In this document: one piece after another, positions 1-64,000 of the stretch | Position numbering within the stretch: position 1 is the first letter of the stretch | How the letters are laid out: every line of letters starts with the position of its first letter | Sequence record: MK373774.1 | Length of the DNA: 64,000 nucleotides | From: Escherichia phage vB_EcoM_WFL6982 | Strand: one strand, 5' to 3' | Notes under the pieces: generated by a model | Database searches by the model: none | What the model was told of the DNA's origin: nothing | What the model saw: the letters and a program-made list of their open reading frames with translations, nothing else | Translations under genes and position numbers: made by a program

Positions 1-125
1 ACTAGCAAGTTCAGAAATACGTGCTAATAGACTTTCAGCTTCAACCAAAGCTGCACCTAGCTTAGTTGCAAATGTGTCAGTAGCTTCGTTAAGAATAGAT
101 TCTGATAAAAATTCACTATATGTTT

Positions 126-614
126 TCATATATACGCTTTCCAAGTTCCTGTTTTAAATGTTGAGATTACGCGTTTCGCGCGATTAGGTGTCTGACGATA
201 CCATTTAGATTGGGCTAGATTTACTGCCGCTTCATCCCAACGTTTCTGTTGAAGCATACGAAGAGAATTAGTAAAACCGGCGACTCCTGCTACACCCATT
301 TGGAAGACCATATTGACCAATGCACACCGACGAACTGCATCTAAAGAATCATATACCGGTTTAAGTTTAGCATTACCCAAGATTCCGCGGACGGCTTTAT
401 CAACGTCTTCATTAAATAGCTTTTCAGCCTCATCAAGGGTAATTGTACCGTTGCATTTACGACCGATCATTCTGTCAAGTTCAGCTTTAGCTACGGCTAA
501 AGACGGGTTCTTTGTTACTAAATGGCCTATGCCAATAGTCCAAAAGCCTTCGGTGTCTTTGTATAAAGTCAGTCTAAGACCTTCGTCATTACGAAGCATT
601 TCAAATATATTCAT
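126..614 (-). CDS. e: T4-type lysozyme (endolysin)
   Basis: Translation [21 protein letters not shown] matches T4 lysozyme nearly end to end; GGAGG SD upstream of ATG at 614. Confidence 0.95.
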
Positions 615-648
615 AATACCTCCCACGTTTATAGGAGGTATTTATTAC

Positions 649-1077
649 TTATAGGAGTGTAGTGAGCACCTTATATAATGATTTGCCCATTACATATTCC
701 CATTGAGAAGGTTTAATTAAAGCGAATGCATCAAATTCAGGAATCTGTCGTCCGTCTGGGAATGTATGATAGGAATTACAAACACTGTTTCTGAATTGCT
801 CGTGCTCTACAGGGATGGTATATAGGAACAGATGAATATTCTTATTGTCTGAGTAATGATGTTCACCTAGGTCTTTCAGGAAGGCAGGGTCATATTGTGT
901 AAACCCAGTTTCTTCTTCGCATTCACGAAGAGCTTCAAGGCCACACATAGGCTCGATACCAGTAATGTGAACTTGATTAATCTGATACTCTACATCTTCT
1001 AACTGAGCGAAAACATAACGACGTTCTGCTGCACAACCAGGTTTAGCTTTACCGAAACGTTTATTCAAAGTAGTCAT
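649..1077 (-). CDS. nudE: Nudix hydrolase
   Basis: Position immediately downstream of e as in T4; start MTTLNKR preceded by GGAGA; assigned mainly by synteny. Confidence 0.7.
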   Translation of the reverse strand: MTTLNKRFGKAKPGCAAERRYVFAQLEDVEYQINQVHITGIEPMCGLEALRECEEETGFTQYDPAFLKDLGEHHYSDNKNIHLFLYTIPVEHEQFRNSVCNSYHTFPDGRQIPEFDAFALIKPSQWEYVMGKSLYKVLTTLL

Positions 1078-1099
1078 TTTTATATCTCCATTCACTCAT

Positions 1100-1150
1100 T
1101 TGTTTTGATAGGTCTATAGTATCAACAACTACAGACCTTGTAAACTGTTT
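1100..1150 (-). promoter_or_regulatory. T4-type early promoter (GTTTAC -35, TACTAT -10) with inverted repeat
   Basis: Minus strand GTTTAC-N18-TACTAT followed by CCTATCAA box; one of eight copies of the same architecture. Confidence 0.55.
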
Positions 1151-1157
1151 TGTGAAA

Positions 1158-2114
1158 TTATTTGAAAGGTTTTACCATATGAAAGTTTTGTTTGAAACGC
1201 TTGACGTAATCGTCGTGTCCTAAGCTTTGGTACATACTTACTACTTTGCTATAATTTTCCCAAGCGAACTCACGGAACCATCCTGATGTGATTGATGTAC
1301 AGACCTTTTCAAGGGCCATCATAAAACTATCACGTGGATGGATTTTAAAGTCGTTAGGAATCTGTGAACGTTCAAGAGCTAATACACAAGCTTCTTCATA
1401 TACACCGGCTAATTTAACCATTTCTGGTAATGATTCGAACTTCTCGCGTGATGTCATAACTTCTGAGCCTTCTTTCATATAAAACTTATAAGCAGGCTGG
1501 TCAGTTAGTGCAATGGCTTCATGGATAGTATCATGGTCATACGTATAGATGTCATCTTTAAAGAACGCACTTTTAGAAGTGTCAAGAACTGGGTGAGCAT
1601 AATTCAAGGTTTCTTTCTGGCGTTTCAGCATAATTTCAGTAAGTTCATCGTTCAGTGTAACACCTTTACCACGAAGATACTGAATATGGTTCATAGTCTT
1701 TAAAAAGAATGGATTATTTTTCTTGAAACGATGAGACATCTTAATTGCAAGACATATCTCAGGAGTTGCCCAGTAAAACCCGTTCAAACGGTCTTTAGTC
1801 AAATTTTTCTTGGCGTATTTTAAAAGGTCATAAGAAGACGTGAAATCTTCAGGAGTGAGTTCACCGACTAATTCACGGACATTAGTGATTGCCGGAACAA
1901 TATATGCTTCAAAATGAGTTTCGCGTCCATTATGGAAGCATTTGAAAACTTGGACATCAGGGTTATCTTGGTGAACATATACACCCATCATTTGATTTTT
2001 GAATGTATTCCAAGAACCTTGGTCCGCAATAAAGTCCCAATCACTATTTTTAATAGCGCTAGAATCAATAAGACCGTGATAGTGAAGTGCACGAGAACCA
2101 ATAACTAACATCAT
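1158..2114 (-). CDS. hypothetical protein, possible minimal nucleotidyltransferase fold
   Basis: 318-aa ORF with GAGGAAA SD; N-terminal IGSRAL...SDWDFIAD resembles the hG[GS]...DxD polymerase-beta-like motif (spacing longer than typical). Confidence 0.6.
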   Translation of the reverse strand: MMLVIGSRALHYHGLIDSSAIKNSDWDFIADQGSWNTFKNQMMGVYVHQDNPDVQVFKCFHNGRETHFEAYIVPAITNVRELVGELTPEDFTSSYDLLKYAKKNLTKDRLNGFYWATPEICLAIKMSHRFKKNNPFFLKTMNHIQYLRGKGVTLNDELTEIMLKRQKETLNYAHPVLDTSKSAFFKDDIYTYDHDTIHEAIALTDQPAYKFYMKEGSEVMTSREKFESLPEMVKLAGVYEEACVLALERSQIPNDFKIHPRDSFMMALEKVCTSITSGWFREFAWENYSKVVSMYQSLGHDDYVKRFKQNFHMVKPFK

Positions 2115-2142
2115 AATATTTTCCTCGGATTAATTCATTAAC

Positions 2143-2382
2143 TTAAATTTCACGACATGCGATATTATATTCATCCCAGAGGTCATCATGTGAAGCCTCT
2201 ACCAATGGAACGATTGTACCGTTTATGTCTTCATTATAAGGGCAAATTGTACAGTGCGCATCTTCGAATCGGATGCCTTTGTGTTCAGATTTTTTATAAC
2301 GCATATCGAATATCTTTGCAAACTTTTCACGAGTAATGGTTTTACCAACCACTTTGGTTCCGATACTTTCGTAATAAATCAT
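2143..2382 (-). CDS. hypothetical protein
   Basis: ORF with GGAG SD before MIYYES start; early promoter immediately upstream. Confidence 0.5.
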   Translation of the reverse strand: MIYYESIGTKVVGKTITREKFAKIFDMRYKKSEHKGIRFEDAHCTICPYNEDINGTIVPLVEASHDDLWDEYNIACREI

Positions 2383-2397
2383 TGTGGACTCCATTTG

Positions 2398-2445
2398 GTT
2401 TGATAGGACTACTATAACATAGCCCTATCTTGTTGTAAACTGTTT
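2398..2445 (-). promoter_or_regulatory. T4-type early promoter with inverted repeat
   Basis: Minus strand GTTTAC-N18-TATAGT-AGTCCTATCAA. Confidence 0.55.
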
Positions 2446-2642
2446 TAGCAAGAATAACTAGATGATACCCAGCCTTGAACAGTGATACTATTGTGGGATA
2501 ATGAGATCGCGTCCTGGAGATTCAGACCTGCGTTATCTTCAATCCATAATGTAACTTCTTCGCGTTCTTCTGTTGCAATTTGGAACAGGTTTTCCAGAGC
2601 AGCTACTGTCGTACGTACAGCACAATCTAATTCACGAGACAT
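2445..2642 (-). CDS. small protein, C-terminal GWVSSSxxC family member
   Basis: 65 aa; C-terminus QGWVSSSYSC shared with two neighbouring ORFs. Confidence 0.5.
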   Translation of the reverse strand: MSRELDCAVRTTVAALENLFQIATEEREEVTLWIEDNAGLNLQDAISLSHNSITVQGWVSSSYSC

Positions 2643-2651
2643 ATTGTTTCC

Positions 2652-2924
2652 TTAGCAAGTGTGAGAAGATGCGACCCAACCACCAGTTTCGAGGCTCAGG
2701 TTGTAGTCGTATTGGTAAACGTCAGCCCATTCAGCATAGCCGTTTTTTGTACAACGTTCAAGATCGGCTTTAAGATGTCCGGGTGAATGATAGGTTCCAC
2801 CCATACCATAAGCTGGATACAAGACGAATGTTGTGTTTTGTTTATCAGCAATTTCTTTGGCAGCCTCAATAGCTGCATAAATTTTTGCTACAGCTTCAGC
2901 CAGTTCGGTTTGTTCTTTAGACAT
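2652..2924 (-). CDS. small protein, C-terminal GWVSSSxxC family member
   Basis: 90 aa; KEIADK..YGMGGTYHSPG and C-terminal GGWVASSHTC paralogous to 2934-3239. Confidence 0.55.
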   Translation of the reverse strand: MSKEQTELAEAVAKIYAAIEAAKEIADKQNTTFVLYPAYGMGGTYHSPGHLKADLERCTKNGYAEWADVYQYDYNLSLETGGWVASSHTC

Positions 2925-2933
2925 AATGATTCC

Positions 2934-3239
2934 TTAGCACAACGCAGAAGACGAAACCCAAGCACCTTCAGTAATAACGTAACCATTACCTTCACGCTTA
3001 ACATCGCCACCATTATTTTCAATTTCATCTTTCATCCACTGGGATACGATTTCACCCTTAGGATAATAAGTACGACCGCTACCATAATCACCTACAGAAA
3101 ATGATACGGCATATTGGTCTGCGATCTTTGTTGCTTCTTCTTCGATACGTTCAGCTTGATTCAGAAGTTTATAAATTGCATCTGAAGCGGATTTGGCATC
3201 ATTAAACTCTGGTACTTTAATTTCAATAATCTTACTCAT
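2934..3239 (-). CDS. small protein, C-terminal GWVSSSxxC family member
   Basis: 101 aa; TKIADQ..YGSGRTYYPKG and C-terminal GAWVSSSALC. Confidence 0.55.
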   Translation of the reverse strand: MSKIIEIKVPEFNDAKSASDAIYKLLNQAERIEEEATKIADQYAVSFSVGDYGSGRTYYPKGEIVSQWMKDEIENNGGDVKREGNGYVITEGAWVSSSALC

Positions 3240-3595
3240 TTTCTACATTCCTTAATAAAGTTTTCGATTGTTTCATTTTCACGTCTAGCTAGGAGTTCAT
3301 TATAACTAATCATTTGAGAAGCGTAAACCTTTTTATTTTTCTTGTTATGGTTTATAAAATCGTAGTAAAAATAGACTACAGTACAAAAGGATGCGATGGA
3401 TGCAAAGGCTTGGGTATACCGTAAGTCCTGCCATTGGTCTGTGAATCCACCAGTGTTCCCTATAAATCCTAACACAACGCCATCAATAAGAAATCCAACT
3501 AATCCAAAGGCAAATCCCATGCCGGCGCTCATGATAAAAATTAAAATATTCTCACCAAGAGAAGGCCATACGGTTAAGAGTTGAGGCTTTTGCAT
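3236..3595 (-). CDS. small membrane protein
   Basis: Hydrophobic stretch MSAGMGFAFGLVGFLIDGVVLGFIG in the translation; overlaps neighbours by a few nt. Confidence 0.5.
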   Translation of the reverse strand: MQKPQLLTVWPSLGENILIFIMSAGMGFAFGLVGFLIDGVVLGFIGNTGGFTDQWQDLRYTQAFASIASFCTVVYFYYDFINHNKKNKKVYASQMISYNELLARRENETIENFIKECRK

Positions 3596-3933
3596 CTTAT
3601 TTCCTTAACGAATTCCATAGCTTCTTCATATTCATACTTTTTAACAGCTTCATCATACTGAGCTTGGGCTTTTGCGCACTGAACTTTCCACTCGCGAACT
3701 CGAGCTCTGTGATGACGGCCTTGGTGCCAATATCCTGCCCAATTAATAGGCATTAATAAAAATGGTACAATAAGTGGGGCGACGAACATTAATGAAAATG
3801 CTGCATCAGACGATATAACTTTACTAGAATCTAAAACAGCTCCTATAATCATAAAGATTAAAAATGCTAAAGCTAAAATAGGGCCAAATAGTACTTCGTT
3901 TGGGATTAATTTACGTTTGTATTCGTATGCCAA
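3574..3933 (-). CDS. small membrane protein (start uncertain, possibly TTG)
   Basis: Translation has YKRK followed by a hydrophobic helix; first codon in frame is TTG just after a hairpin plus T-tract; no ATG until codon 28. Confidence 0.4.
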   Translation of the reverse strand: MAYEYKRKLIPNEVLFGPILALAFLIFMIIGAVLDSSKVISSDAAFSLMFVAPLIVPFLLMPINWAGYWHQGRHHRARVREWKVQCAKAQAQYDEAVKKYEYEEAMEFVKEIRCKSLNS

Positions 3934-3960
3934 AAAGCCCCAACCTTTCGGAAGGGGCTA
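3934..3960 (-). terminator. stem-loop plus U-tract immediately upstream of the 3933 ORF
   Basis: Minus strand GCCCCTTCC-GAAA-GGTTGGGGC followed by TTTTT. Confidence 0.4.
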
Positions 3961-4010
3961 TGCCTTGCGGCAACCTTGTCGGGGTTCCACCTGCTAAGGC
4001 AAGTGTTTGT

Positions 4011-4102
4011 ACGAAACGCCGGGATTTGAACCCGGTTATTAAGTAGTTGACGCTACTCAATATTTTTAAAAGGCCATATCTCGACCATATCCGAACGTTC
4101 CG
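4011..4102 (-). ncRNA. tRNA-like structured RNA candidate (not a canonical tRNA)
   Basis: Minus strand has a canonical T-arm CCGGG-TTCAAAT-CCCGG and a 7-bp acceptor-like pairing 92 nt apart, but D and anticodon arms do not fold canonically. Confidence 0.25.
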
Positions 4103-4270
4103 TCAAAAACGCTACTCGGCTTACGGCAAAGATATTTCCTCGAATCGATAATTCTGTGCGCCGTTTCTGCTGTGATGTAAGGGGATATTAACAAATCGTA
4201 AAGATTTATTAAGACCAGTCCTTACTCAGGGAACATCAGTCCGACGACTTACCGGTAGCGACCCGGCTTC

Positions 4271-4615
4271 TTATTTTGACATATCATCAATTTGCTCTCG
4301 ACGCCGACGCCATAGATTAATCGCTTCATTAACACATTCGGCGTTTGGTATATGACGGCAATAATATAATGATTCGCGTTTCTGGAACCGATGTTGCAAC
4401 GGGATTTCGTTTAAAAGGTCTTTACGGTCAAAGTATTCAAAACTAGTTAACCCAGAACGATTTTTAAGAAACTTCCAATGTCCGAATTCATTTTGAAAAT
4501 AGACATAATCAGCATGCTGATACAGCGAATTAATTAACCTATCGGAAATAACTGTTTCACGTTCGTTAAAATAAAATGTTAAGTCATGAACTACCAGATA
4601 AATATTGCCTTTCAT
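4271..4615 (-). CDS. hypothetical protein
   Basis: ORF taken from internal Met MKGNIYLVVHD so that it does not overlap tRNA-Arg. Confidence 0.5.
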   Translation of the reverse strand: MKGNIYLVVHDLTFYFNERETVISDRLINSLYQHADYVYFQNEFGHWKFLKNRSGLTSFEYFDRKDLLNEIPLQHRFQKRESLYYCRHIPNAECVNEAINLWRRRREQIDDMSK

Positions 4616-4633
4616 ATTTTCCTCACTTAAAGT

Positions 4634-4709
4634 TGGTGCCTCTAGAAAGATTTGAACTCTCACCATTAACCTTAGAATGATTATATGCTATCCATTACAC
4701 TATAGAGGC
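4634..4709 (-). tRNA. tRNA-Arg (anticodon TCT)
   Basis: Hand-folded cloverleaf: perfect 7-bp acceptor GCCTCTA/TAGAGGC, T-arm GAGAG-TTCAAAT-CTTTC, anticodon loop ATTCTAA, encoded CCA; 76 nt. Confidence 0.8.
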
Positions 4710-5366
4710 AATTAAATTATTTACAATATCTTCTTTATAAACTTCAGCATAATGAAGTTCATATATTTCCCATCCTAATGATTTTATAATATCATGGCGT
4801 TCTTTATAATAAGGGGCCAAAATCTTTTTCTTAGGATTGGAGTAATGTTGGTTTCCATTAACTTCAATAATAATCTTTTTATCTATTAAAGCAATATCCG
4901 TGCAATACGCTCGGTTTTTAACCGGTTGGTATTCTTCAATAAATGAAATTCCATTTTCTATTAATTTAGATTTCAAAAATTCACAAGGCACAGATTTAAA
5001 TTTTGTATTTTTCTTCCAAGGATGTTTATCGGGGTTTTCATTCAACCATTTTTTCCGAGCATTAGATATTTTTATTCTAGCTTCCTCAGAGTGTTCTCTA
5101 CCTAATGAAGCGGCTGACAATTTTTGTCTAGTCTCTTCCGAAATTACTACAGGAACACCAGTCTTTTTAGATACAACATACTGGTTTAAATTACCTGAAG
5201 CTATACGTGCTTTATTCATTGCTGCAATGGCTGATTTAGAACTTTCTTTATACAATTCCAATTTAGGGTTGGATTTACACCATCTAGTGTGGTTAGCCAT
5301 CCATCCTTTAGGTTTATTAGAAATATCAAATTCCATATTACAATGTTTACAAATGCTCATTACCAA
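4695..5366 (-). CDS. putative homing endonuclease (zinc ribbon, NUMOD3 repeats, Vsr/DUF559-like C-terminal region)
   Basis: N-terminal CKHC..HTRWC; tandem ISEETRQKLSAA and HSEEARIKISNA NUMOD3-like motifs; C-terminal IIEVNGNQH...SLGWEIYEL; sits where segB sits in T4 as I recall. Confidence 0.6.
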   Translation of the reverse strand: MVMSICKHCNMEFDISNKPKGWMANHTRWCKSNPKLELYKESSKSAIAAMNKARIASGNLNQYVVSKKTGVPVVISEETRQKLSAASLGREHSEEARIKISNARKKWLNENPDKHPWKKNTKFKSVPCEFLKSKLIENGISFIEEYQPVKNRAYCTDIALIDKKIIIEVNGNQHYSNPKKKILAPYYKERHDIIKSLGWEIYELHYAEVYKEDIVNNLIASIV

Positions 5367-5434
5367 TTATCTCCTATAAAATATAGGAGTATTTATTATT
5401 TGGATAGAGCACTTAATTTACTTCGTTTAAATTA

Positions 5435-5506
5435 CTGGCGCACTTGGACTCGAACCAAGATAAAGGAGTTAACAGCTCCCCGTAATAACCTTTATACGAT
5501 GCACCA
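5435..5506 (-). tRNA. tRNA-Asn (anticodon GTT)
   Basis: Hand-folded: acceptor TGGTGCA/TGCGCCA, anticodon arm GGGAG-CTGTTAA-CTCCT, T-arm CTTGG-TTCGAGT-CCAAG; 72 nt. Confidence 0.7.
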
Positions 5507-5512
5507 TTTGTT

Positions 5513-5587
5513 TGGTGACCCTGGCTGGTTTCGATCCAGCTACCTATCAGTTATGAGCTGACAGCTCTCCCATTGAGCTACAGGGCC
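5513..5587 (-). tRNA. tRNA with CAT anticodon (Met, or Ile if lysidine-modified)
   Basis: Hand-folded: acceptor GGCCCTG/CAGGGTC, D-arm GCTC..GAGC, anticodon loop CTCATAA, T-arm GCTGG-ATCGAAA-CCAGC, encoded CCA; 75 nt. Confidence 0.75.
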
Positions 5588-5666
5588 TAAATAACTTTCT
5601 ATTATGAAAGGCACTTTAGAGCACCTTTGGTAATAGAGGGTATGAATTAATAATAACACATAATTC

Positions 5667-6182
5667 TTAAAGCAAATCAATCATTTTAACAGTTGGCAAA
5701 ACGATTTCTTCTTCAATATAAGCAAATTCAACACATTCAACTACACGCAAGAAATCATAATCATAATATTCAGAAGCATGACCAAGAATATCAATGAGAC
5801 CTTCTGATACTAAATATCCATTCTCATGGAACAGGTCAAATACACGCGATTCGTCTTCTTCAGATTTATTACCAAGGTCGACTTCAATATCAAAGACCTT
5901 TTTAATGAATTCTGGATAAAGCTGGTCTGAGAACAATCCTTCAACCAAGTATTCATAGATTAAAAGCGAACAATCACTGAATAGTGTATTACCACAGTAA
6001 TGTTCAGCTTTAGTGCTAGAATGACGACTCTTAAATTTCTTCAAGAGATATTTAAACTGTTGGAGCTCATGCTCTTCCACTTCAAACAATGTTTTGGTTT
6101 TATAGTTGTCACCATCATTTTCATAGGTAGTGACATCAATTACGTAACCCTTAGGAATTGTACTGCCTAAACAAATATTCAT
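5667..6182 (-). CDS. hypothetical protein (acidic)
   Basis: 171-aa ORF in the early operon between the tRNA cluster and ipI. Confidence 0.5.
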   Translation of the reverse strand: MNICLGSTIPKGYVIDVTTYENDGDNYKTKTLFEVEEHELQQFKYLLKKFKSRHSSTKAEHYCGNTLFSDCSLLIYEYLVEGLFSDQLYPEFIKKVFDIEVDLGNKSEEDESRVFDLFHENGYLVSEGLIDILGHASEYYDYDFLRVVECVEFAYIEEEIVLPTVKMIDLL

Positions 6183-6186
6183 TTAC

Positions 6187-6477
6187 TCACCGTACCATAT
6201 TAATGTAATTATATTCAATGCAACGTAATTTCAAAGGATTCTTGAAAATATCATATTCAAGAGGACCTTTTTCTGTTTCAATAAAGAAATCAAAGTTCAC
6301 ACTATTAAATTTGCGGTCTTCCCAAAGTAATTTAACCTGTGAAGATGAACGGTCGACGTAAACCTTTTCAACTTCAAAGTGGGTCAAAATACCATAGTAA
6401 TCGACTAGTGCTTTAGCTGCAGCTCGGTCGCTTTCATATCCATTCTCAACGGATTTTACCTTAGCATAAAGAATCAT
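6187..6477 (-). CDS. hypothetical protein
   Basis: 96-aa ORF, tightly packed with neighbours. Confidence 0.45.
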   Translation of the reverse strand: MILYAKVKSVENGYESDRAAAKALVDYYGILTHFEVEKVYVDRSSSQVKLLWEDRKFNSVNFDFFIETEKGPLEYDIFKNPLKLRCIEYNYINMVR

Positions 6478-6842
6478 GAATGTTCCACCATTTCAAAGGT
6501 ATGAGCATCAACAATATGATACCAGTCAAAATTTTCTTCTGCGTTTTTATAAATTTCGCGAAGAGCTTCAACAGTTTTTCCTGTAGCAACAAGGTCGTCA
6601 ATACCGCCAAGAGGATAACAGTCACCAGCAAACAGAAGGAAATTAATAGTTTCTGTAGGTTCTGTAGGTTCTGGATGCAGAACACCATTATCATCTACTA
6701 CTTCAAAGAATGTGTAAGAAGGAGTACAAGTTTTAATCCAGGCCCATGCTTGAGCTGCTGAATCAAACGGATTACGGAATAAACGACAATCCGGGTCTTT
6801 AGAAGGATTTGCTTCAAAATCCGCATATATGTGATATTTCAT
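6474..6842 (-). CDS. hypothetical protein
   Basis: Start MKYHIY preceded by AAGGTGAG SD. Confidence 0.5.
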   Translation of the reverse strand: MKYHIYADFEANPSKDPDCRLFRNPFDSAAQAWAWIKTCTPSYTFFEVVDDNGVLHPEPTEPTETINFLLFAGDCYPLGGIDDLVATGKTVEALREIYKNAEENFDWYHIVDAHTFEMVEHS

Positions 6843-6843
6843 T

Positions 6844-7041
6844 TTACTCACCTTTTGCAATTTTATCCATAACGATAGCGATTAAGCCGATTAGAAATGC
6901 TACTACCAATGAGATAGAGTTTTCAGTTGTTGTCAGTAGTCCACAAATGAATCCTACAAACATCGAAAAACTAAAAGCCATTGAAGCAATTACTACAGCA
7001 ACATTACGAATCAGTTCAGCGCGTTTCATTTTATTCTCCAT
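6844..7041 (-). CDS. small membrane protein
   Basis: 65 aa, almost entirely hydrophobic; early promoter directly upstream. Confidence 0.45.
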   Translation of the reverse strand: MENKMKRAELIRNVAVVIASMAFSFSMFVGFICGLLTTTENSISLVVAFLIGLIAIVMDKIAKGE

Positions 7042-7051
7042 TTACTCATTT

Positions 7052-7100
7052 GATTTGATAGGACTACTATAACATAGTCCTATCAGCATGTAAACTACTT
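7052..7100 (-). promoter_or_regulatory. T4-type early promoter with perfect 9-bp inverted repeat
   Basis: Minus strand GTTTAC-N18-TATAGT; GATAGGACT/AGTCCTATC arms flank the -10. Confidence 0.55.
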
Positions 7101-7386
7101 ACAGAAGAGTTTTTGCAATAATTTTAAGCTGAGCTACAGAAATATGCTTAGCTTTAAACAGTGCAGTCTCTTCGGCCGGAGAGATAACAATAGTAGCGCC
7201 GTCTTTCTTAGCAGACCATCCATCCCCTAAGTAAACAGTACCTTTTACTTCTTCGCCGTCAACCAGGCTAATCATTGGTTTACCCTCACGTCCTTTATTT
7301 GCTTTAATAACTTCGGAAGTAAGGGTTGCTTCGGTCAGAGTAGAAACGTTAGCAAAAGGTGATATAAATTCTTTATAGGATTTCAT
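7099..7386 (-). CDS. ipI: internal protein I (anti-restriction, packaged)
   Basis: Translation ..GREGKPMISLVDGEEVKGTVYLGDGWSAKKDGATIVISPAEETALFKAKHIS.. matches T4 IPI. Confidence 0.85.
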   Translation of the reverse strand: MKSYKEFISPFANVSTLTEATLTSEVIKANKGREGKPMISLVDGEEVKGTVYLGDGWSAKKDGATIVISPAEETALFKAKHISVAQLKIIAKTLL

Positions 7387-7407
7387 TTTATTTCCTTGAG
7401 GTTATTT

Positions 7408-7455
7408 ATTTGATAGGATGATAGTATCACACCATCATCCTTATGTAAACTGTTT
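7408..7455 (-). promoter_or_regulatory. T4-type early promoter with inverted repeat
   Basis: Minus strand GTTTAC-N18-TACTAT; AGGATGATG/CATCATCCT arms. Confidence 0.55.
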
Positions 7456-7463
7456 TGTGAAAA

Positions 7464-8149
<686 letters not shown>

Positions 8150-8153
8150 TTTA

Positions 8154-8888
8154 TTACCTTAAGATTGTTTCAATTTTAGAATAAAGCTCTTCTAAAGAGC
8201 CGTCGTTTGTAATAACTAAATCGCCTTCTTCAATAGGCAACCCAGCTTCTGTAATATGTTTATCGGTGGATTCCGTACCAGAGCGAACCACATGAATAAC
8301 TGTAGCACCCATCGCTCTAGCGGTTTCCATTTCATGGACTTGGCGTGTATCGGTCACAACGTAGTAATCGAAATCACTTCCAATATAATCCATATAGTTT
8401 AATGCAAAAAGCTTAACCCAATACATACGGTCAAATAAATTAACGACAACATCCGTACCGAGGGCTTGCATAAGACGGCGGATCGACCACGTGTCGTTGA
8501 TATTATTTATAGCTTCACGCAGGGCTTCGTACGGTTTAATATCTAGATATGAGTATCCACCTTCTAGTGATGATAATACGTTAACACCATTAATTGGCAG
8601 GTATTGTCGTTGTAAATAAATTAGCGTTTCTTCCATTAATTCAATAACATCCAATTTATTGAGATTTAATGGTGTTTCACGGTCGTATCCAATGCCTTCA
8701 AAGTATTCATATTTCAACTCGGTGAATACATCAGGGTTTTCGGCATGTTTACGCTCCCAAGCTATTGCTAGAGCGTCTTTAATTGGATATGCTAATTGAT
8801 ATTTTACGGATTTAAAGTTTGAATTGATGTAATCAGCAGTGGTGTCTTTACCACTACGTTTGATGCCGCTTAAAAAGATTAGCTCCAT
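8154..8888 (-). CDS. 1: deoxynucleoside monophosphate kinase
   Basis: P-loop GIKRSGKDT; T4 gene order. Confidence 0.85.
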   Translation of the reverse strand: MELIFLSGIKRSGKDTTADYINSNFKSVKYQLAYPIKDALAIAWERKHAENPDVFTELKYEYFEGIGYDRETPLNLNKLDVIELMEETLIYLQRQYLPINGVNVLSSLEGGYSYLDIKPYEALREAINNINDTWSIRRLMQALGTDVVVNLFDRMYWVKLFALNYMDYIGSDFDYYVVTDTRQVHEMETARAMGATVIHVVRSGTESTDKHITEAGLPIEEGDLVITNDGSLEELYSKIETILR

Positions 8889-8941
8889 AGGTTTTCCTCA
8901 TATAATTTATGAGTGATTATAACATACGGAGCTAGAAGCGA

Positions 8942-9526
8942 TTAACGCAAGGAAGGGTGACTAGAAATGGATTTAGATTCGGCAGCTTGACGTGGTTGTT
9001 GAGATACAATGACTTCACCGTCTTTTTCTATCGTCATATACGCGTAATGAATAGTTGCTACGCAAGTAACGGCAGGGTCAGAATCTTCAGTGTAACTAAA
9101 TTCAATTTCGCTCAGATCGGAAATCCATGGTTTATAGAAATTTGCCGTCAAAACTACTTCTGTTTTATTGTTGTTTAAAATGTGCAAAGTAACAAACTCA
9201 GGACCATCGGCATGGGCTGTATTATGACCAGTTATATAGTTATTAGTGCTGAGCATCCATTTATACATGTTCATCCAGGACGTCATGTCTTCATCAACTA
9301 TAAATCGTACAATAAAAGGGTCATATTCAAATGTAGTGCCTGCGCGCATTGCACGTCCTAACCCCATTGTGCCAGTCACAGTTTCAACAACAGGAATTCT
9401 CACACCTGGCAGTGGAGCCGTTTGGGCATTGAGCACAAAACCTGAAGTTCGTGTACTATCTGGGATATCCACAACAAAGTTTGTTATATTTGTTTGGTTA
9501 AAAATCTGTCTCGCTGGACGAGTCAT
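8942..9526 (-). CDS. 3: tail completion / sheath stabiliser protein
   Basis: T4 gene order 1-3-2-4; ATG at 9526 with GAGGTG SD (longer frame begins with GTG). Confidence 0.75.
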   Translation of the reverse strand: MTRPARQIFNQTNITNFVVDIPDSTRTSGFVLNAQTAPLPGVRIPVVETVTGTMGLGRAMRAGTTFEYDPFIVRFIVDEDMTSWMNMYKWMLSTNNYITGHNTAHADGPEFVTLHILNNNKTEVVLTANFYKPWISDLSEIEFSYTEDSDPAVTCVATIHYAYMTIEKDGEVIVSQQPRQAAESKSISSHPSLR

Positions 9527-9628
9527 AAGCACCTCAAAAACGCTTTAATAAAAATGCAGTATAATGGTTTTAGGTCTCTTCCATTAATCTGGTTCAACAG
9601 AATATCAGAAGAACGGAAGAGAATAGAA

Positions 9629-10450
9629 TTAAGATTTCCAAACAGTATTCGCAGAGAAACGTTTTCCTTTTGACATAAACTGCTGAGTAGGTAACATGAT
9701 TATGTTAGCCCAGTCTTTAGGAGCTATTTCTGTTATTGTTCCTCTAATGTGGCCTGGCAGGTATGCTTTAATCATTTTGTCAGCACCTTGAAATCCTTTC
9801 ACCTTGCTCCAGTCTATCTTCAACTTTGTGTTATTAGTAATAGTAGTTGTGCTAGCATATTGCTTCAGCAATTCTTCAAGAAACTGTTGACGTGCTTTAG
9901 GTGGGATATAGTGCAAGTTTAACCCGTACATCAAATTATGTTTACCTAATCCTAAATAAATAATCAAAGGATATCGGTCCCAATACGGCAGAGTATCTTT
10001 ATGTTTAGCATCATACACGTAAGTATAAATTTTGCCTGGCGTAGGCTTGACTACTTTATGACCTTTTACACTTTTCTTAATTGTTTCAACAAACCACTTA
10101 GATGATTTGTTGTTTACTGCTGCGCCTTCATTTCTAATCTTTTCTCGTATTGAACTGCGAAACGAGTTTATCATCAGAAGTTGACGTTCTTGCTTATTGA
10201 GTTTATTTTTAGGTTTAGATTCAAGCGTTTCAATTTTCTGTGCAGTCTTAATAGATGATGCATATCTAGACATTGCAGATGTAAACGACGAGTATTTTAT
10301 TCCTTTTGATTCTGCAAATGCTTTTGCAGTGATTCCTTTCTCTTTAGCTTTCTTGTATTCTAATCCTATCTCAATCCATTTTCTTTCATTCATAGACTGA
10401 GCAATCTTAGGGGCTTGTACGCCTTCAGATATAATTTGGAATATGCTCAT
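9629..10450 (-). CDS. 2: DNA end protector protein
   Basis: 273 aa, T4 gene order. Confidence 0.8.
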
Positions 10451-10452
10451 AA

Positions 10453-10902
10453 TTACCCCTTGTATCCGAGTTTTCTAAGACCGTCTTCGGTTAGAACTCG
10501 AAATTTTATATTTCTCTTTTCTGCGACAGCAGAAGCAGCTTTCCATTTATCACAGTTCACAGACCACACGTAGATCTCGTTCATATAACGTTTCTTTGCT
10601 GCAGTCGTAAGATTCGCCGGTTTAATAGGTGGCTGAGTTTCTTTCTTTGGTTTTATTTCTACAAAAAACTCTTGACCTGATGCATCTTTCATCCATATGT
10701 CCATATAGTATCGACGTTTCTTACCTTCGGCATTACAAAAATATGGAATTACTGCTGTTTCACTACCCCATGCAATAATTTCTGGATTTTTATCCAACCA
10801 TTCGAAAAAGAATTTTTCCCAGTTTGAACGATACGTTATTTTGGTATGGTCTCCACGGTATTTTTTTAAATTTTTTGGGACCCATTTACCAGAGTAGGCC
10901 AT
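10453..10902 (-). CDS. 4: head completion protein
   Basis: Start MAYSGKW with GGAGGA SD gives 150 aa; upstream in-frame extension rejected. Confidence 0.8.
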
Positions 10903-10913
10903 GTTGTCCTCCT

Positions 10914-10921
10914 TATAAATA
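10914..10921 (+). promoter_or_regulatory. late promoter TATAAATA
   Basis: Exact TATAAATA upstream of gene 53. Confidence 0.6.
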
Positions 10922-10963
10922 GTATTATTATTTATACCAATTTCATATTGGAAGGAGACTATC

Positions 10964-11539
10964 TTGTTATTTACATTCTTCGACCCAATAGGATATAGTG
11001 CTAAAACCATTAATAAGAATGCACCTACTATTCCTATGACAGACATATTTCGTAACTATAAAGAGTACTTTAAGCGTGTTGCTGCCAATTATAGATTACG
11101 TTCTTATTATATTAAAGGCTCTCCACGTCCTGAAGAACTAGCGAATATCATTTATGGCAACCCTCAATTATACTGGGTTCTTTTGATGTGCAACGATAAC
11201 TACGACCCGTATTATGGTTGGATTACATCTCAGGAAGCAGCGTATCAAGCTTCTATTCAGAAATATGCAAATGCAGGCGGCGACCAAATTCTTTATCATA
11301 TTAATGAAAATCGTGAGAAATTTTACAACTTAGTTTCATATCCAGATGAGCCATTAGTATGGTATGATAAAGGCGATAAAGCTCGTAAGTATCCGCAATA
11401 TAAAGGACCTTTAGCTGCAGTAGATACTTATGAAGCGGCAGTATTAGATAATGAAAAACTTCGTAAAATAAAAATTGTTGCAAAAGAAGATATAAACTCG
11501 TTTATCACAGATTTGATTCGTGAGATGGAGATTGCATAA
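10964..11539 (+). CDS. 53: baseplate wedge subunit
   Basis: Translation MLFTFFDP.. matches T4 gp53; apparent TTG start with GAAGGAG SD. Confidence 0.85.
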   Translation: MLFTFFDPIGYSAKTINKNAPTIPMTDIFRNYKEYFKRVAANYRLRSYYIKGSPRPEELANIIYGNPQLYWVLLMCNDNYDPYYGWITSQEAAYQASIQKYANAGGDQILYHINENREKFYNLVSYPDEPLVWYDKGDKARKYPQYKGPLAAVDTYEAAVLDNEKLRKIKIVAKEDINSFITDLIREMEIA

Positions 11540-13272
11540 TGGAAATGATTAGTAGTAGCCTTAATTGGTTTGTGGGTGTTGTTGAAGACAGAATGGACCC
11601 ATTGAAACAAGGGCGTGTTCGAGTACGAGTCGTAGGCCTGCATCCAGCACAGAGAGCACAAGGTGATGTACAAGGTATTCCTACAGAAAAACTTCCATGG
11701 ATGACTGTTATTCAACCTATTACGTCTGCATCAATGTCGGGTATTGGCGGATCTGTTACAGGCCCTGTTGAAGGAACTCGAGTATATGGTCATTTCTTAG
11801 ACAAATGGAAAACAAACGGTATTGTACTCGGTACGTATGGCGGAATTGTACGTGAAAAACCTAATAGACTAGAAGGTTTTTCCGACCCGACAGGTCAGTA
11901 TCCGCGACGTTTAGGTAATGATACGAACGTATTAAACCAAGGTGGTGAAGCTGGTTATTATTCGAACTCTAACGTAATTCAAGATAACAACTTAGATTAT
12001 GGTATAAACCCAGATGATACAGATTTAGCAAATATTCCAGAAGATGATGACCCTAATTTTACAATAACAGAAATGTTACGTCGTGACGAAGGTCTTCGTG
12101 ATAAAGTGTATTGGGACCATCTCGGGTATCCTACAGTAGGTATTGGACACCTTATCGTAATGGAAAAGACCCGAGATATGTCTCGAATTAATAAATTGTT
12201 ATCTGATCAAGTAGGGCGTGAAGTAACAGGAAATCCGGGAACTATTACATTAGAAGAAGCAACAGCGTTATTTGAGAAAGACCTTGCTAAGATGCAGAAA
12301 GACATTCGTTCTAATTCTAAAGTAGGTCCTGTTTATGCTAAAATGAACAGATCTCGCCAAATGGCATTAGAAAACATGTGCTTCCAAATGGGCGTTGGTG
12401 GCGTAGCAAAATTCAATACTATGCTTAACGCAATGGCCGCAGGTGATTGGAAAACTGCATACAAATCTGGGCGCGATTCATTATGGTTCCAACAGACTAA
12501 AGGACGCGCTTCACGTGTAACAACAATTATTTTAACCGGTAACATGGAATCATACGGTGTTCCTGTTAAAACACCGCCTTCACCAGGAGTTGGTGCTGAT
12601 TTAGTTACTAGAAATACCGATCCAGAAGACCCGGCTGGTCCTCCTGTTCCATTAGATTCACGTATCCTTTTTAAAGAACCGGAATCAAGTTATCGTGGTG
12701 AGTATCCATACGTTCATGCTATGGAAACAGAAAGTGGTCATATCCAAGAATTTGATGACACTCCAGGTAATGAACGTTATCGCTTAGTTCATCCAACAGG
12801 GTCATATGAGGAAGTTTCTCCATCCGGCCGTCGTACTCGTAAAACTGTAGAAGACCTTTTTGACATCACTAATGGTGATGGGAACTTCTTGATTTCTGGC
12901 GATAAGCTTGTTAACGTTGGTGCTAATGAAATATACTATAACATGGCAGACCGCCTCCATCAAATAGACGGCAATGACACAATCTTTATTCGTGGTAACC
13001 AAGCTAAAACTGTTGAAGGCGATGGAACTCTTTACGTTAAGGGTAATATCAAAATAGTTGTTGACGGAAATGCAGATATTCTTGTTAAAGGCGATGCTAA
13101 AACTCAGGTAGAAGGGAATCATGATTACACCGTCAACGGAAACGTTAAATGGACTGTTAATGGTAATGTTGATATGACTGTTGCCGGGGATTGGGCAGAA
13201 ACAATGTCTACAATGAGCTCAGTAGCTTCAGGACAATACACCGTTGACGGATCTCGTATTGATATTGGGTAA
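11539..13272 (+). CDS. 5: baseplate hub and tail lysozyme
   Basis: Lysozyme segment DEGLRDKVYWDHLGYPTVGIGHL and C-terminal VxGN beta-helix repeats. Confidence 0.95.
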   Translation: MEMISSSLNWFVGVVEDRMDPLKQGRVRVRVVGLHPAQRAQGDVQGIPTEKLPWMTVIQPITSASMSGIGGSVTGPVEGTRVYGHFLDKWKTNGIVLGTYGGIVREKPNRLEGFSDPTGQYPRRLGNDTNVLNQGGEAGYYSNSNVIQDNNLDYGINPDDTDLANIPEDDDPNFTITEMLRRDEGLRDKVYWDHLGYPTVGIGHLIVMEKTRDMSRINKLLSDQVGREVTGNPGTITLEEATALFEKDLAKMQKDIRSNSKVGPVYAKMNRSRQMALENMCFQMGVGGVAKFNTMLNAMAAGDWKTAYKSGRDSLWFQQTKGRASRVTTIILTGNMESYGVPVKTPPSPGVGADLVTRNTDPEDPAGPPVPLDSRILFKEPESSYRGEYPYVHAMETESGHIQEFDDTPGNERYRLVHPTGSYEEVSPSGRRTRKTVEDLFDITNGDGNFLISGDKLVNVGANEIYYNMADRLHQIDGNDTIFIRGNQAKTVEGDGTLYVKGNIKIVVDGNADILVKGDAKTQVEGNHDYTVNGNVKWTVNGNVDMTVAGDWAETMSTMSSVASGQYTVDGSRIDIG

Positions 13273-13275
13273 TAT

Positions 13276-13791
13276 ATGGCACAAATACTTCCTTTAAATA
13301 CCGACTTAGGAGAAGACATGGAAGGGGCGTCTATTGACGTCCTTTTTACTCCGCAGTTAGAAACAACCGAAACTTTAGTGTCAATAAATATAACAGATTA
13401 TGAACCGACACAAGGCATTACGGTAGATGGCAATCGTTTATATGGAACATATGAAAGTGTGTTTAGCTTTTCTTCAGATGCATTGAAATACCGATTAAAT
13501 GATGATTTTGAAACCGCATCTTCATGGGATGATTTACCAAAAGATGAATCCACACAGTTATATTTGTGGAGAGCTCCTCAGAATCTTCGTAAAGTGTTTA
13601 GTTATACGGTTGAAATGATTTATAACTACCAAGAAGAAAGTTCATCAGGCGGTTCTAGAAGTGACTCTGGTACAGAACCTCCACCGGCTCCAGTACAAAA
13701 AACTCTTACTAAGGTTTATACAAAAACTATAGTAGGAAATTGGAGCAAATGGGCTCAACAATTACGAAACTATGTTTATGCGAGGCCATAA
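13276..13791 (+). CDS. 5.1: gp5.1-like protein
   Basis: Position after gene 5. Confidence 0.7.
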
Positions 13792-13793
13792 AA

Positions 13794-14087
13794 ATGTCTG
13801 GATTAAGTTACGACAAGTGCGTTACAGCAGGTCATGAAGCATGGCCTCCTACTGTAATAAATGCTTCACAATCTAAAGTGTTCACCGGCGGTATTCCTGT
13901 TCTTGTGGCAGGAGACCAAATAACACCTCATACAGAAATTAAAAAACCATACGAGACTCATGGAGGTGTTACTGAACCTCGTACATCTAAAGTATACGTC
14001 ACCGGTAAAAAGGCCGTTCAAATGGCTGACCCAATTTCATGCGGGGATACTGTTTCTCAGGCCTCGTCAAAAGTCTTTATAAAATAG
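13794..14087 (+). CDS. 5.4: PAAR-like spike tip protein
   Basis: Start MSGLSYDK; about 97 aa; position between 5.1 and 6. Confidence 0.75.
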
Positions 14088-14095
14088 GAATTAAA

Positions 14096-16066
14096 ATGGC
14101 AAACACTCCTGTAAATTATCAATTAACCCGAACAGCGAATGCTATTCCCGAGATTTTTATCGGGGGCACATTTGCCGAAATCAAACAGAACATTATCGAA
14201 TGGCTTAATGGGCAGAATGAATTTCTTGATTATGATTTTGAAGGTTCACGCTTAAACGTATTGTGTGACCTTTTAGCATATAATACTCTTTATATCCAAC
14301 AGTTCAGTAATAGTGCAGTGTATGAAAGCTTTATGCGTACTGCTAACTTGCGCAGTTCCGTTGTACAAGCGGCTCAGGATAATGGATATCTGCCTGCATC
14401 TAAATCAGCAGCACAAACAGAAATTATGCTCACATGTACGGATGCATTAAATAGAAACTATATCACTATTCCACGTGGTACTCGTTTCCTGGCGTATGCT
14501 AAAGGTACTTCTGTAAATCCATATAACTTTGTTTCCACCGAAGACGTCATTGTAGTTAAAGACAAAAATAATCAATATTTCCCACGTCTTAGGTTAGCTC
14601 AGGGACGTATTGTTCGTACTGAATTAATATTTGATAAATTAAAACCTATCATTATTCGTGATAAGAACATCGACCGTAATTTGGTTAAATTGTATGTTGA
14701 CGGAGCAGAATGGATTAACTGGACTCGCAAATCGATGGTTCATGCTGGTTCTACTTCAACCATTTATTATATGCGAGAAACTGTTGACGGGAACACTGAA
14801 TTTTATTTTGGTGAAGGTGAAATCTCTATTAACACATCAGAAGGTGCTTTAACATCCAACTACATTGGTGGCCTTAAACCTGTCCAGGGTTCTAAAATCG
14901 TAATTGAATATATTTCTACTAATGGTGCTGAAGCAAATGGTGCAGTAGGATTCTCTTATGCTGATACATTAGCTAATATCACAGTTATTGGAATTAATGA
15001 AAACCCAAGTAATAACCCTGACTTCGTTGGTGCGGATGGCGGTGGCGACCCTGAAGATATTGAACGTATCCGTGAATTAGGTACAATTAAACGTGAAACT
15101 CAACAACGATGTGTGACTGCGACCGATTACGACACATTCGTCTCTGAACGATTTGGTTCTATTATTCAAGCGGTTCAGACATTTACGGATTCATCTAAGC
15201 CTGGGTACGCATTTATTGCTGCTAAACCTAAGTCTGGGTTATATTTGACTTCCGTCCAACGAGATGATATTAAAAATTATCTTAATGAGTATAACTTAGG
15301 GACGATAACTCCTGTTGTTATTTCTCCTGATTATTTGTTTATTAAAATGAATATTCGCGTTACGTATGCATTGAACAAATTACAGGAATCTGAACAATGG
15401 TTAGAAGGCCAAATTATTAATAAAATCGACCGTTATTATATTGAAGACGTGGAAATTTTTAACTCGTCATTCGCAAAATCTAAAATGTTAACGTATGTCG
15501 ATGACGCAGATATTTCTATCATTGGTTCGTCTGCGACTATTCAAATGGTTCGCGAGGTACAGAACTTCTACAAAACACCTGAAACATGTATTAAATACAA
15601 TAACCAGATTAAAGATAGAACATTAGAATCTAACGTGTTTTCATTTGATAGTTTACGCGTTGACCCTGAAACAGAAGCTACTATTAAATACGACGTTCGC
15701 ATTGTAGGTTCAGATAGAAATGACCGTGGCATTGGACAAGTTATCATTGGTCCGTTTGCAGATGGCGACGTTATAGAAAATGCTTATATTCAACCATATA
15801 CTGGTGACGATTTTAATAAACTTCATGTTACGGACGGAAGAAACAAATATTACTCTATAGGTGAAGTAAATTATCCGGCTGATTCAATTTATTGGAATAT
15901 AGCTAAAATTGATTTAACTTCTGATAGGTTTGAAGTTCAAACTATTGAACTCTATTCAGACCCAGCTGATGATGTTATCTTTACTAAAGACGGGTCGTTA
16001 ATTGTATTTGAAAATGACTTACGTCCGCAATATTTAACCATAGATTTGGAGCCTATTTCACAATGA
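14096..16066 (+). CDS. 6: baseplate wedge subunit
   Basis: Start MANTPVNYQ; size and order as T4 gp6. Confidence 0.9.
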   Translation: MANTPVNYQLTRTANAIPEIFIGGTFAEIKQNIIEWLNGQNEFLDYDFEGSRLNVLCDLLAYNTLYIQQFSNSAVYESFMRTANLRSSVVQAAQDNGYLPASKSAAQTEIMLTCTDALNRNYITIPRGTRFLAYAKGTSVNPYNFVSTEDVIVVKDKNNQYFPRLRLAQGRIVRTELIFDKLKPIIIRDKNIDRNLVKLYVDGAEWINWTRKSMVHAGSTSTIYYMRETVDGNTEFYFGEGEISINTSEGALTSNYIGGLKPVQGSKIVIEYISTNGAEANGAVGFSYADTLANITVIGINENPSNNPDFVGADGGGDPEDIERIRELGTIKRETQQRCVTATDYDTFVSERFGSIIQAVQTFTDSSKPGYAFIAAKPKSGLYLTSVQRDDIKNYLNEYNLGTITPVVISPDYLFIKMNIRVTYALNKLQESEQWLEGQIINKIDRYYIEDVEIFNSSFAKSKMLTYVDDADISIIGSSATIQMVREVQNFYKTPETCIKYNNQIKDRTLESNVFSFDSLRVDPETEATIKYDVRIVGSDRNDRGIGQVIIGPFADGDVIENAYIQPYTGDDFNKLHVTDGRNKYYSIGEVNYPADSIYWNIAKIDLTSDRFEVQTIELYSDPADDVIFTKDGSLIVFENDLRPQYLTIDLEPISQ

Positions 16067-19000
16067 CAGTAAAAGCGCCAGCAGTCACGAGTCTCAGATT
16101 ATCTAAATTGTCCGCAAACCAAGTTCAAATTCGCTGGGATGAGGTTGGCGCTAATTTCTACTATTTTGTGGAAATAGCTGAGACCAAAACAGCTAACGGG
16201 GAAGTAATTCCACGTAATAGCTATAGATGGACTAATTTAGGATATACCGCTGATAACAATTTCTTTGAGTCTGGTTTAAATTCATTAACAACATATATGA
16301 TGCGTGTGGCTACAGCAGCGGAGGGATTTGAGCAGTCTGATTGGAGATACACCGAAGAGTTTGAAACATTTGAAATAAACGCTTACACATTCCAACATAT
16401 GATTGAAATGCAATTAGCTAATGAGTTTATTTCTGAAAAATTTACAAAAAATAATACAAACTACGTTGATTTTAATAATGACACGATCATGGCAGCACTG
16501 ATGAGCGAGTCGTTCCAATTTAGTCCTGCATACACCGATGTGTCGTCGATTAGAAATTTTATAATTGGTGAAAATCAGTATCATGAAATCCAGGGGCATA
16601 TCCAGGACGTATGTAAAGATATAAATCGAGTATATCTAATGGAATCTGAAGGAATTCTTTACCTTTTTGAAAGATTCCAACCTATTGTAAAAGTGTCTAA
16701 TGATAAAGGCCAAACATGGAAAGCTGTTAAATTGCTTAATGACCGTGTAGGATATCCACTTTCACGAACTGTATATTACCAATCAGAATATACGACGTAT
16801 TTGCTCGGCTATGATAAGATTTTTTATGGGCGTAAATCATCCGATATTCGTTGGTCTGCTGATGATGTTCGTTTCAGTTCACAAGATGTAACATTTGCTA
16901 AAATCGGGGACCGATTAAATTTAGGTTTTGATGTAGAGATTTTCGGCACATACGCGTCATTACCAGGAAACGTATCACGTATTGCAGAAGCTATTACTTG
17001 TAATGATGACTATGTTTATATTGCGGCCAGAGATAAAGTTCGCTTCGTTAAAACCAGTAACGCTCCTATTGATTCAGATCCATTATCTCCGACCTATTCC
17101 GAACGGTTGTTTGAACCTGAGACGTTTACAATAACAGGCAACCCTAAAGCAGTTTGTTATAAAATGGATTCTGTTGGTGGAAGAATATTCGCTCTTATTA
17201 TTGGTGAAGTCGAAAACGTTAATGACGACCCAAGAACAAAGCCTATTTTGGATTCCGTTGATAAAGGTGTATACGTTTTAGACCATGACGCTGGAACATT
17301 TAAAAGGATATTTGGTAATACCGAAGAAGAACGCCGTCGTATAGAACCGGCTTTCACCAATATGTCTACTGATGGTGTTGAGCTTTATATCTCTTCTAGT
17401 AATTTTAAATTTTTAGAATCTGATATTGTTGACGACCCAGAAACGCAATCTAAGTATGGACTTTTAGAAGCAGTTAAGTATGAATATCCTAGAGAATGGC
17501 TCGCAGATAAACATTACCATATGATGATTTTCGCATCAAACGAAGAAAGTAATTGGGAAACTTTTTCACCAACTCCTATGCAGTATTATGCAGAACCTTT
17601 CTTTAGTTATTCTAGAAAATCAGGCACACGTTCTTGGATTAATAACTCTGATAGAGCGGTAGTGATTTATTCTGATTTGCTTTACACAAAGGTAGTGGAA
17701 AGCCACCCTAGCACTTCACCTGATCGTAAAGTTCATGAATACTGGAATGACGGCGATTGTAAGATTGTTATGCCGAATATAGAATTCACTGGATTTAAAA
17801 AATACGCATCTGGTATGTTGTTTTATAAATCATCAGGTGAAATAATTTCATATTACGATTTTAGTTATCGTGTTAGAGATAACGTTTCTATAATTTGGAA
17901 GCCCACTAACGTATTCTTGACCGCCTCATTACAAAACCAAGAAAAAGAAACTTCTTGGGTTCCTGTTGAAGAGACAGGTCTATCTGACCCGGATTTACGC
18001 CCATTACTCACTACAATGATGCCAGAGTCTTATCTGTTGGATAATACAAACTTTGAAGCATTTTGTGAAGCGTATATTCAATATCTTTCTGATGGATACG
18101 GGACTCATTATAATAACTTATTGAATTTGATTAAAAATAAATACCCGCGAGAAGAACACGCATGGGAATATCTTTGGTCTGAAATTTATAAACGGAACAT
18201 TTATTTGAATGCTGAGAAACGTGATTTAGTTTCTAGGTTCTTTGAGTCCAGAAGTTACGATTTTTATTCTACTAAAGGAACTGAAGCGTCGTATAAGTTT
18301 TTGTTTAAAGTTCTTTATAACGAAGACGTTGAAGTGGAAATTGAGTCATCTGCTGGAACAGAGTACGATATCATAATTCAATCTGATTCTATAAGTGAAG
18401 ATTTGGTTGGACAAACTATATACACCGCTACAGGTAGATGTAATGTTACATATTTAGAAAGAAGCTATTCTAAAGGTAAATTACAATGGACTGTGACTAT
18501 TCATAACCTTTTAGGTAGGCTTTTAGTCGGTCAAGAAGTAAAAGCCGAAAGACTAGCAGATTTTGAAGGTGAAATAGTTCGCGGTATTAAAGGTAAAGAA
18601 CTTGCCCAAAACACTATCGATTATTTTAATCGTGGTAGAGCTTATTACGTCATGAAAATAAAGTCAAATCTTCCATCCTCTCGTTGGAAATCTGACGTAC
18701 TACGTTTTGTACATCCGGTAGGATTTGGATTTATTGCAATAACCTTATTAACAATGTTTATTAATACAGGATTAACGCTTAAACATGTTGAAACTATTAT
18801 TAATAAATATAAAAATTATAAGTGGGATTCCGGACTGCCTACGGAATATGCAGACCGAGTCGCTCGTTTAGACCCTCAAGGTAATGTGGAATTCAATCCT
18901 GTTACAGGTGAAGTAATTTATGATGCTGGTCCTTATGCTGGTATCGAATACCCTTTACCTGCAAATTATAACGAAGAAAATGATAACTCTATTTTCCAAG

Positions 19001-19161
19001 GACAATTACCGTCCGAACGACGCAAGCCAATGAGCCCATTATTTGATGCATCAGGTACAACGTTCTCTAGATTTAGAGAGCTTGTTAATGAAAGATTGTT
19101 AGATAACGTGGGAAATCCTAGAGACCCGATTAATCCACCACAGGTTAAATTAGATGAATGA
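16063..19161 (+). CDS. 7: baseplate wedge initiator
   Basis: 1032 aa, same length as I recall for T4 gp7. Confidence 0.9.
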   Translation: MTVKAPAVTSLRLSKLSANQVQIRWDEVGANFYYFVEIAETKTANGEVIPRNSYRWTNLGYTADNNFFESGLNSLTTYMMRVATAAEGFEQSDWRYTEEFETFEINAYTFQHMIEMQLANEFISEKFTKNNTNYVDFNNDTIMAALMSESFQFSPAYTDVSSIRNFIIGENQYHEIQGHIQDVCKDINRVYLMESEGILYLFERFQPIVKVSNDKGQTWKAVKLLNDRVGYPLSRTVYYQSEYTTYLLGYDKIFYGRKSSDIRWSADDVRFSSQDVTFAKIGDRLNLGFDVEIFGTYASLPGNVSRIAEAITCNDDYVYIAARDKVRFVKTSNAPIDSDPLSPTYSERLFEPETFTITGNPKAVCYKMDSVGGRIFALIIGEVENVNDDPRTKPILDSVDKGVYVLDHDAGTFKRIFGNTEEERRRIEPAFTNMSTDGVELYISSSNFKFLESDIVDDPETQSKYGLLEAVKYEYPREWLADKHYHMMIFASNEESNWETFSPTPMQYYAEPFFSYSRKSGTRSWINNSDRAVVIYSDLLYTKVVESHPSTSPDRKVHEYWNDGDCKIVMPNIEFTGFKKYASGMLFYKSSGEIISYYDFSYRVRDNVSIIWKPTNVFLTASLQNQEKETSWVPVEETGLSDPDLRPLLTTMMPESYLLDNTNFEAFCEAYIQYLSDGYGTHYNNLLNLIKNKYPREEHAWEYLWSEIYKRNIYLNAEKRDLVSRFFESRSYDFYSTKGTEASYKFLFKVLYNEDVEVEIESSAGTEYDIIIQSDSISEDLVGQTIYTATGRCNVTYLERSYSKGKLQWTVTIHNLLGRLLVGQEVKAERLADFEGEIVRGIKGKELAQNTIDYFNRGRAYYVMKIKSNLPSSRWKSDVLRFVHPVGFGFIAITLLTMFINTGLTLKHVETIINKYKNYKWDSGLPTEYADRVARLDPQGNVEFNPVTGEVIYDAGPYAGIEYPLPANYNEENDNSIFQGQLPSERRKPMSPLFDASGTTFSRFRELVNERLLDNVGNPRDPINPPQVKLDE

Positions 19162-20158
19162 TTCAAGTGTTGTCTATCGTTCGATAGTTACTTCAAAATT
19201 TAGAACTGAAAAAATGTTGAATTTCTACAATTCAATAGGTGATGGTGATAATAAAAACACCATCTTTATAACGTTTGGTCGGTCTGAACCATGGGCTGCT
19301 AATGAAAATGAGGTGGGCTTCGCCCCGCCGTATCCAACAGACTCGGTTTTAGGCGTAACAGATATGTGGACTAACATGATGGGTTTAGTTAAAGTTATCC
19401 CATCTATGTTAGACTCGGTTATTCCTAGACGTGACTGGGGAGATATTCGTTATCCGGACCCTTATACATTCAAAATAAATGATATAGTCGTATGTAATAC
19501 AGCCCCTTATAATGCTACTGAAGTCGGTGCCGGATGGTTAGTATATCGTTGCGTAGATGTTCCTGATGTTGGGATGTGTTCTATTGAGTCTCTCGACAAC
19601 AAAGAAGAATGTCTTAAATTAGGTGGTAAATGGACTCCGTCTGTTAGGTCTTTAACCCCTCCTGAAGGCCGTGGAGATGCTGAAGGGATTATCGAAGTTG
19701 GTGATGGATATATATGGGAGTATCTTTATGAGATTCCACCTGATGTGTCTATAAACCGATGTACTAATGAATATATAGTCGTTCCATGGCCGGAAGAAGT
19801 TAAAGAAGACCCTGCTCGTTGGGGATATGAAAACAATCTAACCTGGCAACAAGATGATTTTGGCCTTGTGTATAGAGTTAAAGCAAACATAATTCGTTTT
19901 AAAGCCTATTTAGACTCAGTTTATTTCCCTAATGCAGCACTGCCTGGTAATAAAGGATTTAGACAAATTTCTATTATCACAAACCCGTTGGAAGCTAAAC
20001 TCCGTCCTAATGACCCTAATATAAAAGCTGAAAAGGATTATTATGACCCCAGAGATTTACAGCGTCATTCTGGTGAAATGATTTATATGGAAAACCGTCC
20101 ACCTATTATTATGGCAATGGACCAAACCGAAGAGATCAATATTTTGTTTATGTTCTAA
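19154..20158 (+). CDS. 8: baseplate wedge subunit
   Basis: 334 aa, order. Confidence 0.9.
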   Translation: MNDSSVVYRSIVTSKFRTEKMLNFYNSIGDGDNKNTIFITFGRSEPWAANENEVGFAPPYPTDSVLGVTDMWTNMMGLVKVIPSMLDSVIPRRDWGDIRYPDPYTFKINDIVVCNTAPYNATEVGAGWLVYRCVDVPDVGMCSIESLDNKEECLKLGGKWTPSVRSLTPPEGRGDAEGIIEVGDGYIWEYLYEIPPDVSINRCTNEYIVVPWPEEVKEDPARWGYENNLTWQQDDFGLVYRVKANIIRFKAYLDSVYFPNAALPGNKGFRQISIITNPLEAKLRPNDPNIKAEKDYYDPRDLQRHSGEMIYMENRPPIIMAMDQTEEINILFMF

Positions 20159-20162
20159 TTTA

Positions 20163-20180
20163 GGGAGACTTCGGTCTCCC
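20163..20180 (+). terminator. GGGAGACUUCGGUCUCCC hairpin terminator
   Basis: 7-bp GC-rich stem with UUCG loop, followed by TTTCG then late promoter. Confidence 0.7.
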
Positions 20181-20187
20181 TTTCGTG

Positions 20188-20195
20188 TATAAATA
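20188..20195 (+). promoter_or_regulatory. late promoter TATAAATA
   Basis: Exact TATAAATA 25 nt upstream of gene 9 start. Confidence 0.65.
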
Positions 20196-20220
20196 GTATA
20201 AACTATTAAGGATTAGCCAC

Positions 20221-21084
20221 ATGTATATTCAAACTCCAAAACAATTGATTGACGTTGGCGAAATTGGTAACGCTTCTACAGGCGATATCCTTTTTGACGG
20301 CGGTGTTAAAATAAACAATGATATAAATGCTATTTACAATGCGTTTGGTGATCAACGAAAAATGGCAACTGCTAATGGGACAGGACCAAATGGACAAATA
20401 ATCCATGCCACTGGATACTACCAAAAAGGAGGTCCTACTGATTATTTCACCCCTGTTCCAGTAGGAAGTAGACACGACATAGATGCTTCTACCGGTGGTG
20501 TTATTGTTACTGTTGCTAGAGGTGAACTCGGCGATTCCGTGGAATTTATAAATTCAAACGGATCAATTTCGGTAAACAACCCATTAAGTATCCAAGCATT
20601 AGATTCTATTAAAGGTGTTGCAGGTAATTTAGTTATAACCACACCTTATACTAAAGTTACTCTTCGTTGTATTTCTTCTGGTGCAGGCGGTTCAATATGG
20701 GATTATTCTACAGAAAGTATGTTTAGTCATACCGAAATTCCTGTAGACGGGACATGGAATATTATTTCAGACTATGTCAATATTCCTCTATTTTATAAAA
20801 CTGAATATAATGCTGCTAAACTTTTGGTTACATGCCAATCTGCCAACGGCAGAAAAATTAAATCATGTGAAATAAATATTCTAATAGATACAATTAATTC
20901 AAGAGTTATTTCAACCGAATACGCCGTGATGCGCGTTGGTAATGATAACGAAGAAGATGAAATTGCGAATATTAGTTTTTCGATAATTAACAATTTTGCC
21001 ACTATGACAGTTTCTTCACATATAAATGGTCTTCGAGTGGCAGCTAAAGTTATTTCAACTCAGAAAATTAGGGTCGCTCAATAA
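20221..21084 (+). CDS. 9: baseplate wedge, long tail fiber socket
   Basis: 287 aa, order. Confidence 0.9.
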   Translation: MYIQTPKQLIDVGEIGNASTGDILFDGGVKINNDINAIYNAFGDQRKMATANGTGPNGQIIHATGYYQKGGPTDYFTPVPVGSRHDIDASTGGVIVTVARGELGDSVEFINSNGSISVNNPLSIQALDSIKGVAGNLVITTPYTKVTLRCISSGAGGSIWDYSTESMFSHTEIPVDGTWNIISDYVNIPLFYKTEYNAAKLLVTCQSANGRKIKSCEINILIDTINSRVISTEYAVMRVGNDNEEDEIANISFSIINNFATMTVSSHINGLRVAAKVISTQKIRVAQ

Positions 21085-22898
21085 TGAAACAAAATATTAA
21101 AATTGGGAACGTCGTTGATGACGGACAAGGCGATTACCTTCGTCGTGGTGGTGCAAAAATTAATGAAAACTTTGATGAGTTGTATTACGAATTAGGCGAT
21201 GGCGAAGTTCCATATTCCGCTGGTGCCTGGAAAACATACCATTCTTCAGATGGACTTAATTTAGCTGCTGAATGGGGTAAATCATACGCAATTGATACTT
21301 CAACAGGGCGTGTTTCTATAAATTTACCTAAAGGAACAGTGGAAGATTATAATAAAGTAATTAGAGCCCGTGATGTATTCGCCACATGGAATATTAACCC
21401 TGTAACATTAATTGCTGCCGGCGGTGATACTATTAAAGGTTCTTCTAGCCCAGTAGAAATCAATGTGCAGTTTTCAGACTTAGAATTAGTTTACTGTTCT
21501 CCTGGGCGCTGGGAATACGTTAAAAATAAACAAATAGACAAAATTACTAGTTCTGATATTAGTAGTGTAGCTCGTAAAGAATTTTTAGTCGAAGTTCAAG
21601 GTCAAACTGATTTTCTTGATGTATTTGGGCCTGTTTCTTATAATGTGAATAATATCCGTGTAAAACATCGTGGTAACGAATTATACTACGGTGACGTGTT
21701 CAGTGACAATAGTGACTTTGGTTCTCCAGGAGCTAATCCTGGCGAAATCGTTGCATTAGATGGTAAAAACATCCGTTTAAGACAACCATGTAATATCGGC
21801 GACACCGTACAAATTGAAACCTTTTTAGATGGGATTACACAATTACGTAGTTCTTATTCTCGCCGCCAAATACGTATTTTAGATTCGAAATTAACAACCC
21901 GTCCTTCCTTAGAAGGAAGTGTATATGTCGCGGATTTGTCAACTTTGAAATCTATTCCTTTTTCGGCATTTGGAGTTAATCCTTCAGAACCGGTCAATAC
22001 CAATTCTTTAGAAGTTCGTTTTAACGGTATTCTTCAAGAATTAGCTGGTACTGTTGGTTTACCTATGTTCAGATGTGAAGGTGCTGATGCAGAAACTTCT
22101 ACCGAGTGTTCAGCTTTAGGTGGGACTTGGGTTACATCTAACACCGATTATTCTATTGAATATGATGATAACGATGCAACTATTGCACGTGCTTTAGTCT
22201 TTGACCGTAAGTTTGAAGACCAAGACATTATTGATATTACATGGTTTAATAACGATTTAGGCACTTTATTAAGTATCGATGACATTTTAGATACAACTGA
22301 TGAAAGGTATGTCGCACAAGGTGCAGCCGTAAATGTGACCGGCGATGTGGCTTTGACCGATTTCAATAATATCGGATGGCCTAATGTAGAATCTGTTCCT
22401 GCATATAGCAGGGAATTCTCGTCTATTGCAAATATTTTTAACACCATTTACCCTGTCGGTACTATTTACGAAAATGCAGTGAACCCTAATAACCCAGCCA
22501 CGTATTTAGGATTTGGCTCTTGGAAATTATGGGGACAAGGAAAAGTATTAGTTGGATGGAACGACGATATTAGCGATCCTAATTTTGCATTAAATAATAA
22601 CGACCTTGATTCTAGCGGGAATCCTACACATACCGCCGGTGGAACAGTCGGAACAACGTCTAACACACTAACTAATTCTGATTTACCTCCTACTCAAACT
22701 GACGAGAAAGTTCTTATTTCCGATGAGAACGGTACAATTATTATTGGTGGTTGTCAATACGACCCTGATGCAGAAGGTCCTATATACACCAAATACCGTG
22801 AAGGCCACGCCACAACGAATAGTACACACATACCGCCTCAAGCCGTAAATAATATTCAACCGTCAATTACCGTATACCGTTGGGTAAGGATTGCATAA
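21084..22898 (+). CDS. 10: baseplate wedge subunit and tail pin
   Basis: 604 aa, order. Confidence 0.9.
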
Positions 22899-23557
22899 TG
22901 ACCATACTTAATACTAAAGCGGGAGTAATATCCCGCGAAGCAGATTTTTTAGGATTTAGAAAAAATCCTACTCAAATTGATATTTTAAACAACCAAGGTG
23001 TAGGTTCTGTAACCATTTCTCAATTGGCAAAAGGATTCTACGATGATAACGTAGAATCTGCAATAAACGATGTTCATAATATTGCTAGAGCAGATGTAGG
23101 AACAGTTACAATTAACACCTCAGGTGTATCTCCTGAAGGAACTTCACAGGTAGATTATTGGACCTTTAGTGGAAGTGTAACTGACCCTAGTTTGCCCGAT
23201 GGAAGCCCTGTTATTGTAAAAGTTTACGGGCTTCCTGTTAATGCTACTGTAGGTATGACAGCCGACGAATTTGTTGTACAATTACGTACTACTCTCCGGA
23301 ATGCGATTTCCGACCAATTGGCTATTGCAGAGTATAAAGATGACCCTACTGTTGGGACTAAATTACAAATAACATATTTAGATAACCAAAGACACGTACT
23401 CCCAACGTATTCCTCTTATGGTATCACGGTTTCTCAAGAAATAGTGTCTCAGGCTAAGTCTGGGTACGGTACTTGGAATTTACTAGGTGCGCAAACCATT
23501 ACTCTTGACAACCATATTTCACCTACAACCTTTTATTATTTTGTGAGAACCGCATGA
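22898..23557 (+). CDS. 11: baseplate wedge subunit and tail pin
   Basis: Start MTILNTKAG in TAATG overlap with gene 10 stop; matches T4 gp11. Confidence 0.9.
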
Positions 23558-25104
23558 GTAATAATACATATCAACACGTTTCGAACGAATCGGTATATGT
23601 TGAATTTGACCCGGTAGGGTCAAATTTTGATAGTTCAATAACCAATGTCCAGGCAGCCTTAGCCTCAATTAGCGCATATGGTGTTAAAGGTGTTCCGGAC
23701 GCAAGTGAAACAGAAAAAGGTGTAATTCAATTAGCGACGGAACAAGAAGTTCTTGACGGTTTTAATAGTACTAAGGCCGTTACACCTGCCACATTAAATG
23801 CAAGACTTCAGTATCCGAATGCATCAGAAACACAATACGGCGTAACTAAATATGCAACACAAGAGGAGGCCATTGCTGGCACTTTAGACACTGTTTCTAT
23901 TACTCCGCTTAAATTAAACCAAACTATTGATAACACGTTCTCTACTCGTTATTCAACAGAAACAACTAACGGTGTTATTAAAATTGCATCTCAAACCGCT
24001 GCACTTGCCGGGTCTGATGACACCACGGCAATGACTCCGCTTAAAACGCAACAATTAGCAATAAAATTAATTTCTCAAATAGCTCCTAATAACGACCCGG
24101 CTTCAGAATCTATTACCGGTGTTGTGCGTTTAGCTACGGTGGCTCAAACACGTCAAGGAACTCTTCGCGAAGGATATGCAATTTCCCCGTATACCTTTAT
24201 GAATTCTGTTGCAACGCAAGAATATAAAGGTGTTATACGTCTAGGAACACAAGCGGAAATTAATAGTAATTTAGGGGATGTTGCAGTAACAGGTGAAACG
24301 CTAAATGGTAGAGGAGCTACCGGTTCTATACGTGGAGTCGTTAAATTAACGACGCAGGCTGGTATTGCCCCTGAAGGCGATAGCTCCGGAGCATTAGCAT
24401 GGAACGCAGATGTAATTAATACACGCGGTGGACAAACTATTAATGGTTCTTTAAATTTAGATCACCTCACAGCAAATGGAATTTGGTCGCGTGGCGGAAT
24501 GTGGAAAAACGGTGACCAGCCAGTTGCAACAGAGAGATATGCATCTGAACGTGTTCCTGTTGGAACAATTCAAATGTTCGCAGGTGATAGCGCTCCTCCA
24601 GGTTGGGTTTTATGTCATGGTGGGACCATTTCTGGAGACCAATTTCCGGACTATCGAAATGTGGTTGGAACAAGATTTGGCGGTGATTGGAATAATCCTG
24701 GAATTCCGGATATGCGCGGCCTTTTTGTTAGAGGAGCTGGTACTGGCAGTCATATTTTAAATAATCGTGGCCAAGACGGCTATGGAAAGGATAGATTAGG
24801 TGTAGGATGTGACGGCATGCATGTTGGCGGTGTCCAAGCACAGCAAATGTCATATCATAAACACGCTGGTGGATGGGGCGAACTTCAACGTCATGAGGCA
24901 CCATTCGGAGCATCCGTATATCAAGGTTATTTGGGTACTAGAAAATATTCCGACTGGGACAATGCTTCATACTTCACCAATGATGGATTTGAATTAGGTG
25001 GACCGAGAGATGCCCTTGGTACACTTAATCGTGAAGGACTTATCGGATATGAGACTCGTCCATGGAATATATCTTTAAATTATATTATTAAAGTCCATTA
25101 CTAA
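23554..25104 (+). CDS. 12: short tail fiber
   Basis: 516 aa, order. Confidence 0.9.
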
Positions 25105-25113
25105 GGGTAAAAA

Positions 25114-26556
25114 ATGATCGAATTAAAAAGTCTACCATATGTTGATGGCCCTCCTGACGAGGGTCAAAAACGTTTAAACTGGATTAAAAATTCAGAAGAA
25201 ATAACTGGTGCTGACACGTTATATGGTTCTGAAGGAGTAATGAACCGTCCAATAACAGAAGTTCAACGAAATGTGGAAACAATTAACGATAATGTTAAGA
25301 CTATCGCAGAATCTTTAGATACCGCTAATGCCGATATTGCCACAATTAAAGGTATCTTGGATGTTTCTGGTGACGTAGATGCTTTAGCACAAATTGGACA
25401 TAACACTGATGATATTGAAGTATTAAAACACACTGTAAATTCACACAGTGTTGATATTTTAAACACTGAAGAAAAACTAGATGATACTATTGCTAATATC
25501 GGAGTAGTTAATCCAGAAACAGATTCGGTGTATCGTACGGTGCGTAACGACCTTCTTTGGATTAAAACCGAATTAGGGCAATATACTGGACAAGATATTA
25601 ATGGAGTCCCGACCGAAGGTAATGAAAGCACCGGGATGAAACGACGTATTATTACTAACAGCTCAGTGTTGGTTGACCAAGGCGTTCGTTTAACCGAGTT
25701 GGAAAATAAATTTGCCGATTCTGATGTTGGGGCTCTGACAACTGAAGTTGAAAACCTCCGCCAAGAAATGGGTCCTAGACCATCGTTAACAGTACCGGTT
25801 TACACTCGTTTATCTGGTATTGATTCATCCATTTCTATCCAAACCAGAGATATTGCGGCATTAAAAGATTTTGTTGGATATCCTAATTCAACCGCTATTA
25901 AAACTCAAGTCGAGGCCAATCGTCTTTCTATATCAACAATAAATTCAGACATTAACTCGCCTGGTGGTATTAAACCACGTTTGACAACGTTAGAAACTAC
26001 TATAGGCTCTCCAGATTTACCGACTACTCTTCAGGGTAAGATCAAATTAAATACCGATTCCATTTCAGGTATTAACACAGTTTTAGGTGTTGATTCTTCT
26101 AGTGGTTTACGTTTTAACGTAGCATGGCTTAATCAGGTGGTTGGCGTTGATTCAAATGGTGGACAACCTGAACCGGCTGGTTCACTTTTATATAGGACTC
26201 GTATTCTTGAAACTGGTGTTACTGACCTAGGCAATAACATTCAAAACGTTCAAACCGAATTGGGAACTAATTCGTCCGGTATTAAAGGACAAGTGACTAG
26301 TTTAAATAAACTTATAAGCGGCACTAACCCAAACGGTCAAACCATAGAAGAACGTGGTATATTGCCAACAGTTAAAAACCATGACACGACAATTACGGAT
26401 TTAACTACGCGTGTTACCACTTTGGAAACAGACCTTGCTGCAGCAGAAGCAGAAATTCAAGCCCTTAAAGAGGCCGGATATATCGAAGACGCTCCTTCAG
26501 ACGGTAAATTCTATGTTCGTAAAGATGGTGCTTGGGTTGAACTTCCTACAGCTTAA
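25114..26556 (+). CDS. wac: fibritin (whisker)
   Basis: Coiled-coil-rich; C-terminal foldon GYIEDAPSDGKFYVRKDGAWVELP. Confidence 0.9.
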   Translation: MIELKSLPYVDGPPDEGQKRLNWIKNSEEITGADTLYGSEGVMNRPITEVQRNVETINDNVKTIAESLDTANADIATIKGILDVSGDVDALAQIGHNTDDIEVLKHTVNSHSVDILNTEEKLDDTIANIGVVNPETDSVYRTVRNDLLWIKTELGQYTGQDINGVPTEGNESTGMKRRIITNSSVLVDQGVRLTELENKFADSDVGALTTEVENLRQEMGPRPSLTVPVYTRLSGIDSSISIQTRDIAALKDFVGYPNSTAIKTQVEANRLSISTINSDINSPGGIKPRLTTLETTIGSPDLPTTLQGKIKLNTDSISGINTVLGVDSSSGLRFNVAWLNQVVGVDSNGGQPEPAGSLLYRTRILETGVTDLGNNIQNVQTELGTNSSGIKGQVTSLNKLISGTNPNGQTIEERGILPTVKNHDTTITDLTTRVTTLETDLAAAEAEIQALKEAGYIEDAPSDGKFYVRKDGAWVELPTA

Positions 26557-26562
26557 TGAAAA

Positions 26563-26576
26563 GGGCCTTCGGGCCC
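26563..26576 (+). terminator. GGGCCUUCGGGCCC hairpin
   Basis: GC stem with UUCG loop after wac. Confidence 0.5.
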
Positions 26577-26588
26577 TAAAGGATTTAT

Positions 26589-27515
26589 ATGTCAGGTTAT
26601 AATGCACAAAACCCTAAAGAATTAAAGGATGTAATATTACGTCGTTTAGGCGCTCCTATTGTAAATGTTGAATTAACTACAGACCAAATTTATGATTGTA
26701 TTTCACGGGCGTTAGAACTTTATGGTGAATATCATTTTGACGGATTGAATAAAGGTTTTCACGTATTTTTTGTTGATGACGAAGAAAAATACCGTCACGG
26801 CGTATTTGATATGCGCGGTTCTAATGTATTTGCTGTAACAAGAATTATAAGAACAAACGTTGGCTCTATTACTTCAATGGATGGTAATGCAACTTATCCT
26901 TGGTTCACTGATTTCCTTTTAGGAATGGCAGGTGTTTCTGGTGGTATGGGTAGTAATTGTGGTAAATTCTACGGTCCGAACGCTTTTGGTGCCGACCTCG
27001 GGTATTATTCTCAATTAGTATCTTATATGGGTATGCTTCAAGATATGATTGCTCCTCTTCCAGATTTTTGGTTTAACTCTGCAAACGAGCAATTAAAAGT
27101 AATGGGTAACTTTAGACAGAAAGATGTCATTATCGTTGAATCGTATGTTCGCTCTTATATCGAGACCCATAAGATGGTAGGAAATACAGTAGGGTACGGT
27201 CAGGTCGGTCCTCGTGATTCATGGTCTATTTCTGAACGTTATGATAATCCAGACCATAATTTGGTAGGACGTCGAGTTGGTGAAGATCCTGCAACCAAAC
27301 AAGGCGCATATAACAACCGCTGGGTTAAAGATTATGCAACTGCATTAGCTAAAGAGCTTAATGGACAAATTCTTGCTAAACATCAAGGTATGATGTTACC
27401 GGGTGGCGTCACTGTTGATGGTGTTCGATTAATTGAAGAAGCTCGTTTAGAGAAGGAAGCTTTACGAGAAGAGTTATATTTACTGGACCCTCCTGCAGGT
27501 ATTTTGGTAGGTTAA
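26589..27515 (+). CDS. 13: neck protein
   Basis: 308 aa, order. Confidence 0.9.
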
Positions 27516-27516
27516 T

Positions 27517-28281
27517 ATGGCAACTTATGATAAAAATCTTTTCGCCAAGCTAGAAAATCGTGGTGGGTATTCTCAGACAAATGAGACCGAAATCCTCAAT
27601 CCATTTGTCAATTTTAATAACTATGAGAATAGTCAGACATTAGCCGATGTTCTAGTGGCAGAAAGCATACAGATGCGCGGTATTGAGTGTTTTTATGTTC
27701 CACGTGAATATGTTGCCGTGGACCTTATCTTTGGTGAGGACCTTAAAAATAAATTTACTAAAGCATGGAAATTTGCTGCATATCTGAACTCTTTTGAAGG
27801 TTATGAAGGAGCGAAATCGTTCTTCAGCAACTTCGGAATGCAAGTTCAAGACGAAGTTACATTATCTATTAACCCGGGTCTTTTCAAACACCAGGTCAAC
27901 AATCAGGAGCCCAAGGAAGGTGATTTAATATACTTCCCAATGGATAACAGTTTGTTTGAGATTAACTGGGTTGAACCATATGACCCATTCTATCAAGTAG
28001 GTAAAAATGCGATTCGTAAAATTACTGCAGGCAAGTTTATTTACTCTGGCGAAGAAATCAATCCGGTGCTTCAGAAAAATGAAGGTATCAATATACCTGA
28101 ATTTAGTGACTTGGAACTTAACCCTGTTAGAAATCTTGACGGTATCCATGACATTAATATCGATGAATATTCTGAAGTTGAGCAAATCAATTCAGAGGCA
28201 AGTGAATACGTTGAACCGTACGTAGTAGTTAACAACCGTGGTAGACAAAATTCACCATTTGACGATGGGTTTATGAATTAA
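27517..28281 (+). CDS. 14: neck protein
   Basis: 254 aa, order. Confidence 0.9.
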
Positions 28282-28330
28282 TAAATAGATAAGATAAAGC
28301 AAACACCGGTCGAAAGGCCGGTTAGGAGAA

Positions 28331-29155
28331 ATGATGTTTGGCTATTTTTACAACTCGTCGTTCAGGCGATATATCACAATGATGGGCGATTTGTTTTCAA
28401 ATATCCAAGTTAACCGTCAATTGTCTACAGGCAATAAATTAATTAGAGTTCCTATTACGTATGCATCTAAAGAGCACTTTATGATGAAACTTAATAAATG
28501 GACCTCTATAAACTCACAAGAAGATGTGGCTAAAGTCGAAACTATTCTACCACGTATAAATCTCCAAATGGTAGATTTCGTTTATAACCCAACGTTTAAA
28601 ACGAATATATTGAATAACTCTCTTTTGAGTAAATCGACTAAGGATATTGTAGATCAATACAACCCATCACCAATTAAAATGATTTTTGAACTGAGCATCT
28701 TTACTCGTTATGAAGATGATATGTTCCAAATCGTTGAGCAAATTATTCCATATTTTCAGCCGCATTTTAATACGACTATGATTGAGCAATATGGGCAGGA
28801 TATTCCATTTGAAAGGGATATTAAAGTCGTATGGATGGCAGCAGCAATGGATGAACAAATAGACGGTGATAATTTATCTCGTCGACGTTTAGAGTGGTCA
28901 TTAACATTTGAAGTAAATGGATGGATGTATCCTCCGGTAGGCGCAGCAGAAGGCCTTATTAAAACGACTTATCTTGATTTTCATGCTAATGAACGAGACC
29001 TTCAAACAGCCGCCCGCGTTTTTGAATCAGTTGATACAGAAATTAAACCGAGAGACGTTGAAGCACAAGATTGGAATGGTGAAGTTGAACAAACTTATAC
29101 TCATGATATTCCAATCCCTACTCCACCAACCCCTCCTGGTCCTAGAAAACAATAA
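28331..29155 (+). CDS. 15: tail sheath stabiliser and completion protein
   Basis: MFGYFYNSSFRRY matches T4 gp15; true start may be the second ATG at 28334. Confidence 0.9.
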   Translation: MMFGYFYNSSFRRYITMMGDLFSNIQVNRQLSTGNKLIRVPITYASKEHFMMKLNKWTSINSQEDVAKVETILPRINLQMVDFVYNPTFKTNILNNSLLSKSTKDIVDQYNPSPIKMIFELSIFTRYEDDMFQIVEQIIPYFQPHFNTTMIEQYGQDIPFERDIKVVWMAAAMDEQIDGDNLSRRRLEWSLTFEVNGWMYPPVGAAEGLIKTTYLDFHANERDLQTAARVFESVDTEIKPRDVEAQDWNGEVEQTYTHDIPIPTPPTPPGPRKQ

Positions 29156-31481
<2,326 letters not shown>

Positions 31482-31508
31482 AAATAAAGCAAATTAAGAG
31501 GAATTAAA

Positions 31509-33491
31509 ATGGCACTTCTCTCTCCGGGCGTTGAGCTCAAAGAAACTACCGTACAGAGTACGGTAGTTAATAACTCCACTGGTACTGCTGCCCTGGCTGG
31601 AAAATTCCAATGGGGGCCGGCATTCCAGATTAAACAAATCACTGATGAAGTTGCATTAGTTGATATGTTTGGTACTCCTAATACGGATACAGCAGATTAT
31701 TTCATGTCTGCTATGAACTTCCTTCAATATGGTAATGACCTTCGTGTTGTACGCGCAGTTGATCGTGATACTGCTAAGAACTCATCTCCTGTGGCAGGAA
31801 ACATTAATTTTACTATTTCTTCGGCTGGCACCAACTACAGAGTCGGTGATAAAGTTGTAGTTAAATATTCTACAGATATTATCGAACCAGACGGTGAAGT
31901 TACTTCAGTTGATTCTGACGGTAAAATTTTGAATATCTTTATTCCTTCAGGTAAAATTATCGCTAAAGCGAAAGAAATCGGCGAATATCCTGAATTAGGT
32001 TCAAACTGGACTGCCGAAATGTCTGGGTCTTCTTCTGGTCTGTCTGCAGTAATTACTATTGATTCCGTTATAATGGATTCGGGTATTCTGTTAACTGAAG
32101 TTGAAACTTCTGAAGAAGCTATTACTTCTCTAACTTTCCAAGAATCTATTAAAAAATATGGTGTCCCAGGCATAGTTGCTCTTTATCCTGGTGAACTTGG
32201 CGACCAGCTCGAAATTGAAATCGTATCTAAAGCAGACTATGACAAAGGTGCTTCAGCCCAGTTAAAAATTTATCCTGATGGTGGTACTCGTGCATCTACT
32301 GCTAAAGCAATCTTTGGGTACGGCCCACAAACTGATGACCAATATGCAATTATCGTTCGTCGTAACGATGCTGTAGTCCAGAGTGTAGTTCTTTCTACTA
32401 AACGTGGTGAACGAGATATTTATGGTAGCAATATCTTCATTGATGATTTCTTTGCTAAAGGCGCAAGCAATTATATTTTCGCTACGGCACAAGGTTGGCC
32501 AAAAGGTTTCTCTGGTGTAATCAAACTGAATGGTGGCTTATCATCTAATGAAACTGTTGAAGCCGGTGATTTAATGGAAGCTTGGGATTTGTTTGCTGAC
32601 CGTGAATCGGTTAATGCACAGTTGTTTATTGCTGGTTCTTGTGCTGGTGAATCTTTAGAAGTTGCTTCTACAGTTCAGAAACATGTTGTAGCAATTGGTG
32701 ATTCTCGTCAAGATTGCTTGGTTCTTTGCTCGCCTCCACGTGCAGCTGTAGTTGGTATTCCTGTTAATCGTGCAGTTGATAATCTGGTTGATTGGCGTAC
32801 AGCGTCAGGAACTTACACCGATAATAACTTTAATATAAGTTCTACTTATGCTGCTATTGATGGTAACTATAAATATCAATATGACAAATATAACGATGTG
32901 AATCGTTGGGTTCCATTAGCTGCTGATATCGCCGGTCTTTGTGCTCGAACAGACAATATTTCTCAGCCTTGGATGTCTCCAGCCGGTTATAACCGTGGAC
33001 AAATTCTTAACGTTATTAAGCTTGCAATTGAAACTCGTCAAGCACAACGAGATCGTTTGTATCAGGAAGCTATTAACCCTGTTACTGGTACCGGTGGTGA
33101 TGGGTATGTTCTGTACGGCGATAAAACTGCCACTTCTGTTCCTTCGCCATTTGACCGTATTAACGTTCGTCGTTTGTTCAATATGGTTAAAACGAACATT
33201 GGTTCAGCATCTAAATATCGCCTTTTTGAATTGAACAACGCATTTACCCGTTCTTCTTTCCGTACAGAGACTTCTCAATATCTACAGGGTATTAAAGCTC
33301 TTGGTGGTGTATATAACTTTAAAGTTGTTTGTGATACTACCAATAACACTCCAGCAGTTATCGACCGTAATGAATTTGTAGCTACTTTCTACTTACAACC
33401 TGCCCGCTCGATAAATTATATTACGTTGAACTTTGTAGCAACAGCAACTGGTGCCGATTTCGACGAACTGATTGGTGCTGTAGGTGGTTAA
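31509..33491 (+). CDS. 18: tail sheath protein
   Basis: 660 aa, order. Confidence 0.95.
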   Translation: MALLSPGVELKETTVQSTVVNNSTGTAALAGKFQWGPAFQIKQITDEVALVDMFGTPNTDTADYFMSAMNFLQYGNDLRVVRAVDRDTAKNSSPVAGNINFTISSAGTNYRVGDKVVVKYSTDIIEPDGEVTSVDSDGKILNIFIPSGKIIAKAKEIGEYPELGSNWTAEMSGSSSGLSAVITIDSVIMDSGILLTEVETSEEAITSLTFQESIKKYGVPGIVALYPGELGDQLEIEIVSKADYDKGASAQLKIYPDGGTRASTAKAIFGYGPQTDDQYAIIVRRNDAVVQSVVLSTKRGERDIYGSNIFIDDFFAKGASNYIFATAQGWPKGFSGVIKLNGGLSSNETVEAGDLMEAWDLFADRESVNAQLFIAGSCAGESLEVASTVQKHVVAIGDSRQDCLVLCSPPRAAVVGIPVNRAVDNLVDWRTASGTYTDNNFNISSTYAAIDGNYKYQYDKYNDVNRWVPLAADIAGLCARTDNISQPWMSPAGYNRGQILNVIKLAIETRQAQRDRLYQEAINPVTGTGGDGYVLYGDKTATSVPSPFDRINVRRLFNMVKTNIGSASKYRLFELNNAFTRSSFRTETSQYLQGIKALGGVYNFKVVCDTTNNTPAVIDRNEFVATFYLQPARSINYITLNFVATATGADFDELIGAVGG

Positions 33492-33603
33492 TAAGACGCC
33501 TGATGGGCTATTTCGGTAGCCCATATAAATATACTATATCGTTTAAAAATTAATTCTATGGGCATCCGGTTAATCCTAAGCCCATATTACTACAGAGGCT
33601 AAT

Positions 33604-34095
33604 ATGTTTGTAGATGACGTAACTCGTGCCTTCGAATCTGGTGATTTCGCTCGCCCTAACCTGTTCGAAGTAGAAATCTCTTATCTTGGGCAAAACTTTA
33701 GCTTCCAGTGTCGTGCTACTGCTCTTCCTGCTGCGATCGTTGAAAAGGTTCCTGTTTCTTATATGAACCGTAAAATTAACGTGGCCGGTGATCGTACATT
33801 CGATGATTGGACTATTACAGTAATGAATGATGATGCTCATAGCATTCGTCAGAAATTTGTTGATTGGCAAGGTATTGCAGCAGGACAAGGTAATGAAATT
33901 ACCGGTGGTAAACCTGCTGAATATAAAAAGTCTGCTATCGTTCGTCAATTTGCTCGTGATGCTAAAACGGTCACTAAAGAAGTTGAAATTGTCGGCTTGT
34001 GGCCTACTAACGTTGGCGAAGTATCTCTTGACTGGGACAGCAATAACGAGATTGAAACGTTCGAAGTAACTCTTGCTCTTGATTGGTGGGAATAA
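33604..34095 (+). CDS. 19: tail tube protein
   Basis: 163 aa, order; terminator hairpin and TATAAATA in the upstream intergenic region. Confidence 0.95.
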   Translation: MFVDDVTRAFESGDFARPNLFEVEISYLGQNFSFQCRATALPAAIVEKVPVSYMNRKINVAGDRTFDDWTITVMNDDAHSIRQKFVDWQGIAAGQGNEITGGKPAEYKKSAIVRQFARDAKTVTKEVEIVGLWPTNVGEVSLDWDSNNEIETFEVTLALDWWE

Positions 34096-34179
34096 TCTGG
34101 TTGGGGAGAAATCCCCAGCTTCCCGTGATGACGGAGAAGTCCATATAAATATAACTATAATTCCCATTCGGAGAATACA

Positions 34180-35751
34180 ATGAAATTTAATATCTTAAGT
34201 TTGTTTGCTCCATGGGCAAAAATGGACGAACGTGATTACAAAGACCAAGAAAAAGAAAATTTAGAATCTATCACCGCACCAAAATTAGACGACGGCGCTA
34301 AAGAATACGAAGTATCTGAAAATGAAGCACAGCAAACATATAATGCTATGTTTCAGAGAATGTTCGGTAGTCAAGAACCAGGGCTCAAATCAACCCGTGA
34401 ATTAATCGATACGTATCGAAATTTGATGACGAACTATGAAGTGGATAATGCAGTCTCTGAAATAGTTTCCGATGCTATTGTATATGAAGATGATACAGAA
34501 GTCGTTTCTATAAATTTAGACAACACAAAATTTAGTCCAAATATAAAATCAATGATGTTGGATGAATTTAACGAAGTGTTGAATCATTTATCTTTCCAAC
34601 GTAAAGGTTCAGACCATTTTAGGCGTTGGTATGTAGATTCTCGAATTTTCTTCCATAAAATTATTGACCCTAAACGCCCTAAAGAAGGTATTAAAGAGCT
34701 TCGTCGTTTAGACCCACGTCAAGTTCAATATGTCCGTGAAGTTATTACAACCACTGAAGCCGGTGTTAAAATAGTCAAGGGTTATAAAGAATATTTCATT
34801 TACGACACATCACACGAATCTTATGCTTGTGATGGTCGCATATATGAAGCTGGCACAAAAATAAAAATCCCTAAAGCCGCGATTGTTTATGCCCATTCTG
34901 GTTTAGTTGATTGTTGTGGTAAAAATATCATCGGTTATTTGCATCGGGCTATTAAGCCAGCGAACCAATTAAAACTTCTTGAAGATGCTGTCGTAATTTA
35001 TCGTATTACTCGTGCTCCCGATCGTCGTGTATGGTACGTTGATACAGGTAATATGCCTTCAAGAAAAGCAGCAGAACATATGCAACATGTTATGAATACG
35101 ATGAAAAACCGTATTGCATACGATGCTACTACAGGCAAGATTAAAAACCAGCAGCATATTATGTCGATGACCGAAGATTATTGGTTACAACGACGTGATG
35201 GTAAAGCAGTAACAGAAGTTGACACATTACCAGGTGCAGATAATACTGGAAATATGGAAGATGTACGTTGGTTCCGTAATGCGCTTTATATGGCTTTACG
35301 TATTCCTATTACCCGTATTCCAAGTGACCAAGGTGGTATACAGTTTGATGCTGGTACTTCTATTACACGAGATGAATTATCATTTGGTAAATTTATTCGT
35401 GAGCTGCAACATAAATTTGAAGAGATATTCCTAGACCCGCTTAAAACTAATTTAATTCTTAAAGGAATTATTACAGAAGATGAGTGGAATGATGAAATAA
35501 ATAATATTAAGATAAAATTTCATCGGGATAGTTATTTCTCGGAATTAAAGGATGCTGAGATTCTGGAGCGTCGCATTAATATGCTTCAGATGGCCGAACC
35601 ATTTATTGGTAAATATATTTCTCACAGAACAGCTATGAAAGATATTCTTCAGATGTCTGACGAGGAAATTGAACAAGAGGCTAAGCAAATTGAAGAAGAG
35701 TCGAAAGAGGCTCGTTTCCAAGACCCCGACCAAGAACAAGAGGATTTTTAA
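34180..35751 (+). CDS. 20: portal vertex protein
   Basis: 523 aa; TATAAATA at 34144-34151. Confidence 0.95.
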
Positions 35752-35987
35752 TGGACGATTTAATTCAAGCTATTAAATCAAACGACCTCGTTGCTACTCG
35801 AAAGTTTTTTGAAAGTGCAATGGCAGAAAAAACGGTTCGTTTGATTGAAGCACGCAAAGCAGAAATCGCTTCTCAATTTTTGATTGAAGGCGAAGAACCT
35901 GAAGAAGAAAAGAAAGCTAAAGCTTCGGAAGACGACGCTGATGAAGGCGATGACGACGAAGACGAAGATGATGAGGACGATGAATAA
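35751..35987 (+). CDS. 67: prohead core protein
   Basis: 78 aa with acidic tail; order. Confidence 0.85.
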
Positions 35988-36412
35988 TGTATCTTATCCC
36001 TGAATCTTATGAATTGGTACTCGAAAATGTCGAAGCACTTATTCCTGAAGCACAGGGCCGAATCGATGCATTGTCTTCTGCTCTCGATATTGACGATATA
36101 AATACTATTATCGAGAACATGCTTGAAACTGAAACGGATTTAGCTGTTGCAATGGCTTCCATTATTAATGAAGAACAGTTAAATGAGTTTATCGTTAAAC
36201 ATGTTTCTTCTCGTGGTGAAGTCACCCGCACTAAAGACCGTAAAACTCGTGAACGTACCGCGTTCCAAACCACCGGTCTTTCTAAAGCAAAACGTAGACA
36301 AATCGCTCGTAAGGTCGTTAAAGCTAAAAAAGCTAACCCTTCAGGCCAAGTTAAAGGCTTGCGTAAGCGTAAAAAAGCTCTTAAACGTCGTAAAGCATTA
36401 GGATTAAGCTAA
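35987..36412 (+). CDS. 68: prohead core protein
   Basis: 141 aa, order. Confidence 0.85.
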
Positions 36413-37053
36413 TGAATAAACCCGAGTTACTTATTGAAACTTGGGGTCAACCCGGTGAGATTATTGATGGTGTTCCAATGTTGGAATCTCATGATGGAAA
36501 AGATTCTGGCTTAAAACCAGGGCTTTATATAGAAGGTATTTTTCTTCAGGCAGAGGTTGTTAACCGAAATAAACGTTTATATCCTAAACGCGTTTTGGAA
36601 AAAGCAGTAAGTGACTATATTAAAGAACAAGTCGCAACCAAACAAGCCCTTGGAGAATTAAACCATCCACCTCGTGCAAATGTTGACCCTATGCAAGCCG
36701 CTATCATTATTGAAGATATGTGGTGGAAAGGAAACGATGTATATGGACGTGCTAGAATTATTGAAGGAGACCATGGTCCCGGTGATAAATTAGCTGCTAA
36801 TATACGAGCTGGTTGGATTCCAGGTGTTTCCTCTCGTGGTCTTGGTTCTTTAACCGACACCAATAAAGGGTACCGTATCGTGAACGAAGGATTTAAATTA
36901 ACCGTCGGCGTAGATGCCGTATGGGGACCTTCTGCTCCAGATGCTTGGGTTACTCCTAAACAAATATCAGAATCAGAAAATTCGGTGGAAATCACCAAAA
37001 ACAGTGCTGACGAAGCATTTAAAGCTCTCGCAGAGAGTTTAAAAGCATTATAA
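36412..37053 (+). CDS. 21: prohead core scaffold protein and protease
   Basis: 213 aa, order. Confidence 0.9.
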   Translation: MNKPELLIETWGQPGEIIDGVPMLESHDGKDSGLKPGLYIEGIFLQAEVVNRNKRLYPKRVLEKAVSDYIKEQVATKQALGELNHPPRANVDPMQAAIIIEDMWWKGNDVYGRARIIEGDHGPGDKLAANIRAGWIPGVSSRGLGSLTDTNKGYRIVNEGFKLTVGVDAVWGPSAPDAWVTPKQISESENSVEITKNSADEAFKALAESLKAL

Positions 37054-37086
37054 ATAATAATGTAATCTAAACCACAGGACACTAAA

Positions 37087-37899
37087 ATGATCAAAGAACA
37101 ACTTTTGAAAGAAGCTCAGAACATCGAGACTTCAGTTGCTCTTAATAGTGTTTTCGAATCAGTAGAACTGTCTCCGGACGTTAAAGCTAATTTCAGCACT
37201 GTATTCGAAGCCACCGTTAAGCAGGAAGCAGTCAAACTTGCTGAATCTCATATCAAAGCCATCGCCGAAAAGGCCGAAGAAGAAGTTGAAAAGGCTAAAG
37301 AAGATGCTGAAGAGAAAGCTGATAAAAAATTGGCTGAACAAGCTTCTAAATTCCTAGACCATCTTGCAAAAGAATGGCTCGCAGAAAACCAAATCGCAGT
37401 TGATAAAGGCATTAAAGCTGATTTGTTCGAATCCATGCTTGGTGGTCTGAAAGAACTGTTTGTTGAACATAACGTTGTTGTTCCAGAAGAATCTGTAGAT
37501 GTTGTAGCAGAAATGGAAGAAGAGCTGGCCGAACATAAAGAAGAAACCGCTCGTTTGTTCGAAGAAGTTACCAAACGTGATGCATATATCAATTACGTTC
37601 AGCGTGAAACCGCTATTAATGAAAGCGTAAAAGACCTGACTGAATCTCAGAAAGAAAAAGTTATTGGCCTGGTTGAAGGTATGGATTATTCTGACGCATT
37701 TGGTACTAAGTTAACTGCTATTGTAGAAATGGTTAAAGGTTCTACTAAAGAAGAAGCCGCTATTACCGAAAGTATAAATACAGTTGACAATGACGCTGCC
37801 GGTCTTAATTTTGTTGCCGAAGCAGTTGACACTACCACAACTCAGGTAGAACAGAATTCTAATGTAAGTTTATATGCGAAAGTCGCATCTCGTTTCTAA
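37087..37899 (+). CDS. 22: prohead core scaffold protein
   Basis: 270 aa, Glu/Ala/Lys-rich; TATAAATA at 37049-37056. Confidence 0.9.
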   Translation: MIKEQLLKEAQNIETSVALNSVFESVELSPDVKANFSTVFEATVKQEAVKLAESHIKAIAEKAEEEVEKAKEDAEEKADKKLAEQASKFLDHLAKEWLAENQIAVDKGIKADLFESMLGGLKELFVEHNVVVPEESVDVVAEMEEELAEHKEETARLFEEVTKRDAYINYVQRETAINESVKDLTESQKEKVIGLVEGMDYSDAFGTKLTAIVEMVKGSTKEEAAITESINTVDNDAAGLNFVAEAVDTTTTQVEQNSNVSLYAKVASRF

Positions 37900-37916
37900 T
37901 TTAAAGGTTAACACAA

Positions 37917-39485
37917 ATGACTACTATCAAAACTAAAGCTCAGCTCGTAGACAAATGGAAAGAACTGCTGGAAGGTGAAGGCCTGCCGGAAATCGCTAAT
38001 AGCAAGCAGGCTATTATCGCTAAAATCTTCGAAAACCAGGAAAAAGATTTCGAAGTATCCCCTGAATATAAAGACGAGAAAATCGCTCAGGCATTTGGTT
38101 CTTTCTTGACCGAAGCTGAAATTGGCGGTGACCACGGTTATAACGCTCAGAACATCGCAGCAGGTCAAACCTCTGGTGCAGTAACCCAAATTGGGCCGGC
38201 AGTTATGGGTATGGTTCGTCGTGCTATTCCTAATCTGATCGCTTTTGATATTTGTGGTGTTCAGCCTATGAACAGCCCTACCGGTCAGGTATTTGCTCTC
38301 CGTGCAGTATATGGTAAAGACCCTATCGCTGCCGGCGCTAAAGAAGCTTTCCATCCGATGTATGCTCCAGATGCGATGTTCTCTGGTCAGGGTGCTGCTA
38401 AGAAATTCCCAGCTCTGGCTGCTAGCACACAAACCACAGTAGGTGATATCTATACTCACTTCTTCCAAGAAACTGGTACTGTATATCTGCAAGCTTCTGC
38501 TGTCGTAACACTTGATTCTGGTGCAACTGATGCAGCTAAATTAGATGCAGAAGTTAAGAAACAAATGGAAGCTGGTGCACTGGTAGAAATCGCTGAAGGT
38601 ATGGCTACTTCTATCGCTGAACTCCAGGAAGGTTTCAACGGTTCTACCGATAACCCATGGAATGAAATGGGCTTCCGTATCGATAAACAAGTTATCGAAG
38701 CTAAATCTCGCCAGCTGAAAGCTGCTTACTCTATCGAATTAGCACAAGACCTCCGTGCAGTACACGGTATGGATGCTGATGCTGAATTGAGTGGTATTCT
38801 GGCTACAGAAATTATGCTAGAAATCAACCGTGAAGTTGTTGATTGGATTAACTACTCTGCACAGGTTGGTAAATCTGGTATGACCCTGACTCCGGGTTCT
38901 AAAGCTGGTGTATTTGACTTCCAGGACCCGATTGATATCCGTGGTGCTCGTTGGGCCGGTGAAAGCTTTAAATCTCTGTTGTTCCAGATTGATAAAGAAG
39001 CAGTTGAAATTGCTCGTCAAACCGGTCGCGGTGAAGGTAACTTCATTATCGCTTCCCGTAACGTAGTTAACGTACTGGCTTCAGTTGATACTGGTATTTC
39101 TTACGCTGCACAGGGTCTGGCTTCTGGTTTTAATACCGACACTACTAAGTCTGTATTTGCCGGTGTCCTTGGTGGTAAATACCGCGTATACATCGACCAG
39201 TATGCTAAACAGGATTACTTCACCGTTGGTTACAAAGGCGCTAACGAAATGGATGCAGGTATCTACTATGCTCCTTACGTTGCACTTACCCCGCTGCGTG
39301 GTTCCGATCCTAAGAACTTCCAGCCGGTAATGGGCTTTAAAACTCGTTACGGTATCGGTGTTAACCCGTTTGCTGAAAGTTCCCTGCAGGCTCCAGGTGC
39401 TCGCATCCAGTCCGGTATGCCGTCTATCCTGAACAGCCTTGGTAAGAACGCTTACTTTAGACGCGTCTACGTTAAAGGAATTTAA
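37917..39485 (+). CDS. 23: major capsid protein
   Basis: 522 aa, order. Confidence 0.95.
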   Translation: MTTIKTKAQLVDKWKELLEGEGLPEIANSKQAIIAKIFENQEKDFEVSPEYKDEKIAQAFGSFLTEAEIGGDHGYNAQNIAAGQTSGAVTQIGPAVMGMVRRAIPNLIAFDICGVQPMNSPTGQVFALRAVYGKDPIAAGAKEAFHPMYAPDAMFSGQGAAKKFPALAASTQTTVGDIYTHFFQETGTVYLQASAVVTLDSGATDAAKLDAEVKKQMEAGALVEIAEGMATSIAELQEGFNGSTDNPWNEMGFRIDKQVIEAKSRQLKAAYSIELAQDLRAVHGMDADAELSGILATEIMLEINREVVDWINYSAQVGKSGMTLTPGSKAGVFDFQDPIDIRGARWAGESFKSLLFQIDKEAVEIARQTGRGEGNFIIASRNVVNVLASVDTGISYAAQGLASGFNTDTTKSVFAGVLGGKYRVYIDQYAKQDYFTVGYKGANEMDAGIYYAPYVALTPLRGSDPKNFQPVMGFKTRYGIGVNPFAESSLQAPGARIQSGMPSILNSLGKNAYFRRVYVKGI

Positions 39486-39514
39486 TGCTTTAACGTTAAA
39501 ATACATAACCTTAT

Positions 39515-39532
39515 GGGAGACTTCGGTCTCCC
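39515..39532 (+). terminator. GGGAGACUUCGGUCUCCC hairpin terminator
   Basis: Identical 18-nt hairpin to 20163-20180, followed by ATTTTTGG. Confidence 0.75.
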
Positions 39533-39542
39533 ATTTTTGGTT

Positions 39543-39812
39543 TTATTTCTGTGCAATTTCGATGTAAGTTTTCAAAATATTTTGCCAATTAGGCATACCT
39601 TCTTGGGCATATGCCGGAGAACCATCTTTGTTTTTGAATGATGCAAGTTTATCAGTGGCCCAATAACCTTTAGCTCGAGCTTCAGAATCAACTTTCATCC
39701 ATACTTTGTTGAAGGCATTACCATTAACTTTTGCACCATATTTTTCTACTAACTTAACTGCTTCAGCTTCCAGAACTTTTAAAGTATCTCGTAAGAAACG
39801 TGCTTTAGTCAT
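39543..39812 (-). CDS. hypothetical small basic protein (early gene inside the late capsid block)
   Basis: 89-aa ORF with GAGGAG SD and its own early promoter; no match to any T4 protein I recall. Confidence 0.65.
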   Translation of the reverse strand: MTKARFLRDTLKVLEAEAVKLVEKYGAKVNGNAFNKVWMKVDSEARAKGYWATDKLASFKNKDGSPAYAQEGMPNWQNILKTYIEIAQK

Positions 39813-39824
39813 TTTGTTTACTCC

Positions 39825-39875
39825 TCTGTAGTTGATAAGTCTATAGTATCACATACCAAATACGTTGTAAACAAT
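39825..39875 (-). promoter_or_regulatory. T4-type early promoter
   Basis: Minus strand GTTTAC-N18-TACTAT-AGACTTATCAA. Confidence 0.55.
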
Positions 39876-39878
39876 CTT

Positions 39879-39886
39879 TATAAATA
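39879..39886 (+). promoter_or_regulatory. late promoter TATAAATA
   Basis: Exact TATAAATA upstream of gene 24, back to back with the early promoter. Confidence 0.65.
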
Positions 39887-39913
39887 ATCTATATCACATA
39901 AGGAAAAAATGCA

Positions 39914-41197
39914 ATGAGTAAAATCCAAAAATTATTGCGTGAATCTACAACGTCTACTAGCAACTCAATTGGTCGCCCAAATCTCGTTGCTTTGACTCGC
40001 GCTACGACTAAATTAATATATTCTGACATTGTAGCAACACAAAGAACTAATCAACCTGTTGCTGCTTTTTATGGTATCAAATATCTTAACCCAGATAACG
40101 AATTCACATTTAAAACTGGCGCTACTTATGCTGGTGAAGCTGGATACGTAGACCGAGAAAAAATTACTGAGCTCACAGAAGAATCAAAAGTCACACTAAA
40201 TAAAGGCGATTTTTTCAAATATAATAATATCGTCTATAAAGTGTTAGAAGATACACCATTTGCAGATATTCAAGAAAGTGATCTAGAATTAGCTCTTCAG
40301 ATTGCAGTCGTTCATTTAAAGGTACGGTTATTTTCAGATGCAGCGGTAACAAGCAAATTTGAAAGCTCTGATAGCGAAATTTCTGATGCAAGATTCCAGA
40401 TTAATAAATGGCAAACTTCAGTCAAATCTCGTAAACTTAAAACTGGTCTCACGGTTGAATTAGCGCAAGATTTGGAAGCGAATGGATTTGATGCCCCTAA
40501 CTTCTTAGAAGATTTGCTTGCTACTGAAATGGCAGATGAAATTAATAAAGATATTCTTCAGTCTTTAATTACTGTATCGAAACGTTATAAAGTTACTGGA
40601 ATTACTGACACCGGATTTATTGACTTGAGCTATGCATCCGCTCCAGAAGCAGGTCGTTCGTTATATCGAATGGTGTGTGAAATGGTATCACACATCCAAA
40701 AAGAGACAACTTATACTGCAACGTTTTGTGTAGCCTCAGCTCGTGCAGCTGCTATTCTTGCTGCTTCCGGTTGGTTAAAACATAAGCCAGAAGATGACAA
40801 GTATCTTTCACAAAATGCTTATGGATTCTTGGCAAATGGATTACCTCTTTACTGCGATACCAACAGCCCGTTAGATTATGTTATTGTGGGTGTTGTAGAA
40901 AATCTCGGCGAAAAAGAAATTGTAGGGTCCATCTTTTATGCTCCATACACTGAAGGAGTGGATTTAGATGACCCGGAACATGTCGGTGCATTTAAAGTTG
41001 TAGTTGATCCGGAAAGCTTGCAACCGTCTATTGGATTATTGGTTAGATATGCTTTATCAGCAAATCCTTACACAGTAGCAAAAGATGAAAAAGAAGCGAG
41101 AGTAATTGATGGCGGGGACATGGATAAAATGGCGGGACGTTCAGACTTGTCTGTTTTACTCGGTGTTAAATTGCCTAAAATTATTATAGATGAATAA
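39914..41197 (+). CDS. 24: capsid vertex protein
   Basis: 427 aa, order. Confidence 0.9.
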   Translation: MSKIQKLLRESTTSTSNSIGRPNLVALTRATTKLIYSDIVATQRTNQPVAAFYGIKYLNPDNEFTFKTGATYAGEAGYVDREKITELTEESKVTLNKGDFFKYNNIVYKVLEDTPFADIQESDLELALQIAVVHLKVRLFSDAAVTSKFESSDSEISDARFQINKWQTSVKSRKLKTGLTVELAQDLEANGFDAPNFLEDLLATEMADEINKDILQSLITVSKRYKVTGITDTGFIDLSYASAPEAGRSLYRMVCEMVSHIQKETTYTATFCVASARAAAILAASGWLKHKPEDDKYLSQNAYGFLANGLPLYCDTNSPLDYVIVGVVENLGEKEIVGSIFYAPYTEGVDLDDPEHVGAFKVVVDPESLQPSIGLLVRYALSANPYTVAKDEKEARVIDGGDMDKMAGRSDLSVLLGVKLPKIIIDE

Positions 41198-41208
41198 ACA
41201 AAAAAAAA

Positions 41209-41224
41209 GGGACCGTAAGGTCCC
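41209..41224. terminator. bidirectional terminator hairpin
   Basis: A9-GGGACCGTAAGGTCCC-T7 between convergent genes 24 and rnlB. Confidence 0.75.
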
Positions 41225-41233
41225 TTTTTTTCG

Positions 41234-42232
41234 TTATGATACTAATTCAATCCATGCAGGACGCAGAACATCTTGCACCATTCGGACTAATTCTTTCTTA
41301 ACAAGATTCGGATTATCAGATGATGTTAATACAATACCTTCACGAGAAGTTTCTTCCAGAATATCTTGAACAGTCAATCCCATCACTTTGCCAAAAGATT
41401 TTGGCGTTACAGCCCCAATCTTAGAAATAACATTATTAACACGATTTAATGTAACATAACAAGCTAGAACATCAAGCAAGTTTTTGTCAATTTCGGTTAA
41501 TGGAACCTGAGTTTTAATAGGCTTATCAGACTTTTTCTTTTCACTGAATTTAGAGTTCTTGCACTTAATAGCTACACGAGTACCGTTTGGCAGCCATTTA
41601 GGGAAACAAGGCTTCAGAACATAACCTTCTGCCGTATTATCGCCAATAACATTAGCATCAAATACACAATTATTTGCTTCGACAAGGTCTTCTGACGCAG
41701 TAGCATTATAAGCGGCTAAGACGGAATCAAGGTCATTTGGAATCATGATAAGAGAATCAAATGTTCCACGACCAAGCATTGGTGCCATTTTAAAACCGAA
41801 TTCATTACAGAAATCTTGCATTTCGTAATCGGTCAAATACGTATTATCACCACTTTCTGTATTGATAAGGATATCGAACACATAAAAATCTTTTTCACCG
41901 TAGTCAACACCTTTCTGGATTCCACCACCAGCAAATTCACCGAATACTTGATATGATACGGCTCGAGCTGTGTACATGAATTCCTGAACGGCTTTAATAG
42001 CTTTATCATACTTCTTGAGTACGATTTCATAACCATAAAAATCTTCTGCTGGAAGAATAGGGCCTGTGCGCTTGGCGCATGTGACGTTGCCACGTTCAAT
42101 TATTAACGAGAAGTTGGTCCCATGGATTTTCTCACGTGCTACCCAAACACCAGTAGTCAAACCATTAGTGTAGAGTTTTTCAATAAACTTAGAGTTGTAG
42201 TGGTTTTCAAGACTGCTGTATTTCTTAAACAT
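41234..42232 (-). CDS. rnlB: RNA ligase 2
   Basis: [21 protein letters not shown].. and ligase motif [11 protein letters not shown] match T4 Rnl2. Confidence 0.9.
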
Positions 42233-42309
42233 AAATCACCATTATAAATAATAATATCAAAATAATTAGCAGAGACTCTATCTCTGACCGGATGTTTAAT
42301 TTGAATGGA

Positions 42310-42345
42310 TAGAACCTAGATTCATTATACCATCAAAAAATGTAA
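42310..42345 (-). promoter_or_regulatory. candidate MotA-dependent middle promoter
   Basis: Minus strand TATGCTTTACA followed 13 nt later by TATAAT, upstream of rnlB. Confidence 0.4.
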
Positions 42346-42351
42346 AGCATA

Positions 42352-42603
42352 CTAGAACTTGATTTCTATCCAGTGCCCATCACGCTGGTCGTGATTAATT
42401 TTGTACTGAAAGCCGTTATCACGAAGCCATTGACCGACTTGTTCAGTTATAGTTAAATCGTTCTTTGACGGGTAGTACGTGAATTGTGTCTGGCCTTTAT
42501 CAGCGGCTTTCTCTGCTATCACAGAGAAGTTAGTAATAAAATCACTCAACAAATTAGCTTTAGCGGCCAGAGCCCTTTCTCTTAATTCCTGTGCAAAACT
42601 CAT
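42352..42603 (-). CDS. hypothetical protein (24.2 position)
   Basis: 83-aa ORF, synteny. Confidence 0.55.
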   Translation of the reverse strand: MSFAQELRERALAAKANLLSDFITNFSVIAEKAADKGQTQFTYYPSKNDLTITEQVGQWLRDNGFQYKINHDQRDGHWIEIKF

Positions 42604-42800
42604 TTCTTCACCTTTTTGTTAATCAAACGTTTACGGTATACAACTTTTTCTTTTGCTTTAAACTTTGACCGAGCTGTCTCGGCTTTAGTCCATAGTAATC
42701 CAACTTCTTTAGGTTGTAAACCAATTTTTTGAGCAATTTCTACGAATGAAAATCCCGCCTCATGTAATGTATAAACTTCAACTTCAGCTCTCATAATCAA
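42600..42800 (-). CDS. hypothetical protein (24.3 position)
   Basis: 66-aa basic ORF, synteny. Confidence 0.5.
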   Translation of the reverse strand: MIMRAEVEVYTLHEAGFSFVEIAQKIGLQPKEVGLLWTKAETARSKFKAKEKVVYRKRLINKKVKK

Positions 42801-42875
42801 TCCCGTATTATTTGGTTTGTGCCATTATATACATCAATCTCAAGATGTGTTTTGTATGCTTTAAAAACGAAGAAA

Positions 42876-42889
42876 GGGGCCGAAGCCCC
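42876..42889 (-). terminator. GGGGCUUCGGCCCC hairpin
   Basis: Hairpin then T-rich run downstream of hoc on the minus strand. Confidence 0.5.
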
Positions 42890-42893
42890 TTGA

Positions 42894-43388
42894 TTATGGA
42901 TATGTATAGATGATACCAGTTTCCAAAGCAGTTTTATGGATGATGTATCCATTACGTGATTCTTGAACATCAACTTCTGGATAGTCTTTCATCATCTTCT
43001 GAAGCGTATAACGATGCAAGTAATACTTACTATCTGGATCTTCAGTTTTCCAATCTTTACCTTCTTCAGTCATTTTTTGGATTTCATCCATAACCCACCA
43101 ACCGCACCAGATGTAAGCTGAAGTACGATGTGGAAGAGGATGAACATAAGGTAATTCACCTTCTGGAACTGTATTTGTTGCAACTACTTTAATAGTCTTT
43201 TGACCGGCAGGTCCTTTTAGTACATAACTAAAAGTTGCTTCAGCTCCATCTTGCGGAACATCATCTACAGACCAAGCATATGTAATAGTTCCACCTCCAG
43301 TTTCACCACCGGGAGTAGCAGTAAACTGCTTAGTCTCATCTATAACTCCAGTAGGTGTTTTAGGAGTTATATCAACTGTAAAAGCCAT
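42894..43388 (-). CDS. hoc: highly immunogenic outer capsid protein, short single-Ig form
   Basis: N-terminal MAFTVDITPKTPTGVIDETKQF.. and C-terminal ..PYVHPLPHRTSAYIWCGWWVMDEIQ.. match T4 Hoc ends; only 164 aa. Confidence 0.8.
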   Translation of the reverse strand: MAFTVDITPKTPTGVIDETKQFTATPGGETGGGTITYAWSVDDVPQDGAEATFSYVLKGPAGQKTIKVVATNTVPEGELPYVHPLPHRTSAYIWCGWWVMDEIQKMTEEGKDWKTEDPDSKYYLHRYTLQKMMKDYPEVDVQESRNGYIIHKTALETGIIYTYP

Positions 43389-43397
43389 AAGTTATCC

Positions 43398-44066
43398 TTA
43401 TTTTAATGTTACGAAAGAAGAATTACGAGTTTCACGAATTAGAACTGATCCATCGCGATTAATATAATAAATTAAGCTAAATAATGTTTGGTGAGCAGAA
43501 GCGTGCACAAAACTGGTTGGGCGAGATTTCCAATCTGGGGTTTCGGCTATCCATTGATAAATCCACCAAGGAACAGTAACATATCCTGGGCCTTTGCCTA
43601 ATTTAATGAGTGTAGGACTAAAATTTTCAGGCAGAACAAATTTTACTTCTTTATTTACCTCTGGATCAGGCTCTTTTTCAGATTCAACAACCTGAGTAAT
43701 TGCTTCTTCGAATTTATCATGGTCGAATTCTTTTTCTTGTTCGACAACTTCTAATACTTCAACTTGTTCTGTTGGAGAATCAAACAACAGAATAGCTTCT
43801 TCTTTAACTTCTTCGTTGGTGAAATTAACACCGTCCACATCATCTGCGGCAGTAATTAAATCGGTGATAGATAATCCATCGGTTTCAGGTAATGGTTCAT
43901 CAGCCAGTGCGTTAAGAGCTTCTTCGATATCAATAACAATATTATCGAATGATTTTGTTTTCTTAACACTAATGCCAAATTGTTTCGCATATTCGAACAG
44001 TTTAGCTTTGGCTTCCTTTTTATCAGAAAGAGCACGTAACTCTTCAATATAGTCTTTATCGATCAT
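43398..44066 (-). CDS. inh: inhibitor of prohead protease
   Basis: 222 aa adjacent to hoc as in T4. Confidence 0.65.
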   Translation of the reverse strand: MIDKDYIEELRALSDKKEAKAKLFEYAKQFGISVKKTKSFDNIVIDIEEALNALADEPLPETDGLSITDLITAADDVDGVNFTNEEVKEEAILLFDSPTEQVEVLEVVEQEKEFDHDKFEEAITQVVESEKEPDPEVNKEVKFVLPENFSPTLIKLGKGPGYVTVPWWIYQWIAETPDWKSRPTSFVHASAHQTLFSLIYYINRDGSVLIRETRNSSFVTLK

Positions 44067-44079
44067 GGTATTTCCTCAT

Positions 44080-44087
44080 TATAAATA
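44080..44087 (+). promoter_or_regulatory. late promoter TATAAATA
   Basis: Exact TATAAATA upstream of uvsW. Confidence 0.6.
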
Positions 44088-44116
44088 TAACTATATTTAT
44101 TACATGGTAATTTGAC

Positions 44117-45631
44117 ATGACTGACATTAAAGTACATTTTTATGATTTTAGTCACGTGCGCATTGAATGCGACGAAAGTACGTTTTACGAACTTCGTGAC
44201 TTTTTTAGCTTTGAAGCTGACGGGTATAAATTTAACCCAAAATATCGCTATGGGAACTGGGATGGTAGAATTCGACTTTTAGATTACAACCGTTTGTTAC
44301 CATATGGACTTGTAGGACAAATAAAAAAGTTCTGTAGCAATATGAGTTATTCTGTATGGATTGACCCTAAAATCTTTGAGACCGAAGACCTTACCAGAGA
44401 AGATTTTGACGCATGGCTTTCTAAACAAGAAATTTATTCAGGCAACGCCAAAATCGAACCACATTGGTATCAAAAAGATGCAGTATATGAAGGACTAGTT
44501 AATCGTCGTCGAATTTTAAACCTTCCGACATCAGCAGGTAAATCACTAATCCAAGCACTTTTAGCTCGATATTATCTAGAGAATTATGAAGGTAAAATTC
44601 TCATTATCGTCCCTACAACAGCATTGACAACCCAGATGGCTAATGATTTTGTTGATTATCGCTTGTTTAGTCATTCGATGATTAAGAAAATTGGCGGTGG
44701 TGCTGATAAAGCAGACAAATCTAAAAACGACGCTCCAATTATTGTTGGCACATGGCAAACAGTAGTTAAGCAGCCTAAAGAATGGTTCTCTCAGTTCGGT
44801 ATGATGATGAACGATGAATGCCACTTAGCAACAGGCAAAAGTATTTCTTCAATCATCGCAGGATTAAATAATTGTATGTTTAAATTCGGTTTATCTGGCT
44901 CATTAAGAGACGGAAAAGCCAATGTAATGCAGTACGTAGGTATGTTCGGCGAAATCTTCCGTCCTGTTAGCACGTCTAAATTAATGGAAGACGGACAGGT
45001 AACTGAGCTTAAGATTAACAGTATTTTCCTTCGTTATCCGGACGAATTCACCGTTAAATTAAAAGGTAAAACATACCAAGAAGAAGTTAAAATTATTACC
45101 GGACTAAAACGACGTACAAAGTGGATTGCTCAACTTTCAGTCAAATTGGCTAAGAAAGACGAGAACGCCTTTGTAATGTTTAAACACGTTACACATGGTA
45201 AAGAAATATTTGAAGCTATTAAAGAGCTTGGATACGAAAAAGTTTATTACGTATCGGGTGAAGTTGATACTGAAACACGTAACGCGCTTAAAGTCATGGC
45301 AGAAAATGGTAAAGGCATTATTATTGTCGCATCATATGGAGTATTCTCTACTGGTATTTCAGTCAAGAATCTTCATCATGTTATTTTCGCTCATGGTGTT
45401 AAATCAAAAATTATCGTACTTCAAACCGTAGGTCGCGTACTTCGTAAGCATGGTTCTAAAGCTGTTGCTACAGTTTGGGATCTCATCGATGACGCAGGTG
45501 TAAAACCTAAATCATTAAATACTAAAAAGAAGTATACTCATCTTAATTACTTGTTAAAACACGGTATTGATCGTATCCAACGTTACGCTGATGAGAAATT
45601 TAACTATGTAATGAAAACAATTAATTTATAA
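44117..45631 (+). CDS. uvsW: DNA/RNA helicase
   Basis: Helicase motifs LPTSAGKS and MMNDECH; strong match to T4 UvsW. Confidence 0.95.
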   Translation: MTDIKVHFYDFSHVRIECDESTFYELRDFFSFEADGYKFNPKYRYGNWDGRIRLLDYNRLLPYGLVGQIKKFCSNMSYSVWIDPKIFETEDLTREDFDAWLSKQEIYSGNAKIEPHWYQKDAVYEGLVNRRRILNLPTSAGKSLIQALLARYYLENYEGKILIIVPTTALTTQMANDFVDYRLFSHSMIKKIGGGADKADKSKNDAPIIVGTWQTVVKQPKEWFSQFGMMMNDECHLATGKSISSIIAGLNNCMFKFGLSGSLRDGKANVMQYVGMFGEIFRPVSTSKLMEDGQVTELKINSIFLRYPDEFTVKLKGKTYQEEVKIITGLKRRTKWIAQLSVKLAKKDENAFVMFKHVTHGKEIFEAIKELGYEKVYYVSGEVDTETRNALKVMAENGKGIIIVASYGVFSTGISVKNLHHVIFAHGVKSKIIVLQTVGRVLRKHGSKAVATVWDLIDDAGVKPKSLNTKKKYTHLNYLLKHGIDRIQRYADEKFNYVMKTINL

Positions 45632-45656
45632 GGGCTTCGGCCCTTAGGAGATAAAA

Positions 45657-45890
45657 ATGGTACTTGAATTTAAACAATTTTTATACGAAGCATCTATTGA
45701 CGAATTCATGGGTAAAATTGCTAGTTGTCATACCTTAGAAGGGCTTGAAGAATTGGAAGCTTATTATAAGAAACGTATAAAAGAAACGGAATTAAAAGAT
45801 ACAGATGATATTTCTGTCAGGGATGCCTTAGCAGGTAAGCGTGCCGAACTTGAAGGCGACGATGATGAGGATGAGGAAGAAGACTTCTAA
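45657..45890 (+). CDS. uvsW.1: UvsW.1 protein
   Basis: 77 aa with acidic tail; follows uvsW. Confidence 0.8.
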   Translation: MVLEFKQFLYEASIDEFMGKIASCHTLEGLEELEAYYKKRIKETELKDTDDISVRDALAGKRAELEGDDDEDEEEDF

Positions 45891-45947
45891 TTAAAAAAAG
45901 GCCCTTCCAAAAAGGTCGGGCCAAAACCATAGGCAAAAAAGGTAACA

Positions 45948-46115
45948 CTATAGTAAAAGTTTGGTTTCGTTCAATTGCTCTTCTGAACTTTCTGAAACCG
46001 GCATTTGTTGGACATAATTATAACAAGGCCCAGGATGTGCTGGACCTTTGTCTGTTTCAACAACCAATACAGAATCGATTGGAGTTTTACAGACAACACA
46101 AATCTTATCTGACAT
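45948..46115 (-). CDS. hypothetical Cys-rich small protein (uvsY.-2 position)
   Basis: Start MSDKICVVCK with AGGAG SD; minus-strand TATAAATA upstream at 46141-46148. Confidence 0.55.
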   Translation of the reverse strand: MSDKICVVCKTPIDSVLVVETDKGPAHPGPCYNYVQQMPVSESSEEQLNETKLLL

Positions 46116-46238
46116 GATTGTCTCCTTTTGAATATAGTAATATTTATAAACCCATTTTAATCCGCATTTCTTGTACACGGATTAAGCAAGCTTCCATCTC
46201 TGCTAATAGTCGAAATACTTCTTTATAATCTGTCATAT

Positions 46239-46466
46239 TTACCCCATATCTCTCATATGCATATCAATGCCCATATCTTTTGTATAAAAATACTCGTCGA
46301 TGTACCCAGCAAACTTCCCTTTAATATAAAGGACGTCTTCACCACAGGGGTGGTCTGCCAGGATACGAATATCCTGACGTCGTAGACGATACTTTTCCAT
46401 TAAGAATTTAATTTCAGTTTCAAATTCTTCATCATTATTAAAGGCATCTTCAATTGAATAACGCAT
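46239..46466 (-). CDS. hypothetical protein (uvsY.-1 position)
   Basis: 75 aa, synteny. Confidence 0.55.
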   Translation of the reverse strand: MRYSIEDAFNNDEEFETEIKFLMEKYRLRRQDIRILADHPCGEDVLYIKGKFAGYIDEYFYTKDMGIDMHMRDMG

Positions 46467-46879
46467 TATTGTCCCGCTTCAAATTCTCGCATATCTTGAA
46501 TATGTTTAAGTGCAAAACTACGAGACTTGACTGCATCAAGTGCACCACTACAGAACTCAAGTAAAATTCCCCAGTATTGTAAAGTAGTCTCTATTTTAAG
46601 CACATCTTTATCTGCGGCCAGGACAGTTTTCATTTCAGATTTCTCATATCGGTCCATACTGAATTCATCACCGTCACCTCGTCCCGAGTAGTAGTCTAAT
46701 CTTGCTTTTAGAGCAGTTTTCTTCTGAGTCTCTATACGCAACATTTCTTTACGAATAAATGAGTGCTTACGTAGCCATTTGCTGTATAACTTAACATTAT
46801 TCGCCGTCTCGTATTGCAACTTTGTCGTATCAATAGCTAAGTCTGCGTCTAACTCTTCCTGTAAATCTTCCAGCTTCAT
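46466..46879 (-). CDS. uvsY: recombination mediator protein
   Basis: Start MKLEDLQEEL; ..LDYYSGRGDGDEFSMDRYEKSEMK.. matches T4 UvsY. Confidence 0.9.
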   Translation of the reverse strand: MKLEDLQEELDADLAIDTTKLQYETANNVKLYSKWLRKHSFIRKEMLRIETQKKTALKARLDYYSGRGDGDEFSMDRYEKSEMKTVLAADKDVLKIETTLQYWGILLEFCSGALDAVKSRSFALKHIQDMREFEAGQ

Positions 46880-46959
46880 AATGTTCTCTCTTTTAACTAA
46901 TAATCTCCCGGCTGTATCGGAAGGACCTAAAACCATTATACATAGGTTGCCTTGAAGCA

Positions 46960-47358
46960 TTACACTCTATTGCTTGAAGCCAACTGAAGTTTAATTTGTT
47001 CAATATCGTCAGGGTTGTCTACGACCGAAAATCTAATCTCTACTATAACCGTATAGTCATCATATACTGGCGTTACACTTACAGAAAGTTTGTCGATGCG
47101 TGGCTCATAGTTACGAACAGCTGCCTGGATATTACGCTCAATCGTATCGGCTGTAAGTGGTGTCATGTTCTCGAAAAGTTCATCGACCAAATCACATCCA
47201 AATTCAGGGTCGAAGGGGCGTGAGCCTTTTCTAGTTGTCACTATGCCAAGAAGACTATTTTTAATAGAACGAAGTCCTACAGAACGAGCAACGTCCTTGT
47301 TCCAATCCATACGCATTTCTGGGTCGATATCTGAATAAAGTTTATTGATATTAGACAT
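46960..47358 (-). CDS. 25: baseplate wedge subunit
   Basis: MSNINKLYSDIDPEM.. matches T4 gp25; 132 aa. Confidence 0.95.
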   Translation of the reverse strand: MSNINKLYSDIDPEMRMDWNKDVARSVGLRSIKNSLLGIVTTRKGSRPFDPEFGCDLVDELFENMTPLTADTIERNIQAAVRNYEPRIDKLSVSVTPVYDDYTVIVEIRFSVVDNPDDIEQIKLQLASSNRV

Positions 47359-47984
47359 TATAGTAACTCAAAGAATTCTTTGAGGCCTCGTATTGTGTGA
47401 ACGTGTGACGCCCCACATTTGGGACATTTAATAGGGGTTGCTAGATAAATTGACGGTGATACTAAAAGATTTTTAATATTGATCATGTCATCTTCCGTTA
47501 TAAGGCCATAAAGGTCGTTTATTTCTGCTTCAGTTAAATCTTCAACAGGGATGGACTCTCCATTGACAAAAACGGCCTCAATACATGAAGCAATCATTAA
47601 TGCGATATTTTTATCGTCAAATAATTTAGGTTGACGGAACTTAATTTTAATACCACTGAACGAATACCAGGGATCGGCCTGTTCATCTAATTGAGTGTGC
47701 AATAAATTCATATAGACTTGAAATGAATGCCCACAGGAACAATTCCAGGTGTGTTCTTGATTCACTTCACCTAATGAATGGGCCCACAGATTTACCAACA
47801 ATAACTCGGCTTCTTGTTTAGTCAAGTTTTTAGCGTTAGAACAATTAGTGATAATATTGTTCACTGCGGATTCAATAGTACCGGTAGCCCGCGCACCTAT
47901 GAGTCCTAAATATTCTTTTAAAGTAAAGGCTCTACAATTCACTTCTTTATCGCCTAAACGTACGGTAAACGTATATTTGTACAT
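47358..47984 (-). CDS. 26: baseplate hub subunit
   Basis: 208 aa, order. Confidence 0.85.
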   Translation of the reverse strand: MYKYTFTVRLGDKEVNCRAFTLKEYLGLIGARATGTIESAVNNIITNCSNAKNLTKQEAELLLVNLWAHSLGEVNQEHTWNCSCGHSFQVYMNLLHTQLDEQADPWYSFSGIKIKFRQPKLFDDKNIALMIASCIEAVFVNGESIPVEDLTEAEINDLYGLITEDDMINIKNLLVSPSIYLATPIKCPKCGASHVHTIRGLKEFFELL

Positions 47985-48002
47985 GTTAACTCCTTTATTG
48001 TG

Positions 48003-48014
48003 TATTTATAAATA
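48003..48014. promoter_or_regulatory. divergent overlapping late promoters (TATTTATAAATA)
   Basis: Palindromic core gives TATAAATA on both strands, serving gene 26 (minus) and gene 51 (plus). Confidence 0.6.
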
Positions 48015-48031
48015 ATAGAAAAGGAGTAATT

Positions 48032-48784
48032 ATGGCTAATATAATTCGTTGTAAATTACCGGATGGTGTTCATCGTTTTAAGCCGTTCACCGTGGCGGAT
48101 TATAGAGACTTTTTACTAGTTAGAAATGATATCGAACATCGTTCGCCACAAGAACAAAAAGAAATAATTGCCGATCTGATTGATGATTATTTTGGCGAGT
48201 ACCCTAAAACATGGCAACCATTTATATTCCTGCAAGTTTTTGCAGGCTCTATAGGCAAAACAAAAGTTCCCGTTATTTTCACTTGCCCTAAATGCTCTAA
48301 AGAAAAAACTGCGCCATTTGAGATATATCAAAAAGAACTAGTCGAACCTGAACTTGATGTTGCTGGTATAAAAATACGTTTTTCTTTCCCTGAAAAGTTT
48401 TATGACAACAAAGCATTAATGATAAGTGAAAACATAAAAGAAATATATTATAATGATGAATGGTACCCATGGAATGATTTGACTGAAGAGAACCAAATCC
48501 AAGTAATAGAAGCAATAGACATTGACTCACTCGAGAAGGTTATTGCTTCTATGAACCCTATTAATTTGACCCTTAGATTAGGTTGTTGTGAACGTCATGT
48601 TAAAACATATACTGATATCTTAGAGGTTTTTAAATTGTTAGTTAACCCTGATGAGATTTTTACATTCTATCAGATAAACCATTCACTAGTAAAGAGTCAA
48701 TACACATTGGATTCTATTATGCAAATGATTCCTGTTGAACGTGGTATTGCTTTAACATTAGTAGAAAAGGACCATAAAAAATGA
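48032..48784 (+). CDS. 51: baseplate hub assembly catalyst
   Basis: 250 aa, order. Confidence 0.85.
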
Positions 48785-49953
48785 CAGTATTCCAACGTCC
48801 AGGATATCCTAACTTAAGCGTTAAATTATACCAAGATTATTCAGCTTGGCAAGAAAATAGATACGTTGAACTCGCGGCAACAATAACAACTTTAACCATG
48901 CGAGATTCGTTATATGGAAGAAATGAAGGGATTCTTCAATTTTATGACACTAAAAACATCCACACTAAAATGGATGGTAGACAGATAGTCCAAATCTCTG
49001 TTTCAAATTCAAACACACCTCTCCAAGTTAGAACTCGAATTTACGGATGCAGACATTATTCTGTGTCTGTGGACTCAAAAGGTGACAATATTATTGCAAT
49101 TGAGCTTGGAACAATACATTCTATAGAGAACCTTAAATTTGGGCGTCCATTCTTCCCGGATGCAGGCGAATCTATACGTGAAATGTTAGGTGTCATATAC
49201 AAAGACCGTGCGTTAATTACTCCGCCAATAAACACTATTAATGCTTATGTTCCTGATATCCCTTGGACAAGCACATTTGATGATTATTTGGCATATGTCA
49301 GAGAATTAGGACTTGCTACAGCGAGTGATAAGTTCGTATTCGTATGGCAAGATATTTTAGGCGTAAACATGATTGACTACGATACTCTTATTGGTCAGGA
49401 AGGCATTAAGATGATTGTAGGTGAGCCAAATACTGTAGGTCAGTATATTCAAGAGCTTGAGTATCCATTAGTATGGGATTTTACCTGGATGACTAAAGCC
49501 AACCAATTTACAAGAGACCCTATTAAAAACGCCACGATATTCGCTCATTCATTTTTAGATACATCTATTCCGGTTATTGTTACAGGCGATGGTGATAATG
49601 CTATTCTTGTGTCAAGATCCGGTGGATATTCCGAAATGACCTATCGTAATGGATTTGAAGAAGCAAGTCGTCTTCAGACAATGGCTCAATATGACGGATA
49701 TGCTAAATGCACTACTACAGGCAATTTTAACATAACGCCTGCTACTAAAATTATATTTGTTGACCAAAAGAACCAATTCAAATCCGAATTTTACGTAGAT
49801 GAAGTTATTCATGAGTTATCAAATAACAACTCACAAACTCATCTGTACATGTTTACCAACTCAATGGTGTTAGAACCTGTTAACCCAGTTAAGGTTAAAA
49901 ATGAACTTAAATCTGATTCTACCTCTAAAGAAAATAATTCTACCACAGTCTAA
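48781..49953 (+). CDS. 27: baseplate hub subunit
   Basis: 390 aa, order. Confidence 0.9.
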
Positions 49954-50434
49954 TAAAAAGGTAATGATTCCTAAATTAGGGCTCAAACATTATAATCTTT
50001 TAAAGGACGTTAAAGGCCCTGATGAAAACATGAAAATCTTAGCTGATTCTATTTGTAAAAATATGAGTCCCGCAGATTTTGATTTTGCATGTCTACACAT
50101 ATTGGAATTTAATAACAAACTTAAGTCTGAAGTTGAAAAAGATGGATTCACTTATAAACTAGATGACGTCTATGTATGCCAACGAACAGAATTCCAATTC
50201 CAAGGTAATACTTTTTATTTTAGACCCCCAGGCAAATTTGAACAATTCGCTACAATCAGTGAAATGCTATCAAATTGCTTAATAAAAGTTAATGACGAAG
50301 AGAAAGAAATTTCTTTCCTTGAGATGCCTGCTTTTGTAATCAAATGGGCAGAAGACCTTTCGACAACTATTGCTATTCCAGGCCCTAATGGTCCTATTAA
50401 GGGTATAGCAGAAATTATTGGATTGCTTGAATGA
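49901..50434 (+). CDS. 28: baseplate hub distal subunit
   Basis: 177 aa; overlaps gene 27 by 53 nt. Confidence 0.8.
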
Positions 50435-52203
50435 AACCTGAAGAAATGAAATCCATGCGTAGAAATAAGGTCATTGCCGATAATAAACCACAAAAAGTAG
50501 CTGCAACAGCAGCTACCGATTCATTAGAAGCATTGAATGACATTTCATCAAAACTAGACGATGTCCAAGCCGCGTCTGAACTCACATCACAAAGTGTAGA
50601 AGATAAAGGCAATGGAATTATTGAATCAATTGGAGACTTAAAGAATTCGACAGATAATACTGCTGAAGGCACAGAGCTTATCGCAGAAGTTATTGAAAAA
50701 CAAACTGAAGTCACTAAAAGTATAAACGAAGTTTCTAGTGCAATAAGCTCTAAGTTAGACCGATTAGCTACATTATTAGAGCAAAAATTACAAACATCTA
50801 CCGCTATTCAAAATACAGGAGGCACCTCTCTTGAAGTAATTGAGAACGCAATACCTGTTAAAGTTGTTGAGAATGAAACTTCTGATGAGCTGTTTAAAGC
50901 ATTCCCTACACCTGAAAAGATTGATAATAAGCCAGACGAAGATTTCTTCCCAGCACCGGTTCAAGAAAGTGCTAATTCTACTTCTGATTCTAAAGGCGGA
51001 ATTAGCTTTAAATTGAGCGATAAAATTGCAATGCTCACCAAAACAGTTCAAGCCGGGTTTAATAAATCAATATCAATTTCAGACAGAATTGCTGGAATGC
51101 TTTTCAAATACACTATAACGGCTGCTATTGAAGCAGCAAAAATGGCCGCACTTATTCTTGGTATTGTTATCGGTATTGATTTATTGATAGTCCATTTCAA
51201 ATATTGGACAGACAAGTTCACTTCTGCCTGGGATTTATTTGATGAAAACTTTACTAAATTCTCTGATGAAGCTAAAGAGTGGGGTAAATTCTTAAGTGAT
51301 ATATTCACTTCTATTGACTCTATAAAACAATTGTGGGAAGCTGGAGACTGGGGTGGTTTAACCGTTGCTATTGTCAAAGGTGTAGGAACAGCATTAATGA
51401 ACTTAGGTGAACTAATTCAATTAGGAATGGCTAAACTCTCTGCGTCTATATTGCGTGCTATAGGTTTTGGCGATACCGCGGACGAAATAGAAGGACGTGC
51501 TTTAGAAGGATTCCAAGAAACTACTGGGAACAAATTAAAGAAAGAAGACCAAGAGAAAGTCGCTAAATATCAAATGAAACGTGACGATGGGGAATTAGGA
51601 ACCGTTTCTAAAGGTCTTGATATGTTACAACGCGGCAAAACATTCGTTACTAACTGGGTTCGTGGTAATGACAATAAAGAAGAGTTTAGTACAAGCGATG
51701 AGCGTGCTGCGGAATCAGCAAAATTAAAAGAGTTACCTGAAGAGGAGCGTAAAGAGGCGTATATAAAAGCTAATGAAACTCGTGCGGCACTGGTTAGATT
51801 TGAGGATTATATCGATAAAATCGATATGACTAACCCAGAAAATGCTAAAAACGTCGAGAAGTCTTATGCTGATTTAAGTAAACTTATTAAAGACCCTGAA
51901 CTTAATAAAACTCCTGCTGTTAAAAAGGAAATAGATGCTAGATTTGAAAAGCTAAATAATAAAATGGCTGAAGCCAAAAAGGCTCAGACAACAGTTAAGC
52001 CTGAATCTTCGTCTAAATCTCCGGAAGCAAAACAAGTTCAGTCAATAGAGAAAGGACGTGCTTCTGAATCTAAACAACAGCAACCGGTAGCGGCGATTAG
52101 TAACACAAATAATGTCGTCAAAAAGAATACCGTAGTCCAGAATATGACCCCTGTAACAAGTACAACGGCTCCTGGAATTTTCCATGCCACCGGTGTTAAT
52201 TAA
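50431..52203 (+). CDS. 29: baseplate hub subunit, tail length determinator
   Basis: 590 aa, order. Confidence 0.9.
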   Translation: MKPEEMKSMRRNKVIADNKPQKVAATAATDSLEALNDISSKLDDVQAASELTSQSVEDKGNGIIESIGDLKNSTDNTAEGTELIAEVIEKQTEVTKSINEVSSAISSKLDRLATLLEQKLQTSTAIQNTGGTSLEVIENAIPVKVVENETSDELFKAFPTPEKIDNKPDEDFFPAPVQESANSTSDSKGGISFKLSDKIAMLTKTVQAGFNKSISISDRIAGMLFKYTITAAIEAAKMAALILGIVIGIDLLIVHFKYWTDKFTSAWDLFDENFTKFSDEAKEWGKFLSDIFTSIDSIKQLWEAGDWGGLTVAIVKGVGTALMNLGELIQLGMAKLSASILRAIGFGDTADEIEGRALEGFQETTGNKLKKEDQEKVAKYQMKRDDGELGTVSKGLDMLQRGKTFVTNWVRGNDNKEEFSTSDERAAESAKLKELPEEERKEAYIKANETRAALVRFEDYIDKIDMTNPENAKNVEKSYADLSKLIKDPELNKTPAVKKEIDARFEKLNNKMAEAKKAQTTVKPESSSKSPEAKQVQSIEKGRASESKQQQPVAAISNTNNVVKKNTVVQNMTPVTSTTAPGIFHATGVN

Positions 52204-52211
52204 GGATTATT

Positions 52212-53321
52212 ATGATTAGTGTAAAAGAAATAGTAGTAGATGCAAAGGATTTAAATAAAGCGATACCAGTCACAGAAAGTGCTGGGCAAAGCACTAAAAC
52301 CGAAACAACTACTAAAACTTATGTTGCTCAATTTCCTACAGGAAGAGCAGCCGGAAATGACTCCACAGGAGACTTCCAGGTAACAGACCTTTATAAGAAT
52401 GGATTATTATTTACCGCGTACAATATGTCTGCACGCGATTCAGGATCCCTCAGGAATTTACGTCCGGCGTATGCCGGGACTTCATCTAATGGTATCATAT
52501 CAGATTTAACTGATAACGTGAAAGATGCAGTGACTAAATTCTCAAATGGCTTGCTTCCTGCCGGAGCTAATAAGTCTACTATAAACAAAACTCCTGTTGC
52601 TAATATACTTTTGCCACGTTCCAAATCTGATGTTGATACAACTTCACATCGTTTTAATGATATCGGTGATAGCCTTATTACTAAAGGTGGAGGTACTGCT
52701 ACGGGTGTTTTAAGTAACATTGCTTCTACTGCAGTTTTTGGTGCATTAGATTCTATTACTCAAGGGCTTATGGCTGATAATAACGAACAGATTTATACGA
52801 CTTCTCGTAGTATGTATGGCGGTGCTGAGAACCGTACTAAAGTCTTTACATGGGATTTAACTCCACGTTCAACTGAAGACCTTATGGCTATTATAAACAT
52901 TTACCAGTATTTTAACTATTTCTCATATGGTGAGACCGGTAAATCACAGTACGCCCAAGAGATTAAAAGTTATTTAGACGAATGGTACCGTTCAACGTTT
53001 ATTGAGCCTATGACGCCAGATGATGCAGTAAAAAATAAGACATTGTTTGAAAAGATTACTGCGTCATTAACAAATGTATTAGTTGTAAGCAACCCTACAA
53101 TTTGGATGGTTAAAAACTTTGGTTATACGTCTAAATTTGATGGATTAACTGACGTATTTGGTCCATGCCAAATTCAAAGCGTACGTTTTGATAAAACTCC
53201 AAATGGACAATTTAATGGTCTTGCTGTTGCTCCTAACTTACCATCAACATTTACGTTAGAGATAACAATGCGAGAAATTATTACATTAAACCGTTCTTCA
53301 CTTTATGCGGGGACTTTCTAA
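52212..53321 (+). CDS. 48: baseplate tail tube cap
   Basis: 369 aa, order. Confidence 0.9.
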   Translation: MISVKEIVVDAKDLNKAIPVTESAGQSTKTETTTKTYVAQFPTGRAAGNDSTGDFQVTDLYKNGLLFTAYNMSARDSGSLRNLRPAYAGTSSNGIISDLTDNVKDAVTKFSNGLLPAGANKSTINKTPVANILLPRSKSDVDTTSHRFNDIGDSLITKGGGTATGVLSNIASTAVFGALDSITQGLMADNNEQIYTTSRSMYGGAENRTKVFTWDLTPRSTEDLMAIINIYQYFNYFSYGETGKSQYAQEIKSYLDEWYRSTFIEPMTPDDAVKNKTLFEKITASLTNVLVVSNPTIWMVKNFGYTSKFDGLTDVFGPCQIQSVRFDKTPNGQFNGLAVAPNLPSTFTLEITMREIITLNRSSLYAGTF

Positions 53322-54283
53322 TGTACTCTTTAGAAGAATTTAATAACCAAGCTATAAATGCAGATTTCCAACGAAACAATATGTTTAGTTGTGTATTTGC
53401 TACTACACCATCAACCAAATCGTCTTCACTAATTTCGTCAATTGGTAGTTTTGCTTATAATAACTTAGGGTTGGATTCAGATTGGCTAGGATTGTCTCAA
53501 GGTGATATCAATCAGGGCGTAACAACCCTGATTACAGCAGGAACACAGAAATTAATTCGAAAATCAGGTATAAGTAAATATCTGATTGGAGCAATGAGTC
53601 AACGTACGGTACAAAGCTTGTTAGGTGAGTTCACAGTAGGAGCTTATCTGATAGACTTCTTCAATATGGCATATAATAATACAGGTTTAATGATTTATTC
53701 TGTAAAAATGCCTGAGAACCGATTATCTTATGAAACGGATTTCAACTATAACTCACCGAACATCCGAATTACCGGCCGTGAAATGGACCCGTTAGTAATA
53801 AGCTTTAGAATGGATTCCGAAGCATCTAACTTTAGAGCAATGCAAGACTGGGTAAACTCAGTCCAAGACCCTGTAACAGGTCTTCGCGCTTTACCACAAG
53901 ACGTCGAAGCAGATATTCAGGTTAATTTACATGCACGAAATGGTTTACCACATACCGCTGTCATGTTCACTGGATGTATTCCTGTTAGTGTCTCTTCTCC
54001 TGAGTTAACGTATGATGGTGATAATCAGATAACAGTTTTTGACGTAACATTTGCCTATCGCGTTATGCAATCAGGTGCTGTAAATAGACAGGCTGCTTTA
54101 GAATGGCTGGAATCAGGACTTATTAGTAGTGTTTCAGGAATGTTTGGAAATAATCAGAATGATTCTGGACTAGGAAGTGCAGTATCAAGACTTTCTAGAT
54201 TAGGTGGGACTGCTGGTGGTGTGTCTAATATAAACACATTGACAGGTGTGGTGAATTCTGCGTCAAGAGTTTTAGGACTATAA
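53321..54283 (+). CDS. 54: baseplate tail tube initiator
   Basis: 320 aa, order. Confidence 0.9.
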   Translation: MYSLEEFNNQAINADFQRNNMFSCVFATTPSTKSSSLISSIGSFAYNNLGLDSDWLGLSQGDINQGVTTLITAGTQKLIRKSGISKYLIGAMSQRTVQSLLGEFTVGAYLIDFFNMAYNNTGLMIYSVKMPENRLSYETDFNYNSPNIRITGREMDPLVISFRMDSEASNFRAMQDWVNSVQDPVTGLRALPQDVEADIQVNLHARNGLPHTAVMFTGCIPVSVSSPELTYDGDNQITVFDVTFAYRVMQSGAVNRQAALEWLESGLISSVSGMFGNNQNDSGLGSAVSRLSRLGGTAGGVSNINTLTGVVNSASRVLGL

Positions 54284-54289
54284 GAAAAA

Positions 54290-54306
54290 GGGAGACGTTG
54301 TCTCCC
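54290..54306. terminator. GGGAGACGUUGUCUCCC hairpin, bidirectional
   Basis: Variant of the GGGAGAC...GUCUCCC hairpin between convergent gene 54 and the 54316 ORF. Confidence 0.6.
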
Positions 54307-54315
54307 TTTAGGGGT

Positions 54316-54609
54316 TTATTTACGGAATGAAAGGAATGCTGGTGCTCGGAATGGAGTATCATCTTTAGAGTATTTAACTAATACGACCATTGGTACCTCT
54401 GTTTCTAAATGACCTGTCACTACACCGACAAAAATTTGATCAGTGTGCTCAGGGTCACGAAAGTTTTTAAGAGGTTCCATAGCAATATGGAATGCACCTG
54501 GGAATACTCGATTCAATTCGTCAATCACAGCTTCGTTAAAAACATCATCTGCCGGGATAGCATCTTCAACTACTAGTTCTTGACCATTAAAGCGAAGCAT
54601 AGATTTCAT
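54316..54609 (-). CDS. hypothetical protein (alt.-1 position)
   Basis: Start MKSMLRF with GAGGAAAA SD; early promoter upstream. Confidence 0.55.
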   Translation of the reverse strand: MKSMLRFNGQELVVEDAIPADDVFNEAVIDELNRVFPGAFHIAMEPLKNFRDPEHTDQIFVGVVTGHLETEVPMVVLVKYSKDDTPFRAPAFLSFRK

Positions 54610-54624
54610 AACGTTTTCCTCATG

Positions 54625-54670
54625 TTGTTGATAGGATAATAGTATCACACATCCATGTGTTTGTAAACTA
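54625..54670 (-). promoter_or_regulatory. T4-type early promoter
   Basis: Minus strand GTTTAC-N18-TACTAT-TATCCTATCAA; overlaps the alt 3' end. Confidence 0.5.
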
Positions 54671-56755
54671 TCCTTGGACAAATTTAAACGGAACTGATTC
54701 TAAATCCATTAAAGATGCTAACAATTTCAAACCTTTAGGTGCACTAGTTTTTTCTACAAATGAAGAGAACGATACCGGCTCATCCGATTCGATTTCACCC
54801 GTCATAGCAACCACCTCGCCTGTTTCCATGAGAACATCACCATCGTAAATGACAGCTTCATCCAACTGGTCTGAGGACATGACTTCAGCTTGAATAAATT
54901 TAAGGTTAGATTCTAAACCTGCACCAGTGTCAGATGACGCATCTGTAATTTTATTTATCTGCAAGAGAATGCCTCTAGGCAAAATAATTTCTTGCTCATT
55001 AGGGTGATTACTCAACTGTCCTGGATAAATCACGTTAACTTTATGGGCGCCGTCAATAGCCCATCCAACGTTAACACGGATTTGTTCTGGCGCATGCATA
55101 GCGGTACGCACCAGACTAGGAGAAATAGTAACACCTTCATCATTATTGTCAATGTTAAGCTCTTTGCGAACTTCTTCAGGAGCAAGTCCAAGGGCAACGT
55201 TCTCTTTAAACCCACCGAAAATAATAGGAGCTAGTGAAGTGGAAACATAGTTTCTGAAGTAGAATACCTTATTTTTAACCATTGCTTCGTAAATAGGCAT
55301 TCTGATAGACTGAGCTCTATATAACGTTAGTCCTTCAGGTAAACGGTCTCCATTTAAAAACGCCGAATCAAGACCATCAATAGCGCGTTTAACTTCATCT
55401 TCATCTGCAACATCGTAAAAATCTGGTTTATAACGACCTAACAACATATTATTGATATCGGTATACGCAGAAGAGGCATATTCACGAATAGCTCGTTTTT
55501 CAGCAACAGAGTATTGTTTAGGGTCCCGATTCATTGTTATATTAAAGGTGCCTCTAGCCGATTCTCGTGCATAAGTATACATCACACTAGACAAGAACGC
55601 TGATTTACGTTGTTTCCAAGTTTTTTCAGATACTTCAGCTAAAACATCGTCGGCCAGTTGGAAATTATCACGTCTAAAATCTTCAAACCATTCGTCTTTA
55701 ATAGAGTCCGCAATTTCGTTTGCAGCTTCAACAAAAGCAGCTAATGCTTTAACAGATGTTGTTTTTTCAGTTTTAATTTTCTTAGCAAACTTTTCTAAAG
55801 TTGGCTTAATAACACTACCATAAGAAACTTCATCAGCAAATCTAAAGGATTCATCAATACGATTATAAATCTTATTTTCGATATCAGCAACTAAAGTGCC
55901 TTTTGCTGTGGATGATGCTTGGGCTAGTACGATTTCATATGCTTCAGGAAGTAATTCGGCTGTAGCCGGGCCACTAACTTCTTTAGCAGAATTTTCGTAT
56001 TTCTGGAATAACTCACCTTCTTGGCGGTCAGCTTCTAAAGATTGGCTTGCGGCAATAGCACGACGAGAAATTTTAGTACGAGCAATAACAGGCTTATCTT
56101 TACGTTTTTCTTCTACAGCAGCAATAGAACCGGCGATAGCCGTTTCTTTGGTGACCTTTTCGCCAGTCTTTTTACTCACATAAACTTCGCCAACATCAGA
56201 ATCTACTTTCGCGTACAACTCTGTGTTAATGTTAGGGATGCCTTTAATATCTTCAATGTTGGCATTTTTACGAACCATCATCACATAGGTGTGTTTACCT
56301 GTGAATTGATACATTGCCGACAATACTTTAAAACGACCACCGGTTTTAGTAGAAACTAAACGAGCAAGAAGAGTTTGAAGCTGCTGTCCACGTCCTTTCA
56401 ATTTCTTGGTAGGGAATCGGAATAGAACCGCATCCATACGAAGAGCTTTAACCTGTTCATATACTGTATTGAAAATGGTGTTGATTGCATCAATAGGAGC
56501 AGGACCAAGGCCATTTTTCAATTCAGCGAGATTACCCTTTTCAGACAGACTCATAATAACAACATGAGCGTATTTGTCGCCAAGTTTAACTTGTTTTACA
56601 GCGTCGCCTTCGGAAAGGTAAGAGAATAAACGAACTACGATGTTTGTATCAACATCACCAATTTTCCAGACTTGTGGAACTTTAGCTTTAGGGTTCAAAT
56701 TGACGACAGGAAGACTGCCTTCAGATTCAAACACTTCATTTAATTGTTCAGACAT
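54668..56755 (-). CDS. alt: ADP-ribosyltransferase Alt
   Basis: 695 aa; C-terminal R-S-E type motifs (LYRAQ, STSL, QEIILP); position between 54 and 30. Confidence 0.85.
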   Translation of the reverse strand: MSEQLNEVFESEGSLPVVNLNPKAKVPQVWKIGDVDTNIVVRLFSYLSEGDAVKQVKLGDKYAHVVIMSLSEKGNLAELKNGLGPAPIDAINTIFNTVYEQVKALRMDAVLFRFPTKKLKGRGQQLQTLLARLVSTKTGGRFKVLSAMYQFTGKHTYVMMVRKNANIEDIKGIPNINTELYAKVDSDVGEVYVSKKTGEKVTKETAIAGSIAAVEEKRKDKPVIARTKISRRAIAASQSLEADRQEGELFQKYENSAKEVSGPATAELLPEAYEIVLAQASSTAKGTLVADIENKIYNRIDESFRFADEVSYGSVIKPTLEKFAKKIKTEKTTSVKALAAFVEAANEIADSIKDEWFEDFRRDNFQLADDVLAEVSEKTWKQRKSAFLSSVMYTYARESARGTFNITMNRDPKQYSVAEKRAIREYASSAYTDINNMLLGRYKPDFYDVADEDEVKRAIDGLDSAFLNGDRLPEGLTLYRAQSIRMPIYEAMVKNKVFYFRNYVSTSLAPIIFGGFKENVALGLAPEEVRKELNIDNNDEGVTISPSLVRTAMHAPEQIRVNVGWAIDGAHKVNVIYPGQLSNHPNEQEIILPRGILLQINKITDASSDTGAGLESNLKFIQAEVMSSDQLDEAVIYDGDVLMETGEVVAMTGEIESDEPVSFSSFVEKTSAPKGLKLLASLMDLESVPFKFVQG

Positions 56756-56796
56756 AGTGTTTTCCTTTTAGTAATAATTTATATTTATGCCAAAAA

Positions 56797-56810
56797 GAGC
56801 CCGAAGGCTC
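56797..56810 (-). terminator. hairpin GAGCCUUCGGGCUC
   Basis: Hairpin plus T-run directly after the stop of the 56811 ORF. Confidence 0.45.
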
Positions 56811-56999
56811 TTAATCCACAATCGGAAGCAAAGTACGATAAACTTCAAAATTAGAGCCTTTTTCGTACTTATCGAAATTGTCCATAAAAATATGATAGGA
56901 ATCGTTATTAGGAAAATCTAATATAATCTGAGAGCAAGAGGTGGAAACATCTCCACCATCCTTCTTAGCTACAATAACTGTTTCTAAATAAGCTTTCAT
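56811..56999 (-). CDS. hypothetical small protein
   Basis: Start MKAYLET in TAATG overlap with the ligase stop. Confidence 0.5.
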   Translation of the reverse strand: MKAYLETVIVAKKDGGDVSTSCSQIILDFPNNDSYHIFMDNFDKYEKGSNFEVYRTLLPIVD

Positions 57000-58492
57000 T
57001 ATAAACCTGTCTGGGACCACGGTCCAAATACGTCTTCAAACGAATCCGCTTCTGTTTTATCAAAACGGAACCCTTTAATAATTGGGAGGAAAATACCTAC
57101 AGTGCCTTCACGTCCTTTAGAATGAACCCAACCATTGCATTCACAATCAGCAATACGTCCAATCAATTTACCTTCACGAGCTTCGGTCATTAATCGTTCA
57201 CGGTCCAAATCATGTCGCTCATCTAAAGGAATAAGAACCTTTACACCATCAACTGTTTTATGAGTTGTATCTTTAAACCCTGAACCACAATCGGTTGTAA
57301 TACGACGACAACGTGATACGAGTTCGACACCACCTAATTTGTTAGGGTCTTTAGAGTGTTCATAGTATCCTACAACTTCTAAAGCGATATCAATAACTTC
57401 TTTAAATTTAATTAGGTTCTTAGAACGTTTGTTTTCCCAATATGAATCACGGTTTTTAAGGATAATACCTTCAAGACCTTGGTCAACATATTTTTTATAA
57501 ACCACTTTAGCTTCGTCAAGATTACGAACTAACTGATTTTCAATTGGCTCAATTCGTTTAAAGCCTTCAGCCATATTTTCAAGAGCAGCAAAACGAACAT
57601 CGTATTTCTGACCTTTAATTTTGCCATCAGAATAGACTTCATCTAAAGGAACATAGTCCCAGGCTTGAAGAACCATACCTTCAGCTTCTTTAGGAGAAAT
57701 AGTCCCTTGAAGAGATTTATTTGCTAAACCGTTTGAAGTGCTACGGTCCGCAACTTGTACTTCTTCGGATTCTTCATTATCACCAAATAAGAACGACAGG
57801 TCATTTCCTGAGCTCACAGCCTTTTTAATATCAAATGAATGGTAAACTAATTCACCGTCGATTAAAACCCCATTAGGGTGTCTTTCACGAGCTTCTTTAG
57901 TCATTTCCATTAGTTCATCCGCTAATAGAGTAAGACCATGATATTCGTTGCCGGCACGAGAAAAGAATTGAACACCATCATCGCGAACTTCAGCGAAACA
58001 ACGAGCACCATCTGCTTTTAATTGGGCAAATGCGGGCCATTTAATATTTTTAGTAATCAATTTCTCGTCATATGCAGATGCTAACATCTGTGGTTGCAAT
58101 TGAATAAGTCCAGGCCACACCTTATTCGCGATAGACACTGAAGCACCTACTTCAAGATCGCGCATCATTACACGACGAAGGACTTCTACATCATCAGGTT
58201 TACCATCAGCGATATAACCCATGAGCTCTTTAATTGCAGCATTACCAGTGAGTTTACGAGTGGCTAATGTGAACTCAATAAAATCCAACATGTCATCTAA
58301 TTCAAGAAGACCATACGCTTGAGACCTTTCACCTGGTCCTGGCCATTTCTTAATATAATACTGGATACCACGTGCATATGTTAAACGATACACACGTTCA
58401 AGTAATTTGTTGTCCTTATTTTTCTTAAGGATTTCCTGTTTTGTTTTAGTAGAACCAATCGCAGCTATTTGGTTTAAAATATCTAAAATCAT
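56999..58492 (-). CDS. 30: ATP-dependent DNA ligase
   Basis: MILDILNQIAAIGSTK.. and adenylation motif KADGAR match T4 DNA ligase. Confidence 0.95.
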   Translation of the reverse strand: MILDILNQIAAIGSTKTKQEILKKNKDNKLLERVYRLTYARGIQYYIKKWPGPGERSQAYGLLELDDMLDFIEFTLATRKLTGNAAIKELMGYIADGKPDDVEVLRRVMMRDLEVGASVSIANKVWPGLIQLQPQMLASAYDEKLITKNIKWPAFAQLKADGARCFAEVRDDGVQFFSRAGNEYHGLTLLADELMEMTKEARERHPNGVLIDGELVYHSFDIKKAVSSGNDLSFLFGDNEESEEVQVADRSTSNGLANKSLQGTISPKEAEGMVLQAWDYVPLDEVYSDGKIKGQKYDVRFAALENMAEGFKRIEPIENQLVRNLDEAKVVYKKYVDQGLEGIILKNRDSYWENKRSKNLIKFKEVIDIALEVVGYYEHSKDPNKLGGVELVSRCRRITTDCGSGFKDTTHKTVDGVKVLIPLDERHDLDRERLMTEAREGKLIGRIADCECNGWVHSKGREGTVGIFLPIIKGFRFDKTEADSFEDVFGPWSQTGL

Positions 58493-58758
58493 TTGATGTC
58501 CTCGATTTTGGTTACGGTTCTATTATAAGCCACTTCATCTAGAAGCGATTTCAGCGTTTTCTGATAAGTTGTAATCCATTTACCGAGTCCTTCAACATAG
58601 TATTCTGAAATGTAGATGAACCCTTGTTCAACACACTCTTTAAATATTTCTGCGTCTTTTACTGAACGAAACAATGGCCAGTCTCGAAAGAACATGTTAA
58701 CGTGACCGTAGTCACGTGTGGTATTTTTGCCATCTGTAATATCATGAACTACAAACAT
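58489..58758 (-). CDS. hypothetical protein (30.1 position)
   Basis: 89-aa ORF, ATGA overlap with ligase start. Confidence 0.55.
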   Translation of the reverse strand: MFVVHDITDGKNTTRDYGHVNMFFRDWPLFRSVKDAEIFKECVEQGFIYISEYYVEGLGKWITTYQKTLKSLLDEVAYNRTVTKIEDIK

Positions 58759-58767
58759 AATTAACCC

Positions 58768-59592
58768 TTAACAATTTATAGACCAAGTCCATTTAGACGA
58801 ATCTAAAGGAAAGTTTTGAATCGTCCACCACGGCTGCATATCAGTTGGTCCTGGGGTTCGCCAGGTATATGGAGTACGTGTTGTCGAGGGGCCACCAATT
58901 TGATTAGGCCATGCACCTGGACTTGTTGCACCAGATTCTTTAAGCAAATCCGCCAATCGTTTTAAAAGGTCTTCACGATCTGAATCTGAATTATTCTTAG
59001 GCAGAACCAAACGAGATTCAATATCATCCCACGTGTGTACACGTTGTGCAGTACGAGGAATGGCATCACGTTCACCACGAGCCAACCAATAAATCGGTAC
59101 ATTAAGAATTTCTGCCGCATGGTCACAATGATGAGCTAAATCGTCAACGTAACAAATTACGTTATATTTTGTTTTAGCTAGTTCGAATAATTGTTCCTTT
59201 GAAGAATCATGACCACACATCATTACTTCAGAGAAAGCGCCTGGGAACAAAGCATTCAAATTAAATTGTCTATTCAATCGAGCATCAATTGAATCACCTA
59301 GCGCCGTCACGGCTACAAAATTATAGTCTTCTTTTAGTTTATTGATAACTCGAAGAGCATCAGAATAAGGCGCTAAGTAACGAATAAAATCAGAGCTATT
59401 ATATTTTTCTATTAATTGTTTACCAAGGTTATCGTCGGTGTTGAACAGTTTACCAGGAGAAATAAATTTTTCGTCCTGAATCATTTTTAAAATATGTTCT
59501 AATGGAAGGTTATATTTTTGGGCAAAATAAGGAAGTCCAGATTGCCAGCTTAAACATACACCATCAATATCAGTCAAAATAGTAGGCTTCAT
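58768..59592 (-). CDS. HAD-superfamily phosphatase-like protein with Trp/Pro-rich tail
   Basis: N-terminal ILTDIDGV (DxDG[TV] motif); C-terminal PGAWPNQIGGPSTTRTPYTWRTPGPTDMQPWWTIQNF. Confidence 0.6.
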   Translation of the reverse strand: MKPTILTDIDGVCLSWQSGLPYFAQKYNLPLEHILKMIQDEKFISPGKLFNTDDNLGKQLIEKYNSSDFIRYLAPYSDALRVINKLKEDYNFVAVTALGDSIDARLNRQFNLNALFPGAFSEVMMCGHDSSKEQLFELAKTKYNVICYVDDLAHHCDHAAEILNVPIYWLARGERDAIPRTAQRVHTWDDIESRLVLPKNNSDSDREDLLKRLADLLKESGATSPGAWPNQIGGPSTTRTPYTWRTPGPTDMQPWWTIQNFPLDSSKWTWSINC

Positions 59593-60056
59593 AAAGAGTC
59601 TCTTAATAGGTTTAACACGTCAATAAATTCATCTTCAGTTAGTATTGTATCATCTTTTGTTAGGTGGCTGGCCATGCTGTGCTTCAAAATTTTTCCTTTA
59701 GAGGCTTGTAAGGCATCACGAAACCCCTTGTTTTGGATCGCGGCTTCAAAATATGCATTTGTGTATAATTCTTTCCATGCTTCGGAGTATCTTGAAAATG
59801 GAACTCCTAACCAGAAGAGAGTCCCACGGTCCTGAGCTCTTGCGTAAGACCTTCCAGCTTGCTGTGCAGCCAATCCAGACAACCAAAATATACGTCTTTG
59901 TTGTTCAACATTTTTCACCTTACATCCTTGGAGAAATCCTTCAAGACCTCCGAATTGAATACCATCCATAACAAAAGGCCATTGAGCAAAGTTACTTAAT
60001 GCACATGACGGCCATTTGAAATTACTTCTTATTTCTAATTCAGACATCTTTAACAC
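59589..60056 (-). CDS. NADAR/YbiA-like (DUF1768) protein
   Basis: ALSNFAQWPFVMDGIQFGGLEGFLQGCK resembles the YbiA core FSNFAAWP..DG...SEHYFQAQK. Confidence 0.55.
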   Translation of the reverse strand: MLKMSELEIRSNFKWPSCALSNFAQWPFVMDGIQFGGLEGFLQGCKVKNVEQQRRIFWLSGLAAQQAGRSYARAQDRGTLFWLGVPFSRYSEAWKELYTNAYFEAAIQNKGFRDALQASKGKILKHSMASHLTKDDTILTEDEFIDVLNLLRDSL

Positions 60057-60258
60057 TTATAATTTCAACATCAGCCCAATGTCCGTATCCAGGTATACGG
60101 TCTTCGATAGATAAATTTCTGTCATTTTTAGGCATTTTAATTGACGTAACGTATGGTTCTAAACGGTTTTCCGCGTAATATGGAAAAACGTCGGTTACAC
60201 GATAAGTAACTTCAATCATTTCCGTACCAAACAATTTCTGGATTAATTTATTCAACAT
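60040..60258 (-). CDS. hypothetical small protein
   Basis: 72-aa ORF in operon. Confidence 0.4.
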   Translation of the reverse strand: MLNKLIQKLFGTEMIEVTYRVTDVFPYYAENRLEPYVTSIKMPKNDRNLSIEDRIPGYGHWADVEIISVKDV

Positions 60259-60445
60259 GTTTCAACCCTTTAATAGGAGATAACTCTTTACCCATACGTA
60301 TGTCAGAAGTCCCATCAACCCATTGAACAGCATACGCTTCATTGATAATTCCAGCGGCAGTTTTAAATTCGTTGAGAACTTTAAAAATCATCCCAGGGAT
60401 TCCAACACCTTTTAATTGGACTGTTTGTGCTATTAAAAATTTCAT
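60248..60445 (-). CDS. hypothetical small protein
   Basis: 65-aa ORF in operon. Confidence 0.4.
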   Translation of the reverse strand: MKFLIAQTVQLKGVGIPGMIFKVLNEFKTAAGIINEAYAVQWVDGTSDIRMGKELSPIKGLKHVE

Positions 60446-60499
60446 ATTTTTCCACTTACTAAAGAAATCATTATACTCTAATCCGTCCTTGGATGTACA

Positions 60500-61114
60500 C
60501 TACTTAATGAAATTAATTTCTACCGGATGAACAACAGGTTGAGCAGTGATATATTGAGTAATTGCTTTCATGACTAGAGCTTCAGAACCAGGATTTTTCT
60601 CAACGAATTCACGTGCTAGGTTATGAGCTTCGAGTTCACTCAATAAACCGGAACGCTGGCATCCACGGTCTTGAGTACCCTGTTCAGATAAAAGGACTAC
60701 TACATATTTTTCATCGTCGTAGGGCTTAGCCAGTTGAGCAAATGTTCCTTTACTTCCAAAAGGAGAGTTATGTCGCCACATCACGCCGTGAGGAGTTTCA
60801 ACCTTCGTATATTCGTGCGGTCCATTTTTCTTAGTTTCTTGATGTGGAACTTCATAGACTTTAGGGTTAGGACATTCAATAAAATGCTCATCTAAATCGG
60901 TCGAGAATATTAAAGTAAAACAATTACTGAATTTACCAACACCGGCCTGATAAATTTTACCTTCAGAAGTTCTAATTTCACAAACTGAGCCGGCATCAGT
61001 AACTTCTAAAACTTCAAAAGGCTCAATAAGGTCATATGAGAACATGTTTTTAAGGCGTGGAGTAATATCCCCATTTTTAAAATTCATTTTATAAAAAGTA
61101 TTAACTTTAAACAT
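60500..61114 (-). CDS. hypothetical protein
   Basis: Start MFKVNTFYK with GAGGAAA SD; longer frame would read through the upstream terminator hairpin. Confidence 0.55.
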   Translation of the reverse strand: MFKVNTFYKMNFKNGDITPRLKNMFSYDLIEPFEVLEVTDAGSVCEIRTSEGKIYQAGVGKFSNCFTLIFSTDLDEHFIECPNPKVYEVPHQETKKNGPHEYTKVETPHGVMWRHNSPFGSKGTFAQLAKPYDDEKYVVVLLSEQGTQDRGCQRSGLLSELEAHNLAREFVEKNPGSEALVMKAITQYITAQPVVHPVEINFIK

Positions 61115-61126
61115 AATTTCCTCAGT

Positions 61127-61142
61127 GGGAGCCGAAGCTCCC
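61127..61142 (-). terminator. hairpin GGGAGCUUCGGCUCCC
   Basis: UUCG-loop hairpin between the 61150 and 60500 ORFs. Confidence 0.45.
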
Positions 61143-61149
61143 AATTAAT

Positions 61150-61515
61150 TTAGATATCAAATTCGTTAAGAACTACATCAAAGATTGCTTCGAGATGTTC
61201 AGGTTTAGCTCGGTTACTCAGGATATGACGAATCCAAGTTTTAACCAGAAGTTTACGATTAACACCATTCCAGCAAGGATGAGTACCTAAATCACGCTGA
61301 CGGAAATCATCATCTAATGCAATTTTAAAATTTGAACCTTCCATCGTGATTGAAACCGTGATACCATTTTCAAATCGCATATAAACGTAATTAGGAGTCA
61401 TGCACTGTTCGATTTCACAAACTGTACCGTTTTCGTGTTTCCATAAGCAAATAACTTCAGAAGAACCAGCAATACCGTTAGAAACATATTTACGTTCGAA
61501 GTTGGTGTAGTTCAT
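61150..61515 (-). CDS. hypothetical protein
   Basis: Start MNYTNFERKY with GGAGA SD; longer frame begins with TTG and covers a promoter-like element. Confidence 0.5.
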   Translation of the reverse strand: MNYTNFERKYVSNGIAGSSEVICLWKHENGTVCEIEQCMTPNYVYMRFENGITVSITMEGSNFKIALDDDFRQRDLGTHPCWNGVNRKLLVKTWIRHILSNRAKPEHLEAIFDVVLNEFDI

Positions 61516-61534
61516 TTTATTCTCCAGATGTTTA

Positions 61535-61590
61535 AGTTGTTTGTTGGTACAGGTCTCTATAATAACATAACCTGTACCAAAGTAAACTGT
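61535..61590 (-). promoter_or_regulatory. T4-type early promoter with inverted repeat
   Basis: Minus strand GTTTAC-N17-TATTAT with GGTACAGG/CCTGTACC arms. Confidence 0.45.
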
Positions 61591-61591
61591 T

Positions 61592-61960
61592 TTATGCAAC
61601 TTTAATCCAATTGTCTAAATTTAAAACACCTTTGGCTTTCATTTTTTCTATCAGGTTATCTGCTGTAATGCGTCCATTTTGATACCATGTAACATCTTCA
61701 GAGTAACCAGTTTCTTCGTCAACATATGTTTCTGAACGAATTTTACCGGTAATAATAGTTTTTAATTCGTATGTGTCACCTGTGAAAAAGTTTGCTAACA
61801 CAATTTTCCAAGAGAAATCATCAGAAGGACCTTCAGGGGTCATACAACCTACGAACTCAAATTGCTCTTTGTATAACATCCACTGGAATTCTTTAATTTC
61901 GATAGCTTTATAACCATCGTGGTCTTTACATTTGATGTATGAGTTCAGATTGATTTTCAT
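61592..61960 (-). CDS. hypothetical protein
   Basis: 122-aa ORF downstream of an early promoter. Confidence 0.5.
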   Translation of the reverse strand: MKINLNSYIKCKDHDGYKAIEIKEFQWMLYKEQFEFVGCMTPEGPSDDFSWKIVLANFFTGDTYELKTIITGKIRSETYVDEETGYSEDVTWYQNGRITADNLIEKMKAKGVLNLDNWIKVA

Positions 61961-61984
61961 TTTGTTCTCCAGGTTGTTTTATTG

Positions 61985-62035
61985 ATTAGATGGTACAAGT
62001 CTATAGTAACACATCCTACAGGAGAGTAAACATCT
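61985..62035 (-). promoter_or_regulatory. T4-type early promoter
   Basis: Minus strand GTTTAC-N17-TACTAT-AGACTTGTACC. Confidence 0.5.
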
Positions 62036-62067
62036 TTTTAAACTTTTTCTGCCCTAAACGCACAAAA

Positions 62068-62085
62068 GGGAGACCGAAGTCTCCC
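62068..62085 (-). terminator. GGGAGACUUCGGUCUCCC hairpin terminator (minus strand)
   Basis: Third identical copy; followed by TTTTGTGCG on the minus strand. Confidence 0.7.
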
Positions 62086-62090
62086 TAAAA

Positions 62091-62270
62091 TTATGCAACA
62101 ACCTTTCCAAAACGAGAAGCATCATCTCGAAGAACTGCACGTGCTCTGCGCATGATCTTCTCAACTGTTTGATTAATACGAGAGTTCGACCCACGCTTGT
62201 ATCCAGCGCGTTTAGAGGTACCATCAACTTTCTTTTCAACTGCTTTCTTTGCTTTAGCTTGTTTTGCCAT
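62091..62270 (-). CDS. small lysine-rich basic protein (59 aa, below ORF-track threshold)
   Basis: Hand-translated minus frame MAKQAKAKKAVEKKVDGTSKRAGYKRGSNSRINQTVEKIMRRARAVLRDDASRFGKVVA; terminator immediately downstream. Confidence 0.5.
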   Translation of the reverse strand: MAKQAKAKKAVEKKVDGTSKRAGYKRGSNSRINQTVEKIMRRARAVLRDDASRFGKVVA

Positions 62271-62565
62271 TATAAATTCTCTTTAAATGAAAATGCAGGA
62301 CTTATTGACATTGCCTGCGCAAGCCCTCAAGGGGAACATAGGTTTTGGATATTTAACGACAGGATAACCATAAACCCGTCATCATACCAACCACGACTTA
62401 GACAGATAACCTTTTTCTGACGCGTGATAGTACAAAATACATTCAAGAGGTACACCGTAAAACTGCCGGGGCCTTAAAACTATAATGATTCGCAAATCAT
62501 TAATCAGACAGTTCGACGGCTCCTCGATTTTCTAGCCGCACTTAAGGTAGCGAATCACCTAAAAC

Positions 62566-62814
62566 TTATTTAAGGGTAATAACAAAATGACGTACTGCTT
62601 TACGAGCTGCAGAAGCCAAAGGCTTAGCATATTTCAGTTCATCTTTTGCTTCCAGTTCAGAGGCCAAAGCTGCCTGTACCGGGTTCAGATGTTTGAAATA
62701 ATGCAGGATTTCCAGTGCTTCGGCTTCAACATCAATCGACGCGCCGTAGTTTTCGTGACCGTTATTCCATGCGTTTCGTTGCAGTTCAAGAGCGTGTTGT
62801 AATTGTTTAATCAT
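62566..62814 (-). CDS. rIII: lysis inhibition accessory protein
   Basis: MIKQLQHALELQRNAWNNGHENYGASIDVEAEALEIL.. matches T4 RIII; 82 aa. Confidence 0.9.
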   Translation of the reverse strand: MIKQLQHALELQRNAWNNGHENYGASIDVEAEALEILHYFKHLNPVQAALASELEAKDELKYAKPLASAARKAVRHFVITLK

Positions 62815-62938
62815 TTTAAATTCTCAATTCGAGATAATATTTAGTAGCCACGTTCGTCTGAATTTCACCTTCTTTCGACAAGTCTCTCAGTTGTAGGCTA
62901 CCGCTTAGAAGAGTGTTCTCTTCATATAGTTATTTATA

Positions 62939-63271
62939 TCACTTATAAAGACACGGAATAGCTTTATAGTGGCATGTTACGAATTTCTGTTTAATTTCTT
63001 TAGGTTGTTTAAGTCCCAAAGCCACAAATGGATGTGGAACATTTCGAATTTGTCCAACTGGTAGTGGAGTCAAATCACCGACTTCAACAAAACCTTCAGG
63101 AACATCAGGACCTACAGAATGAACTACACATAGTTCAGGAACTTCACCTTGAACACGTTTACCAATCACAAGTCCTGATTCGGTAACTTCTTCATCACCT
63201 GCTTGAGCGGGTTCAGAAACCAGAATGACATATTCACCAACAGCACGAATTGGGAGTTGTACTTCAGACAT
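62939..63271 (-). CDS. 31: co-chaperonin (GroES analogue)
   Basis: [33 protein letters not shown].. matches T4 gp31. Confidence 0.95.
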
Positions 63272-63328
63272 CTTATTTCCTTGTTGTTTGACGATAGATT
63301 AATAATACCATACTATTCGTAAAGCATA

Positions 63329-63637
63329 TTACATAAGAAGCAAACGTTCTACCGGAGTACCATCAACCGAAATTACTTTATCAAGGCGGAAAGAACGCCA
63401 CTGACCTAACTTGGTATCGAATGCTCGAACTGATTCACGAGGTTCAGAACGAACTTCTGATGCCGGATTGTTATTTTCATATTTGACTTCAAGTTCATCG
63501 CGAGAAGCAAACATAGTGCGTACCTCACCGTTAGCCTTTTCAAATACAACACAATGAACGCCTACAGACAGAATAGTTTTAATACGTTCACGAAGAACCA
63601 TAGTTTCTTGTTCAGTTAAAATCATATTATTCACCAC
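63329..63637 (-). CDS. hypothetical protein (31.1/31.2 position)
   Basis: 102-aa ORF between 31 and cd. Confidence 0.5.
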   Translation of the reverse strand: MVNNMILTEQETMVLRERIKTILSVGVHCVVFEKANGEVRTMFASRDELEVKYENNNPASEVRSEPRESVRAFDTKLGQWRSFRLDKVISVDGTPVERLLLM

Positions 63638-64000
63638 AAAAGTTTCGGATTTGTTCCCAATTCAGAGAACGAAGATTATTACGAGAGTACTGAATTACTT
63701 CAATACCGGCTTGTTTTAGAATGTCTGCCCAATTTTCAGGAGATCGGTCGTATAATTCTGCATATACAACCTTTTTAATACCTGACTGTGTAATAGCTTT
63801 AGTGCAATCAGGACACGGAGAAAGCGTCGTATATAACGTAGCACCTTCAATAGAATTACCTTTACGAGCTGCAAATAAAATTGCATTCAGTTCAGCATGG
63901 ATTTCATTATTAGCAGACCATGCACTATGAGCGGCCCGATGTTCTTTAGCCAAAACAAAATTATCCACCCGTCCAAATGCTGTAGTGCCTTCTTTATGCC
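63627..64000 (-). CDS. cd: dCMP deaminase, 5' end beyond window
   Basis: Zinc-binding motifs HAELNAI and SPCPDC; frame remains open to the window edge. Confidence 0.85.
   Translation of the reverse strand, partial: HKEGTTAFGRVDNFVLAKEHRAAHSAWSANNEIHAELNAILFAARKGNSIEGATLYTTLSPCPDCTKAITQSGIKKVVYAELYDRSPENWADILKQAGIEVIQYSRNNLRSLNWEQIRNFCGE

What the first reader, a model, noticed from the sequence alone, without database searches (positions are those of the whole stretch)
4695..5366. Atypical homing-endonuclease-like gene in the tRNA cluster, overlapping tRNA-Arg
The 223-aa ORF has an N-terminal Cys/His cluster (CKHC...HTRWC), two tandem NUMOD3-like DNA-binding motifs, and a C-terminal region (IIEVNGNQH ... 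ERHDIIKSLGWEIYEL) resembling Vsr/DUF559-type endonuclease domains. It lacks GIY-YIG or HNH signatures. Its last five codons and stop lie inside the first 15 nt of tRNA-Arg. It occupies the slot where T4 carries segB, as I recall, suggesting independent mobile-nuclease insertion at the same hotspot.
Basis: partly seen in the sequence, partly recalled or inferred. Interest (0 to 1): 0.6.

Follow-up and report, generated by a model that had tools for sequence, protein, structure and literature searches.

The report
Mobile Vsr-like nuclease carrying tRNA-Arg
The gene is a selfish "homing" nuclease of the rare Vsr-like (EDxHD) type that has invaded the tRNA cluster of a T4-like coliphage, bringing its own replacement tRNA-Arg gene, and its relatives in many other phages also sit beside tRNA genes.

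Summary
Window 4695-5360 (-) encodes a 221-aa protein; the true start is the ATG at 5360. Its last four codons and stop lie in the first 15 nt of tRNA-Arg(UCU). The window is Escherichia phage vB_EcoM_WFK (Mosigvirus).

The gene is in 22 of 50,697 phage records, while its flanks match 846. Empty-site relatives have tRNA-Met directly followed by a different tRNA-Arg. In WFK that tRNA-Arg is replaced by a cassette: tRNA-Asn, leader, nuclease gene, foreign tRNA-Arg allele. The cassette is 99.4-99.9% identical in six further sequenced carriers whose flanks are far more diverged (70-85% identical in ELT1). One phage carries a dead chimeric tRNA-Arg, one a frameshift, and at least two (G2285, AV115) carry deletions.

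In 60 distinct metagenomic viral loci, 48 relatives lie within 300 nt of a tRNA and 27 beside tRNA-Arg(UCU).

T4 segB occupies the same slot. This is a new member of a known kind. The cleavage site is untested.

The parts
4695..5360 (-). Coding sequence of the free-standing Vsr-like (EDxHD-type) homing endonuclease candidate. It is 221 aa and is annotated in GenBank as WFK_00135, 'hypothetical protein'.
   Evidence: ORF; annotation; 131 homologues; dN/dS 0.06-0.25; structure model.
5280..5351 (-). N-terminal C-x2-C-x15-H-x3-C zinc finger (residues 4-27), modelled as a beta-beta-alpha fold. It is the presumed sequence-reading DNA-binding module.
   Evidence: Alignment: homologue P0033 has a true C2H2 spacing, and some homologues carry two fingers or an HTH instead. 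The AF2 secondary structure has pLDDT ~95 here. The Rhizobium-phage homologue gives zf-C2H2 Pfam hits. The best non-self BFVD match is named 'C2H2-type zinc finger'.
5049..5147 (-). Two tandem NUMOD3-like helical repeats (about residues 72-104).
   Evidence: Pfam NUMOD3 gives E 3.2e-3 with two stretches, below the gathering score. The model has helices at 75-85 and 92-108. NUMOD3 is recorded for homologues.
4698..5042 (-). C-terminal Vsr-like / DUF559-type nuclease domain. Family-invariant residues are H113, W115, K120, S123, P125, C126, K130, E143, D155, E166, N168, G169, H172 and Y173. The motif is NPDKHPWK...PCE..K...EE...D-I...IEVNGNQHY...YY.ERHD.
4634..4709 (-). Cassette-borne tRNA-Arg(UCU) allele with a T4-type D-arm. 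It replaces the resident Mosigvirus tRNA-Arg and is 57% identical to it.
   Evidence: ARAGORN; Rfam 57.6 bits; comparison with moha and NBG1. This allele (>=85% identity) occurs only in the 11 records that also carry the nuclease gene.
4695..4709 (-). Overlap of 15 nt. tRNA nucleotides 1-12 encode A-S-I-V, and nucleotides 13-15 (TAA in the D-loop) are the stop codon.
   Evidence: The same register is seen in LilPanda and PSD2001 and in two distant relatives next to other tRNAs (L028, L023).
5390..5397 (-). T4 late-promoter-like octamer AATAAATA. Orthologues have the perfect TATAAATA.
   Evidence: Leader alignment. TATAAATA occurs 18 times in the window against 8.3 expected.
5371..5389 (-). RNA hairpin CUCCUAUA-UUU-UAUAGGAG. 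Its 3' arm contains the Shine-Dalgarno sequence (AGGAG, 5371-5375).
   Evidence: Folds; the same stem is reported. The Acinetobacter and Providencia orthologues occlude the initiation region through different pairings, weakly in Acinetobacter (z -0.97).
5435..5506 (-). tRNA-Asn(GUU), part of the imported island. It is absent from the two empty-site Mosigvirus genomes examined and is 100% identical to the tRNA-Asn of Gelderlandvirus Salmonella phages.
5513..5587 (-). tRNA-Met(CAU). It is the left homology arm and lies inside the near-identical tract.
4634..5587 (-). The whole island of near-identity, i.e. the mobile cassette plus the co-converted tRNA-Met.
   Evidence: There are 1-6 mismatches in 954 nt across six other carriers. 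The same comparisons give 12-67 mismatches in the adjacent 284 nt on the right and 4-45 in the adjacent 313 nt on the left.

Best explanation
The gene encodes a free-standing homing endonuclease of the Vsr-like (EDxHD) class.

Protein architecture. A C2HC zinc finger and two NUMOD3 repeats read a long DNA site. A C-terminal Vsr-fold domain cuts the DNA. The candidate catalytic residues are D155, E166, N168 and H172, with E143 and D190 as further candidates.

Location. The gene sits in the tRNA cluster of a Mosigvirus inside a roughly 0.95-kb cassette. In transcription order the cassette is: tRNA-Asn; a leader with a late promoter and a hairpin that hides the ribosome-binding site; the nuclease gene; and a foreign tRNA-Arg(UCU) whose first 15 nt supply the last four codons and the stop of the nuclease ORF.

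Inferred mechanism. In a mixed infection the enzyme cuts the genome that lacks the cassette, in or next to its resident tRNA-Met/tRNA-Arg segment. The break is resected and repaired from the cassette-bearing genome. Recombination uses tRNA-Met on one side and the sequence just downstream of tRNA-Arg on the other. The resident tRNA-Arg is therefore replaced by the cassette and its own divergent tRNA-Arg, which is presumably uncut.

Inferred expression. Read-through transcripts of the tRNA operon fold the hairpin and are not translated. Late transcripts start inside the 5' arm of the hairpin and are translated.

What is shown: the fold and domain composition; the gene's sporadic presence; the exact replacement junctions; the island of near-identity; decayed and deleted copies; and the family-wide tRNA association.

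What is inferred: DNA cleavage itself; the position of the cut; the immunity of the cassette allele; and the promoter/hairpin control.

For: Active site. The spacings D155-x12-N168-G-x2-H172 mirror Vsr D51/H64/H69 and I-Bth0305I D196/N208/H213, where Asn also replaces Vsr His64 (PMC3239194; Vsr sequence). These residues are invariant in 37 homologues.

Mobility.
- The gene is in 22 phage records while its flanks match 846.
- Empty sites have tRNA-Met, then 3-6 nt, then the resident tRNA-Arg. Homology resumes exactly at CCAACTTTAAGTGAGG.
- The cassette is 99.4-99.9% identical in six carriers. In the most diverged one, ELT1, the flanks are only 70-85% identical.
- A second allele (dS about 2) occupies the same site in DCP548. 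It left a chimeric tRNA-Arg without an acceptor stem.
- PTE-Eco05 has a frameshifted copy.
- G2285 and AV115 are deletion derivatives.
- In Jiaodavirus the gene is a clean insertion between tRNA-Leu and tRNA-Arg.
- In Gaprivervirus the cassette replaced tRNA-Arg plus a small ORF.
- The cassette-type tRNA-Arg is found only together with the nuclease gene.

Family context. Of 60 distinct IMG/VR loci, 57 have a tRNA within 1.5 kb, 48 within 300 nt, and 27 have tRNA-Arg(tct) within 300 nt. Seven of 8 metagenome loci show the same, as do Rhizobium and Citrobacter phages.

Selection. dN/dS is 0.06-0.25.

Regulation. TATAAATA followed by a structure that occludes the translation initiation region recurs in the orthologues examined (WFK itself has AATAAATA, and the Acinetobacter fold is weak, z -0.97); the pairings differ in the Acinetobacter and Providencia copies.

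Precedent. SegB, in the same T4 slot, cuts tRNA genes and drives inheritance of the tRNA region (PMC2330249).
Against: No cleavage assay exists, and no target site can be read from sequence alone.

Sequence-only comparisons with solved structures found nothing: phmmer and a profile search of the PDB gave no significant hit, and hhalign against E. coli Vsr was not significant. Assignment to EDxHD therefore rests on a predicted structure plus a manual motif alignment.

The last Asp of the EDxHD motif (D190 here) is not invariant in the family.

The resident Mosigvirus tRNA-Arg and the Jiaodavirus tRNA-Arg are only about 57% identical. One enzyme family would have to tolerate very different targets, or cut elsewhere.

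The WFK-type copy has a one-base-off late promoter (AATAAATA) and a long 10-nt spacing between the Shine-Dalgarno sequence and the ATG, so it may be weakly expressed.

An island of identity could in principle arise from ordinary recombination around a single old insertion, without nuclease-driven homing.
Confidence: 0.78

Rival explanations
1. It is a domesticated, phage-beneficial nuclease rather than a purely selfish one. Like SegB in phage T6, it would make breaks in the tRNA cluster that promote segmental amplification or allele swapping of tRNA genes. That would help the phage escape host defences that cleave tRNAs.
For: SegB, a different nuclease family in the same slot, drives tRNA-gene amplification that defeats Septu, and segB is statistically linked to tRNAs (PMC13096335). 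This family is also tightly tRNA-linked. The cassette delivers a new tRNA-Arg allele and a tRNA-Asn. Purifying selection acts on the protein.
Against: No amplification is seen in any of the carriers examined. The gene is absent from the great majority of related phages. Frameshifted and deleted copies exist, and some have also lost tRNA-Arg, which argues against a strong benefit. This rival does not exclude homing; it adds a benefit to it.
Confidence: 0.12
2. It is an RNA-acting enzyme: a RAP-domain-like endoribonuclease or RNA-binding protein that takes part in processing the phage tRNA precursor transcript.
Against: The RAP score is below the gathering cut-off (23.8 versus 24.2). The top structural match by two methods is a DNA homing endonuclease. 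The N-terminus carries zinc-finger and NUMOD3 DNA-binding modules typical of homing endonucleases. A processing factor would not be absent from the two cassette-free relatives examined (moha, NBG1), which still encode tRNA-Met and tRNA-Arg, and from most related records. It would also not sit in a sharply bounded island of identity.
Confidence: 0.04
3. It is a vertically inherited accessory gene, an ancient resident of the tRNA cluster lost in most lineages. It would have no nuclease-driven mobility and could be an inactive relic.
For: No cleavage data exist. The late promoter is imperfect in the WFK-type copy. Several lineages show loss.
Against: The cassette has 1-6 mismatches per 954 nt, while the adjacent flanks of the same genomes differ by up to 24%. 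Two alleles with saturated synonymous divergence occupy the same Mosigvirus site. The gene occurs in five or more genera and even another phage family, always next to different tRNA neighbours. All family-invariant residues are intact and dN/dS is 0.06-0.25.
Confidence: 0.05
4. It is a Vsr-type mismatch-repair nicking enzyme, as some automatic annotations name its relatives ('very-short-patch-repair endonuclease').
Against: Vsr His64 is replaced by an invariant Asn, and the Vsr FWH segment with the intercalating Trp68 is absent (PMC3239194). hhalign against Vsr is not significant. Sequence-specific DNA-binding modules are fused to the N-terminus. No dcm-like partner gene is nearby.
Confidence: 0.01

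Closest known systems
I-Bth0305I, prototype of the EDxHD (Vsr-like) homing endonuclease family (PDB 3R3P; Taylor et al. 2011, PMC3239194)
   Different: I-Bth0305I is encoded in a group I intron in recA, whereas this gene is free-standing in a tRNA cluster. The N-terminal modules differ: a C2HC zinc finger plus NUMOD3 here, NUMOD2/HTH-like there. No sequence-level match was detectable with HMMER. The motif EVNGNQH is specific to this subfamily.
SegB of phage T4 (GIY-YIG free-standing homing endonuclease; Brok-Volchanskaya et al. 2008, PMC2330249)
   Same: It occupies the same genomic slot, immediately upstream of tRNA-Arg in the tRNA cluster. It has the same lifestyle: it is absent from close relatives, and its homing carries neighbouring tRNA genes along. 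The segB family is also statistically linked to tRNA genes.
   Different: The nuclease fold is unrelated; no GIY-YIG domain is present here. SegB is separated from tRNA-Arg by 5 nt, whereas this ORF ends inside the tRNA. SegB relatives show no isotype preference, whereas this family is most often beside tRNA-Arg(UCU).
Hef of phage U5 (free-standing homing endonuclease replacing mobE between nrdA and nrdB; Sandegren et al. 2005), assigned to the Vsr-like family by Taylor et al. 2011
   Same: It is a free-standing, Vsr-like homing endonuclease in T-even-type phages. This is reported in PMC3239194 and PMC2988022.
   Different: It sits at a different locus and has a different target (nrdB). I could not obtain a Hef sequence, so relatedness was not tested. 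BLAST with the nuclease domain found no T-even Hef-type genes.
DUF559 (PF04480) / RAP (PF08373) / REase_MTES_1575 domains and E. coli Vsr
   Different: Those are mostly stand-alone or differently fused domains: bacterial proteins of unknown function, organellar RNA-binding proteins and a mismatch nickase. None has this zinc finger plus NUMOD3 architecture or this tRNA-cluster, mobile context.

Membership tests
EDxHD (Vsr-like) homing endonucleases | Catalytic domain with the Vsr-endonuclease fold | tested here: met
EDxHD (Vsr-like) homing endonucleases | Composite active-site motif E-D-x-H-D, equivalent to Vsr D51, H64, H69 and D97 | tested here: inconclusive
   Manual alignment proposes E143, D155, N168 (the x position, Asn as in I-Bth0305I N208), H172 and D190. 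The first four are invariant in 37 homologues, but D190 varies. hhalign against Vsr was not significant and aligned only the RHD region. No residue-level structural superposition was available.
EDxHD (Vsr-like) homing endonucleases | [quoted passage not shown] | tested here: met
   NUMOD3 gives two stretches at E 3.2e-3, below the Pfam cut-off. It is recorded for homologues and in the Mizar GenBank note. The module type differs from I-Bth0305I (NUMOD3 here, NUMOD2-like there).
EDxHD (Vsr-like) homing endonucleases | Site-specific double-strand cleavage of the allele that lacks the gene | not testable with these tools
   This needs an in vitro cleavage assay or a phage cross.
Free-standing homing endonuclease genes of T4-like phages (operational definition) | Sporadic presence among close relatives, with identifiable empty sites | tested here: met
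   The gene is in 22 records and its flanks match 846. Empty sites were found in moha, NBG1, Merci and P896.
Free-standing homing endonuclease genes of T4-like phages (operational definition) | Gene plus short co-converted flanks are much more similar between carriers than the surrounding genome | tested here: met
   There are 1-6 mismatches in 954 nt, against 12-67 in the adjacent 284 nt and 4-45 in the adjacent 313 nt. The end points of the identical tract vary between carriers.
Free-standing homing endonuclease genes of T4-like phages (operational definition) | Signs of the invasion, decay and loss cycle | tested here: met
   A frameshift in PTE-Eco05; a chimeric dead tRNA-Arg in DCP548; deletions in G2285 and AV115.
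Pfam DUF559 (PF04480) | Whole-protein score at or above the gathering cut-off | tested here: met
   21.3 bits against a cut-off of 20.6, which is marginal.
Pfam RAP (PF08373) | Whole-protein score at or above the gathering cut-off | tested here: not met
   23.8 bits against a cut-off of 24.2.
GIY-YIG homing endonucleases (SegB-like) | GIY-YIG catalytic domain | tested here: not met
   No GIY-YIG family appears in Pfam even at E<=10. Structural matches are to the Vsr/PD-(D/E)xK fold.
HNH endonucleases (the label in two GenBank records of orthologues) | HNH (beta-beta-alpha-metal) catalytic motif | tested here: not met
   No HNH Pfam hit. The 'HNH endonuclease' labels in PP889504 and PQ885451 appear to be automatic mis-assignments.
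Vsr mismatch-repair endonuclease | His64, His69 and the intercalating Trp68/Trp86 | tested here: not met
   An invariant Asn stands at the His64 position and there is no FWH segment. hhalign was not significant.

The most novel reading that the evidence does not exclude
The nuclease gene and the tRNA-Arg(UCU) gene fused to its 3' end form a self-propagating 'tRNA replacement module'. The nuclease destroys the resident tRNA-Arg gene of a co-infecting phage and installs a divergent, fully functional allele, sometimes with extra tRNAs such as tRNA-Asn.

This would give the recipient phage tRNAs that host anticodon nucleases or other tRNA-targeting defences do not recognise. The selfish element would then persist because it diversifies phage tRNA sets. 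A whole clade of Vsr-like nucleases would have specialised on tRNA-Arg(UCU) genes for this trade.

A further twist follows from the stop codon lying inside the tRNA. RNase P processing of the tRNA would leave a stop-less nuclease mRNA, coupling tRNA maturation to silencing of the nuclease.
Probability: 0.15. Interest if true: 0.7.

Novelty: new member of a known kind. Interest (0 to 1): 0.5.

Why it matters
It gives a well-supported function to a gene annotated as 'hypothetical protein' in most of the public phage genomes that carry it, and mislabelled 'HNH endonuclease' in two.

It shows that two unrelated nuclease families have independently colonised the same few base pairs upstream of tRNA-Arg in T4-like phages: GIY-YIG SegB in T4, and a Vsr-like enzyme here.

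It reveals an uncharacterised subfamily of the little-studied EDxHD homing endonucleases. About 80% of its metagenomic members sit within 300 nt of a tRNA gene, most often tRNA-Arg(UCU).

It provides natural before-and-after pairs for working out how phage tRNA clusters are shuffled: empty sites, two independent invasions, a chimeric tRNA scar and two kinds of deletion. That question has become topical since SegB was shown to remodel tRNA loci to evade bacterial immunity (PMC13096335).

The enzyme would also be a second, easily assayed representative of a nuclease family with only one biochemically characterised member.

Tried and rejected
(1) Sequence-only searches against solved structures. 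phmmer with the protein returned only chance-level hits (best E 0.26), and a 37-sequence profile returned none. The family assignment therefore had to come from the predicted structure.

(2) Profile comparison with E. coli Vsr (hhalign). It gave a probability of 0.5% and aligned only the RHD/GW segment. It was not usable for mapping catalytic residues, so I aligned the D...NG..H segment by hand.

(3) Comparison with Hef of phage U5. The paper (PMC1275590) is not held and I had no sequence. tblastn with the nuclease domain at E<=0.05 found no Hef-type genes in T-even phages. The relation to Hef remains open.

(4) The idea that tRNA-Asn is a resident Mosigvirus gene. I rejected it. In Mosigvirus, tRNA-Asn was found only in cassette carriers and in three non-carriers; the two of these examined (G2285, AV115) are deletion derivatives of the cassette, and AV109 and AV114 were not examined.

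(5) The idea that the overlapped tRNA-Arg is the resident gene into which the ORF happens to run. This is true in Jiaodavirus. I rejected it for this window, where the tRNA-Arg is a foreign allele.

(6) A sigma-70 promoter scan of the locus. Matches were not above shuffled expectation, so host-type promoters give no information here.

(7) Looking for a shared target sequence across the empty sites of Mosigvirus, Jiaodavirus and Gaprivervirus. Only generic tRNA features are shared, so no recognition site can be proposed.

(8) The TTG start at 5366. I rejected it in favour of the ATG at 5360.
Full report
**Identity of the window and check of the observation**

The 3.5 kb around the finding is 100% identical to Escherichia phage vB_EcoM_WFK (MK373775.1; Straboviridae, Mosigvirus). 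Window position equals record position minus 64000.

The ORF finder lists 4695..5366 on the minus strand, 223 aa from a TTG. ARAGORN finds tRNA-Arg(tct) at 4634..4709, tRNA-Asn(gtt) at 5435..5506 and tRNA-Met(cat) at 5513..5587, all on the minus strand. Rfam confirms all three as tRNAs. ORF and tRNA-Arg therefore overlap by 15 nt (4695..4709).

Two small corrections apply.
- The start is the ATG at 5360, giving 221 aa. Every orthologue begins at that ATG and the TTG is not conserved in frame. GenBank annotates the same start (WFK_00135, 'hypothetical protein').
- The 15 nt are four sense codons (GCC TCT ATA GTG = A S I V) plus TAA.

From here on, residues are numbered from the ATG.

**What the protein is**

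Pfam gives only weak hits:

| Family | E-value | Bits | Cut-off |
|---|---|---|---|
| RAP | 4.5e-5 | 23.8 | 24.2 |
| DUF559 | 2.5e-4 | 21.3 | 20.6 |
| NUMOD3 (two stretches) | 3.2e-3 | 17.8 | 20.4 |
| REase_MTES_1575 | 0.017 | 15.6 | 38.2 |

Nothing from the GIY-YIG or HNH families appears. PHROGs places the protein in families of unknown function, with a weak hit (1.6e-5) to a family named 'homing endonuclease'.

A search of 5.8 billion proteins found 131 relatives. Several are named 'very-short-patch-repair endonuclease' by JGI. An alignment of 37 of them (A2) shows a conserved C-terminal core: NPDKHPWK...KF.S.PCE.LK...F.EE...D-I...IEVNGNQHY...YY.ERHD..GW. The invariant residues are H113, W115, K120, S123, P125, C126, K130, E143, D155, E166, N168, G169, H172 and Y173.

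The N-terminus is variable:
- one or two C-x2-C-x12-15-H-x3-C/H zinc fingers (P0033 has a classical C2H2 spacing);
- helix-turn-helix domains in some members;
- nothing in others.

This kind of module swapping is typical of homing endonucleases.

AlphaFold2 with this alignment gives a confident model (mean pLDDT 88.5). It has a beta-beta-alpha finger (pLDDT ~95), a helical NUMOD3 region (pLDDT 70-90) and an alpha/beta C-terminal domain (pLDDT 93-98).

- Foldseek independently finds 3r3p as the only PDB entry with E<=0.001.
- In the viral structure library the best non-self matches are uncultured-phage proteins named 'C2H2-type zinc finger', 'DUF559 domain-containing' and 'Homing endonuclease protein [Rhizobium phage]'.

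Sequence-only searches of the PDB found nothing, and hhalign against E. coli Vsr was not significant. By hand, the segment D155-x12-N168-G-x2-H172 lines up with Vsr D51-x12-H64-G-x3-H69 (Vsr sequence) and with I-Bth0305I D196/N208/H213. Taylor et al. report that Asn208 occupies the place of Vsr His64 (PMC3239194).

The 'atypical' family already has a name.

**The gene is mobile, and it brings a tRNA-Arg with it**

Distribution. The gene's DNA is found in 22 of 50,697 phage records: 9 at >=99% identity, two at 76-81%, and the rest at 66-70% in Klebsiella, Enterobacter, Providencia and Acinetobacter phages. tBLASTn adds Rhizobium and Citrobacter phages. The flanks match 846 records.

Empty sites. 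Two cassette-free Mosigvirus genomes were examined, moha and NBG1. They have tRNA-Met followed after 3-6 nt by tRNA-Arg(tct).

The replacement. Aligned with WFK, homology stops at the CCA end of tRNA-Met and resumes exactly at 'CCAACTTTAAGTGAGG', the CCA end of tRNA-Arg. Between those points moha has a spacer and a tRNA-Arg body. WFK has tRNA-Asn, a 68-nt leader, the nuclease gene and a different tRNA-Arg. The two tRNA-Arg genes are only 57% identical. The WFK allele has the D-arm of T4 tRNA-Arg (TAGTGTAATGGATAGCA), while the resident allele is of another type. The WFK-type allele (>=85% identity) occurs in exactly the 11 records that carry the nuclease gene and nowhere else.

Island of identity. 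Across six other carriers the 954 nt from 4634 to 5587 differ from WFK at 1-6 positions. The adjacent 284 nt on the right differ at 12-67 positions, and the adjacent 313 nt on the left at 4-45. In ELT1 the flanks are 70-85% identical and the cassette 98-100%. The last flank mismatch lies at a different position in each genome. This is the signature of recent spread into diverged genomes with short, variable co-conversion tracts.

**Independent events and decay**

- DCP548 (Mosigvirus) carries a second allele of the gene at the same site: 78% amino-acid identity, synonymous divergence saturated (dS about 2), dN/dS 0.07. It has no tRNA-Asn. Its tRNA-Arg is a chimera: the 5' two-thirds are the cassette type and the T-arm and 3' acceptor strand are the resident type. 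ARAGORN no longer calls it. Rfam matches only model positions 6-65, at 37.6 bits against 71.1 bits for the resident gene, so the acceptor stem cannot form. This is a recombination scar inside the resident tRNA-Arg.
- PTE-Eco05 has a 1-nt insertion that splits the ORF.
- G2285 keeps tRNA-Asn and the leader up to 'TATAGGA'. It then lacks about 1.07 kb: the nuclease gene, tRNA-Arg and most of the next ORF.
- AV115 has a larger deletion. It joins the T-loop of tRNA-Asn to a T-loop-like GGTTCAAATCC in the rnaC-like RNA.
- In Jiaodavirus, Merci has tRNA-Leu, one nucleotide, then tRNA-Arg. LilPanda has the gene inserted exactly between them. Its last four codons and stop are the native tRNA-Arg 5' sequence. 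Its tRNA-Arg is the same type (92% identical globally; 88% by BLAST over the stretch that includes it), with compensated stem changes.
- In Gaprivervirus, P896 has tRNA-Met, 2 nt, a resident-type tRNA-Arg and a small ORF. In PSD2001 the cassette has replaced tRNA-Arg and that ORF, rejoining at the rnaD-like sequence as in T4.

The resident tRNA-Arg is thus the element removed or broken in each of the three replacement events, and the gene abuts it in the fourth, a simple insertion. This is why I place the cut in or next to it. That placement is inference.

**The family as a whole lives in tRNA clusters**

Eight metagenomic relatives were chosen only for diversity and contig length. Seven have a tRNA next to the gene, five of them tRNA-Arg.

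A scan of IMG/VR returned 66 loci, 60 of them distinct:
- 57 have a tRNA within 1.5 kb;
- 48 have one within 300 nt of the gene;
- 31 have a tRNA-Arg within 300 nt, 27 of them tRNA-Arg(tct).

tRNA-Arg(tct) makes up 28 of the 242 tRNAs in those flanks, yet it is the nearest tRNA in 18 of 57 loci. The gene boundaries used for this count are approximate.

The arrangement varies. tRNA-Arg may lie just upstream of the gene, or just downstream and overlapping it. In two distant relatives next to other tRNAs (L028 with Arg-cct, L023 with a cta tRNA) the ORF again ends 15 nt into the tRNA, in the same register. Part of this is forced: tRNAs often read TAA at nucleotides 13-15 and TAG at 8-10, so an ORF running into a tRNA stops quickly.

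Distant homologues in Rhizobium phages of another virus family (Kleczkowskaviridae) also flank tRNA-Arg(tct).

**Expression signals**

All orthologues share a leader, GTGCTCTATCCAAT-TATAAATA-ACTCCTATA..TATAGGAG-(6-10 nt)-ATG.

- TATAAATA is the T4 late-promoter consensus (established knowledge). It occurs 18 times in the window against 8.3 expected. The WFK-type copies have AATAAATA.
- The inverted repeat folds into a hairpin whose 3' arm is the Shine-Dalgarno sequence (-8.8 to -12.6 kcal/mol, z -2 to -3.7).
- The Acinetobacter and Providencia orthologues use different sequences to pair the promoter-proximal segment with the Shine-Dalgarno sequence or the start codon. Providencia gives -14 kcal/mol, z -5.8. 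Acinetobacter is weak, z -0.97.

A late transcript starting about 6 nt after the octamer would lack the 5' arm of the hairpin. From what I know of T4 homing endonucleases (I-TevI, mobE), this matches their delayed-translation control.

**Comparison with known systems**

[quoted passage not shown] SegB cuts tRNA genes, recognises the T-psi-C motif and drives inheritance of the T4 tRNA region (PMC2330249). Its family is statistically linked to tRNAs and can amplify tRNA loci to defeat the Septu defence (PMC13096335).

The present gene is the same kind of element in the same slot with an unrelated nuclease domain. It belongs structurally with I-Bth0305I and, according to Taylor et al., with the T-even Hef nuclease. 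I could not test the relation to Hef.

My literature searches found no description of Vsr-like homing endonucleases in tRNA clusters. One GenBank record (phage Mizar) already notes NUMOD3 and DUF559 for its copy.

**Verdict**

The gene is a new, uncharacterised member, arguably a new subfamily, of the known EDxHD class of homing endonucleases. It has convincing comparative evidence of mobility.

Three features add interest:
- it travels fused to its own tRNA-Arg;
- it replaces the resident tRNA-Arg;
- its whole family is tied to tRNA genes, preferentially tRNA-Arg(UCU).

Cleavage activity, the target site, self-immunity and the regulatory model remain untested.

Noticed in passing
window 4001-4276 (minus strand): This stretch is 93% identical to T4 rnaC plus rnaD, the stable 'species 1 and 2' RNAs. 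The WFK GenBank record instead annotates two small hypothetical CDSs here (WFK_00131 and WFK_00132), which are probably spurious.
   Followed up: partly
L010 (phage DCP548) 2440-2515: A chimeric tRNA-Arg. The 5' two-thirds are the cassette type and the T-arm and 3' acceptor strand are the resident type. The acceptor stem cannot pair, ARAGORN misses it, and Rfam matches only model positions 6-65. It is a recombination scar and leaves that phage without a working tRNA-Arg.
   Followed up: yes
L098 (phage AV115) about 1190-1261; L017 (phage G2285) about 1480: Two different deletions removed the nuclease gene and tRNA-Arg. In AV115 the junction lies between the T-loop of tRNA-Asn and a T-loop-like GGTTCAAATCC in the rnaC-like RNA, and the resulting hybrid is still called tRNA-Asn. 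In G2285 the deletion starts inside the Shine-Dalgarno hairpin.
   Followed up: partly
L003 (NBG1) 4443-4516 and L009 (PSD2001) 3228-3302, compared with window 5513-5587: tRNA-Met also exists as two alleles among these phages. The first ~20 nt are identical and the rest is strongly diverged. Mosaic replacement of tRNA genes may therefore not be limited to tRNA-Arg.
   Followed up: no
L015 (Citrobacter phage CkP1) 2498-3133; L021 2002-2655: These proteins share the zinc-finger plus NUMOD3 N-terminus of the WFK protein but carry a different C-terminal nuclease, with weak hits to Pfam Phage_endo_I. They too sit in tRNA clusters. This looks like nuclease-domain swapping on a common DNA-binding module.
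   Followed up: partly
L015 65-592 (CkP1_0152) and L006 1100-1627 (Providencia QQV88995): T5orf172-domain ORFs, another nuclease-like family, whose 3' ends overlap the 5' end of tRNA-Asn. L015 4642-5136, which overlaps the next tRNA, has a weak NUMOD3 hit. tRNA clusters of T4-like phages seem to collect several nuclease families with the same ORF-into-tRNA arrangement.
   Followed up: partly
L025 2759-3000: The 'spacer' between tRNA-Arg and the called gene P0044 encodes zinc-finger-like sequence (C..C...H...C twice). The called 180-aa product is probably an N-terminally truncated gene call or a frameshifted copy.
   Followed up: no
L034 1009-1339: ARAGORN predicts a tmRNA-like gene (tag peptide AQQQKALIT*) inside a viral tRNA array next to a relative of the nuclease.
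   Followed up: no
L007 5028-5102; L023 3613-3687; L069; L086; L092: tRNAs with a CUA (amber-reading) anticodon, which ARAGORN labels 'Pyl', recur in these phage tRNA clusters. Twice they directly overlap the 3' end of a nuclease relative.
   Followed up: no
L008 (Klebsiella phage phi1_146055) 2488-2511: In this orthologue the D-loop TAA is lost (GTT AAG AGG ATA TAA), so the ORF runs 24 nt rather than 15 nt into tRNA-Arg. This record and PQ885451 label the gene 'HNH endonuclease', which the domain analysis does not support.
   Followed up: partly
L011 (phage F2) and L013 (phage ELT1): Both are filed under Tequatrovirus in their records. F2's flanks at this locus are Mosigvirus-like (90-99% identical to WFK), while ELT1's are more diverged (70-85%). 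F2 and four other records leave the nuclease ORF unannotated.
   Followed up: no

Follow-up and report, generated by a model that had tools for sequence, protein, structure and literature searches.

A small early-type gene in a bounded cassette slot between capsid genes 23 and 24 of T4-like phages

Introduction

In phage T4, the slot between genes 23 and 24 holds segD, which lies on the minus strand and encodes a free-standing GIY-YIG homing endonuclease. A 2010 review reported that no segD-specific promoter had been found and that the transcript levels were probably vanishingly low (PMC2988022). In a time-resolved omics study of T4 from 2022, the segD RNA was classed as early and the SegD protein was detected (PMC9697503, supplementary files 4-6). 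For phage RB69, Nolan et al. 2006 predicted an early promoter on the minus strand, Pe:109605 (109555-109605, HMM score 29.9), and listed the late promoter of gene 24, Pl:109573, among the predictions in their additional files (PMC1524935). In the same work, the -35 consensus of T4 early promoters was given as GTTTAC, and 13 of the 57 predicted early promoters of RB69 were located upstream of novel ORFs (PMC1524935). A literature search returned no paper on the small ORF described here beyond the annotation of RB69.

The DNA analysed in this work is a stretch of 64,000 nucleotides from Escherichia phage vB_EcoM_WFL6982 (MK373774.1), referred to below as the window. Its spacer between genes 23 and 24 carries a small ORF on the minus strand, which an earlier note on this DNA had taken for a self-contained early cargo gene. 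We compared the locus with those of other phages and examined the predicted properties of the encoded protein.

Results

The interval 39486-39913 of the window was exactly the gp23/gp24 spacer, and its sole ORF consisted of 89 codons on the minus strand, with a product beginning with MTKARFLRDTLKVLEAEAVKLVEKYGAKVNG. Judged from its sequence, the window is T4-like Mosigvirus DNA, and the region 39400-40000 was 100% identical to Escherichia phage vB_EcoM_WFK (MK373775). The earlier note had described an 89-aa minus-strand ORF within a plus-strand late block, isolated between the terminator of gene 23 and the late promoter of gene 24, with a strong Shine-Dalgarno sequence and an early-type promoter of its own; all of these elements were found in place (Table 1). 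The TTTACA and TACTAT elements of the early promoter were separated by 17 nt. This promoter and the late promoter of gene 24 stood back-to-back on opposite strands, with 6 bp between the -35 hexamer and the late element. The hairpin at the other end of the spacer had a folding energy of -18.9 kcal/mol on the plus strand and -17.3 kcal/mol on the minus strand (z about -5). On the plus strand it had the form of a canonical terminator, with a UUCG loop followed by a U-run, and on the minus strand the U-tract after the stem was weaker. The hairpin was identical in phage WG01, and VR20 had a different hairpin of the same form. A search of Rfam with the spacer returned no match to any RNA family.

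Table 1. Features of the gp23/gp24 spacer and its flanks, in window coordinates
Feature	Position	Strand	Remarks
Gene 23, major capsid protein	37917..39485	+	borders the slot upstream; product 95% identical (aa) to gp23 of T4
G+C-rich 9-bp hairpin	39513..39534	both	separates the convergent gene 23 and small ORF
Small CDS, 89 aa	39543..39812 (including stop codon)	-	from the ORF listing; WFK_00174, 'hypothetical protein'; PHROG 6003
Shine-Dalgarno sequence GAGGAG	39826..39821	-	8 nt 5' of the ATG at 39812; conserved in the alignment with WG01 and LF82-7
T4-type early (sigma-70) promoter	39836..39886	-	-35 GTTTAC at 39872..39867; -10 TACTAT at 39848..39843, with extended TG
Gene-24 late promoter TATAAATA	39879..39886	+	invariant in the alignment of the relatives' spacers
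Gene 24, capsid vertex protein	39914..41197	+	borders the slot downstream; product 95% identical (aa) to gp24 of T4

Judged by its conservation and substitution pattern, the small ORF is a genuine protein-coding gene under purifying selection. In all ORF pairs compared, pN was far below pS; the dN/dS ratio was 0.07 between WG01 and LF82-7, and in the remaining, more distant pairs the synonymous sites were saturated (pS 0.54-0.79). Across genera, the protein was conserved over its full length, with identities of 30-70%; G31, N32, N35, and Q70 were invariant, as was the aromatic character of position 51. These conserved residues look structural, as parts of a helix cap and an aromatic core, and do not form an obvious binding site. 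The small ORF was annotated as a hypothetical CDS in every annotated record examined. The small protein matched the PHROG 6003 profile with residues 1-89 against positions 1-90 of 90 (E=1.5e-44, 150.9 bits) and is thus a full-length member of this family, a membership that explains nothing because PHROG 6003 has no assigned function. That the frame is non-functional, either a chance ORF or a decaying remnant in the spacer, is scarcely credible. Broken copies do occur in RB69, in phage mogra, and in a few metagenomic contigs, but the PHROG match and the conserved Shine-Dalgarno sequence and promoter speak against it, and a chance ORF was rejected on the full-length conservation across genera, the low pN relative to pS, and the predicted fold shared by both alleles.

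The promoter class and the homology of the locus indirectly point to a T4-type early gene. Eight sites in the window of 64 kb matched the motif GTTTAC-N16-19-TAYHAT, compared with an expectation of 0.49 from shuffled sequences, and all eight lay on the minus strand; the promoter of the small ORF is therefore part of a genuine class with strand specificity. The seven further sites (1116-1145, 3299-3328, 7421-7450, 42692-42721, 54639-54668, 61559-61587, and 62003-62031, all on the minus strand) are probably other early promoters of the window, and several of them have an extended version in common, GTTTACA...TG(T)GATACTAT. The early promoter of the small ORF was conserved in position and sequence in VR20, WG01, and LF82-7, and a homologous promoter precedes T4 segD, the RNA of which is classed as early (PMC9697503). 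In the alignment of the RB69 and window spacers, the predicted Pe:109605 corresponded to 39836-39886 of the window, which would place the transcription start of the small ORF near 39836. Reading by eye of the minus strand of 39813-39913 revealed neither a MotA box (TGCTTtA) near -30 nor a TATAAATA element. The minus-strand rnlB operon further upstream has its own annotated terminator before gene 24, and read-through is therefore not an obvious source of the transcript. An antisense-RNA role was considered and dropped: the early transcript (from about 39836 to the hairpin) and the late transcript of gene 24 would start on opposite sides of the promoter pair and for this reason should not overlap. 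A literature search found no Mosigvirus transcriptome.

As read from the records compared, T-even phages have a bounded cassette slot between genes 23 and 24, which occurs in four states. The terminator hairpin bounds this slot at one end, and the early and late promoters, arranged back-to-back, bound it at the other. In T2 the slot was empty: the spacer was 83 bp long, the hairpin was followed directly by TATAAATA, there was no minus-strand promoter, and no remnant of the ORF was visible. In the second state, the slot held the small ORF alone; this applied to the window and to most Mosigvirus records, and also to Dhakavirus and Gaprivervirus. In LF82-7, the ORF was accompanied directly downstream by a SegD-like GIY-YIG endonuclease, encoded as a separate gene of 219 aa that started 3 nt past the ORF and was 57% identical to T4 SegD. 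The fourth state, segD only, was that of T4, where segD lies on the same minus strand; the earlier note had also placed segD in this slot of T4. In a sample of 60 rows of the ranking, all listed phages of Tequatrovirus and of other T4-like genera lacked the ORF, and their slot was either empty or occupied by segD; every listed Tequatrovirus without segD had a short, empty span, as did Karamvirus CC31 and the T4-like phages of Klebsiella, Cronobacter, Serratia, and Kosakonia. The gp23 and gp24 proteins of T4 are 95% identical to those of the window, and yet neither T4 nor T2 has the small ORF.

T4 segD has the same slot, the same antisense orientation, and the same position before the gene-23 hairpin as the small ORF. 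It also has a homologous TTTACA-17-TAYTAT promoter, back-to-back with the late promoter of gene 24 as for the small ORF. The promoter block ATTTATAAAG-TT(G/A)TTTACA ... TG-TAYTAT was shared by both, and this comparison identifies the promoter before segD in T4 as a homologue of the small ORF's early promoter in Mosigvirus, Dhakavirus, and Gaprivervirus. In the T4 record MT984581 (L005 2828-2856, minus strand), TTTACA-17-TATTAT with TG was located upstream of segD, with 10 of 12 positions matching. The gene products, in contrast, are unrelated: the small protein has 89 aa and had no match to a GIY-YIG (Seg-type) domain in Pfam or NCBIfam.

Two deeply diverged allele classes of the small ORF, about 31-35% identical, are distinguished by the alignments. 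Between the window and Dhakavirus or Gaprivervirus, identity was 84% for gp23, about 70% for gp24, and 33-35% for the small ORF, which indicates that the ORF is much less constrained than its neighbours. LF82-7 (L004 2144-3073) combined flanks of one type with an allele of the other. Its gp23 and gp24 were 99% and 98% identical to those of the window, whereas its small ORF was 31% identical to that of the window and 94% identical to that of Dhakavirus WG01. The change between window-like and WG01-like sequence coincided precisely with the hairpin at one junction and with the Shine-Dalgarno sequence at the other. These junctions, together with the allele pattern, indicate that the ORF allele and the endonuclease were exchanged as a unit, and on the position of the junctions the recombination is placed in short conserved boundary elements, namely the hairpin and the Shine-Dalgarno sequence. 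As a separate observation, two tandem paralogues of gene 24, about 70% and 55% identical to the single gp24 of the window, were present in Dhakavirus, Gaprivervirus, and two uncultured relatives (L002 330-2894, L003 336-2899, L011 337-2901, L014 338-2897).

Such an exchange raises the question of whether the small ORF is only a passenger of a homing-endonuclease slot, spread by co-conversion with little or no benefit to the phage. The presence of segD in the same slot of T4 behind a homologous promoter fits this explanation, as do the Mosigvirus flanks (98-99%) around a WG01-type allele (94%) in LF82-7, its junctions at the hairpin and the Shine-Dalgarno sequence, and the endonuclease gene only 3 nt past the ORF; about 38 phage records carry a SegD-like endonuclease with at least 80% identity to the LF82-7 copy. 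However, roughly 200 of the 239 records with the ORF, as estimated from the counts, appear to have it without that endonuclease, no endonuclease was present in the slots of WG01, VR20, L011, L013, and L014, and none neighboured the rV5-like and siphovirus-like homologues described below. With purifying selection on the small protein in addition, we regard the passenger explanation as quite unlikely.

The distribution across T4-like phages, which had been proposed as a check of the cargo-gene idea, was surveyed with tblastn. The small ORF was found in 239 phage records, about 120 of them at 80-100% identity and 119 below 60% (30-38% among the matches listed), and the slot carried it in the same orientation in three genera, Mosigvirus, Dhakavirus, and Gaprivervirus. 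It was located between genes 23 and 24 on the opposite strand in VR20 (Gaprivervirus), WG01 (Dhakavirus), LF82-7 (Mosigvirus), and the uncultured T4-like L011, L013, and L014. RB69ORF188c and RB69ORF189c are the same gene in the same slot, and the RB69 spacer DNA had a mean column identity of 95% with that of the window. The frame of the RB69 reference copy was broken by a 1-bp insertion and a 1-bp deletion and was annotated as the two ORFs, whereas the copy in the window was intact. These two indels (NC_004928 109291-109531; L006 9292-9532) were about 150 bp apart in otherwise nearly identical DNA. RB69 may have a genuine pseudogene here, or the 2003 sequence may be in error. In phage mogra and a few other records, the small ORF was split or truncated as well, and the broken copies in RB69, mogra, and others imply that lytic growth does not require the gene, at any rate on laboratory hosts.

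The comparison of the records thus supports the view that the small ORF is an accessory, dispensable gene in a swappable slot, where promoter, Shine-Dalgarno sequence, and ORF form a self-contained, monocistronic cassette. The claim that it is a cargo gene agreed with the empty slot in T2 and most other T4-like genera, the broken copies, and the relatives in unrelated phages. It is neither a recent nor an unusual insert: three genera have long carried the gene, and between its alleles the synonymous sites are saturated.

Outside the T-even phages, relatives of 84-88 aa were found in three settings: in the Vequintavirinae phage ABPH49; in three rV5-like metagenomic contigs, as part of extended arrays of small ORFs read in the same direction; and in a siphovirus-like contig, between tail and replication genes. 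The family was tiny, with about 25 clusters among 5.8 billion proteins, all of them small phage proteins, and an exhaustive HMM search of 1.84 billion representatives returned 10 matches. The homologues in unrelated phages each had an upstream spacer of 95-460 nt. Sigma-70-like hexamers (TTGACG ... TATATT) were recognized by eye at L008 4920-4960, and a hairpin followed by TATTAT was located upstream of the homologues in L016 and ABPH49. That the small gene travels with its own promoter is suggested by these comparisons. Among the database matches, two giant proteins with Big_2/Ig repeats (P0022 and P0024) were rejected as probably spurious, since they matched in 7 and 11 separate stretches over the repeat domains. 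The last third of P0020, a metagenomic protein of 160 aa, nearly matched the Dhakavirus-type allele, which suggests an assembly chimera. P0006, a phage protein of 90 aa, was named 'NADPH-dependent curcumin reductase CurA' by JGI, an evident misannotation.

The small protein was about 10 kDa and soluble (hydropathy index -0.6). AlphaFold2 predicted the same topology for both alleles, with a pLDDT of 88 for the allele of the window and of 94 for that of the Dhakavirus type; it consisted of a helix (residues 3-25), a second helix (residues 31-48), a β-hairpin, and a C-terminal helix. The pI was about 9.6 and the net charge about +5 in every T4-like allele of both classes, and the distant relative P0021 was nearly neutral. 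No catalytic motif was present. Searches of Pfam, NCBIfam, PADLOC (defence-side models), and the PDB sequences gave no significant match, in agreement with the statement of the earlier note that endonuclease motifs are absent, and the sequence and fold searches of the PDB returned no characterised relative. Homology and structure prediction, which had been put forward as a further check, thus yielded a confidently predicted fold with no characterised relative in sequence or fold. Three weak candidates were rejected. The match to Pfam DUF4859 (16.7 bits, E=0.0072) was below the gathering threshold of 22.6 and was obtained with only 3 of 15 family members; a match to an unsaturated glucuronyl hydrolase was also below threshold; and the matches to winged-helix domains in the Foldseek search of the PDB were insignificant (E of 0.3 or worse, TM-scores of 0.2-0.3).

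The charge and the fold bear on several possible functions. Anti-restriction proteins of the Ocr/Arn/ArdA type have a strongly acidic surface that mimics DNA. Such an acidic surface was absent from the small protein (pI 9.6, net charge about +5), and the basic charge argues against this DNA-mimic type. A small nucleic-acid-binding regulator of the phage's own early programme, acting on transcription or translation, would fit the conserved basic charge (pI 9.6, net +5) and the helix-helix-hairpin-helix topology, and several of the top Foldseek matches were winged-helix proteins (DnaD-N, ORC2, Cdt1, and archaeal regulators). Those matches are insignificant and carry no weight, however. T4 and T2, with flanking genes that are 95% identical, would be expected to possess a core regulator, and the RB69 copy is frameshifted; a regulator of this kind is therefore judged unlikely.

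The location between genes 23 and 24 could also point to a capsid-associated or injected internal protein. The internal proteins IPI-III of T4 have a capsid-targeting N-terminus similar to MKTYQEFIAE, which is cleaved by gp21. The basic charge of the small protein and a weak match to a PHROG 'internal virion protein' (E=0.12) would be in line with such a role, but that match was not significant, and the N-terminus, MTKARFLRDT, did not resemble the targeting sequence by eye. The (L/I)xE motifs of the small protein lie within the confidently folded helix 1 and are not conserved, VR20 having LVN instead. In addition, the gene lies opposite to the late genes, behind an early promoter, and its strand lacks a TATAAATA element, and the rV5-like homologues are found in arrays of small genes, not in structural modules. 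A virion role is very improbable on this evidence.

Discussion

We propose that the small protein is a candidate conditional host-interaction factor, made at the start of infection and acting by binding, with a probability of roughly 0.5; this value, like the grading of the other functional proposals, is a judgement and not a measurement. According to this proposal, the host RNA polymerase with sigma-70 would fire the GTTTAC/TACTAT promoter in the first minutes of infection and produce a transcript of roughly 300 nt ending at the shared hairpin. The resulting basic, soluble protein of about 10 kDa would bind a macromolecule of the host or of a competing element, which may be a nucleic acid or something associated with nucleic acids, and it would be of benefit in some hosts only, as a host-takeover or counter-defence factor. 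The lack of a catalytic motif means that the small protein probably acts by binding; the searches of Pfam and NCBIfam, which returned no enzyme family, and the basic charge kept in the T4-like alleles count in the same direction.

Within the proposed host-interaction role, the anti-defence and host-takeover functions for which the earlier note had named the gene a candidate are guesses: counter-defence specifically is a possible function that we put forward tentatively, and some other host-takeover function is a doubtful one. The combination of purifying selection and saturated synonymous sites would fit an old, stable gene as well as an arms-race locus. A more speculative version, which we also consider doubtful, is that the small protein would be the first known representative of a new fold family of early phage inhibitors and would neutralise a strain-specific immune or nucleoid-associated factor of E. 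coli. In that case, the two allele classes, exchanged between genera together with a SegD-like endonuclease, would differ in their target, and the gp23/gp24 slot would be a portable counter-defence cassette.

Should the small protein prove to act in counter-defence or takeover, the small phage inhibitors would gain a further member with a fold not seen before, and differences in host range between therapeutic phages of Mosigvirus and Dhakavirus would become easier to explain. In the nearer term, the value of the results is descriptive and concerns the bounded gp23/gp24 cassette slot, its states, and the homology of the segD promoter. For RB69, both the gene and its early promoter had been recorded before (PMC1524935), and the family had been recorded as PHROG 6003; the four-state cassette, the exact recombination junctions, and the promoter homology with T4 segD go beyond the existing annotation.

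The existence of the small ORF is in itself unsurprising, as T4-like genomes hold many small early ORFs without assigned function. In a screen of early proteins of the Mosigvirus AV110, the candidates were chosen by homology to T4 early proteins, and the small ORF would be absent from this screen because it has no T4 homologue. With the small early 'novel ORFs' of T4-like phages that have early promoters of their own, and with T4 host-takeover proteins such as Alc or the Emp protein of AV110, the small ORF shares its size, its early-promoter class, its dispensability, and its patchy distribution. It differs from them in its location, as it stands isolated in the block of late head genes and not in an early-gene cluster.

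What the first reader, a model, noticed from the sequence alone, without database searches (positions are those of the whole stretch)
42894..43388. Hoc reduced to a single Ig-like domain
The ORF retains the Hoc N-terminus and the C-terminal capsid-binding segment but is only 164 aa, whereas T4 Hoc as I recall is about 376 aa with three tandem Ig-like domains. A clean in-frame loss of two Ig domains would alter the capsid-surface display arm thought to mediate adherence.
Basis: partly seen in the sequence, partly recalled or inferred. Interest (0 to 1): 0.5.

Follow-up and report, generated by a model that had tools for sequence, protein, structure and literature searches.

The report
Internally deleted Hoc capsid-decoration gene
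This T4-like coliphage (vB_EcoM_WFK) carries a shortened copy of the non-essential head-decoration gene hoc: a 636-bp in-frame deletion leaves the capsid anchor intact but removes two Ig-like domains plus the last strand of the third, which is an ordinary private deletion allele rather than a new kind of protein.

Summary
Window 42894..43388 (-) encodes a 164-aa protein that is Hoc: E = 2.6e-110 to T4 Hoc (376 aa), and phrog_1149 E = 1.4e-75. It sits in the canonical gp24–rnlB–hoc–inh–uvsW context. The window is 100% identical to Escherichia phage vB_EcoM_WFK (Mosigvirus).

Relatives at about 98% nucleotide identity carry Hoc of 282, 376 or 472 aa. WFK lacks 212 codons relative to the 376-aa form, and the deletion is bounded by a 7-bp direct repeat, CCAGAAG. 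Assembly collapse is very unlikely for three reasons:
- The longest exact repeat in full-length hoc is 11–17 nt.
- The assemblers used were SPAdes k=55 or HGAP.
- A separately sequenced sister isolate, WFL6982, encodes the identical protein.

It also removes the terminal β-strand of Ig domain 1 and the Pro-rich linker, both of which all 11 natural one-Ig Hocs I aligned (179–198 aa) retain. The capsid-binding domain keeps all 15 published gp23-contact residues.

The most likely reading is a capsid-bound stub with a crippled display arm, meaning reduced or lost function in a dispensable gene. Variation in Hoc domain number (1–10) and natural domain-deletion variants are already published. The allele is private to WFK among 635 hoc-bearing phage records. 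Interest is low.

The parts
42894..43388 (-). hoc deletion allele, 164 aa (GenBank WFK_00179, annotated 'hypothetical protein')
   Evidence: ORF listing; 100% identical to MK373775.1; T4 Hoc E = 2.6e-110; phrog_1149 E = 1.4e-75.
43161..43388 (-). Codons 1-76: remnant of Ig-like domain 1 (strands up to F; terminal strand G missing)
   Evidence: 99-100% identical to residues 1-76 of the 282/376/472-aa relatives. The AF2 model has strands at 4-8, 19-27, 34-41, 52-56 and 66-73 and nothing after. The intact relative has additional strands at 13-15 and 80-91.
43160..43166 (-). Deletion junction: the single surviving copy of the 7-bp direct repeat CCAGAAG (codons P75-E76 and the first base of G77)
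   Evidence: In full-length relatives CCAGAAG occurs at nt 223 and nt 859 of hoc, exactly flanking the missing 636 bp. The same junction is obtained against the 282-, 376- and 472-aa genes.
42897..43160 (-). Codons 77-164: C-terminal capsid-binding domain (corresponds to T4 Hoc 289-376)
   Evidence: 96% identical over 92 aligned columns to the solved T4 Hoc C-terminal domain 8t1x_X (Foldseek E = 1.1e-11, TM 0.77 normalised to target). All 15 gp23-contact or conserved residues named in PMC10385173 are present (Y293, H295, H299, R300, Y304, W306, W309, W310, Q354, E355-S-R-N-G359, Y360).
43395..43399 (-). Shine-Dalgarno-like AAGGA, 6 nt upstream of the hoc ATG and overlapping the end of inh
   Evidence: Read directly from the sequence.
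42876..42889 (-). Intrinsic-terminator-like hairpin GGGGCTTCGGCCCC followed by a T-run, just downstream of hoc
   Evidence: Sequence; annotated as a putative terminator in MK373775.1.

Best explanation
The ORF is a spontaneous in-frame internal deletion allele of hoc, the dispensable head-decoration gene of T4-like phages.

Shown:
- The deletion is 636 bp relative to the 376-aa form, or 924 bp relative to the 472-aa form.
- Its ends lie in two copies of the 7-bp repeat CCAGAAG, and one copy survives. This is the signature of slipped-strand or illegitimate recombination between short direct repeats.
- The deletion removes strand G of Ig domain 1, all of Ig domains 2 and 3, and the Pro-rich linker.
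- The complete α/β capsid-binding domain, with every known gp23-contact residue, is left in place.

Inferred:
- The 18.5-kDa product is still made, since the RBS, reading frame and terminator are unchanged, and it still docks at the centre of gp23 hexamers.
- Instead of a fibre about 180 Å long, it presents only a 76-residue, strand-deficient Ig remnant, joined to the anchor by about 8 residues that leave from the wrong end of the β-sandwich.
- An Ig sandwich lacking its terminal strand is expected to be poorly folded or unstable, so the adherence and charge-cloud functions ascribed to the Hoc arm are probably strongly reduced. Calculated net charge falls from about -21 to about -8 per molecule.
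- Plaque-forming ability should be unaffected, because hoc is non-essential in the laboratory.

In short, this is a hypomorphic or null-like private allele, not an evolved minimal Hoc.
For: - Identity and breakpoints.
- Junction repeat.
- Not an assembly artefact: the longest exact internal repeats are 11 nt (376-aa gene) and 17 nt (472-aa gene). The source paper used SPAdes k=55 or PacBio HGAP. The identical 164-aa protein is encoded by the separately sequenced isolate WFL6982 (164,279 bp at 174x coverage; WFK is 164,590 bp at 455x).
- Private allele: only WFK has the junction among 635 phage records with a hoc match. Among the 40 nearest records the inferred forms are 1 x one-Ig (WFK), 1 x two-Ig, 24 x three-Ig and 14 x four-Ig (span-to-length mapping verified for three records). 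The 90%-identity protein cluster has one member sequence on two NCBI contigs.
- Strand G missing: alignment of 11 natural one-Ig Hocs; AF2 of WFK Hoc versus AV111 Hoc.
- Anchor intact: with residue roles from PMC10385173.
- hoc is often damaged in relatives: other in-frame deletions of 130, 133, 143, 182 and 232 aa, and frameshift truncations including T6. This fits a dispensable gene (PMC10385173).
Against: - The deletion is in frame and preserves the anchor, which is also what selection for a shortened but functional protein would give. There is ascertainment bias here, however: out-of-frame deletions would not be retrieved as full-coverage homologues.
- AF2 still gives the remnant pLDDT 84-93 over residues 1-70, so the model itself does not predict unfolding. 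AF2 is known to be insensitive to this kind of defect.
- Residues E29 and G33, reported as MUC2-binding in domain 1 of phage PNJ-6 Hoc (PMC11853027), are retained.
- No reads, virion protein data or adherence data were available.
Confidence: 0.72

Rival explanations
1. This is a functional minimal Hoc. On this reading the deletion yields a working single-Ig display arm held close to the capsid, altering rather than abolishing adherence, and it is maintained by selection.
For: - It is in frame with an intact anchor.
- Natural one-Ig Hocs exist in Aeromonas, Shewanella and other T4-like phages, and in phage PG7 (PMC10385173).
- Domain-1 residues E29 and G33, implicated in MUC2 binding in PNJ-6 Hoc, are retained.
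- A small deletion in Hoc domain 1 has been reported to increase adhesion (PMC13248984 abstract).
- AF2 confidence for residues 1-70 remains fairly high.
Against: - All 11 natural one-Ig Hocs aligned keep the terminal strand and a linker that WFK lacks.
- The WFK model has no replacement strand and low confidence at residues 71-90.
- The allele is unique to one isolate pair from one sewage sample and one host.
- The junction was not found in IMG/VR, JGI metagenomes or GTDB genomes, although that scan has low power.
- The breakpoint is dictated by a 7-bp repeat rather than by a domain boundary.
Confidence: 0.2
2. This is an assembly or consensus artefact. On this reading the real phage has a 3- or 4-Ig hoc, and the repeated Ig-coding sequence was collapsed or a minority deletion variant was called.
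For: Hoc contains tandem homologous Ig domains. No reads were available to me. The WFL6982 record itself could not be fetched, and the exact-protein contig look-up returned nothing.
Against: - The Ig repeats are highly diverged at the DNA level. The longest exact repeats are 11 nt and 17 nt, against assembly at k=55 or with long reads.
- The junction uses only 7 bp of identity.
- Two separately sequenced isolates, at 455x and 174x coverage, give the identical protein.
- Both flanks are contiguous and 98-100% identical to relatives.
Confidence: 0.04
3. This is a real deletion that arose or was enriched during laboratory isolation (overnight liquid enrichment and plaque purification on one host) rather than in the sewage population. 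This is a sub-case of the best explanation concerning where the allele originated.
For: Isolation used overnight enrichment in LB with the host. WFK and WFL6982 share host DSM 101124, site and month, so they may be siblings from one enrichment. hoc is dispensable in the laboratory. The allele has not been seen elsewhere.
Against: Nothing bears on this directly. A single enrichment is short, and no growth advantage of hoc deletions in liquid culture was found in the papers I read.
Confidence: 0.35

Closest known systems
T4 Hoc (highly immunogenic outer capsid protein, 376 aa; PDB 5VF3, 8T1X; PMC10385173)
   Same: It is an orthologue in the same locus. Residues 1-77 and 283-376 align almost identically. 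The capsid-binding domain matches 8t1x_X at 96% identity, and all gp23-contact residues are conserved.
   Different: It lacks 212 internal residues: strand G of Ig domain 1, Ig domains 2 and 3, and the linker. It is 18.5 kDa against about 40.7 kDa for the 376-aa relative, with calculated charge -8 against -21.
Mosigvirus Hoc length variants: AV111 (282 aa, 2 Ig), NicPhage/JS09-type (376 aa, 3 Ig), vB_EQ1-type (472 aa, 4 Ig)
   Same: They share about 98% nucleotide identity in the flanks and 99-100% protein identity in the shared parts.
   Different: In these variants the copy-number changes occur between homologous inter-domain segments and keep whole domains. The AV111 junction, for example, lies in the repeated 'VTATDYD' motif. 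The WFK junction cuts inside domain 1.
Phage ΦPNJ-9 Hoc (283 aa; natural variant lacking Ig Domain 3; PMC11853027)
   Same: It is a natural T4-like coliphage Hoc with fewer Ig domains, and it is still capsid-borne and reported to bind mucus.
   Different: PNJ-9 keeps two complete Ig domains, and its MUC2 binding maps to Domain 2, which WFK has lost entirely.
Natural one-Ig Hocs (Enterobacter phage PG7 short Hoc, 233 aa; Shewanella phage Thanatos-1, 179 aa; Aeromonas phage PS49, 185 aa; metagenomic proteins of 184-198 aa)
   Same: The overall plan is the same: one N-terminal Ig-like module plus the conserved C-terminal anchor.
   Different: They retain the terminal β-strand (…ETAEAxTTLTV…) and a Pro-rich linker of about 8-15 residues. 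WFK is about 15-35 residues shorter and lacks both.
Other damaged hoc alleles in T-even phages (in-frame deletions of 130, 133, 143, 182 and 232 aa; frameshift-truncated hoc in T6, ACG-C40, UPWr_E2 and others)
   Same: The gene and locus are the same, and several are also in frame and keep the C-terminal anchor.
   Different: The breakpoints differ. The 182-aa allele (P0019) keeps strand G, whereas the 130- and 133-aa alleles cut deeper into domain 1.

Membership tests
Hoc / Hoc-like head decoration protein (phrog_1149; T4 Hoc) | A C-terminal α/β capsid-binding domain homologous to T4 Hoc 281-376, with the conserved ESRNG loop and the aromatic and basic gp23-contact residues | tested here: met
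   phmmer domain score 204.7 bits over T4 283-376; Foldseek to 8t1x_X E = 1.1e-11 at 96% identity; 15 of 15 named residues present; only the first 6-8 coil residues of the 281-376 segment are missing.
Hoc / Hoc-like head decoration protein (phrog_1149; T4 Hoc) | Orthologous genomic position in T4-like phages (between inh and the small ORFs downstream of gene 24 and rnlB) | tested here: met
   The gene order in the window matches that of the annotated relatives.
Hoc / Hoc-like head decoration protein (phrog_1149; T4 Hoc) | One copy bound at the centre of each gp23 hexamer on the expanded capsid | not testable with these tools
   This needs virion SDS-PAGE or mass spectrometry, or cryo-EM. It is inferred only from the intact anchor.
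Hoc with a string of complete Ig-like domains (canonical fibre architecture, 1-10 domains; PMC10385173) | At least one complete Ig-like β-sandwich, including its terminal (G) strand, N-terminal to the anchor | tested here: not met
   The segment homologous to the 80-91 strand of AV111 Hoc (pLDDT about 97) is deleted. The WFK model has no strand after residue 73 until the anchor, and it lacks the 13-15 strand. The N-terminal part gives only weak Ig-like structural matches, E >= 0.056. This rests on prediction and alignment, not on experiment.
Hoc with a string of complete Ig-like domains (canonical fibre architecture, 1-10 domains; PMC10385173) | A flexible or Pro-rich linker between the last Ig domain and the anchor | tested here: not met
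   The 'DKVAPEPE' linker of relatives and the 'EPAPPVP'-type linkers of natural one-Ig Hocs are absent. Strand F is joined to the first anchor strand by about 8 residues.
PKD / Ig Pfam families (PF00801, PF13927, PF07679) | A significant match to a Pfam Ig or PKD model | tested here: not met
   WFK Hoc has no hit. In intact relatives the hits fall on domains 2 (residues 99-158) and 3 (193-277), never on domain 1. WFK has therefore lost both Pfam-recognisable domains, and the test says nothing about whether the domain-1 remnant is intact.

The most novel reading that the evidence does not exclude
The most novel reading is that the strand-deficient Ig remnant is not junk. On this reading WFK Hoc is a naturally selected, capsid-hugging mini-Hoc whose incomplete β-sandwich is completed either by the adjacent VPEGELPY segment or by strand exchange with a partner. 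That would give the capsid a new adhesive or aggregation behaviour and would define the smallest functional Hoc display module.
Probability: 0.08. Interest if true: 0.5.

Novelty: new member of a known kind. Interest (0 to 1): 0.2.

Why it matters
The main value is in annotation and use of this phage. WFK_00179 and its neighbour inh are labelled 'hypothetical protein' in GenBank, and WFK should be regarded as carrying a crippled hoc. That matters if this phage or its sister isolate is used for mucosal-adherence, pharmacokinetic or immunogenicity work, or for Hoc-display engineering.

WFK is also a ready-made natural control. It has an intact anchor, almost no arm, and near-isogenic relatives with 2, 3 and 4 Ig domains at about 98% identity. 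That series could be used to test how arm length affects mucus adherence and pH-dependent clustering.

It does not open a new biological question. Variation in Hoc domain number and the dispensability of hoc are both established.

Tried and rejected
- Pfam scan of WFK Hoc and of intact relatives, to ask whether domain 1 is recognisable only when complete. Domain 1 is not recognised in any of them, so the test is uninformative.
- Fetching the sister genome MK373774 (WFL6982). It is not in the collections, and the exact-protein contig look-up for the 164-aa protein returned nothing. Independence therefore rests on the cluster record and the paper's supplementary tables.
- Exact-pattern scans for the deletion junction in IMG/VR, JGI metagenomes and GTDB genomes. 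All gave 0 hits. Positive controls show that IMG/VR holds only 2-3 Mosigvirus hoc copies carrying the undeleted junction sequences, so these negatives have little power. The 635-record GenBank phage search is the meaningful one.
- Search for an exact T4 late promoter (TATAAATA) on the minus strand between 42,000 and 46,000. None was found, so the promoter driving inh-hoc was not identified. This applies to the whole locus and was not pursued.
- Microhomology at other hoc deletion junctions. The AV111 junction lies in a 5-8-bp match within a longer imperfect repeat. The P0019 and P0064 junctions showed only 1 nt in the ungapped comparison with non-parental references, which is not informative.
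- Assembly collapse was considered and rejected (see rivals).
- The Inh-Hoc anchor homology was tested by BLASTP (E = 1.1) and by hhalign (E = 0.021 against a single sequence; E = 0.0036 at 9% probability profile against profile). It remains inconclusive.

Full report
**What is there.** The window is 100% identical over the tested 1.5 kb to Escherichia phage vB_EcoM_WFK (MK373775.1; Mosigvirus, Straboviridae), isolated from sewage in Germany. The ORF at 42894..43388 on the minus strand encodes 164 aa. It has an AAGGA ribosome-binding site 6 nt upstream and a hairpin plus T-run terminator just downstream. Its neighbours are the gp24 vertex protein, RNA ligase 2, two small conserved ORFs, then inh (phrog_1051, E = 9.5e-91) and uvsW. 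This is the canonical hoc locus of T-even phages. Against PDB sequences the protein hits T4 Hoc (376 aa) at E = 2.6e-110, with residues 1-77 matching T4 1-77 and residues 71-164 matching T4 283-376. PHROGs calls it 'Hoc-like head decoration' at E = 1.4e-75. GenBank labels it 'hypothetical protein'.

**How it arose.**
- All other close relatives align to this region in two pieces with extra DNA in between.
- I checked three of them. AV111 Hoc is 282 aa, NicPhage Hoc is 376 aa and vB_EQ1 Hoc is 472 aa. All are 99-100% identical to WFK Hoc in the shared parts.
- From the spans of the 40 best records, the inferred forms are 24 three-Ig, 14 four-Ig, one two-Ig, and WFK alone with the short form.
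- At the DNA level WFK lacks exactly 636 bp (212 codons) relative to the 376-aa gene.
- The breakpoints fall within two copies of CCAGAAG, at nt 223 and nt 859 of the full-length gene. One copy survives at window 43160-43166.
- A deletion between short direct repeats is the classic outcome of slipped mispairing or illegitimate recombination. That mechanistic statement is general knowledge and was not tested here.

**Artefact or real.**
- The Ig-coding repeats are too diverged to be collapsed by an assembler. The longest exact internal repeat is 11 nt in the 376-aa gene and 17 nt in the 472-aa gene.
- The source study assembled with SPAdes at k=55 or with PacBio HGAP (PMC6563267).
- The identical 164-aa protein is also encoded by vB_EcoM_WFL6982 (QBQ76940.1). 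That is a separately sequenced isolate of 164,279 bp at 174x coverage; WFK is 164,590 bp at 455x.
- The two isolates share host strain (DSM 101124), site and month. They replicate the sequence technically but are not biologically independent, and the isolation protocol included overnight enrichment. I therefore cannot say whether the deletion existed in the sewage or arose in the enrichment.
- Among 635 GenBank phage records with a hoc match, only WFK carries the junction.
- Exact-pattern scans of IMG/VR, JGI metagenomes and GTDB genomes found nothing. Controls show those collections hold very few Mosigvirus hoc copies.

**What the product looks like.**
- The C-terminal part is a complete capsid-binding domain. 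Fokine et al. define it as T4 residues 281-376 and name the gp23-contact residues (PMC10385173).
- WFK retains the equivalent of 289-376 and all 15 named residues.
- The C-terminal half of the AF2 model superposes on the solved domain 8t1x_X at E = 1.1e-11, TM 0.77 normalised to the target, and 96% identity.
- The N-terminal part is not a whole Ig domain. In the AF2 model of the closest intact relative, AV111 Hoc (mean pLDDT 86.7), domain 1 has strands at 4-8, 13-15, 19-27, 34-41, 52-56, 62-73 and 80-91. The last of these lies in a block with mean pLDDT 97.
- WFK's sequence stops following the relatives at residue 76. Its model (mean pLDDT 78.9) has no strand after 73 until the anchor, lacks the 13-15 strand, and drops to block pLDDT 65 and 49 over residues 71-90.
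- In an alignment of 33 Hocs, all 11 natural one-Ig proteins (179-198 aa, from metagenomes and from Shewanella and Aeromonas phages) keep the 'ETAEAxTTLTV' segment and a Pro-rich linker. WFK alone lacks them.

So the deletion is not domain-clean. It removes the terminal strand of domain 1, domains 2 and 3, and the linker. By inference, a β-sandwich missing its terminal strand is expected to be unstable. The chain also now leaves the remnant from the F-strand end, so whatever folds would sit inverted and directly on the anchor. Calculated net charge at pH 7 falls from -21 (376 aa) to -8, which is relevant to the proposed charge-dependent dispersion role of Hoc.

**Most likely function.** The protein probably still occupies hexamer centres but has lost most or all of the arm's activity, which makes it a hypomorphic or null-like allele of a gene that is dispensable in culture. 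This fits how often hoc is found damaged in relatives. Independent in-frame deletions give proteins of 130, 133, 143, 182 and 232 aa, and frameshift truncations after '…TSGVKK' occur in several phages, including T6.

The main rival is a selected, functional mini-Hoc. It is not excluded, for these reasons:
- The deletion is in frame.
- E29 and G33, reported as MUC2-binding residues in PNJ-6 Hoc domain 1, are retained.
- A small domain-1 deletion has been reported to increase adhesion.

I give this rival about 0.2.

**Comparison with what is known.** The literature already describes Hoc homologues with 1 to 10 Ig domains (PG7 short Hoc with one, Muldoon with ten). It also describes a natural coliphage variant lacking Domain 3 that still binds mucus through Domain 2 (PNJ-9). 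WFK Hoc is a member of the Hoc family by descent, by anchor and by locus. It fails the test for the canonical architecture of complete Ig domains plus linker, and it differs from natural one-Ig Hocs in exactly that respect. I rate it a new member (a private deletion allele) of a known kind, and of low interest.

**Side observations.** The adjacent Inh protein weakly matches the Hoc family over the anchor region (phrog_1149, E = 9.9e-5). hhalign places Inh 128-219 against Hoc 183-266, with the WW, DWK and E-S/T-R-N motifs aligned. Support is weak: E = 0.0036, probability 9%, and BLASTP E = 1.1. This is an untested lead. The 2/3/4-domain polymorphism among Mosigviruses at about 98% identity is worth noting in its own right. 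The two-Ig form arises by a junction in the repeated 'VTATDYD' motif, and the four-Ig form by an additional copy of a domain-2-like unit.

Noticed in passing
window 43398..44066 (-), inh; compared with hoc 42897..43160: The C-terminal ~90 residues of Inh (prohead-protease inhibitor) weakly resemble the Hoc capsid-binding domain. The phrog_1149 hit has E = 9.9e-5. hhalign of a Hoc profile against an Inh profile gives E = 0.0036 at 9% probability, with the WW, DWK and E-(S/T)-R-N motifs aligned. BLASTP is not significant (E = 1.1). The two adjacent genes may share an anchor fold, but this is unproven.
   Followed up: partly
L002:1297-2427, L003:1295-2713, L004:1297-2145 (hoc of NicPhage, vB_EQ1, AV111): Mosigviruses that are about 98% identical in flanking DNA carry Hoc with 2, 3 or 4 Ig domains (282, 376 and 472 aa). 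Among the 40 closest records the spans imply 24 three-Ig, 14 four-Ig and 1 two-Ig form. The two-Ig junction lies in the repeated 'VTATDYD' coding motif, and the four-Ig form has an extra domain-2-like unit.
   Followed up: partly
P0019 (L005:3001-3549, L006:566-1114), P0064 (L007:3001-3393), P0022, P0028, P0072; P0100, P0106, P0107, P0112, P0087: hoc is recurrently damaged in T-even phage contigs. Independent in-frame deletions give proteins of 182, 130, 232, 133 and 143 aa, all keeping the C-terminal anchor. Frameshift truncations right after '…TSGVKK' occur in several phages, including T6. I did not check the coding DNA at that site.
   Followed up: partly
L007:3001-3393 (E. coli assembly GCA_036930585.1, 166-kb contig); L005 (Shigella sonnei assembly GCA_054117855.1): Whole or large T-even phage contigs sit inside bacterial isolate assemblies. 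The 130-aa Hoc there has a JS98-like N-terminus joined to a T4/Mosigvirus-like anchor, which suggests either a mosaic hoc or a deletion in a divergent parent.
   Followed up: no
L002:3143-3886 (NicPhage, between inh and uvsW); corresponds to window ~44067-44116: NicPhage has an extra 744-bp ORF (hypothetical protein NICP_220) inserted between inh and uvsW. It is absent from WFK, AV111 and vB_EQ1, so it may be a mobile insertion. I did not examine it.
   Followed up: no
window 42894..44066 (GenBank WFK_00179, WFK_00180): Both hoc and inh are annotated 'hypothetical protein' in MK373775.1, although each has a strong family match (phrog_1149 E = 1.4e-75; phrog_1051 E = 9.5e-91).
   Followed up: yes
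whole record MK373775.1 versus relatives: WFK (164,590 bp) and WFL6982 (164,279 bp) are about 5 kb shorter than most close Mosigvirus relatives (about 168-170 kb). The hoc deletion accounts for only 0.6-0.9 kb of that, so other deletions must exist elsewhere in the genome. I did not map them.
   Followed up: no

Follow-up and report, generated by a model that had tools for sequence, protein, structure and literature searches.

An intact Mosigvirus orthologue of the T4 anti-DarT gene adfN beside a predicted HAD-type phosphatase gene in Escherichia phage vB_EcoM_WFL6982

Two adjacent open reading frames close to the DNA ligase gene of Escherichia phage vB_EcoM_WFL6982 (MK373774.1) raise the question whether this phage carries a NADAR enzyme as a counter-defence against DarT-type modification of DNA, and what the HAD-type protein encoded next to it contributes. 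A preliminary description of the 64,000-nucleotide stretch analysed (the window) had proposed such a counter-defence and presented the two frames together.

Both frames were indeed found on the minus strand, the first (gene 30.3, adfN) within 59589-60056 and the second (gene 30.2, 274 aa) at 58768-59592. They belong to a densely packed, co-directional minus-strand block in the order 30.5, 30.4, 30.3, 30.2, 30.1 and ligase, in which neighbouring genes overlap by 4-11 nt or are separated by a gap of 9 nt (Table 1). The frames of 30.3 and 30.2 are joined by an ATGA stop/start overlap, and the last 8 nt of gene 30.4, whose product was 53% identical to T4 gp30.4, overlap the start of adfN. The alt gene (PF03496, E=3e-28) is located downstream of the block, and the order alt, 30, 30.1, 30.2, 30.3, 30.4 is common to the window and T4. 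Over positions 58400-60300 the window was 100% identical to vB_EcoM_WFK, an Escherichia phage of the genus Mosigvirus. PADLOC returned no matches, and the genes flanking adfN were 30.4 and 30.2, with no DarT. A promoter and terminator scan was not informative, with 26 promoter-like sites where 19.7 +/- 5.1 were expected. The internal ORF 30.3' annotated in T4 is broken by a stop codon in the window.

Table 1. Features of the ligase-proximal block (window positions; residue numbers refer to the 152-aa AdfN or to gp30.2)
Feature	Position	Strand	Remarks
Gene 30.4	60040..60258	-	72 aa, without known family; phrog_2042; directly upstream of adfN
adfN (gene 30.3)	59589..60047	-	152 aa; predicted phage-type NADAR DNA ADP-ribosylglycohydrolase
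E36 codon	59940..59942	-	putative catalytic glutamate; codon checked; conserved in 90% or more of 72 aligned sequences
K43 codon	59919..59921	-	lysine predicted to contact ADP-ribose; codon checked; conserved in 90% or more of 72 aligned sequences
H123 codon	59679..59681	-	His in place of the YbiA-type glutamate (PnNADAR E125); marker of the phage NADAR clade
Intact adfN 3' end	59592..59637	-	C-terminal helix, residues 138-151; window aligned with RB69 and T4 DNA; AlphaFold2 model, high confidence
gp30.2 core	59008..59592	-	residues 1-195; predicted HAD-superfamily phosphatase domain, nearest to the NT5C / 5'(3')-deoxyribonucleotidase type
gp30.2 C-terminal tail	58768..59007	-	residues 196-274; variable, rich in Trp/Pro/Thr
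Gene 30.1 (DUF3045)	58489..58758	-	PF11243, E=1.4e-26; between 30.2 and the ligase gene
Gene 30	56999..58492	-	ATP-dependent DNA ligase; PF01068

The first frame had been described as a 155-aa ORF opening with a GTG at 60056. Its product matched PF08010 (Phage_30_3) with E=5e-69 and 231 bits (cutoff 36), and homologues of 30.3 were present in 1510 phage records, which places the ORF well beyond chance. The ORF itself is thus real, but its GTG start, which would add the residues MLK to the 152-aa protein, is probably wrong. The ATG at 60047 is the likelier one, since it gives the 8-nt overlap with the 30.4 stop and the same length as the T4 orthologue, and since this start is annotated in MK373775.

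The stretch ALSNFAQWPFVMDGIQFGGLEGFLQGCK, at residues 19-46 of the 155-aa ORF, had been considered close to the YbiA/NADAR core. Searches with the single sequence gave no indication of this relationship: the protein had no match to PF08719 (NADAR) in Pfam even at E<=10, and NADAR was not found among PDB sequences, in NCBIfam or by PADLOC. The link was therefore seen only with profiles and structure. A first word-indexed homologue search recovered close relatives only and was followed by a second one with an alignment. With the family profile, residues 14-67 aligned to YbiA 29-83 (E=0.002), 11 of 27 positions of the motif being identical to the YbiA core, and YbiA was the top PDB match of the profile. 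PF08719 was matched by 16 of the 73 family members (best E=3.4e-6); given that 30.3 is filed in a separate family, PF08010, and reaches PF08719 only via relatives, the connection to NADAR is transitive. Structure prediction, which had been suggested as a check, agreed with it. AlphaFold run on the single sequence of the 155-aa ORF was unusable (pLDDT 38), whereas the rerun with a 72-sequence alignment produced a confident AlphaFold2 model (pLDDT 95.2, pTM 0.90) with the NADAR fold, in which two small beta-sheets flank an alpha-helical core, and YbiA ranked second among its structural matches. Judged from the profiles and the model, the NADAR assignment is correct.

The putative active site pointed in the same direction. 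E36 aligned to the glutamate of YbiA in SEHYFQAQK and K43 to the YbiA lysine, and the two are seven residues apart, as are E43 and K50 of PnNADAR, which contact ADP-ribose at its distal ribose and phosphate (PMC11543638). Equal spacing and motif suggest that E36 is the match of PnNADAR E43, and K43 would likewise be that of K50. H123, the sole invariant histidine in both the 72- and 73-sequence family alignments, is probably equivalent to PnNADAR E125, an equivalence drawn otherwise than from superposition. Phage NADARs have a histidine at the position of the YbiA glutamate, at which DarG1 has an aspartate (PMC11543638), and the window protein follows the phage pattern against both.

Other differences separate the phage protein from characterised NADARs. 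DarG1 from G. lovleyi (PDB 8BAT; Schuller et al. 2023, PMC11543638) is the antitoxin of DarTG1, whereas the phage gene is an orphan. DarG1 comprises 219 aa with an N-terminal extension; the phage protein, at 152 aa, has none, its modelled first core strand lying at residues 3-5, and T4 AdfN is likewise reported to lack the extension. By analogy, the phage NADAR may nevertheless work like DarG1. Identity to E. coli YbiA (PDB 2B3W) and to the Phytophthora NADAR (PDB 8BAU) was just 19-21%, and the role of YbiA concerns riboflavin intermediates, unlike that of the phage NADAR.

The closest characterised protein is that of T4. The window 30.3 product was identical to T4 gp30.3 at 145 of 152 residues (95%), and the codon differences between the genes comprised 38 synonymous and 7 non-synonymous changes. 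None of the substitutions (K11R, W55G, E89P, I120V, M125I, H128G and D139A, window to T4) falls at a known catalytic position. T4 AdfN has 152 aa as well, with its C-terminal helix intact and with E36, K43 and H123 present, and its gene has the 8-nt overlap with 30.4. T4 is a Tequatrovirus, however, while the window phage is a Mosigvirus of the RB69 group, and the genes flanking 30.3 were just 42-67% identical between the two. RB69 was the nearest DNA relative of the block, with neighbouring genes 92-99% identical (ligase 99.2%, 30.1 97.8%, 30.2 96.4%). In its 30.3 gene a T is inserted at gene position 411 (window 59637), which the window lacks, and the resulting frameshift ends the protein 15 residues early, whereas the window allele is full-length. 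The truncated allele of RB69 was reported as non-functional or reduced and RB69 as sensitive to DarTG1 (PMC11825919), a sensitivity unique to RB69 and attributable to this single-base frameshift. Bas46 and Bas47, the two closest relatives of RB69 in that collection, were reported to be DarTG1-resistant (PMC11825919). The window gene thus combines orthology to T4 adfN with the NADAR fold, the active-site residues and an intact reading frame. As it is an intact allele of the gene frameshifted in RB69, the phage is predicted to be resistant to DarTG1, with no gain against DarTG2.

The function of the T4 orthologue has been published. T4 gp30.3 was named AdfN, for anti-DarT factor NADAR (Johannesman et al., Nat Commun 2025, PMC11825919). 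[quoted passage not shown] In a genome-wide T4 transposon screen, insertions in 30.3 were strongly depleted on DarTG1 (log2FC -7.25, adjusted p 0; HIDEN-SEQ Data S6), and AdfN has been described as necessary and sufficient for resistance (Johannesman 2025; HIDEN-SEQ 2025). Purified T4 AdfN stripped ADP-ribose from DarT1-modified DNA in an in vitro dot blot (PMC11825919), and G-ADPr was hydrolysed in vitro while C-ADPr was not (PMC12945103). The E36A protein was impaired, although the in vivo loss caused by E36A and K43A was just partial (PMC11825919). In uninfected cells T4 AdfN was unable to replace DarG1 (PMC11825919), and its full activity is reported to require an additional T-even factor, so that the account of its mechanism is incomplete.

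The best explanation of the locus, and in our view a very probable one, is that the Mosigvirus encodes, in its 152-aa gene, the orthologue of T4 adfN, acting against DarTG1, and that 30.2 encodes a separate HAD phosphatase. The chemistry and DarTG1 phenotype of this phage's AdfN are predicted from the 95%-identical T4 protein. Expressed within the densely packed co-directional block, AdfN would cleave the N-glycosidic bond that links guanine to ADP-ribose in DarT1-modified DNA; the release of ADP-ribose would restore a replicable template and allow phage growth on DarTG1 hosts. Its target would be the lesion, with no binding of the toxin, and no help would be expected against the thymine-modifying DarTG2. 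The counter-defence role first proposed for this ORF was therefore a sound idea, yet one already demonstrated for T4 AdfN (PMC11825919), and by analogy with that orthologue it counts as known. An anti-defence gene was rightly recovered from sequence alone, but the gene itself was identified and characterised in 2023-2026, and the result is mainly confirmatory.

The neighbour, gp30.2, had been called HAD-type from its DIDGV motif, which lies at residues 8-12. All four HAD motifs are present in order (motif I, D8/D10; II, T96; III, K132; IV, D150/D151; codons checked). D8, D10 and K132 were invariant in both a 51- and a 70-sequence alignment, T96 and D151 occurred in at least 90%, and D150 was invariant among the 51 closer homologues. 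Taken alone, the window protein stayed under every Pfam gathering threshold (HAD_2, E=0.014, 16 bits, cutoff 23.8) and had no meaningful match in NCBIfam, and in a search of PDB sequences the 51-homologue profile placed a spurious amidase first and gave E=0.29 for 2JAO. The 70-sequence profile, in turn, matched PDB 3BWV (5'(3')-deoxyribonucleotidase-like) over its full length with E=1.2e-6, followed by further HAD nucleotide phosphatases, and the four motifs aligned to those of 3BWV. Among the 70 relatives, 28 matched PF06941 (NT5C; best E=4e-10), 12 matched PF00702 and 13 matched PF13419. Motifs and profiles thus support a HAD phosphatase, and the best guess for its substrate is a nucleoside monophosphate: gp30.2 would be a Mg2+-dependent 5'(3')-(deoxy)nucleotidase-type enzyme, working apart from AdfN. 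NT5C-type enzymes (PF06941, 3BWV, human mdN/cdN) have DxDGV, Thr, Lys and DD in the same order as gp30.2, in which about 85 residues separate motifs I and II, where an NT5C-type cap domain would sit.

What the NT5C enzymes do not have is the Trp/Pro-rich tail of about 80 residues, whose unusual composition had also been pointed out: its last 56 residues include 6 Trp, 8 Pro and 9 Thr. The tail, which diverges from that of T4 and is probably disordered, includes the short recurring motif WRTPGPTDMQPWW; the pattern W(R/V)xPGPxDxxPW(Y/W) occurred in 11 gp30.2 homologues, and a second tail motif, GIEYLxRQPT, in 18 homologues and not in the window protein. As 41 of 98 homologues were shorter than 240 aa, these would have little or no tail. 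With homologues in 1441 phage records (about 1400 phage genomes), gp30.2 appears as a widespread, non-essential HAD protein; in T4, all 72 of 72 sites in 30.2 were hit on K-12 (transposon data). A literature search found no mention of gp30.2 in the papers searched.

Other readings of both genes were considered. It is quite improbable that the NADAR serves mainly the phage's own ADP-ribosylation (Alt, ModA/ModB) or acts on soluble immune signals derived from ADP-ribose, with DarT1 repair as a secondary role. Such a role would agree with the position of alt about 3 kb away in a shared co-directional region, and Iyer et al. (2022) described T4-like NADARs as expressed early together with ARTs and argued for soluble ADPr derivatives as substrates. 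However, T4 AdfN strips DNA of ADPr in vitro, sensitivity to DarTG1 is the sole phenotype reported, and T4 30.3 is dispensable on K-12 without DarTG1, where 27 of 28 sites were hit (transposon data); the target of Alt, moreover, is protein arginine, a different linkage on which AdfN activity is unreported. A side role of this kind may still exist. Hardly credible is a housekeeping N-glycosidase of the YbiA type, directed at reactive intermediates of the riboflavin pathway. The high rank of YbiA in both the profile and the structural comparison would speak for it, but the defining glutamate is swapped for H123, a signature of the phage clade, the T4 orthologue works on G-ADPr DNA and has a DarTG1 phenotype, and a need for housekeeping is not evident in a lytic phage.

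As to the neighbour, the possibility that it heals nicks for the ligase as a DNA-end 3'-phosphatase, similar to the HAD domain of PNKP, rather than acting as a nucleotidase, is considered unlikely. Across four Straboviridae genera the ligase gene is found as a conserved neighbour of 30.2. No more than one small ORF separates 30.2 from gene 30 in Tequatrovirus, Mosigvirus, Lasallevirus (Acj61), Pseudotevenvirus (RB43, with the two genes overlapping) and Ishigurovirus (Aswh_1); PF25109 (HAD_PNKP) was matched weakly, at E=0.003, by one of 70 relatives. This synteny may nevertheless be plain inheritance, 3'-phosphate ends are already served in T4 by PseT, NT5C was the commonest Pfam match, and the top profile matches were nucleotide phosphatases (3BWV, SSM1/SDT1, XMP phosphatase, mdN/cdN). 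A two-enzyme module, in which the HAD protein is the T-even potentiating factor or processes the released ADP-ribose, is very improbable, in spite of several observations in its favour. These include the ATGA overlap, the reported existence of an additional T-even factor, a near-identical distribution across phages (1441 records for 30.2 and 1510 for 30.3, from the same host genera), the adjacency or near-adjacency of the genes in T4, Acj61 and RB43, and Vibrio phage ValKK3, where the gene after the NADAR encodes a bona fide NT5C protein. In T4, however, insertions in 30.2 were not depleted on DarTG1 (log2FC -0.12, p=0.61, 71 sites, against -7.25 for 30.3; HIDEN-SEQ Data S6), which indicates that 30.2 is dispensable for the anti-DarTG1 function. 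Furthermore, Aeromonas phage Aswh_1 has 30.2 beside the ligase gene without 30.3, homologues of 30.3 beyond Straboviridae have no HAD neighbour, and AdfN is active alone in vitro. Joint action of the two ORFs is not supported: gp30.2 as a partner of AdfN is largely refuted by the T4 transposon data and the broken synteny, and was dropped as a candidate for the potentiating factor.

For that factor the evidence points weakly to gp30.4, encoded in the same block, although we regard this assignment as a long shot. In the T4 screen on DarTG1 only 30.3 and 30.4 were significant, the latter with a log2FC of -1.79 and an adjusted p of 0.014 (HIDEN-SEQ Data S6); the ordinary reading of this depletion is that insertions in 30.4 are polar on adfN. 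gp30.4 was confined to enterobacterial T-even phages, RB69 included, and this range fits the settings in which ectopic AdfN(T4) is fully active as well as those in which it is not, namely uninfected E. coli, T5 and Bas25.

The small ORF of the ligase-proximal block had been proposed to encode a NADAR/YbiA-like protein, and the YbiA/NADAR core motif quoted in the preliminary description was found as stated. The protein matched PF08010 (Phage_30_3, E=5e-69); PF08719 (NADAR) was not matched in a single-sequence Pfam search at E<=10, phmmer against the PDB did not find NADAR chains, and NCBIfam and PADLOC gave no match. Its homologues span 1510 phage records and over 3000 protein clusters. With both family profiles, E. 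coli YbiA (2B3W) ranked first (E=0.0098 with 7 sequences, E=0.0023 with 73), the alignment covering exactly the quoted motif, and 16 of the 73 family members matched PF08719 alongside PF08010. The structural test was decisive. AlphaFold gave a useless model from the single sequence (pLDDT 38) and a model of pLDDT 95.2 and pTM 0.90 from a 72-sequence alignment. Structure comparison with the latter gave 12.2 for 8BAU (Phytophthora NADAR), 11.5 for 2B3W and 9.6 for 8BAT (G. lovleyi DarG1-type NADAR), followed by 8GLT, a designed protein that is not a NADAR, at 3.7; Foldseek likewise placed the same three structures on top. The predicted structure therefore has a NADAR fold, and the outcome named in advance as refuting the proposal, absence of this fold, did not arise.

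Comparison with T4 gp30.3 revealed 145 identical residues out of 152. The 155-aa ORF as first delineated begins with GTG; an ATG three codons downstream (60047) yields 152 aa, matching in length both T4 gp30.3 and the annotated CDS of the deposited sequence MK373775. This ATG was taken as the real start of adfN, so that residue numbers agree with the T4 numbering of the literature. E36 and K43 were present, and kept in at least 90% of relatives, while H123 was invariant in the family alignment. In PnNADAR, E43 and K50 contact ADP-ribose, and the YbiA-type Glu125 is replaced by Asp in DarG1-type NADARs and by His in phage NADARs (Schuller et al. 2023, PMC11543638). H123 fits this signature of the phage-NADAR clade; we infer the equivalence with PnNADAR residues from alignment and spacing rather than from superposition. 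A 'phage' NADAR of the PF08010 type was also found in a bacterial chromosome (Candidatus Limnocylindrales bacterium contig of 290 kb, 6001-6447; 42% identity to the window protein) among housekeeping genes (methionine synthase, nucleotidyltransferase, chloride channel), with neither DarT nor HAD genes as neighbours. This bacterial protein belongs to the AdfN-type clade and stands alone.

The suggestion that this gene counters DarT-type DNA modification was correct, yet already published, and is borne out by data on the T4 orthologue. T4 30.3 was renamed adfN by Johannesman et al. (Nat Commun 2025, PMC11825919), who reported that T4 and T2 lacking it lose plaquing on DarTG1 hosts, that RB69 is rescued by its expression, and that AdfN is impaired by E36A, K43A or C-terminal truncation. 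Purified AdfN strips ADP-ribose from DarT1-modified DNA; it neither binds DarT1 nor counters DarTG2 (PMC11825919). In HIDEN-SEQ, a T4 transposon screen, 30.3 showed a log2FC of -7.25 on DarTG1 (adjusted p 0), and work from 2026 showed the T4 NADAR to hydrolyse G-ADPr and not C-ADPr (PMC12945103). The window adfN is one more copy of an anti-defence enzyme that had been characterised before.

Over 58400-60300, the window and Escherichia phage vB_EcoM_WFK (MK373775; Straboviridae, Tevenvirinae, Mosigvirus) shared 100% identity. Gene order was that of T4 (alt-30-30.1-30.2-30.3-30.4), and neighbouring genes of the block overlap by 4-11 nt or leave a gap of 9 nt, the stop of 30.4 falling 8 nt within 30.3.

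Features of the block and its surroundings (window positions), with protein identity to RB69 and T4
Feature	Position	Strand	RB69	T4
alt, ADP-ribosyltransferase	54668-56755	-	92.5%	42%
30, DNA ligase	56999-58492	-	99.2%	64%
30.1, DUF3045	58489-58758	-	97.8%	56%
30.2, 274-aa ORF	58768-59592	-	96.4%	67%
Tail of gp30.2	58768-59007	-		
30.3 (adfN), NADAR-like ORF, as first listed (GTG start)	59589-60056	-		95%
ORF 30.3'	59684-59911	-		
30.4	60040-60258	-	88.9%	51%
30.5 (listed after 30.4)		-		
ORF of 204-214 aa	60500-61144	-		
Terminator-like hairpin	61120-61143			

By these identities the block is RB69-like. RB69 is the sole DarTG1-sensitive T-even phage, its 30.3 protein being truncated by an additional T at position 411 of the gene (PMC11825919). 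A three-way DNA alignment with RB69 and T4 showed that the window 30.3 has the RB69-type sequence minus this extra T, with the C-terminal helix (residues 138-151) encoded in full. Bas46 and Bas47, the closest RB69 relatives tested by these authors, are DarTG1-resistant (PMC11825919), and by analogy the window phage is predicted to be resistant as well. Between Mosigvirus and T4, no other gene of the block came near adfN in conservation; over 54668-60258 its 95% at the protein level stood in sharp contrast to the 42-67% of alt, ligase, 30.1, 30.2 and 30.4. Codon differences from T4 were mostly synonymous (38, against 7 non-synonymous). Together with the high protein identity, this indicates purifying selection rather than recent transfer, and points to such selection being unusually strong on the enzyme that counters DarT1. 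ORF 30.3' (75 aa), annotated in T4 as lying out of frame inside adfN, was interrupted in the window by a stop at its codon 35; it is without conservation here and probably not a real gene. Just downstream of the hairpin, an ORF (phrog_17531, E=3e-146; no Pfam family) occupied the place of the small gene 30.6 of T4 and RB69, apparently replacing it in a lineage-specific manner.

A partnership between gp30.2 and AdfN was tested because T4 AdfN is reported in the literature to require a further T-even factor for full activity. The two genes are joined by a shared ATGA (stop/start overlap), have nearly equal phyletic spread (1441 records for 30.2 vs 1510) and lie near each other in T4, Acj61 and RB43; in Vibrio phage ValKK3 a NADAR gene precedes that of a bona fide NT5C protein. 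The counter-evidence is however decisive. T4 30.2 was unaffected on DarTG1 relative to control (HIDEN-SEQ Data S6: log2FC -0.12, p=0.61, 71 sites) and is non-essential on K-12; in Aeromonas phage Aswh_1 the ligase adjoins 30.2 with 30.3 not nearby, and outside Straboviridae 30.3 homologues had no HAD neighbour (Rhizobium phage, Ralstonia phage, bacterial chromosome, 318-kb contig). The ligase gene is the more constant neighbour of 30.2, and a role of gp30.2 in the anti-DarTG1 mechanism was rejected on the HIDEN-SEQ data and broken synteny. Exactly two genes were significant on DarTG1 in Data S6, 30.3 and 30.4, the latter with a log2FC of -1.79 (adjusted p 0.014); the portions of the main text searched name 30.3/adfN as the only DarTG1 hit. 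Gene 30.4, of no known family, was restricted to enterobacterial T-even phages (721 records), RB69 included. It shares 8 nt with the start of adfN, and its signal is most simply explained by polarity on adfN, a real helper function of gp30.4 being improbable.

As described initially, gp30.2 carries a HAD-type DIDGV motif (residues 8-12). Alone, it gave HAD_2 below threshold in Pfam (E=0.014) and 2JAO, a 5'(3')-deoxyribonucleotidase, in the PDB (E=0.11). Among 51 close relatives and 70 distant ones, D8, D10 and K132 were invariant, T96 and D151 near-invariant and D150 invariant in the closer set (n=51), corresponding to all four HAD motifs in their canonical order. Exhaustive searching with a profile yielded 1087 cluster representatives, of which most are stand-alone and 190-215 aa long; 28 of the 70 sampled relatives matched PF06941 NT5C (best E=4e-10), and the broad profile matched 3BWV, a solved putative 5'(3')-deoxyribonucleotidase, over its full length (E=1.2e-6), followed by other HAD nucleotide phosphatases. 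Owing to these motifs and matches, gp30.2 is read as a predicted active HAD phosphatase of nucleotidase type, uncharacterised and unremarkable within its known superfamily. Its last 56 residues, in the Trp/Pro-rich tail also noticed earlier, held 6 Trp, 8 Pro and 9 Thr. This tail is a lineage-variable appendage: it differs from that of T4 gp30.2, and 41 of 98 homologues are shorter than 240 aa, hence with little or no tail. The motif W(R/V)xPGPxDxxPW(Y/W) recurred in 11 of the 98 (in the window protein as WRTPGPTDMQPWW) and GIEYLxRQPT, absent from the window protein, in 18; both resemble short linear interaction motifs, and from composition a disordered interaction tail may be guessed.

In ValKK3 (Schizotequatrovirus; 4007-4961), the gp30.3-type NADAR gene overlaps the downstream NT5C 5'(3')-deoxyribonucleotidase gene (PF06941, E=1.5e-12) in another genomic context, the ligase not being nearby; the related Schizotequatrovirus V09 has a better gp30.2 homologue elsewhere in its genome. 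The ValKK3 pair is a second, apparently independent adjacency of a NADAR and a HAD nucleotidase.
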